Positions 1 through 64,000 of a DNA stretch of 64,000 bases are shown one piece after another. The stretch is taken from the NCBI GenBank assembly GCA_965235115.1, contig OZ249436.1:9674001-9738000 (forward strand), written 5' to 3'. Origin of the DNA: Laetmonice hystrix. Its lineage: Eukaryota. The notes under the pieces were generated by a model, which was not told where the DNA came from, ran no database searches, and worked only from the letters and a program-made list of their open reading frames with translations. Made by a program: the position numbers and the translations under genes. Each line of letters opens with the position of its first letter. Position 1 is the first letter of the stretch.

Positions 1-2121
1 TGTTTTATTCACCCCACAAAGAGCATAGCATATATTTCAGCCTTTAAGGTTTTGTGTCCCCAAATGATCACGTCTTCGTTCCCTAACACTGATTAACAGA
101 GCTATAAATGGAAGGTAATATTTTTGTGTGCGGGGTCCTAAATGACGCTGGGTGAGGTCCAATATGTGGTAAATTGATACTGTCACCCCGTCATGCTTCA
201 CCGCTCCTGGACCCCCTGGCAGGGGTCGGGTCACACTGTGTCACATTGCCCTATACTGGAATGTCGGTTAAATACTTACTCAACCACTTCCCCCAGTGGT
301 ATGCCCACTGGAATGTCGACATTACCTGGCAAGCATAAAGGTCCAGATCAATGATTTTAAGTGCAAACGTGAAACGGATACAACCCCCCAACAGAGTGCC
401 TGACCTGGCCAGTCTCGGGCCAGTCTGGAGACACCCTGCAGTTGTAAACAAGTGGCTCAGTGGGTCTCATGCAGAGACGTTCTGCCATTCAACAGCTGAA
501 AAATAAAACTGATTACGAGGTGTGGTACGAGTCAGGACATCGGTGTCATCAAGACAATATTATTGTTGAGGTATTACTGATTTTCGAATTAAAATAATAT
601 AGCTTTCACCTTTCTTTATGGTAATTTCACCACTTGAACCTATACCACGAATATTTCAATGTACAAGCCTATAGGCTTACCCCCTATAATGTTAAAATGT
701 GTGACTCGGTCTGACACTAGATAGTGTGAATACCCTACACATAAATAAGATATTAAGTCTAGATCCTTTCACGCAATTTGGTGAATAGGCCTAATGGGAT
801 TTTATACACGGAAAACAATGTTTTTTGCCATACTTCATTAGCAGAGACAGCCACCGTATATTAATACGTTATCTGCTCCCAAGCTCAGCTACTGACCACA
901 ACATACACTGATCATACTGGAGCAAATGAGGTCAGACGTGAAGTCGATGCACATCCGGTAATAGAGTTCCGGCTGGGAGAGAGTCGACTATGTGAGACAA
1001 AAATTGCTCCTGACCTCCCTCCGGGTATGTAAAATGTTTGACACTGATAAACAACTAGATTGCACAGGTGTCTGAATATAATGCGTCAGGTTTTGAAACA
1101 GGCAAGCTGAGAAGGGGCAGGCCTGAGGGTAAACAAAAACAAAAACACTGACTTTCACAAAATGTCATTTTGGAGGACACTGTGGAAGCAAGTCTGGGGA
1201 TTGAGAAATTTGTCCCCATTATTAAGACTACAAGGGAACACATGGGGGAACCTCTGCATCTCTGCACTCCTAGCTCCTAGCTATGGTGCTCTATTTATTA
1301 AAGTAGTCGGCCTACCTTATTTTGAGTCTTTGAAGGGCGATAAAGAAAAGTGCTATATTTGCATTAAAAAAAAGTTTGATACGTAGATCTATGCCTGAGA
1401 AACTATGAAGTGAACTGGAGCCAACTGTACACAACTATATACACATGTATTATAGGCAGATTAAAATAACAACACTATCAAGTCATCGTGTTTGTAGCTC
1501 TAAGGGGACAGGGCACAGGGGATCCAGTAAGGACGCTCAATCTGCAACCTCTTGACTTCTAAACAGGCCCAAATACAATATTTTCTTAACTCTAAAGTAT
1601 TGTACTCAGTAAGAATGTGCTTCAATTCAGTGCTACGTGAAAAACATACCGGGGGTAACCCAGTGCTTGACTGGCAGGTGAGCCTTGGAGATATGTCACT
1701 ATTCTCTGGTAGGCCACTAGGCCTATATATTATCGTGATATAGACATGTAGTAGCCTACTGCATCCTCCTCTCCAGATCTATAGTTTAGCCTATAGCATC
1801 CTACCTAATATCTTAGCAGACCCCCTATTTCTGTCCTTCTCTGCTTCCCTGGCTGAGAGAACGGGAGAAAACTGCGTTGAGGCGGCAACAACTTCCCCAG
1901 GTAAAAATACCACTGACTCAGCAGCCAGGCGAGCCCTCAGGGCTGTCTATCTGCCTCCAGGTCTCCTGCCACATAGAATACAGAGCACTTGGGGACTCTG
2001 CCGCATCACACAGCCAGACCAGCTGGGGCAGAGGTGTGCGAGATCCTTGACTACATGGCCGCACCAACTTCAGAACAGGATTACTTCTGTTAAAAAAGGT
2101 CAATTTCACATGGTCACCTAC

Positions 2122-2235
2122 CCTTTGGATAGTGATGGGCTGGCCATATTCCGTCCCACCTTGTAGTCGAAATCCCCATGGGGTTTGTACATTGTCCCGT
2201 ACAATCTGAGCCTTCAGCACGTCAATTTCCGCCAT
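2122..2235 (-). CDS. First coding exon (proximal) of a PDZ-domain gene, Zasp/ALP/Enigma (PDLIM)-like; remaining exons not identified in the window
   Basis: Translates MAEIDVLKAQIVRDNVQTPWGFRLQGGTEYGQPITIQR and ends at a phase-0 donor AGG|GTAGGT. PWGFRLQGG...PITI is the N-terminal PDZ signature of PDLIM/Zasp proteins. Confidence 0.8.
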
Positions 2236-4258
2236 GGTGTATATGCAGCGTCTCAAAAGGAGTGGCGGCAGAAGTGCATGTGGATGTCAGTGAGCCAGGC
2301 GCAGCGCCGCAGAGTGGTCGGCCGGGCCCTCTCAGCGCTGAGCAGACGATAAGGACAGTATACTAACCCGCCAACAAGCGACACAACACTATATACCACT
2401 CAAGTCGCCGTCCTTGCACACAACGTCCCGATTTCTCTCCAACAACGCATTCAACTGGTCATTCATCTATGGGTTCACTTCTTAAATATTATGGATTCTT
2501 AAAACAGACTTTGATAATGCAGGTATTGCAGTAGGGGTCTATAATGTTATGCCCTGCTGTTTAGTGCTGCTTAGCTTTCTCTCTCACTCACGTTTTGGCT
2601 GAAAACCCTGGCCTCCGGCTATTAAATACTCTGTAGTTAATGCATCGCTGCACACCTGCCGTCGTAAACACACAGGTCTACATTTACGGTCACAAGAGCG
2701 AGCAGATGTCTTTTACCAGTGACCGACTCAGCTATAGACTCTACGTCCACCGAGGCTCGCTTCTGGCAAATGAATTCAAGAAGTTCAGACATCGCCTATC
2801 CCTTGCCCCAATAATAGATTCTTTCAGAAAGAAATAAGTAAGAAAATAAAAAAATTAATAAATATAAAGAGAGAATGGTGGCCTGTGGACATATCCTGCT
2901 TCTCATGGTGACTTTTATTATTTGGAAACGGGATACTATCAACATATCTGCTGGAGGATACTTCGTTGATTGCATAATTCATTGCTGCCATCTGGTGGAT
3001 GCAATAGTTAGTATAGGGCCTATGGCTCAAAAGTTCAACTTTTTCTTGAGACCAAACCATTATAGGCCTATACATCATGTTTTCGCCTATTGCCCTGATA
3101 TAGCCATAATGTTATCAGCTATATATAAATATTTTCCAATGCTGTTAATGTGCAATATGGTATACAAGTATTTGCTTTATCCCAAGCGGTAGCCTGCATT
3201 GGTCATGTCTTAGAAGAATCTTGTTGATATCAAAGATGACTGATAAAAATGTCGAACAGATGCCTTCAAAGTCCCAGGGAACGCCAGCCGTTTGCCTTTA
3301 AGCCCACGGATATTTCCAAGTAGAGTTTACACTAAAGAAAGTATTCCGTGAGAGTGGTCATAATAATGACTAACATTCCTAGGGCCTGACTCAACCACGA
3401 AGCACGAGGCTTAGTGTCAATACGTTGTCACTGAGGACTTCACATTCCTAATGAGATGTTTGGACATCTAAAACATCAAACCATGCTCTATGAGCGATAT
3501 ATACCCTCGATGGCCGCAGTAATGTTGACCTAATAATTTTGTTGACATTTCTCAAGCCTCTATCCTCCTATGAATGTGACGAGCCAGCTAACGCTCAGTT
3601 AAATGTTTATCAGGCTGGAAAAAAATGCACTCTTTATGCATTAACTTGACTATACAACCCAAAGAATTAGCCAGTCAGAAACAATTCCAAAATGTAAAGT
3701 TATACGATTTTTACGCCACCACTGATATATTTGCCAATCAATTCAAAACTTCTAGAGGCTTTGCCCCGGTCAGCCTGAGCTCGAGATGCAATACTTTTCA
3801 TATTTTGGCATTGCGGGCATAAAAGTGCCGGTATAGTCGTGCATGCATGACCCAAATAACCTATCCTAGCCAATACGATCAGCGCCGGCGTTCGTTCCTC
3901 TCAGCGAGCAACCAACGCCGAGGAACGAACGCCGGGGCTGATCGTATCGGCTACGCCTATCCCAGCTTTTGCAAAAAAAACGTTTAATGAACGTTCTAGG
4001 AACATTATATGATGTCTGAATAAAATGTGAGCCGGGTGTAGTATGCGTATCTATATATTTTTTTTTATAAATAGGGCCGTATCCTGCCAAGTGCATGGCC
4101 TGGGGGGTTACAAAGTCTGCGACCGCATCAGCGGTAGCCTAATTGCAAATAGATCGATACCAAAGGAACCGATTTACATGACCTATAAATTACATAAGAC
4201 GAGTGGGAGCACACTTCTGCTCGGTTTCCCGCGTTTCGACTTGAGTTCAAGTACTCAC

Positions 4259-4420
4259 CTGTTGAATGGTGCACGGCCTGCCATCAGCTGGAGGTCGGAG
4301 ACTAATGTTGGCGTCGTCATTATCGGTCCAAACCACGCCCCAGTCCACATCAAAACGCTCTCTCTCGAGGAGGGCTTCGAACACGTCGATTTCTTCAGTA
4401 GATTCATCAAGCCTGTGCAT
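4259..4420 (-). CDS. Distal alternative first exon of the same PDZ gene (diverged duplicate of exon 2122-2235)
   Basis: ATG at 4420 gives MHRLDESTEEIDVFEALLERERFDVDWGVVWTDNDDANISLRPPADGRPCTIQQ, then a consensus phase-0 donor CAG|GTGAGT. Aligns with the proximal exon (EIDV..A...R......WG ... G.P.TIQ). Confidence 0.65.
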
Positions 4421-4939
4421 ATTAGGTGTAGCTTTTGTGTTCGGTCACAGCAGGTCTGTACGACTTGTGGACTGTATTTTAAAGTCGTAGAGTAGGCCTT
4501 CTACTGGCGAGTAGATGTCGACATACCGGTAGCCGTAGGCCCCCCATGCATGATTGGTCCAAATTCCTTTAATGCCGTTTCACAGTCCATTAAGGAATCG
4601 CGATGGTAGGCTTCATTGTTGTAGGCGTTTTTTGGCATTTTTTGCGTCATGGTCTTTGCGGAGGCGCCCGAGTCAGGTCATTCATCCGTGAAGTGGGATC
4701 CTTTCTTGGCGGACCGGAGCCAATGGACTTAGAATCTAGGCCTATACTGATCATGACCTGAACAACAAGACCCCGTCGGAGTCACATCTCCCAACTGGGA
4801 TTAGTCTAGATCTAATTATCTGTTGCGGGTAGGAACTATAGGCTATGCTTACTATGCGCAAGAATGGCAGGGTGCACACCATTCCTGCTATGCGTATTTT
4901 GCATTTTTGAGATAGACATTGTCCATTGATGTGGGAACC

Positions 4940-6250
4940 ACGTGGCGGATCCAGCGATGGGGGCTGGGGGGGGGGGGGGGGGGGGCTTTGAGGGCTTAAC
5001 CCCCCCCCCCCCCCCGGTGTGTGTGTGTGTGGGGGGGGGGGTTGCAGTGCGTCTACGGCGGTTTTATACCTAGGGCCTACTTTTGGGCCTACATCAAGCC
5101 TCCCTGTCGCAAAAGAAAGTAGGCCTAGGCCAAAGTCTATATATGGTTAGGCCTATAGCCTAGAAGATCTATGCCTAATTTAATCTGAACACAAAATAGA
5201 TTGGCACGCTTGTTTCCCCTAACAGGTCCATGCCTTCTCAGTCAATTGTCACCAAGTTTAAAAACAAGCCAGACGATTTTGTCAAGATGGCCACCAAGCC
5301 GCCATTTTGAATGATAATAAAATAGTGTCGTTATAGGCCTATCTTTTTTTGAAGATAGGCCTATAGGCCATTAGAAAATATACATGACGTTAATTCACAA
5401 GGTCATAAAATTGGCGCCAAACGAAAGATATATACGTTTGTATCCTAGCCAGGCCCGTACCCAGGGGGGGGTCCGGGGGTTCTGGACCCCCCCCCGGGAA
5501 GGAGGGGGCCTCGAACATGAGGGTACCCAGGCTCAGGCTACGGCTGTAGGCCCCACGAACTGAATACAAAAGATGGAACCCCCTCCCCCGGTAGGGGCCT
5601 GCTAGCCTATCTGTAATCTTTTTGTGTGTGTGGGGGGGGGGGGGGGTCTAGATCTAAGATCGATAGCCCCCCAGCAGGACAAAAGCCAAAGTAGCCTAGA
5701 CTAGGCCTATTACGGCACCCCATATAGGCCTGGCTAAGCCGACTCTGCAACGAACCCTTTTACCCAATTTGGTTTCATGTGAAACCTATAGGCTAGGCTA
5801 ACTTTCCTAGAAGGAACCTTTCCCCCTGTTACTGTATAGAATTGGTCCCATGTGGAACTCCGAAGTCCTTGCTAGGTAGGCTAGTGGAACATCGTTGTAG
5901 GCCCCGACATGAAGATAGGGGTCGTAGGCCTAGGCCCTTCTCACACCACATCAGGCGCCGGAAGATATTCACAGGGGGCGGGGGAGCAAAGACCAAATCA
6001 TAGCCATAGGGCCCAAGTTTCACGATTTGAAATGCTGGTGATGCGAGAGCCTCGCAGAGGGGGACTGGGCGCCCTCCCCCAGAAAAAATTGAAAATTAAA
6101 GTGCCAAATACTGGCATCTGGGAACAAAATCTAATAGGCCCTATTTAAGCTCTCTGACGGTCTGACCATCTGCTGCCACCTTTGAGCTGGGGGGGGGGGC
6201 AAGGTGCCCCCCTCCCCCCCCCCCCCCCCCCCCGGTTATGGTGCCTATGC
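4940..6250. mobile_element. Cluster of degenerate poly-G/poly-C-rich MITE-like fragments
   Basis: Termini-like motifs (GTGGCGGATCCAG at about 4942; CAGGCCCGTACCCAGGGGGG at about 5450; GGTTATGGTGCCTATG at about 6234) flank G/C runs and a local palindrome (GGGGGGGGTCC...GGACCCCCCCC). Boundaries are uncertain. Confidence 0.4.
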
Positions 6251-7428
6251 ACCAAGTCCAGCAGGACCCGGCGTGATGTCCTTCTTGCAAGAATGGTGGA
6301 ATGGTGGATCATGCTTCCTGCCACGCTCTTCTGCTCAGTTCCCTGCTGAACGTATTGGCCTCCTAGCGGAGACACCGGAGGGCTTGGCTTTCTGGGCGAG
6401 GAGCACTACAACGCCCCCTGGCGAAAGGTTGGAAGCCACCTAGCGGAAGCTTCACTTAGGACGTAGTACGGTCGTGTTGCCTTTCGGAGGCAAAATCAGA
6501 GGACCTCTGACTTGGAGATCTCACAACTTTTGCGTTTGGCCTTGTCATGAAATCCTTGAAATGAAGTTCCTCATGCTATGAAACCACGCAACGTTATGCC
6601 CGAATCAGAGGTTTGTTTGAGCGTTTATTATTGCATTGTGGGAAAGTCAAGAAGACGATGGTCTCGGCTCATTTCACATTTGTTTGGTTCGCGGCCAATC
6701 GCTCCGCGGACCGAGTCTAAAGAAAAGATTTAGCCTAGGCTAGAGGCTGACCTTAGCCAGAGGTATCACTATATCAGTACCAGTGGCCTGGGGTATCGAT
6801 TAGGCCTCGTTCTAGGCGGCAGGATACGGCACTAAAGCTTTAACAAAGCCTAGCCTAGGGCCAGGCTACTGGGCCAGCTATATTATGCTGTTGGGTCGTA
6901 AAGGTTAAAATTAGGCGTTGGATTGTTTTCGGTACCATGTTTTCCTACGCTACGCCTACGGGGCTTGGACTTGAAGTTGATGCCAATGATGGACTCAAGT
7001 CAAACTCAAAGAGTGATGACTTAGCCTAATTAGAAGTTACTAGTTACTACACAGACTGTTAGATTAGATAAGGCCTTAGTCTTAGACTACATAAATCAAT
7101 AAATGTACCACCAGAAATGGAGAGGGCATTGACTTGAAGTTGAACAGCCAATGAAATTCATAGGGCAACGAACTGATTTTCAACATTTTCATTTCTTCTA
7201 TAATAATTTGGTAATCCATGACTATGTGTTTCACAGCTAGCTAACTGATGACATTTTAGCAGACACCGAGTGGTTCAATAATAAACTAAGGTCTGATTGT
7301 ATTCGCATATCACAAATTATATGTTACATCCTATTTACAATGTTGTCTTTTTTTGTATAGATCTCAAGAATTCTCTTTTTTTAATTCGCAATTTTCATTA
7401 TTTTTTTCAGAATGTTTTTATCTCCAAA

Positions 7429-10131
7429 ATGGCAAGCAAGATGAATTCTGTGTTCTACCTAGACTATCGCAATTTGATGCCACCTGTGGAGGAGCGTCCT
7501 AAACCAAAAAGCTGCAAATTCCAGTCACTGTCTGACCGCTTTCTCTCGTACGAAGGTGATGTGGATTTTAACAGTGGTCAAGATGACGATACATCTCTCC
7601 TGTCTTCTGAAAAGGTGGAAATCAAAGATCTGGTTATCAAAATTGCAGTTAAACAAAACAACAGGTTAACATGGGATATCCCAAAGAACAGAGAAGAGGT
7701 GGAGCCTCTGCAAACAACCACAAACAAGAAAACCTTCCAACTTGAGAAGAAAAACTTTCCCTCAAAAAAAGATGAATCCATTCCATCACAAGCCAAGCCA
7801 TTGGACCGTAACGTAAGGCTCACTGAGGTAGAGAATGAAACCAGGAAAATGAAAGAGAAACTGAAACAAACACGCACATTGCGAAGAAATCTCCTGCTAC
7901 CTCAGGAATCCACTACATGGGCTGACTTTGTTCAGGTAGATTCAGCCAGTGTTGAGGCGGAGACTAAAGTCAGTGAAGATGCCACAACGTCAGACAGTTT
8001 TACCAAACAGACAACATTCGAATCTTTTGGGAGCACTCAATCTGAAACACATGCCTGGAAGAATACTGAGACTGCAGCCAGCAAGACTTCGACTACAACA
8101 AATTACAGGTCATCTGAAGAGCAAGTGGGCAAATACCTCAACAAGAGGGATCCTAGACTCATGCACACAAATAAAACGGAGCTGACTGTGCCAGTGGAGC
8201 ATGCATCAAGTAGGCCCTCCTTGGTAAAGAAAGATGTGAGTAAACAATCAATAGGACACCCATCCAGTAAAGATGACGTTCAAAAATCTGATAGCAGCAA
8301 TAATATTCAAAAAGGGAAGTTAGTTACGAATGAAAAGTCTGTTTTGAAAGTGGAACCTGTTCAAGCAAAGTGTGGAACTGTGAATCCAAAGAAAAAGAAG
8401 TTGTCTGGTGGAGAGTGTAACACTGGAGGGAGCTCACCACAGAGCAAGGCTAAAAAGGTAGCTGCCAATCTGTCTGCTGATATCATGACCAGGAAACAAG
8501 GAAAACTCAAGGCAGATTTTCTGGTTGATCTCATCAAAGGAATGGACGCAAGCAGAAATATTGATAAAGTTAACAGAAACGTGATAGATATGGACATTGA
8601 AAGTGATGATAGTATTTGTGAAATAACTGTGCCCTCTGAAACTCAAAATGATGGTGCAGATTTTTCAGTGGCGAAGGACACTTATTTGGGTGAGTCAGCA
8701 AAGGCTCAAAATACAGATCCTGTGCCTGCATCTCTTGACCTTTCAATTCCTGGCTTTGACAATCTGCCAGATAACGAGAATGGAATGGCCAGTCCAGTCG
8801 ACAGGAGATCAGAGGCCAGCAGGCAAAAGTACAAGGAAGTTTGTGGGGGAAGACAGCAAAGCGAGCCACAGAACATGAGACCTTGGGCCCCAGTACCCCA
8901 ACCACCAATAATTGGGCCCCAGGTTTGTCTTCCACCCTTCACCCACAATGTATGCGAATACAACCAATGGCAGAGCAGTGACTGGCCTCCAGTTTACCTC
9001 AACCTTCAGCCACAGCCTCCATGGTTTCATTGCCAGGCAGAGAATCGTTACTTTGGGAGAAGCCTGGACTGCTATGGCTTGAACGATGAAGCAAGGTTTT
9101 CAAATAATAGTTCCAGTGGCAGCAGTCAGTCTTCAGACGAGGCCCTCAACCTGAAGCCACCTCCGGCTCCATATAGAATTGACACTACTATTGGATGCCA
9201 CGGCCAGACATCGGATGCCTTGTCTCATCTGTCCCAGTTTGGGCGTGGAGACAGGGAGAGGTTATCTGAGGTGGTGCCACCTTTGCTGCCACCACCGGTG
9301 CCACCTTTGCTGCCACCACCCCCACCTCCACTTCCACTGCCACTGCCACCACCCCCTCAACCTCCCCTGCCAGTTCCCCCACCATCATTACCATCTACAT
9401 TACCAGAAGAGGCCTCAAGTAATGTGAAAACCCTTCCAGAGTCTTTGCCCAGTAGTTCAGCAGCACCGGTGTCTAAAATTGGACAAACCCCCCAGATACA
9501 AGAAGAGCTTCCCCCACTGCCAACAGAGGAACCCAAAGAAAAGCTGCCTTCACAAAAAGCTCTTCATGCAGACTGTAAACCGTCTGTGGCCGAGACCAGT
9601 AAGTCTGTTACTTCTACAGAGAAGGAAGGAAGCTATGCACCTCAGCTGTGGAGCCCAGTAATGATGACCCCAGATTCAGATCAGGAACCAGCAAAGTTAG
9701 AAACTTATTCTCTGTGTATAGTTGACATTCCACCACCAGTGATTGCTGACCATATTCTGACTGGGGTCACAACTAAACGTCCTGAGGTGAGCAGTATCTC
9801 AAAGACTCTGCCAGGCAGTTCAGCAACATCCCAAAAAAAGCAGACGGCAGACCAGAAACTCCAGCCAATTCCATCGAAAGAAGCAAACGCTACCAAAGAG
9901 AACAGACCCACCAAACCTGAAACGCGGGGGAAATTCCATGGTCGCACTCTGCTCATGGGTAAGGCAGTGCCTCCGCGATACGTCCCCATGGAACCGCTCT
10001 ACATAAAAAAACCATTCACATCAAGAGGCACCAGAGAAATAATTCCCATTGATCCCCGCATTGAATTTTACAGAAAACGGCAAAAACGTAAGGAAGAAGA
10101 GGAAGCACTCTATGTGGATTCTTTGCTGTGA
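7429..10131 (+). CDS. Uncharacterised 900-aa low-complexity, Ser/Thr/Lys- and Pro-rich protein in a single coding exon
   Basis: 2.7-kb uninterrupted ORF. Acceptor TTTTTTTCAG ends at 7410, just upstream of AAAATGG at 7429. A candidate non-coding first exon ends at about 6610 (GAG|GTTTGT). AATAAA at 10825, 10917, 11955, 12338. No recognisable folded domain. Confidence 0.75.
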   Translation: MASKMNSVFYLDYRNLMPPVEERPKPKSCKFQSLSDRFLSYEGDVDFNSGQDDDTSLLSSEKVEIKDLVIKIAVKQNNRLTWDIPKNREEVEPLQTTTNKKTFQLEKKNFPSKKDESIPSQAKPLDRNVRLTEVENETRKMKEKLKQTRTLRRNLLLPQESTTWADFVQVDSASVEAETKVSEDATTSDSFTKQTTFESFGSTQSETHAWKNTETAASKTSTTTNYRSSEEQVGKYLNKRDPRLMHTNKTELTVPVEHASSRPSLVKKDVSKQSIGHPSSKDDVQKSDSSNNIQKGKLVTNEKSVLKVEPVQAKCGTVNPKKKKLSGGECNTGGSSPQSKAKKVAANLSADIMTRKQGKLKADFLVDLIKGMDASRNIDKVNRNVIDMDIESDDSICEITVPSETQNDGADFSVAKDTYLGESAKAQNTDPVPASLDLSIPGFDNLPDNENGMASPVDRRSEASRQKYKEVCGGRQQSEPQNMRPWAPVPQPPIIGPQVCLPPFTHNVCEYNQWQSSDWPPVYLNLQPQPPWFHCQAENRYFGRSLDCYGLNDEARFSNNSSSGSSQSSDEALNLKPPPAPYRIDTTIGCHGQTSDALSHLSQFGRGDRERLSEVVPPLLPPPVPPLLPPPPPPLPLPLPPPPQPPLPVPPPSLPSTLPEEASSNVKTLPESLPSSSAAPVSKIGQTPQIQEELPPLPTEEPKEKLPSQKALHADCKPSVAETSKSVTSTEKEGSYAPQLWSPVMMTPDSDQEPAKLETYSLCIVDIPPPVIADHILTGVTTKRPEVSSISKTLPGSSATSQKKQTADQKLQPIPSKEANATKENRPTKPETRGKFHGRTLLMGKAVPPRYVPMEPLYIKKPFTSRGTREIIPIDPRIEFYRKRQKRKEEEEALYVDSLL

Positions 10132-11283
10132 GCTATAGATTCTTTAATTGAGGTGTTACGGTGGCCAAAACAATGTTTTTACTTTTAGCTAATGATGGTG
10201 TTTTCAATTCTGTTCTGTTTCTCCACACTGACTGTCGAATTTTAAACGTGACAAGATCCTGTATATATTGATTGAAGTAGGTGACATGTACACAACGGTC
10301 CCACAGTTTACACGAGCTGTTTTCAGTATAGCAGACTCTTATGTTGTTCAGTTTGGCCACAATGCTTTACTGGTAAAGTTATATTTTTCATGCATTGTAT
10401 AAAGTTTTAAACATGATATTCGTTGATCCACAAGAGCCTCAAAAGGGCTGGTAAATGTATACTTACAACCCTATCAGTTTTCTGGTTAGACTTTAGTACT
10501 AATGGATATCATATTTCTGTAGAAATTTTCTTTGTGGAAAAAGAACACTTATTTGCCTTTGATTAGTGAAACTGGTGAAACCTCTCACTGGTACACTATT
10601 TGTTGTTACTATTTGTTGTCAACTGTTATAAACATCAACCTGTGCCTATCATTGCACGTGTGATACGTAGCTCACTCAAGGTAGCACTGTAGATCATGCA
10701 AAAGGTGCTAACAAAATGGAAAGAGTTTTGGAGAGCGCATTTGTTAAACACAGATTTTCAGGAAATTTTCTGTCCTGAGCTTTGAATTATGTTTTAGTGC
10801 AATCCATTTTTTGTAGTTCTCGAAAATAAAATTAGCATAAGATCTGCTCTTGTGGGCAGCGCACGGTTTGTAAATGACAGCGCAAGGTTTGTAAAAGACC
10901 ATATAAAAGTCAATACAATAAACTTAGTGGTAATCATTTTGTAAGGGTACAGATTTTTAATCATGTACTATCCTTTCTTCTAGATCTTGGTTGAGAATTC
11001 GTGCAATATATTCTAAGTGGGAAGGGATAGCAAAGGTTCATGCTTTCGTTTAAACTGCACGGCAAAAGGTCCCATTAAACTGTCGTTCATTGTAGTCAAT
11101 TTAATTTAATTGTTTTTAATCTGATTTGAGAACAGGCCTACAGAAATGAGTATTGTCCAGAACGCTTTCTTTTCGTACATCTGCATTTTGATAATGTAGT
11201 AGTGATGAAACCTCTCTGAGAAGAAAATATTTACAAGGTTTTGGTTTTCGTAGATGTCATGTGTGGTTTAGCCAGTAGTGAGT

Positions 11284-11476
11284 GGGGAACACGCCTGATA
11301 CGATGCTACGCAATGATGCAATGCGATTATGAAAAGCTCCTTATGGTTTTCAGCGAGTGTGAATACACCTGAAGATATCCGTTGCTGGTGCTTCAGGTGT
11401 GTTCACAACTGCTGAAACCATTAAGGGCTTTCCATAATTGTGTCACATTGCGTAGCATCACATCAGGTGTGTTCCC
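11284..11476. mobile_element. Palindromic MITE-like hairpin downstream of the orphan ORF
   Basis: Imperfect arms of about 88 bp (GGGAACACGCCTGAT...CACCTGAAG / CTTCAGGTG...ATCAGGTGTGTTCCC) around a short spacer. Confidence 0.7.
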
Positions 11477-12856
11477 TGCTGTATCTGTTTGTACTTAATG
11501 CAGTTGATCTGATAACCAAATCATCGTGAATCTGCATTTCGATATAGGTTTTGGTAGAACTTTGTAACTTGTTAGTTGTACAGGTTCTTTTGAAATCATA
11601 GCCTTATTAGGTACTGGTTACTATAAAACGGCTTTGAAAGTACAACTTTGAGGTTTGTTTTTGCAAATTAGTACAAACACTGATATGTTTAGTTTTCTAC
11701 CCTAATACTTGGTTTAGTAGGCAGTATTGTAAAGTCCTACCAGTGGTACTACTATGTTTACAAATAGAAAAGGTTGTTTTCCTCTTTTGGTATGTATTTT
11801 GTTATTGACAGTGTGTTTGAAGTTCAAGATTGTGTTACCTTTTTGCAGAGCGACTTCGCATTGTTCCAGATTTGTTCACTTCCGTAACCAAGTTCTACAA
11901 TTGGGCTGTGTCCAATAATATACTAACATTTCAAATTAGAGCAGATACTTCGTGAATAAAGACATTGTCTTTGAGAAGATCCAGCTTTTAAAATATGGCA
12001 TGCAATGTAGATTCTTTGATCTTCATTGACATACAAGTTAGTCAAAACACCACCGCGTGGTGATTGTGTAGATGTGTAGACAGATCAGGATCCAGGAGGA
12101 AAGGTGTCAGCTAGTGTAAGACTCCTCCCATAGTCATAATAGACCATATATATGTAGGATGCTGATCAGTGTCAAAACAAGTAGTGCAAAGCTTAATTGA
12201 CATGTAAGCTAGGTGGCCAGAGACAGAGAATGAACATGGAGTATCAATCTCTACATGGTGGTATGCTTGTGGCTTGTATGGTGGTTTATGTAGTTATACC
12301 GTGAAAGATCATTTTAGTTTAAACCAGTTCGTATCATAATAAAGCTCCATTACAAACTAGCAAACTATTTGTTTCTTCTTTTTAGTAGTTGTATATGAAT
12401 ATAATACCTGTCTATTCAGGGTTTCCAATTCAATGGTAACTAGGACAGGAATAGGCCGATAGAGACATGTCAGAACAGCAGTCTCTTTACAATTCCCTAT
12501 TCATGAACATTGTGTAATTATGGAGATGTAATCAGATTTTGCTGAGTTTAATTTTTCTTCAAATTAGGGGAGTAAACTTTGTAAGGATCCTTGACTTACC
12601 GAATAAATATGCCCAAATGATGATCCAGGCCTTCCATTTCTAGGCAGCACAAAAAGCAGCTTTCAGTATGCTTTGTAATTAATAAGATTTTAAAGTTCTG
12701 TGCTCAATAGTTTACTGGTAGTCATAAGTGTAGCAGACGCCTGAGATTTTATTATTCACATTACCAGTGACCGTTTCATCACCAAATCATTACCTAACAA
12801 GGAAACTGCAGTTCTTTAAAATATCACACAATTTCTAATCTTAAACTTAAAAATTA

Positions 12857-15415
12857 TTAGGGAGCGACACCTCCATGGCTTTGTTTTTGCTCCTGCTCAA
12901 TGAGTCCAGTTTCCGGAGTTCTGAGTGAAAATACTACAGGAATATTTCCAAGTGTTGGGTTTGTATCCTGCAACCATTTCACCCACGAGATGAGAGAATC
13001 CTTAGTTGAGGTGCCGGTGATGCACATGGCCAAGACCGTGCCATCCTCCTGCTCGTGAACACTAGGTACCTTTACCACCGATTTTGACTCCTTTTTGTCC
13101 ATGAAAAATGGTATATCCTTCAGGAAATCTGTGACCAGAAAAATGCGACAAGTTTCAAAACTTTGCATCATGTACATTTCTTTTCAAATCATTGTGTGAA
13201 AATGAAAGCTAAAAAGTATAGTAAATACTGTTTTTCAAATTAATACACCGATATTTTGGCGTGTACCATTAATAGGCACATTCAAAACTTCTTGTCCTTT
13301 CTACTTGGGAATGGGCAATGACCTAAACAAGACAAGAGAGACACTGCTAGTTTGGGGTGGGGGGGGGGAATGATGAACTTGTCTTAGCTAGATTCTGCCA
13401 GTTGTATCCAAATAGAATAAATGATTTCTTATTCACGACACCGAGGACGAATCAAGGAGATAGTCTCCTTCTCTTTTCTACATGAAATGAGTACAAGATC
13501 AATTAGTAACCTCTTTATTATGTCATCTGCCGTTTTCAACTTACCACTGAAATATGCAGCTTCATCATATTCTGCCTCTTTAAGTTCTTTATGTACCCGA
13601 AACGTTGCCGTTGCCTCGGACTTTAGGATGAAGAAAGTCAGGTTCTTGTCACGCAGCCAAACATTGAAGCCTCCTTCGACAAAGACTGGTTTTGTGACGT
13701 CATGTTCAGTGAGAAGACATTGCTGTGAAGGACTCTGAGCACTTACCACAAACGTCTGGTCGTGGGCATCCTTTAATTCAGACGTCTATAGCAACCAGTA
13801 AAATTAACAGTTTACAATTAAAAACAAAAACCAACACAATCAACAGTTTTACAATTAAACACAAAACCAACACATTTCGCACAGTTCAAGAAAATTAAAT
13901 TTATACACTTGATAAATGGGATCAGACAACTCAACCACGAAGGCCTTATCTTATTATAAGAGTTTGTATGTATTTTTATACATGAATATAAATGTTTCCT
14001 AGGTGAGGAAGAATCTGGTTCTTGATCTTGCTACTCTTCCTTACTCAAACTCTGCAGAAGATCTTTTGAGACAATAAAATAATGCAGTCTCCTTGCATCG
14101 AAGTTTGAATTAATCATTACATTGTACCAGGGGGTATGTACACTTGTTAAACTCACCTCAAAATCTGAGATCTTATTTTCTAAGTCCATAGCCATGCGTT
14201 TCAAAGCTATCCTTGCAAGTTCCCTTGGGTCTTCTGGAAGGGTGTAGGGTATAGGAAAAGGGTTGGCATTCTTGAATTTGGGTAGCCAGTACATCATGCG
14301 CTGGTACTTGCGAAATGCATGCGCCTTCAGCCCGAAGATCTCTGCCAGCTGATAGCCCATTGCATCATCAGGTATGACTCCTATTGAAACATATCATCTG
14401 AATGAGTCCATGGCATATAGATATGAATGATGATATGGCCGAAAAACGTAGAACTAATGTAAGTGACCATTCATGGGTATCGATTTGGAGCAGACCAGAA
14501 AGAACAACTTTAATTTGTAGGAGTGCTCAGACTGGTGGGAAATCAGCCAACGATGATGTATGTATGACCCCTAGTTGGTAATACTAGAACTTGAGACTTT
14601 AGTTTACTGCCAGTTAACTTACAAGCATTCTGACAAGCCTCAGTAGTTATTGTACCTTTACAATTATGAGGCACTTGTGATGTTAATTTTGCTCATTTTA
14701 AAAAATCTTAAGCTGAAAGGCTTTAATTTTATTCTGATAATCAGCAAACAAATTTTGTCATGAGTTTCCTTACCGTGTGATTCCATCTGGTCTAGAACAT
14801 CTATAGCACACTGCTGTTGTTTTGGGTAATGCATCATTTCCACCTGCCATGTATTGCGTGGAATCATCTTTTCTTTGGGCATCAAACTTAGGATATTTTT
14901 GTATGTTTCCAAGTCCTTCTCTACTCCAAACTCCTACAAGGGAACATTTAACAAATTTAATGTCACTTTCACACAGTGTATCTTGTGTGGAACCAACCCA
15001 AACCTACCTACTTACAGATTTTAGCCTGAACAAGGGAGTTTTGAACACCACTAAACTAAAATCTGTCAGTAATACTGATGGTTGAAATCCTTACCTTCAT
15101 CCGCTTTAGTGCAGCATAGATAAATTCAACATGTCCTCGCACATATTTATCATGACGAGATTTATACTTTGAGACTGCTTGCTCAAAGGTCTTCTTGCTC
15201 TTTTCTCTCCTGGCTGCTTCATCAAACACTTGACCCTTGCTTACAATGAGCTGTTTTTCTTTCTCTTCGTGATCTTTGTCCCTTGCATCAAGAAACCTCT
15301 GTCTTGCAGTCGTGTGCATGGGTCGCGACCTGGACCACCAGTCAAGGGAACGAGCTCTGGACTTAGCATGGAGCAGTACAATTTGAAAGGATTGTGCGAC
15401 TTTCTGGGCCATCAT
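12857..15415 (-). CDS. ECSIT: ECSIT (evolutionarily conserved signalling intermediate in Toll pathway; mitochondrial complex I assembly factor)
   Basis: Phase-consistent GT-AG exons 15095-15415, 14774-14933, 14157-14380, 13545-13785, 12857-13128. Motifs RGHVEFIYAALKRMKEFGVEKDLETY, HYPKQQQCAIDVLDQME, MMYWLPKFKNANPFP, PVFVEGGFNVWLRD and EQEDGTVLAMC are characteristic of ECSIT. Confidence 0.93.
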
Positions 15416-16382
15416 TATCCACACTGAAATCACAGAATTGTAAAGAATTGTGAGAACTGCAATTATAATGTGCCACTGAGTAGTCGAAATGTTGATCTTA
15501 TCCTAACAATTGTCCTGTTTAATTTGCAAGTGAATCAGTCTGCAAACATCCTTTTTTTTTAGGGGGTCATTTAGAACCTTTTATAAAAGAACATTTTATA
15601 AATACTCAAATTCGTGCATACCATAACTTCGTACACAAGCGATTTCTGTACCTTGCAGTTGTTGCCAGGTGGATATTTTTGCTTTGTCACATATAGGGGT
15701 ATTCATTGGTCATTTTTCCGACTGACAATCTCGAAACTGTCCAAAAACAAGATTTAGTCAGCTGTTCTCGAATTTTATTGATCTCGCCCCAGTGCCATCA
15801 AACCAGTCATGACAAGCTCTCTCCTATGGGAAAAGCATTGTAACGTCACGATGCGCAAAGTTTAGGTTTGTCAGTTGTACATCTTCCGATGCAGTGGCCT
15901 TAGATGTTGAGTGGCAGTAGGGTTGGGGGCAGGAGGGGGAGTGGGAGCGGGTTCAGCATGTGAGGCATCTCATCACTGTAGCAAAAGATGACAGTGACAG
16001 TGACAGATCGAAGGGTCAGGGTGAGTAAGATATGCATTCCCCCTCAGGAGTATGACTAACCCTGATCAGTTATGTCATACTGGGGACCCTGATGAGGCGC
16101 GAAGGCAAGAATAGTGGAGTGTCTTGTAGGACGTTTGATCCACTTGAAAAGTCAGCTGCGGCTTGCTGGGTCACAGTGGGTGGCTTGGGAAGTTGGGCCA
16201 AATGGAGGGCGATATTAGGGGACACTTCTGCTTCTCATAAATAATTTCAACGACATTGTATAGGCCTTACACCATCACAAATGTCATGTCCCGAATATCA
16301 TCTGATCATCGCATACAGCCATAATGACACATAACAGATAGATTTAGGCCTAGATCTACACTGCGTAAATTTATCCACTTAC

Positions 16383-16594
16383 ATTCTTTCCCCTCGCCCT
16401 CGGCCTTGCCCTTACAAAACTTCTCATACTGACCGCTAGGGTACAAAATGTTAAATGACTGCAACGTTAGAGGGCAGCAGCAGCCGTGGCTCTTCGAAAA
16501 ACGAGACTCCATCCGTGAGCTCCCATCTGTCAACAAGAAGAGGAGAGGCGCAGGAAAGAGATTTGCGTGAGGGAGGAGGCAAGAAAGCGTCAGG
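16383..16594. promoter_or_regulatory. Probable bidirectional promoter / 5' UTR region shared by ECSIT and HAP40
   Basis: Minus-strand donor AAT|GTAAGT at 16383/16382 (candidate non-coding first exon of ECSIT) lies about 210 bp from the plus-strand HAP40 ATG at 16595. Locally GC/CpG-rich. Confidence 0.5.
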
Positions 16595-19500
16595 ATGGAG
16601 CGTGATGCTGACTTCCTTGGAAAGTACAAGGCTATCTCCAACAAATTGAAGAGGTAAAGTAGGCCTAATATTCTGTCAGAGTCACCCGGCCCCTCCATCT
16701 CGCTGTAGCCTGTGTAGGCCGCGGGCCTGTAAACCAGTGCAGTGAGTGAGTGAGTGAGTAGTGACATTGACGATACCACACTGACACAGTCAGTAGTGTA
16801 ACACCTCATTCAGAGATCTTTGGGGTAACTCACTAAATCTAAATGTAGGTAGATCTACTGTACCATTACAGTGTAACTTGTGCTGTGCCGTGGTTTATTT
16901 GTGGCTGATTTGGACTCACTTAAGTTAATACAGGGTGGCTCACATCACATGTCACGCCTATTTGGCTAAATTAGTTTAAATAGGCTAATAATTAATTAGC
17001 CTAGGCCCTATCATTACTCTCAGCGTGCACAGCATAACCTAGGCTAGCCTATAGACTACTCAGATTATTTATAAGCAAGTGCAAAGAGAAGTTTGTCTGT
17101 TTGAACAACAAATTATAAGAAAATTGGACACCTAAACTGTTATAATTGTTTACTTTTCCTGTCTAGGAGGTTTCTCAAGAAACCTAATGTTGCCGAAGGA
17201 AGTGAACAATTTGGTGAGTAGTATACTGTATAGTTAATGCAGTCAAGCACTGATTGCATGCACTACTATAAAATAACTGTAGACTATAAATATAAATTTC
17301 TCTAAATTCCAAGCCTGACTTACATGAGTTTTTTTAAAAGACATGTAATGTATAATTATGGAATGAAAATCTTTTCTATGTAATATAAAGATAAATCTTC
17401 TGTTGTGGGGTATCCGTCACCATTCATGAATTGATTTGTGTTCATTTACTGTCTCACAACAGCGTCACTAGCCAAGACGTTACAGCGCCAGGAGAGCCCT
17501 CAGTATGCGGGGTTCTGCTCCCTGGCGCAGGCCAGGTGTGAACACACCTTGGCCAATGCCCCTGGAGAGGCGCAGGCACTGACAGACGCAGCACGTGCTT
17601 TTCTTGAAGCTGAGACAGCCAACACTGATCTGAGGTGTCCCAGCTTTCAGGAGCATCTCAATGCAGCCATCAACTGTTATAGCCATGCCATCAGAGTAAG
17701 CAACGATGTTTTATTTTAAATATTGTAAATATCTCTTAACTGTACTCTAAAAAATGCATTCATGTTAAGTTAACATTCAGCTGCCATCGATCTGTTTTCA
17801 TATAAATTTGATTCCTATCTTTTTTTATTTAAGGTTCATATTGAGAACAAACATCCTGCTCTTGCTGCATCACTTTGTCTGGAAATGGGCAATGCCCTGA
17901 AGGTAGTGTATCCTACATGTCAAACAATCACAACATCAAAATGGGCAATGCCCTGAAGGTAGTGTATCCTACATGTCAAACAATCACATCATCAAAATGG
18001 GCAATGCCGTGAAGGTAGTGTATCCTACATGTCAAACAATCACAACAACAAAATGGGCAATGCCCTGAAGGTAGTGTATCCTACATGTCAAACAATCACA
18101 ACAACAAAATGGGCAATGCCCTGAAGGTAGTGTATCCTACATGTCAAACAATCACAACAACAAAATGGGCAATGCCCTGAAGGTAGTGTATCCTACATGT
18201 CAAACAATCACAACAACAAAATGGGCAATGCCCTGAAGGTAGTGTATCCTACATGTCAAACAATCACAACAACAAAATGGGCAATGCCCTGAAGGTAGTG
18301 TATCCTACATGTCAAACAATCACAACAACAAAATGGGCAATGCCCTGAAGGTAGTGTATCCTACATGTCAAACAATCACAACAACAAAATGGGCAATGCC
18401 CTGAAGGTAGTGTATCCTACATGTCATTGATGTCAAACAATCACAACATTAAAATCTGCTCCATGATTCAGTCCTCAGGGTATCACCCAATTAACTAGTG
18501 AATTGGTGAAAGAAAGTTTCACCTAAACAAAATTTTAAGTTAAATACCAGTGCATAGATTCAAAGTGGCACCATCATTTTTGAAACAAGAGCTGTTTTCA
18601 TAAAATATTTGACTAATGACTATGTAACCTAATGCCATTACCCCATAGTTACAGTGAGCTTTCTATGGAATGTGAACATACAGACTGTATTACATTTACA
18701 GTGTCTAAATCGTCCTGGTGAAGCAGTGGCTCACTACCAGAGGGCAGCACAGTTGCAGGTGCAGGTGAGGTGCAGTCTGCATCATAACAAAATGTGGCAT
18801 AATTTCATGGTATCAAATTTCAACATCACTGATCTTTAGATACATCATATGTGAAGTAGAAAACTAGTTTAAACTACTATTTTTAACTGAAGTCATGCAG
18901 CTGAACATTTCTTATTTGTTCAGTGGGAAGTTTCTACATCCATGCATCATTGCATGGTTTTAGTAAGATTTTAAAAGGATAGTACACATGTACTTTTAAA
19001 AGGGCACTCAAAACAAGCCAGTTAATATTTTAGCTTTTTTTGCAATTGATAATAATGTTAAGAGTTACCATACAAATTCCTCTTTTTTCATAATTAAAAG
19101 TTATGCCTGGTAAGAAAATGTGGTTGTACTCTCAGAGTTTCATATTTTACTTCAATTCCAGAATCCATTAGACTGTTTGACATCTCTTGGTCTGGTTGCA
19201 AGCTGTAAAATAGACATACGTAAGTTAGCTTCTCAGCTAAGTTAGATTGCACTGCTACTGTTGTGTAATTTTCTTTGTTTAAAATTTTCAACTTTGTCAC
19301 CATTAAACTTTATTCACTGAATCAAATTACACTGTTATTAAAAACAATAAATTGAGTTGAACTTTGTGGTAGAATTATATTTAAGGAAAGTTATTGACTC
19401 TACCTTTTGTGTTATTTGAAACTTGAAACAGGAGACTATGAGGGAGCCCTTGGTGTCTTAACCTCGATGGCATACCTTGCTCAGGACAGAGGTTAGTATT

Positions 19501-20430
19501 AGTAGTCCAGCGACCAGCTAAAACGATGCTCCAAACTTCTGGTCCACCTACTTAGTAGGAAGTTTTATGGATTAGCTACACAGAGGCAAGCTAAAACGAG
19601 TAAATACCGAATAAAGTTGCCACAGTTGAAAAAGTATATATCATATTGTCATCGAGAAAATTGATTTCCTTATTAATACGTGCCATTTATATCCCAGGAA
19701 TGATGTCCAATGGGAGTGGTAAACCAATTGGTGCATTCTCAGACATCCTGGCCAGGTGTGAGATTACCCGAGTGTTACTCCTCATGTTGCTCCAGGTAAA
19801 CCATGTAGAGAAGTAGTAATATTACTTAATAGTAATATAAACTTAAGAAATCATATATTTGCACCATGATTTGTGAATTCTCAATGAAAGAGAAACTCTA
19901 TATCTACAGTTTTGTCTATATTTTACATTAGCCAACACCACAGCGGATCAGGGCAGAACATGCACAGACTTTAGAAAAATATGCTTGGGAGACAACAGAG
20001 GAGACTGTACCCGTGAACTGTATCAGTGAGGAATTATTTCTTCTCCTACAGTCGGTGGTGGTAAGTAAACCTTTTGTCTTAAATATTATTTCAAACATAA
20101 AAAAGACATCTGAAACCTTGACATATCACGGTAATAAACCTCACATTATTGGTTAACAAGAATGTTTACACTTGATTTCTTCCCAGGACTATCCCCCTCA
20201 ATATTTCATTTAATCAAATACCGTTAATATTTGATATAAATATTTATAATTGAAAGAGACTATAAATAAATCTGACATGACCTTTACGACAGATGGCGTG
20301 TCAGTCGAGGGATTTGGAGTCCCTTCGCTGCCTCCAGGTGGAGCTATGGCCACAGCTATCAGCAGAACAAAACCAGTTACTCCACCTAGTGTTACAGGAA
20401 TTGTCACACCCTTCAGGAAATGGATATTGA
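16595..20430 (+). CDS. F8A1: 40-kDa huntingtin-associated protein (HAP40 / F8A homolog), 10 coding exons, about 317 aa
   Basis: Exons 16595-16653, 17167-17213, 17463-17695, 17834-17902, 18702-18764, 19162-19219, 19432-19491, 19698-19795, 19932-20060, 20293-20430 join in frame. N-terminus [57 protein letters not shown] matches HAP40. Confidence 0.9.
17883..18455 (+). repeat. 56-bp tandem repeat, 10 copies, spanning the HAP40 exon 4/intron 4 junction
   Basis: Unit AAATGGGCAATGCCCTGAAG|GTAGTGTATCCTACATGTCAAACAATCACAACAACA, period 56, copies nearly identical. Confidence 0.97.
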
Positions 20431-22453
20431 GATTCTCTGTTATGGTGTAGCATACAGATAACTGTTATGACTTTGTGGTGAAAGTTTTCAAATAACATTG
20501 AATGAAATTGTTAGCATCACCGGCCATGAAGAAATTCCTGTATATTAAACAAAAATACAATAGACATGAAAGTCGATGTAAATTTGATGTTTGACAAGCA
20601 GGATTATGTGAAAACAAGCTGAGAGAACGGAGGATTGTGGAGAGCTGGTTGAGATCATGATGTAGGTGACCTTCTCATGGTCTCTGATCTCTGAGGACAG
20701 TGAAACACTCCAGCAGCATTTAAACCTATGTTAGTACATGTATACGGATCCACCCTGATCAGACTTGAACTCCCTACTGAGAGGTGTTGTTAAACGTGAG
20801 GTTATTAATTTATTTGAAATTTGTAGGCTATACAAAAACATCGCTGCATGGCTTCATGCAGATTACTAAAGACTACATGTCATTATGTTATGTAAATAGA
20901 GACTTAACACACCAAGGATATTATTAGGAACATTTATTGTCCAGAGGAAAACGGCTCGCCATTGACTTTGAAATTTTTTAATGCATGTATATACTTTGTA
21001 TACAGACCCCCAAAAAAGAAAATAACGACAATGTTAAAACTTTGTAATGTATAATGGGTAAAATTATGTTTATCAATGAATAAAAGAAAATACAAATGAA
21101 AAGTATCGTCCATTTTTCTGAATACACCGATAGTCGAGCATACATAGACTTATACAAAAGTTGTATACATCTGTTGAACTGTTTATTAACTGTACCACGT
21201 TTCAGGTAAATCAGCAGGTGAATTTACCTGTAGCTACAAATGTGGAAAAAATGGCACACCTGTAATTCAGTGTTGATAGCATGTGAACAAAAACCCATCT
21301 TGACAGACAAATAGAAAATGCCTACTAATTGTAACAGTAAACTCAATGACATTTTTTCAAAGCTTGGATTAGAATGATCCCTCTCCATCATTTTTCTCAC
21401 TTCCTAACGTCTTATACGTATAGTGTGAAAGCAAATTCTGTTTGCATGTACCAGAAGTAGTGCCGATTCAGACTGCCTTTTGACGGGCGTCACGGCGTGA
21501 TTGCGAGGTCATGGGCGCTGTTTGTGGCGCCCGTCATGATTCTACTATTCAGTTTTCATAAAAGTAGAATAGTAAATACACAAAGACTGTGTCGAAATAT
21601 CAGTTACTGTCATCTTGCCTAAGATTTGATAACAAACAACCACATTCAATCAGTCACACAATGGTGAAATTTTACAGAATGGCATTACTGAGAAATAATG
21701 CTAACTGAACCATAAATTAACAAAATGTCGTAAAGTACTTTTTATAAGTTGATATATTCAATAAAACCATGCCCAGGAATGTCTGAAATAATCAATCCAA
21801 GCATCTTGTGCCTGGCGACCAGCCTACATAGACAGGCCTCTCGTATGGCGCCTGTCTTAACCTTTCAGAATCAATGATGGCTCTTGTGCCTTTTCAAAAG
21901 ACGCTGCCAACCTGAACTGTTTTTAACTGATATGTAATTTGAGTTCGCACTTCTGGACTTAGTTAAAAATAGCGAAATGATTAGGCCCCTTCTGGTACTT
22001 AATCTTAGTACCGACGGGTTACAGTGCCGGTCTTGTTGTACTTGTTCTTGGCAAGTCTTAATATCAATGATTCCTGGCTACACTAACACATAAAAATAAA
22101 AATGATTAAAGATTATTCAGTGTATTCTGTGAGATCTAGATCCCAGTAAATCTTACCTTCTCTTGACTACACTGACCTTAATGGCTGGATCATTTCCAAT
22201 TATTGGAATCACGAAGATTACAAAGACAAGCTCATGACTTCCTTATCATATAACACTACGTTTGTATTCCCTGTTGCTCAGACACACTTGAATGCATACA
22301 AACAAACAAAAACTTAAGTTCTTGATCAAGGATCACAACCAACGTTTAAAAAGACATTTGCCCTTTTTGTTATCACAACCAAAACATTAAGCCATGACTT
22401 GTAGTTAGCCAGGCCTCAGGGTGACCCACAGGGATCACCTCCATGGGTATATA

Positions 22454-25400
22454 TTAATCTTGTTTTTTCACAGGTCCAGGTGTACCAGCTTGTCGATCTG
22501 CTGGGCCGTGCCCTCCCTGGATCCCCACAGTTTGTCCAGCCTGAGAACCACTGGCCTCCTCGTATTTACTTGGCCTTTGTTTCTTTGGTTTAAAAAGATA
22601 CCCACACAGAAGGAATGCAGCTACCCATATATGTCCGACATAGTATATGCTTCCCCAGTAGTGTAACGTTTCCTTCCAGCCGAGCAGAAGGAAAGCCATG
22701 GCCATATAATCCAGGGAACGCTGTTTCCAGAACCAACACACCCAATCAAAAGTTCTCTGATTCGCTGAAGGTTTGGGATCTCGGAAGGCTGCCACCATCC
22801 AATCTTCAGCCACCTGGTTCGGGGGAACCATGATGAAACTCAAGTAGTAACCAGGATAGATACCATGCCAGAAGGAACTCACCATCATCGTTATTGTCAT
22901 TCTGCAATTGTAAGCAAATATACCTGATACAAAATATCAGCAACATGAAGTATTAATGTCCATTAACATCTTTCTAACTCATAAACGATTTTTATCAGGG
23001 TTTTGTTTTGTTACTGAAAAAAAAAACAACCACATATCCATTATCAGACCCTAACTGTATCCTACCTGTATGCCTTTAGTGATGCTGGTACCCTTCGATA
23101 CACAAAGTTGGCCAACCAGAACTGTACTGTCATGTTCCATGAACGCATGCCTTCCCGAATGGTTGTAGCCAGTTCACATCCATATATACTGATATTGTGC
23201 ATGGTCTCATAGTCGTAGTCCACTGATCCAATCTCTTGTTTCTCACTTAAGTTAAACGATAGCACACAAAACTTTATTTCACATACTGGTATATGAATGA
23301 TCAGCATTAGTGACACATTACAACAGGAGTACCAGTAATCTATTTCAATCAGCAAGTCTAGAGAAAACTTTGAGAATCTTACTCTACTTTACAAGACTCC
23401 AAACAGCTGCTCCATGATACTAATAATTACACCATCTACTCATCTTTTCTGAACGATGACAAGAAGTTTATTCTTACCAATCCCTCAAGGCTTCTAAATT
23501 GGTTGGGCCCTGTCCACAGCGTGATTTACTTGCTACAGGATATGCCCCAAGGTTGGCAGTCATGCACAAACTCTCAGACATAAGCCAGGCGAAGTAGAGC
23601 CTCATGCGGAAAATGGTAAACATGGGAACCATGTACCATAGGCGGTACCAGAATGGATGATTCAACATCTCCTCTGAGGCTGCATACTAGATTAATAATA
23701 AACGCTAAAGTTAGGACCAACTCTCCTCACCCAATGGCATTATATACTCTCTACATTTCAGTTTAGTTCCTAATGTCTCATGTCATTAAAAACTAATGGT
23801 CTATATTTTTTGTAACACAGATACTACCCAAAACCTAAGTGAACTTACACTGATTTAAGAAAAGAGAAAAGCTGCTAACCTCAATATTGTAGAAGTATGA
23901 CAGGCCAAGGAAAATAGCAGATATAAGTGGCACCCATTTCAATCTTTTTGTCAAGGGAGTGACAAAGTCTATCTCATCAATGCGCTCTTGATGTATCATA
24001 TCTATGTATGTGCGGAACTTGTAGTATGGTCCTTAGTAATAAAGTATCAGTATTGCAATCAATTTAAAATTATATAGCAAACAGATTATAGGACAAATGT
24101 GTAGACTTGACTGGCTCTGGCATGTGTAATCACAAGTTTACTGTATTCTCATAGTATCACAACTAGAAGGCAAACGATTTGAGCACAATAAACACTACAC
24201 TAAAGCAGCTTTTATCTTGTTCCATACGGTACTGTTCTACTGAAGCCAATTATTTTAGAATGTCTGTTCAAATAAAAACTAACACTTGATAAGCTCACCT
24301 GTCAGAAGGCCAAGATAACAATAACTGTACAGAAACATATCAAAGATAGATGGATAGATATTCTGGTAGCGACACTGAAGCTTTATCTTTTCATCTGCAT
24401 CATTCTTCTTAGCTGCCTCATCATTCTTGTCAGTATCATGGACTTCAAAGGCCAGTCCCACCAACTGTAAAAATAACAATCATAACTAAATTTTCCATCT
24501 GTAGCTCTAGTTTTGTAGGTAATTTTCTGACATTCCACCCAAAAAACTAAGCACTATACAAACTACTGTAGACCTTATAATTTCAATGCGCACAAGAAAA
24601 CAAATCATTATATTAGAATCCTCTTTAAAGAAACATGAACCTATCACGTAAAATTTCATGTTGTATGTACCTTTAAAGTAAGAAGCAGCTGCACAGCATT
24701 TGCATGTGCTGGTACTTGTGGCAGCCCAAGGTAATGGGTGGTTCGAAAGAAAACGATATAGCCAAAACACCATATAAAACTTGCTATATGGCATTTTCTG
24801 GAAGAAAAGAAAAAGAACATTAATATTTAGCAGTTTGGGTATTGAGCAACCTGCAGCAGTTATGGCCATGTAAAAAATTGTCTAGGTGTGATATGCTAAT
24901 AGCAGACTTTGCAAATTAATTCTCAGCACATATATGTATTTCCTTTTTTGGGGGCTTTGTTAGATCTATTTCATAATGAAAGGAAATACTGTATATGTCC
25001 TATTTGCCGCGCACCTCCTATTTGCCGCGCACCCCAGCATTTTTTAAAACCCAATGTGTTTGTCAGGGGTGGAAATTTGGGAAAACTCATATTGGGGACT
25101 CATATTGGGGACCTATTTGGAAAGAAAATGCCCCCTTAACGTTAAAATAATTCATTTGCCGCCACCCCCTTCTGCACACGCGCATGCGCGGCAAATAGGA
25201 CATATACGGTATTTATATTCATAATTATAGCGAGCGCAGTGAGCCGCGAAGCGGCTCGCAAAGCGAGCTCTATACCCAAGGAGAGCTGCATACCGTGCAA
25301 CGATCGGATATGGAAATCTGTGGAGGTTTTGGTGGTATTACGAAGCCGGCAAAATCGGAGCAATCTGATTGGCTTAAATTGCACTGCATCGAAATTCAAA

Positions 25401-27410
25401 TTTCCCTAACGCATGGGAATCTACAAACCGCTTCCTTATCTGCCACTTCTATAAACAGATTCCAAACATTTAGTGATTTTTCCATTTGATTCTACCTACT
25501 ATTCACGTCAAATCGCCTGTCGGAAACGTAACGGCCAATCGCTCCCGTTTACGGCCGCTTGACCGAAGTGAAAATGGTGGAAAACGTAGCCTGCTAGACT
25601 GTGGATTTAGAACCCGATCTGTTGATTTCCACTGTGACGTCACAATATCAACACATGCTTATTCCAAAGTCTACTGTGACGTGACAATATAACCATGGTC
25701 GTCATAAGACGACAATGGGCGTTGCTAAGTGACCTGTTACTCCCGGCGCTGATGTTTTCTCTAGATTCTTTGGCCTGACTTGGCAGACACCCGGGCCGGC
25801 TACGGCTATGGAAAGCTGAAACAAAACTGTAGTAGCTAGGCTAAATAAAACAGCGCTCGCCCCTGGGTAGCACCCAAATCATATTATTTATATTCAGAAA
25901 ACCAGGGTTCCCACAGAAATCTGACAAATAACTTTTATTAATTAATCCCTTTTCCGTGACAGAATTAATATTTTCCATGACTATTGTACAAGCATTGTCA
26001 AGTCAAGAGAATCGTTAACAAAGTTGCAATGACACTTTAACCACAAAATATTCTGGACAAAATTAGGACAGGATAGAATTAAATTAAAGCTGCCACCATC
26101 ATAATGCACTTCACTTCACTTGGTACCTGTAACCTTCACGGGGAGTTAAGCTATATTAGTATATATTCTAGAATTATTTTGGGTATACTAGTCACTAGGC
26201 AATACAAATTCCATTTCTAGAATTTGGTTCGGATGCACATCATTGCGCATTGAATGTGTTTGAAGTTTGATGCACATTGTGTGTGTAGTGTGAATGATGT
26301 GAATTAGAATGCGCATAAATATAAATATGAGCTTGAGCTGAGGGCGGTCAACACAACACATCACGGCCAGACAGCATTTGGGAACCCTCGGGAAAGTCCG
26401 CCACCTTCCGGTGGGTTCGGATTTTCACCTCGGGTGTAATGGACAGATTTGTGTGACTTTGTGATGCGGCGCGAATGAATATGAGTAAGCAGGCAGGGGG
26501 GCACAATGCGCGCTGACCAAGTAATTCCTACAGCGTAATGGCAGCGGTTGATGATTGTTTGCATTATGCACTTGAAAACTGGTCGATAAGCAAAGGAAAG
26601 TCGCGGCAGTTAAACCAAAACAGAGAGAAACATGCTCAACTCGGAAATGGCTTATGCCTCCATTCGCCCCATCGTCGGCCACCAACACTCGCTGACTCCC
26701 GGGCACAGCTACCGACAGCGGCGAGACGGGCCGCCGCTGCTACTGCTAGCGCGAAGCGCTGGGCAACTGATGAGGCAGTCTAGGCGAGATACAAATTAAG
26801 CCTTAATTTAAGGAGGACGTTATTTCACATAACTCTGATCACCGTCCCTTCCGTGAACACCCACTAGATTTTTTTTTATAGCGACAAAGGCCAAGATGGG
26901 AGCTGTGGAAAGCACATGGGTTTATTTAGTTGTGTGACTACTTTCAAAAATGGCGACCTGACCTTTACGGCCGAGACATGATCTGCCATCTCTGTCGAGG
27001 TAGCTGGCTTTGGCAGACCGGTGAATGCCCCTATTATCGCTCACAACCACCGCTTGACGACCAAGTTCTAAACTAAAGTCCACTTTACAAAGATTGCAAT
27101 ATTTATCCACTTAGTGATACTTAACTATATAGAAATCGTACCTGGGTCTACAAACACTTTCTGACTACTCGTTCTAAATGTGTTAGGTGTCTTACTTGGG
27201 TCCTAATGCCACGATGAGAAGACAGTTGACGACGGTTGTCACGAGAGAATGAAGGATGTGCCATCCAGCAACCAAGGCGACGATTACAACTCCCACTGAG
27301 GTACAAATCAGCTGCCTTTTTACCGCTCCCCGTGTTCGATTAATAACTAACCCAAAGGGCACGGAGAATATCAGGAGAGCAGCGTAGATCACATCATCTT
27401 GGACCGTCAT
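22454..27410 (-). CDS. MBOAT7: Lysophospholipid acyltransferase 7 (LPIAT1, MBOAT family), about 498 aa
   Basis: Exons 27196-27410, 24671-24797, 24299-24464, 23880-24031, 23478-23686, 23066-23245, 22454-22901 join in frame. Motifs NAVQLLLTLKLVGLAFEV, YSYCYLGLLTGPYY, GAYP...CGQGPT, WNMTVQFWLANFVY and SSFWHGIYPGYYLSF (catalytic His). Confidence 0.92.
24989..25209. mobile_element. 221-bp MITE with TA target-site duplication (Tc1/mariner-pogo-like)
   Basis: TA|CTGTATATGTCCTATTTGCCGCGCA ... TGCGCGGCAAATAGGACATATACGG|TA, terminal inverted repeats of about 25 bp. Confidence 0.8.
25224..25885. mobile_element. Possible Helentron/DINE-like non-autonomous rolling-circle element
   Basis: Subterminal inverted repeat GCGAGCGC / GCGCTCGC, 5' hairpin GAGCCGC-GAA-GCGGCTC, 3' stem-loop TGGGT-AGC-ACCCA, AT-rich flanks. 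Confidence 0.45.
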
Positions 27411-28297
27411 GCTTTTGCTATCACACCCCTGAAAGCAGGCGAGTTTGACACAGTGGCGCCACCTTTGCTTTAGGAATATTGATTACACGCTAGGTGTCGC
27501 CACTAAAATTATAGCTCCACCTAGCGTGAAGTATATCGGTTATACTCCTGCATACTGACTACTTGCCCCTGATTGAATTTTTGCAAGGTAAACCGCTAGA
27601 CGGTTTGGTAGATTTAGACTGCAAACTAGAGAAAAGATTTCAGAATGTTAATTAGCCGTTGTTTTAACTTGTTGAAATGCTTAGAGGAAATAGCCGTGGT
27701 CTACCGGGAAGTCAGTTGGTCTTTCGGATCTACGTATCTTGGGGGGGGGGGGGGGGGGGGCGTTTGCTCTATATCCGCCAAATAATTCACACAGGATCGG
27801 TAACCTCCTCAGTTTGAGGTTAGAACTGAAAATCCTACTGCTAGGCTGGGGGTTTGGCGGTCCCCAACGGGGCCCAGGCTGAATTTTCAGCGGCTATGAG
27901 AAACCCTTTCCCCCATAACTTCCCCGTCAAATATCTTTGCGAAGGGGTTCGAGTCAAGTGCATGTTTATTGGGATGTTTAGAGACCGGGTTTAGGGTAAG
28001 GTCAAGGCTATGGATCCTTACATTCTACCAAATTTCGTGGGTCTTAAGTGATCACGGGCGATGAATGTTTGTCAACCTTTCAAGCAGGAAAACGAACAAT
28101 TACTTCCTACCCCCCCCCCCCCCTCAAGCAGGAAAACGAACAATTACTTCCTACCCCCCCCCCCTCCCTAAATCCGCCACTGATATACACAATATAGCGA
28201 CATCAATTTTAAACAAGACATCACAAAACGACCCACGTTCCCACCCCTAATTCCCTATGTTGGGTATCCGAATATAAACTTGACCAATGGTTTAAAT

Positions 28298-28631
28298 CAT
28301 GGTTCGTACACTTCCAGTAGATCAAAATTTCATGACTTTTTCATGACTTTAAAGGATCTTATTTAACTACTTTTTGACAAGTCACTGCTTCCAAGTCCAG
28401 GCAGTTAAGGTAAGGGATCATCCACGATCTTTAACACGTGCAAAAATGATACAAAAACGTTCTTCAAATTAGCGATGGAAATGCAAAAGTTGGACTTTTT
28501 CTTTTAAATATAGACAATCAAATTTCATGACTTTTTGAGCATTTTCGGAAATTTCATGACTTTTTAAGTACTTAAATTATATAATTCAAATTTCATGACT
28601 TTTTAGGATATTTAAGGACGTACGAACCCTG
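28298..28631. mobile_element. MITE with 5-bp TSD (TAAAT), hAT5-like
   Basis: TAAAT|CATGGTTCGTAC ... GTACGAACCCTG|TAAAT, with repeated internal TTTCATGACTTT motifs. Confidence 0.7.
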
Positions 28632-30552
28632 TAAATTATGGTTGTCTCTAATACCTGGAAAAAATCTTAAAATTGTGGTGTGCATCAATACGTGGACCAA
28701 ATAACAACAAATCCATTCTCATTTTGATAGATTTTACTTTTGATACATTGTCAGCTTAACGAAATATCATAGTGAGGGGGTTTCCCAGGCAGCACTGCCA
28801 TTTCCTTTTCGACGATACATAATACAAGTAAGATGGCAGTGCCCCAGTACAGTGTTTATAAATTCCCATCTATGCCCAAGGTATTAAGCCCCGTCATGTC
28901 TAACTTTGTATACAAGCAGTGTCACGTGTATCCCTTCCCTCCTTACGAAAGTAACCCTTGCCCACAAATCAGGATAATACCTGGCATTATACCTTATATA
29001 CTAAGAGTCAAAGACCCCGCTCCTCTCCCCTCCCCGACCCAGCTGTTGCAGTCCTTGGCAAATTTAAGCAGTCACTAGTTACGCATCTGTTAACTTACGC
29101 ACTTACAGTTTTGCTTCTTTTTAAATTCTACTCTTAATAACATGAGCATGCTCGTAGTGGTTAACCATTGGTTGAATTGAGAAGCGCTCAAACCACCGAC
29201 ACTTGGGGGAATATCCCCTCTATTTCTGCGATTACGCGTTTTTCCATTCAACCTTTCCCTAATTGGGGTGGAAATAACAAATAAAGTCTGTTGAGATGAT
29301 TTTCAAGGTTCAACTGGTTAAAATTAAACATGATCTGACCTCAATCCACATTCCTTGAATTCCACTCTTGATATGAACACCTCAGAACATTGGATAGGGG
29401 AAGGGAAAAAATAAGATTCCACTTCATATAGATTGTAGCATTAGATACTTGTATATTATAGCTCGATTCATGGCTAGTACATATCGGTAATACTGAGGCT
29501 CTAGCGGGCGATTACGATTTGAAGCAGTACACAAAAATATTCTAGCTAGTGGGTAATTCCCGACACCGAGAAAAGTTGGTTGTAGCAAATAGCGCGGCCA
29601 TCTCCTATTGATGGAGCCGTGGAGACACAATAGAAGATTGCGTCAATCCCCATTAACATTGTGCAGATCCACTATTTAAGACATTACGGCCATCCCGTGT
29701 CGCCTTCAACGCGACACTTGGCCCAACCCCCGGCTCATTGGACAGGTGTGCACACGGCAGGTGTGTGTGTGTACGCCAAGCCTAGGATCAGATCAATTAG
29801 TTCGTCATAGGTACAATTATCACCTCTACATACACCACATATATAAAACTTAGTATTTCCAGTATCAAAAACAATTTTTTTTGCATAAAAATGCAAAGTA
29901 GACGTCATCGTTGAGTGAATGCATACACCGCCATACATTGGCTGTCACTCGTACAGGAAGGCCAAAAGTGGCCAATAATCACCTAGGTACATTACTCTAC
30001 GCCTGGTCCACCCCGTGCGGCCTTCAGTTCTCTTCACTATACACATCTTTCTCCTCCTCCTCCTCCTCCTCCTTCTCCTGCCACACCCACTTCTTTCACA
30101 TCTCTCTATCTCCTCTTCGATTCATAATACATCTTGCCATCAACGAATTTTTACACAATTTGTCATTTTTTAAAAATTTGTTTGTATGTAATGTTTTGTA
30201 TATGTATGTGTGATATATAGACACAGTGGAATCATATTCACGTTCTGAACTCCCCATTCTCACCTTGTTTCAAGGGAGAAGTGAACTCAAGCCGTATATG
30301 TCCTGGATATGCATAAGGCATGGAATCAATCAGTTAATCATTCCTTCGACAGCCTGACCGACATGTTAATGAACACTTGATCAATATTCGGGTTGACAAT
30401 AACAAAAAGAGTTAACAAAAAATCTGAATCACAAGTATGGAGTGTTATTGTTTCAAAAACCTGGCACCTGATCGACTAAGTCTGATAATGTGCGCTCCCT
30501 GGCTGTCAATTATCAGTTAGCACTGCTACATCCGTCAGATAGGGCTAACAGG

Positions 30553-63584
<33,032 letters not shown>

Positions 63585-64000
63585 CTGCAGAAGGCAGGGA
63601 TATTAATGAAGGGGGGAAAGAAGAAGACAATCTTCATAAGTCACAACAAGCATGCACTGACAACATTGTCCATAATATTATGAGCCTTCATATCTGCAAC
63701 CCATTTAAAAAAAACTGGGTAAAAAAAAAATTTTGATCGTATTATTGGCAGAAACGTCATGAATCTGGTGTCATGCATATTAATTCTGGTACAGGCGTTG
63801 CCACAGCAGTTTAATTTTCATTTTTAAAATTCACAAAAACAGGTAAATGGGGTGCAAACATGAAGGATTTTCTCAAGGAAAAAGGAACATTCCTACCTCT
63901 AATTCGACCTGACTTTTTCAGTTGGTGCTTAAGTAACACTATTAGGGGTCTGAAAGATGATGTGCTAACCCTCGACAGCTACCCGAGACAACATCAAGGA

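Follow-up and report, generated by a model that had tools for sequence, protein, structure and literature searches.

Host gene and paired first exons

The window, i.e. the whole stretch of 64,000 nucleotides of Laetmonice hystrix DNA that was analysed (G000:C1:9674001-9738000), contains two first exons of a PDZ gene, which like the gene itself lie on the minus strand. The canonical first coding exon, E1b, occupies positions 2122..2235 (38 codons, P0002), carries the PWGFRL motif and ends at a phase-0 GTAGGT donor at 2116..2121, preceded by AGG. The distal, diverged copy, E1a, is located at 4259..4420, with 54 codons counted from an ATG that has an A as its -3 base (P0001), and ends at a GTGAGT donor at 4253..4258, preceded by CAG and also in phase 0. 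The initial annotation of this DNA had proposed such a tandem copy, and its coordinates, its 54-codon open frame, its alignment to the canonical exon and the phase-0 donors at both exon ends are all borne out. Intron 1 takes up 1..2121 on the same strand and runs on past the left edge of the window to the shared PDZ exon 2 (G000:C1:9664972-9665124, minus strand), which lies about 8.9 kb beyond that edge, 11.0 kb downstream of E1b and 13.1 kb downstream of E1a. The acceptor of exon 2 is in phase 0 and in frame with both donors, in agreement with the common downstream exon that had been postulated. E1a and E1b are hence a tandem pair: homologous, on one strand, and in the same phase relative to one shared exon.

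The closest solved structures to E1b are the PDZ domains of LDB3/ZASP/Cypher and PDLIM5/7, and its PWGFRL motif places the E1b isoform among the Zasp PDZ domains. Exon 2 matches PF00595 with 32.5 bits (cut-off 23.2; orthologues 48.6 and 54.3), and for the ZM segment (PF15936, cut-off 28.7) exons score 29.8 and 27.4 bits, the latter being a truncated stretch just below the cut-off (orthologues 38.9 and 40.9). A protein search with exon 2 yielded 6 proteins from 23 candidates, five of which combine PDZ with PF15936, with LIM listed in none; the sole named protein among them is from the annelid Paralvinella palmiformis, which agrees with an annelid host. The last exon of the gene resembles the C-terminus of the orthologue P0004, with a stop near C1:9643367, and LIM exons occur only further on, behind a second PDZ exon pair. 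Since this C-terminal exon stops ahead of the PDZ, ZM and LIM exons of the second gene, the first gene lacks LIM; on its exon content it is a LIM-less PDZ+ZM protein, Zasp66/67-like by layout alone, and read-through isoforms reaching the LIM exons may exist.

The second gene is a tandem paralogue (G000:C1:9639320-9620426, L015-L017, minus strand) that starts about 4 kb past the stop of the first and comprises a separate PDZ exon pair, two exons for ZM and further ones for LIM. Within the first gene (L013/L014, minus strand) four exons end with a Q-S-x-[TS]-F-x-x-[LV] motif (G000:C1:9653355, 9652784, 9651217 and 9645897) and two encode ZM (9649195 and 9643890), compared with one ZM and one such motif in the orthologous proteins; the repeated motif ends and ZM exons are probably further duplicated alternative exons. 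An 817-codon open frame among these extra exons resembles the long disordered exon of Zasp52. Exon 2 here (L012:972-1124) has the alpha-B His that characterises class I PDZ domains; in several orthologues this His is replaced (with Y, S, L, Q, G and other residues found around it), hinting at non-standard ligand binding in the subfamily.

As regards the rest of the window, a 944-codon open frame with no Pfam match (7297-10131, plus strand) lies some 3 kb away from E1a, in head-to-head orientation to the PDZ gene, and the minus strand carries what we take to be an ECSIT-like gene (12857-15502), an MBOAT7-like gene (22454-23388) and exons of a non-muscle myosin II heavy chain (42851-56264). At 36108-37101 there is a G-rich tandem repeat with a strong GC skew and open frames in each of the three phases of the minus strand. 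The genome holds at least 10 first exons of PWGFRL type, most of them ending 19 residues past the W at a phase-0 donor, and includes two further PDZ genes of this type that face each other head to head at a distance of 9 kb (minus strand at G000:C1:13226070, plus strand at 13235263). Another region, G000:C11:15024403-15075704, shows at least 16 intact PDZ-coding stretches in about 50 kb, each with the whole domain in a single open frame.

Homology and conservation of E1a

Compared directly by BLASTP (a single comparison), E1a and E1b align end to end with 13/45 identities, one 9-residue gap and E=9e-5. In a scan of 184 kb against E1b, covering 809 donor-like sites with at least 30 open codons upstream, E1b itself scored 199 and the first exon of the neighbouring paralogue 96; E1a came third with 43, the top score among non-PDZ donor sites, followed by 22. 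In a laxer scan (617 GT sites, at least 10 codons) short units of an intron 1 minisatellite reach 34-36 against E1b, so that the score of E1a is by itself indecisive and the decisive evidence is the orthologue described below. E1a also resembles E1b (43) more than it does any of 8 paralogous first exons (at most 23), one of the eight having been cut at the wrong donor and a ninth left out. Over 38 aligned codons the two copies share 19, 22 and 12 identities at codon positions 1 to 3, with pS 0.85, i.e. saturated synonymous sites, against pN 0.45, which points to an old duplication with protein-level constraint.

The minisatellite (L012:5128-6025) consists of 18 copies of a 50-bp unit that, read on the gene strand, resembles the end of exon 1 and has a donor-like site. 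It was considered as a third copy of the first exon and rejected, since 8 matches to its unit occur on other contigs as well and the likeness is for this reason probably a coincidence.

The genome holds E1a once, and over the core of the exon (bin 4319-4572) the depth of three DNA sequencing runs is that of single-copy sequence. In these runs the depth is flat across non-coding DNA, as is typical for DNA, and none of the junctions listed falls at 4259 or 2122. Contigs from these three runs of one DNA sample also give a view of polymorphism: among the substitutions listed, E1a has a synonymous one at 4298 and a D>N change in the loop at 4324, and E1b has none, with 28 substitutions and 55 indels standing beyond those listed. 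A 7-nt deletion somewhere within 4129-4297 and an unplaced 5-nt insertion near E1a lack exact positions, so a frameshift allele of E1a may occur.

A HMMER search with E1a over 1.84 billion representatives returned five matches, four of which (P0015, P0016, P0018 and P0019) are repeat proteins and were discarded as chance. The fifth, P0017, is a clear orthologue of E1a from another organism, lying on a 351-kb contig and belonging to a cluster of 2 near-identical sequences (P0017/P0020); it does not stem from a second copy within the present genome. Both sequences start with M-H-R-L, share D-W-G-[VI]-[VL]-W and are identical at 29 of 46 residues, with 24 of the first 28 and 5 of the last 18 conserved, and their difference in length amounts to 8 whole codons. 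The likeness between species (63%) thus exceeds that between the copies (13/38), as seen in one orthologous cluster only. The end of P0017, P-x-x-I-Q-E followed by V-S, equals the window frame read through the GTGAGT donor, and we infer the same donor and synteny for P0017, which is known as a protein alone. Past this point the sequences of the two species are unrelated, with a stop after 3 residues here and 38 more residues in P0017.

In a neutral simulation carried to the equal number of differences, 8,838 of 20,000 runs stayed open, and relative to these the differences between E1a and P0017 are more conservative (P=0.025); at least 24 identities in the first 28 residues arise with P ~1e-4, for a block picked post hoc. 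The conservation of the reading frame, on which the initial annotation had made its proposal depend, is thereby found elsewhere, in an open frame with the same apparent donor, and because the orthologue keeps start, frame and sequence in another organism, E1a is under protein-level selection. Judged from its sequence, E1a is a real, old and conserved duplicate of the first exon.

How widely E1a occurs was addressed with a scan of relatives for exon 2, in which 106 of 499 stretches were confirmed, 80 loci were kept and the best 33 of these 80 were analysed. Within the best 33, all four spliced contigs join an exon of E1b type to exon 2, and E1b is present in 12 genomic contigs. In 15 genomic contigs from relatives, which may not be long enough to show it, no exon like E1a turned up when they were scanned from donor sites (best score 23); 7 of these contigs, with 5 distinct E1b sequences, extend 2.4-7.2 kb upstream of E1b. 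All eight database proteins with an intact N-terminus are of E1b type. Weak searches for a spliced E1a protein gave 0 of 14 and 0 of 35 candidates, exact look-ups in the protein collection 0 of 6, and a metagenome scan with the E1a alignment confirmed 0 of 435 stretches. Look-alikes of E1a annotated as DUF2442 in the ESM Atlas (0.90, with low recognition) were set aside as weak. Near the 8 paralogous first exons of this genome no duplicate copies were found, the best non-self score being 20. Within the limits set by short contigs, E1a therefore seems confined to this gene and some lineage.

The putative PDZ domain formed with E1a

The exon encodes beta-A, the carboxylate loop, beta-B and most of beta-C, and to that extent it does swap a half of the domain; the earlier wording that this is the ligand-binding half is too strong, because the shared exon 2 encodes the alpha-B wall of the groove. 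We take the Arg and W-G to form the carboxylate loop, the F and L of beta-B to line the C-terminal pocket and the two glycines after beta-B to open the beta-B/beta-C loop. The predicted rewriting of the segment from carboxylate loop to beta-B is supported in E1a and its orthologue, both of which keep DWG-[VI]-[VL]-W, and the paired changes F>V/I and L>W look volume-compensated. A loop about 9 residues longer, also predicted, is seen in E1a (28 residues from W to donor vs 19 in E1b and 7 paralogues) but not as a general feature: the orthologue, with 20 residues, gains only one over the canonical exons, and the long loop is accordingly lineage-specific.

A PDZ profile built from 11 orthologous PDZ domains gives 82.0 bits for E1a plus exon 2, 68.5 for exon 2 alone and 145.4 for E1b plus exon 2, i.e. 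a gain of 13.5 bits from E1a vs 76.9 from E1b. E1a plus exon 2 is matched as one domain across profile positions 3-89, a score of 82 being reached by none of 200 shuffles, and in 15 aligned rows the residues M, D, V, A, R, W and G are invariant. Pfam finds no match with E1a alone, and likewise none with E1b alone. Among solved structures E1a has no PDZ match, with two chance matches at E 2.2 and 4.9; compared by profile with a canonical orthologue it shows weak similarity (probability 6%), and a prediction of the complex of E1a and exon 2 as two chains, computed without alignments, gave no usable model (score 0.01). The conservation of E1a is found mostly in its first 28-31 residues, a stretch that appears more helix-prone than a beta-A strand, the canonical L-K-A-Q-I-V-R having become F-E-A-L-L-E-R with loss of beta-branched residues.

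Concerning ligand binding, the E1a isoform departs from the Zasp PWGFRL motif, since W-G alone is kept and P, F, R, L and both glycines are replaced in both species. In fly Zasp52, according to excerpts of PMC5081203, P18D together with W19F, R22T, and changes at G25 and at G26 each abolish actinin binding. At the positions of P18, R22, G25 and G26 E1a and its orthologue have D/D, V/L, D/E and N/A, respectively, with the W kept. The comparison is a partial one, since the mutant residues in these excerpts differ in part from those of E1a, P18D was made only together with W19F, and legend and text conflict on which of G25 and G26 became D or W. With four motif positions essential in fly Zasp52 changed, the E1a isoform is, by analogy, probably without alpha-actinin binding. 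For the conjunction of a folded PDZ with lost actinin binding we lean only slightly towards acceptance.

Transcript structure, alternatives and related systems

The explanation that we consider best is that the first exon of a LIM-less, Zasp66/67-like PDZ+ZM gene was duplicated in tandem long ago, and that each copy would now serve as a first exon, chosen by the start of transcription and spliced to the common exon 2. E1a and E1b would be mutually exclusive, because the E1b leader lacks an in-frame acceptor (no in-frame open acceptor was found in it). E1b would give the usual actinin-binding PDZ, and E1a a PDZ that still folds, with the Arg, the W-G and the alternating hydrophobic pattern kept and F>V/I offset by L>W, in which the beta-B strand and the next loop are rewritten and acidic. 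The E1a isoform would keep ZM for contact with LIM-bearing Zasp proteins, most likely without binding alpha-actinin, and would bring another ligand or act as an actinin-uncoupled competitor. That E1a is spliced into this gene we regard as likely on the sequence evidence; for the whole reading, from duplication through alternative starts to a folded PDZ that does not bind actinin, the balance tips modestly in favour. A bolder version, in which a promoter switch yields two folded PDZ domains with two specificities, namely the ancestral actinin binder and a groove re-specified for another partner by W-G-[VI]-[VL]-W and the acidic loop, is put forward tentatively, as something less probable. Regulatory motifs say little here: a CArG site lies at 3057 (4 in the window vs 6.6 expected), and the MEF2-like site at 4065 is uninformative, since such sites (26 vs 9 expected) are dispersed over the entire window.

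E1a might instead be spliced to exon 2 and yet have lost the PDZ fold, its acidic N-terminal 28-31 residues being a new helical or linear motif, so that the product amounts to a ZM protein that lacks a PDZ domain and bears a new targeting tag. This would suit the distribution of identities with the orthologue (24/28 at the N-terminal side vs 5/18 at the end), the reduced number of beta-branched residues in F-E-A-L-L-E-R, the replacement of both glycines after beta-B and the small profile gain relative to E1b. The residues retained from E1b, however, are structural ones (D-V, A, R, W-G, P..I-Q), and the end of beta-C and the splice phase, needless for a free motif, are kept in both species, which makes loss of the fold rather unlikely. 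Somewhat less likely still is that E1a stands outside the mRNA of this gene, as a relic or as the coding region of an independent short transcript with a 57-residue read-through product. The protein searches without a spliced product, the relatives' contigs without an E1a-like exon, including those that reach well upstream of E1b, and eight ATGs within 280 nt upstream of E1a are what one would expect in that case. A relic, on the other hand, would hardly have kept its ATG, open frame, donor and conservative substitutions despite saturated synonymous sites, and a read-through product is disfavoured by the unrelated sequences past the donor in the two species.

The upstream sequence offers one more arrangement, since a frame-preserving GT-AG interval of 114 nt at 4413..4526 (minus strand; GTATGT...CTAAT..CAG, with a branch-like CTAAT) could be a leader intron, in which case an acceptor at 4413 would remove the ATG of E1a and make it an internal exon joined to coding exons further upstream, with a longer N-terminus. 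Its pyrimidine tract is poor (10/22, vs 14 in exon 2 and 11 in exon 3), in the upstream frame a stop is reached after 18 codons without an intervening ATG, and the orthologue keeps the M-H-R-L that would then be intronic; we judge this candidate intron unlikely. A 49-codon ORF upstream of E1a (4501..4650, minus strand) is absent from the protein collection by exact look-up, and its inclusion in an E1a transcript hinges on the transcription start.

If E1a is a first exon in its own right, as we prefer, the arrangement belongs to a known class: the excerpts of PMC8373072 count 39 N-terminal events of tandem-duplicated first exons in a human set, likewise homologous first exons with alternative promoters. 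Among the matches listed in the supplementary table of that paper, the events of PDLIM3 and LDB3 are internal ones, and excerpts of PMC4494069 locate the events of both genes at the ZM region; the swap here, by comparison, is inside the PDZ domain, between copies about one third identical. Splicing within PDZ domains is described as little reported in the excerpted text of PMC7094393, whose PTP-BAS example, PDZ2a/PDZ2b, involves a 5-residue insertion (in PDZ2b), as opposed to the paralogous exon that here replaces a strand and the carboxylate loop. Drosophila Zasp66 and Zasp67, the LIM-less ALP/Enigma 'blocking' proteins, resemble the present gene in having PDZ and ZM without LIM, and the PWGFRL motif of its E1b isoform and its many alternative-looking exons are further points of likeness; excerpts of PMC6910826 and PMC9751615 describe neither a duplicated first exon nor a swap of half the PDZ domain. 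The LMO7-mimicking Zasp52 mutants, as presented in the excerpts of PMC5081203, have the same four motif positions changed and actinin binding abolished; they were engineered and modelled on a separate gene, whereas here the changes come from an exon of the same gene. The extracts of PMC9751615 and PMC5167519 mention nothing of such a first-exon swap. Duplicated alternative first exons are thus known as a class, and a swap of the front half of a PDZ domain by one was not met in the literature searched, partly seen as excerpts and with few subscription journals covered.

As to what the isoform might do, in flies Z-disc growth is set by ZM-LIM contacts, according to the passages excerpted from PMC6910826. 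Given these contacts and the retained ZM, the E1a isoform could enter Zasp assemblies without actinin anchoring, or bring another ligand to them, and it might have a role in muscle. If E1a is spliced and folds, it would make a natural chimera in which one alpha-B half is combined with two beta-A/B/C halves that are one third identical, and would offer a direct test of how far the N-terminal half sets PDZ specificity. The reach is limited to one gene and, so far, two organisms. For the growing/blocking model of Z-disc size, the E1a isoform would add a third kind of Zasp isoform, with ZM present, LIM absent and actinin binding off, and should both domains fold with their own specificities, the locus would represent a half-domain swap found in nature, one by which a Z-disc scaffold is uncoupled from actinin according to tissue or stage.
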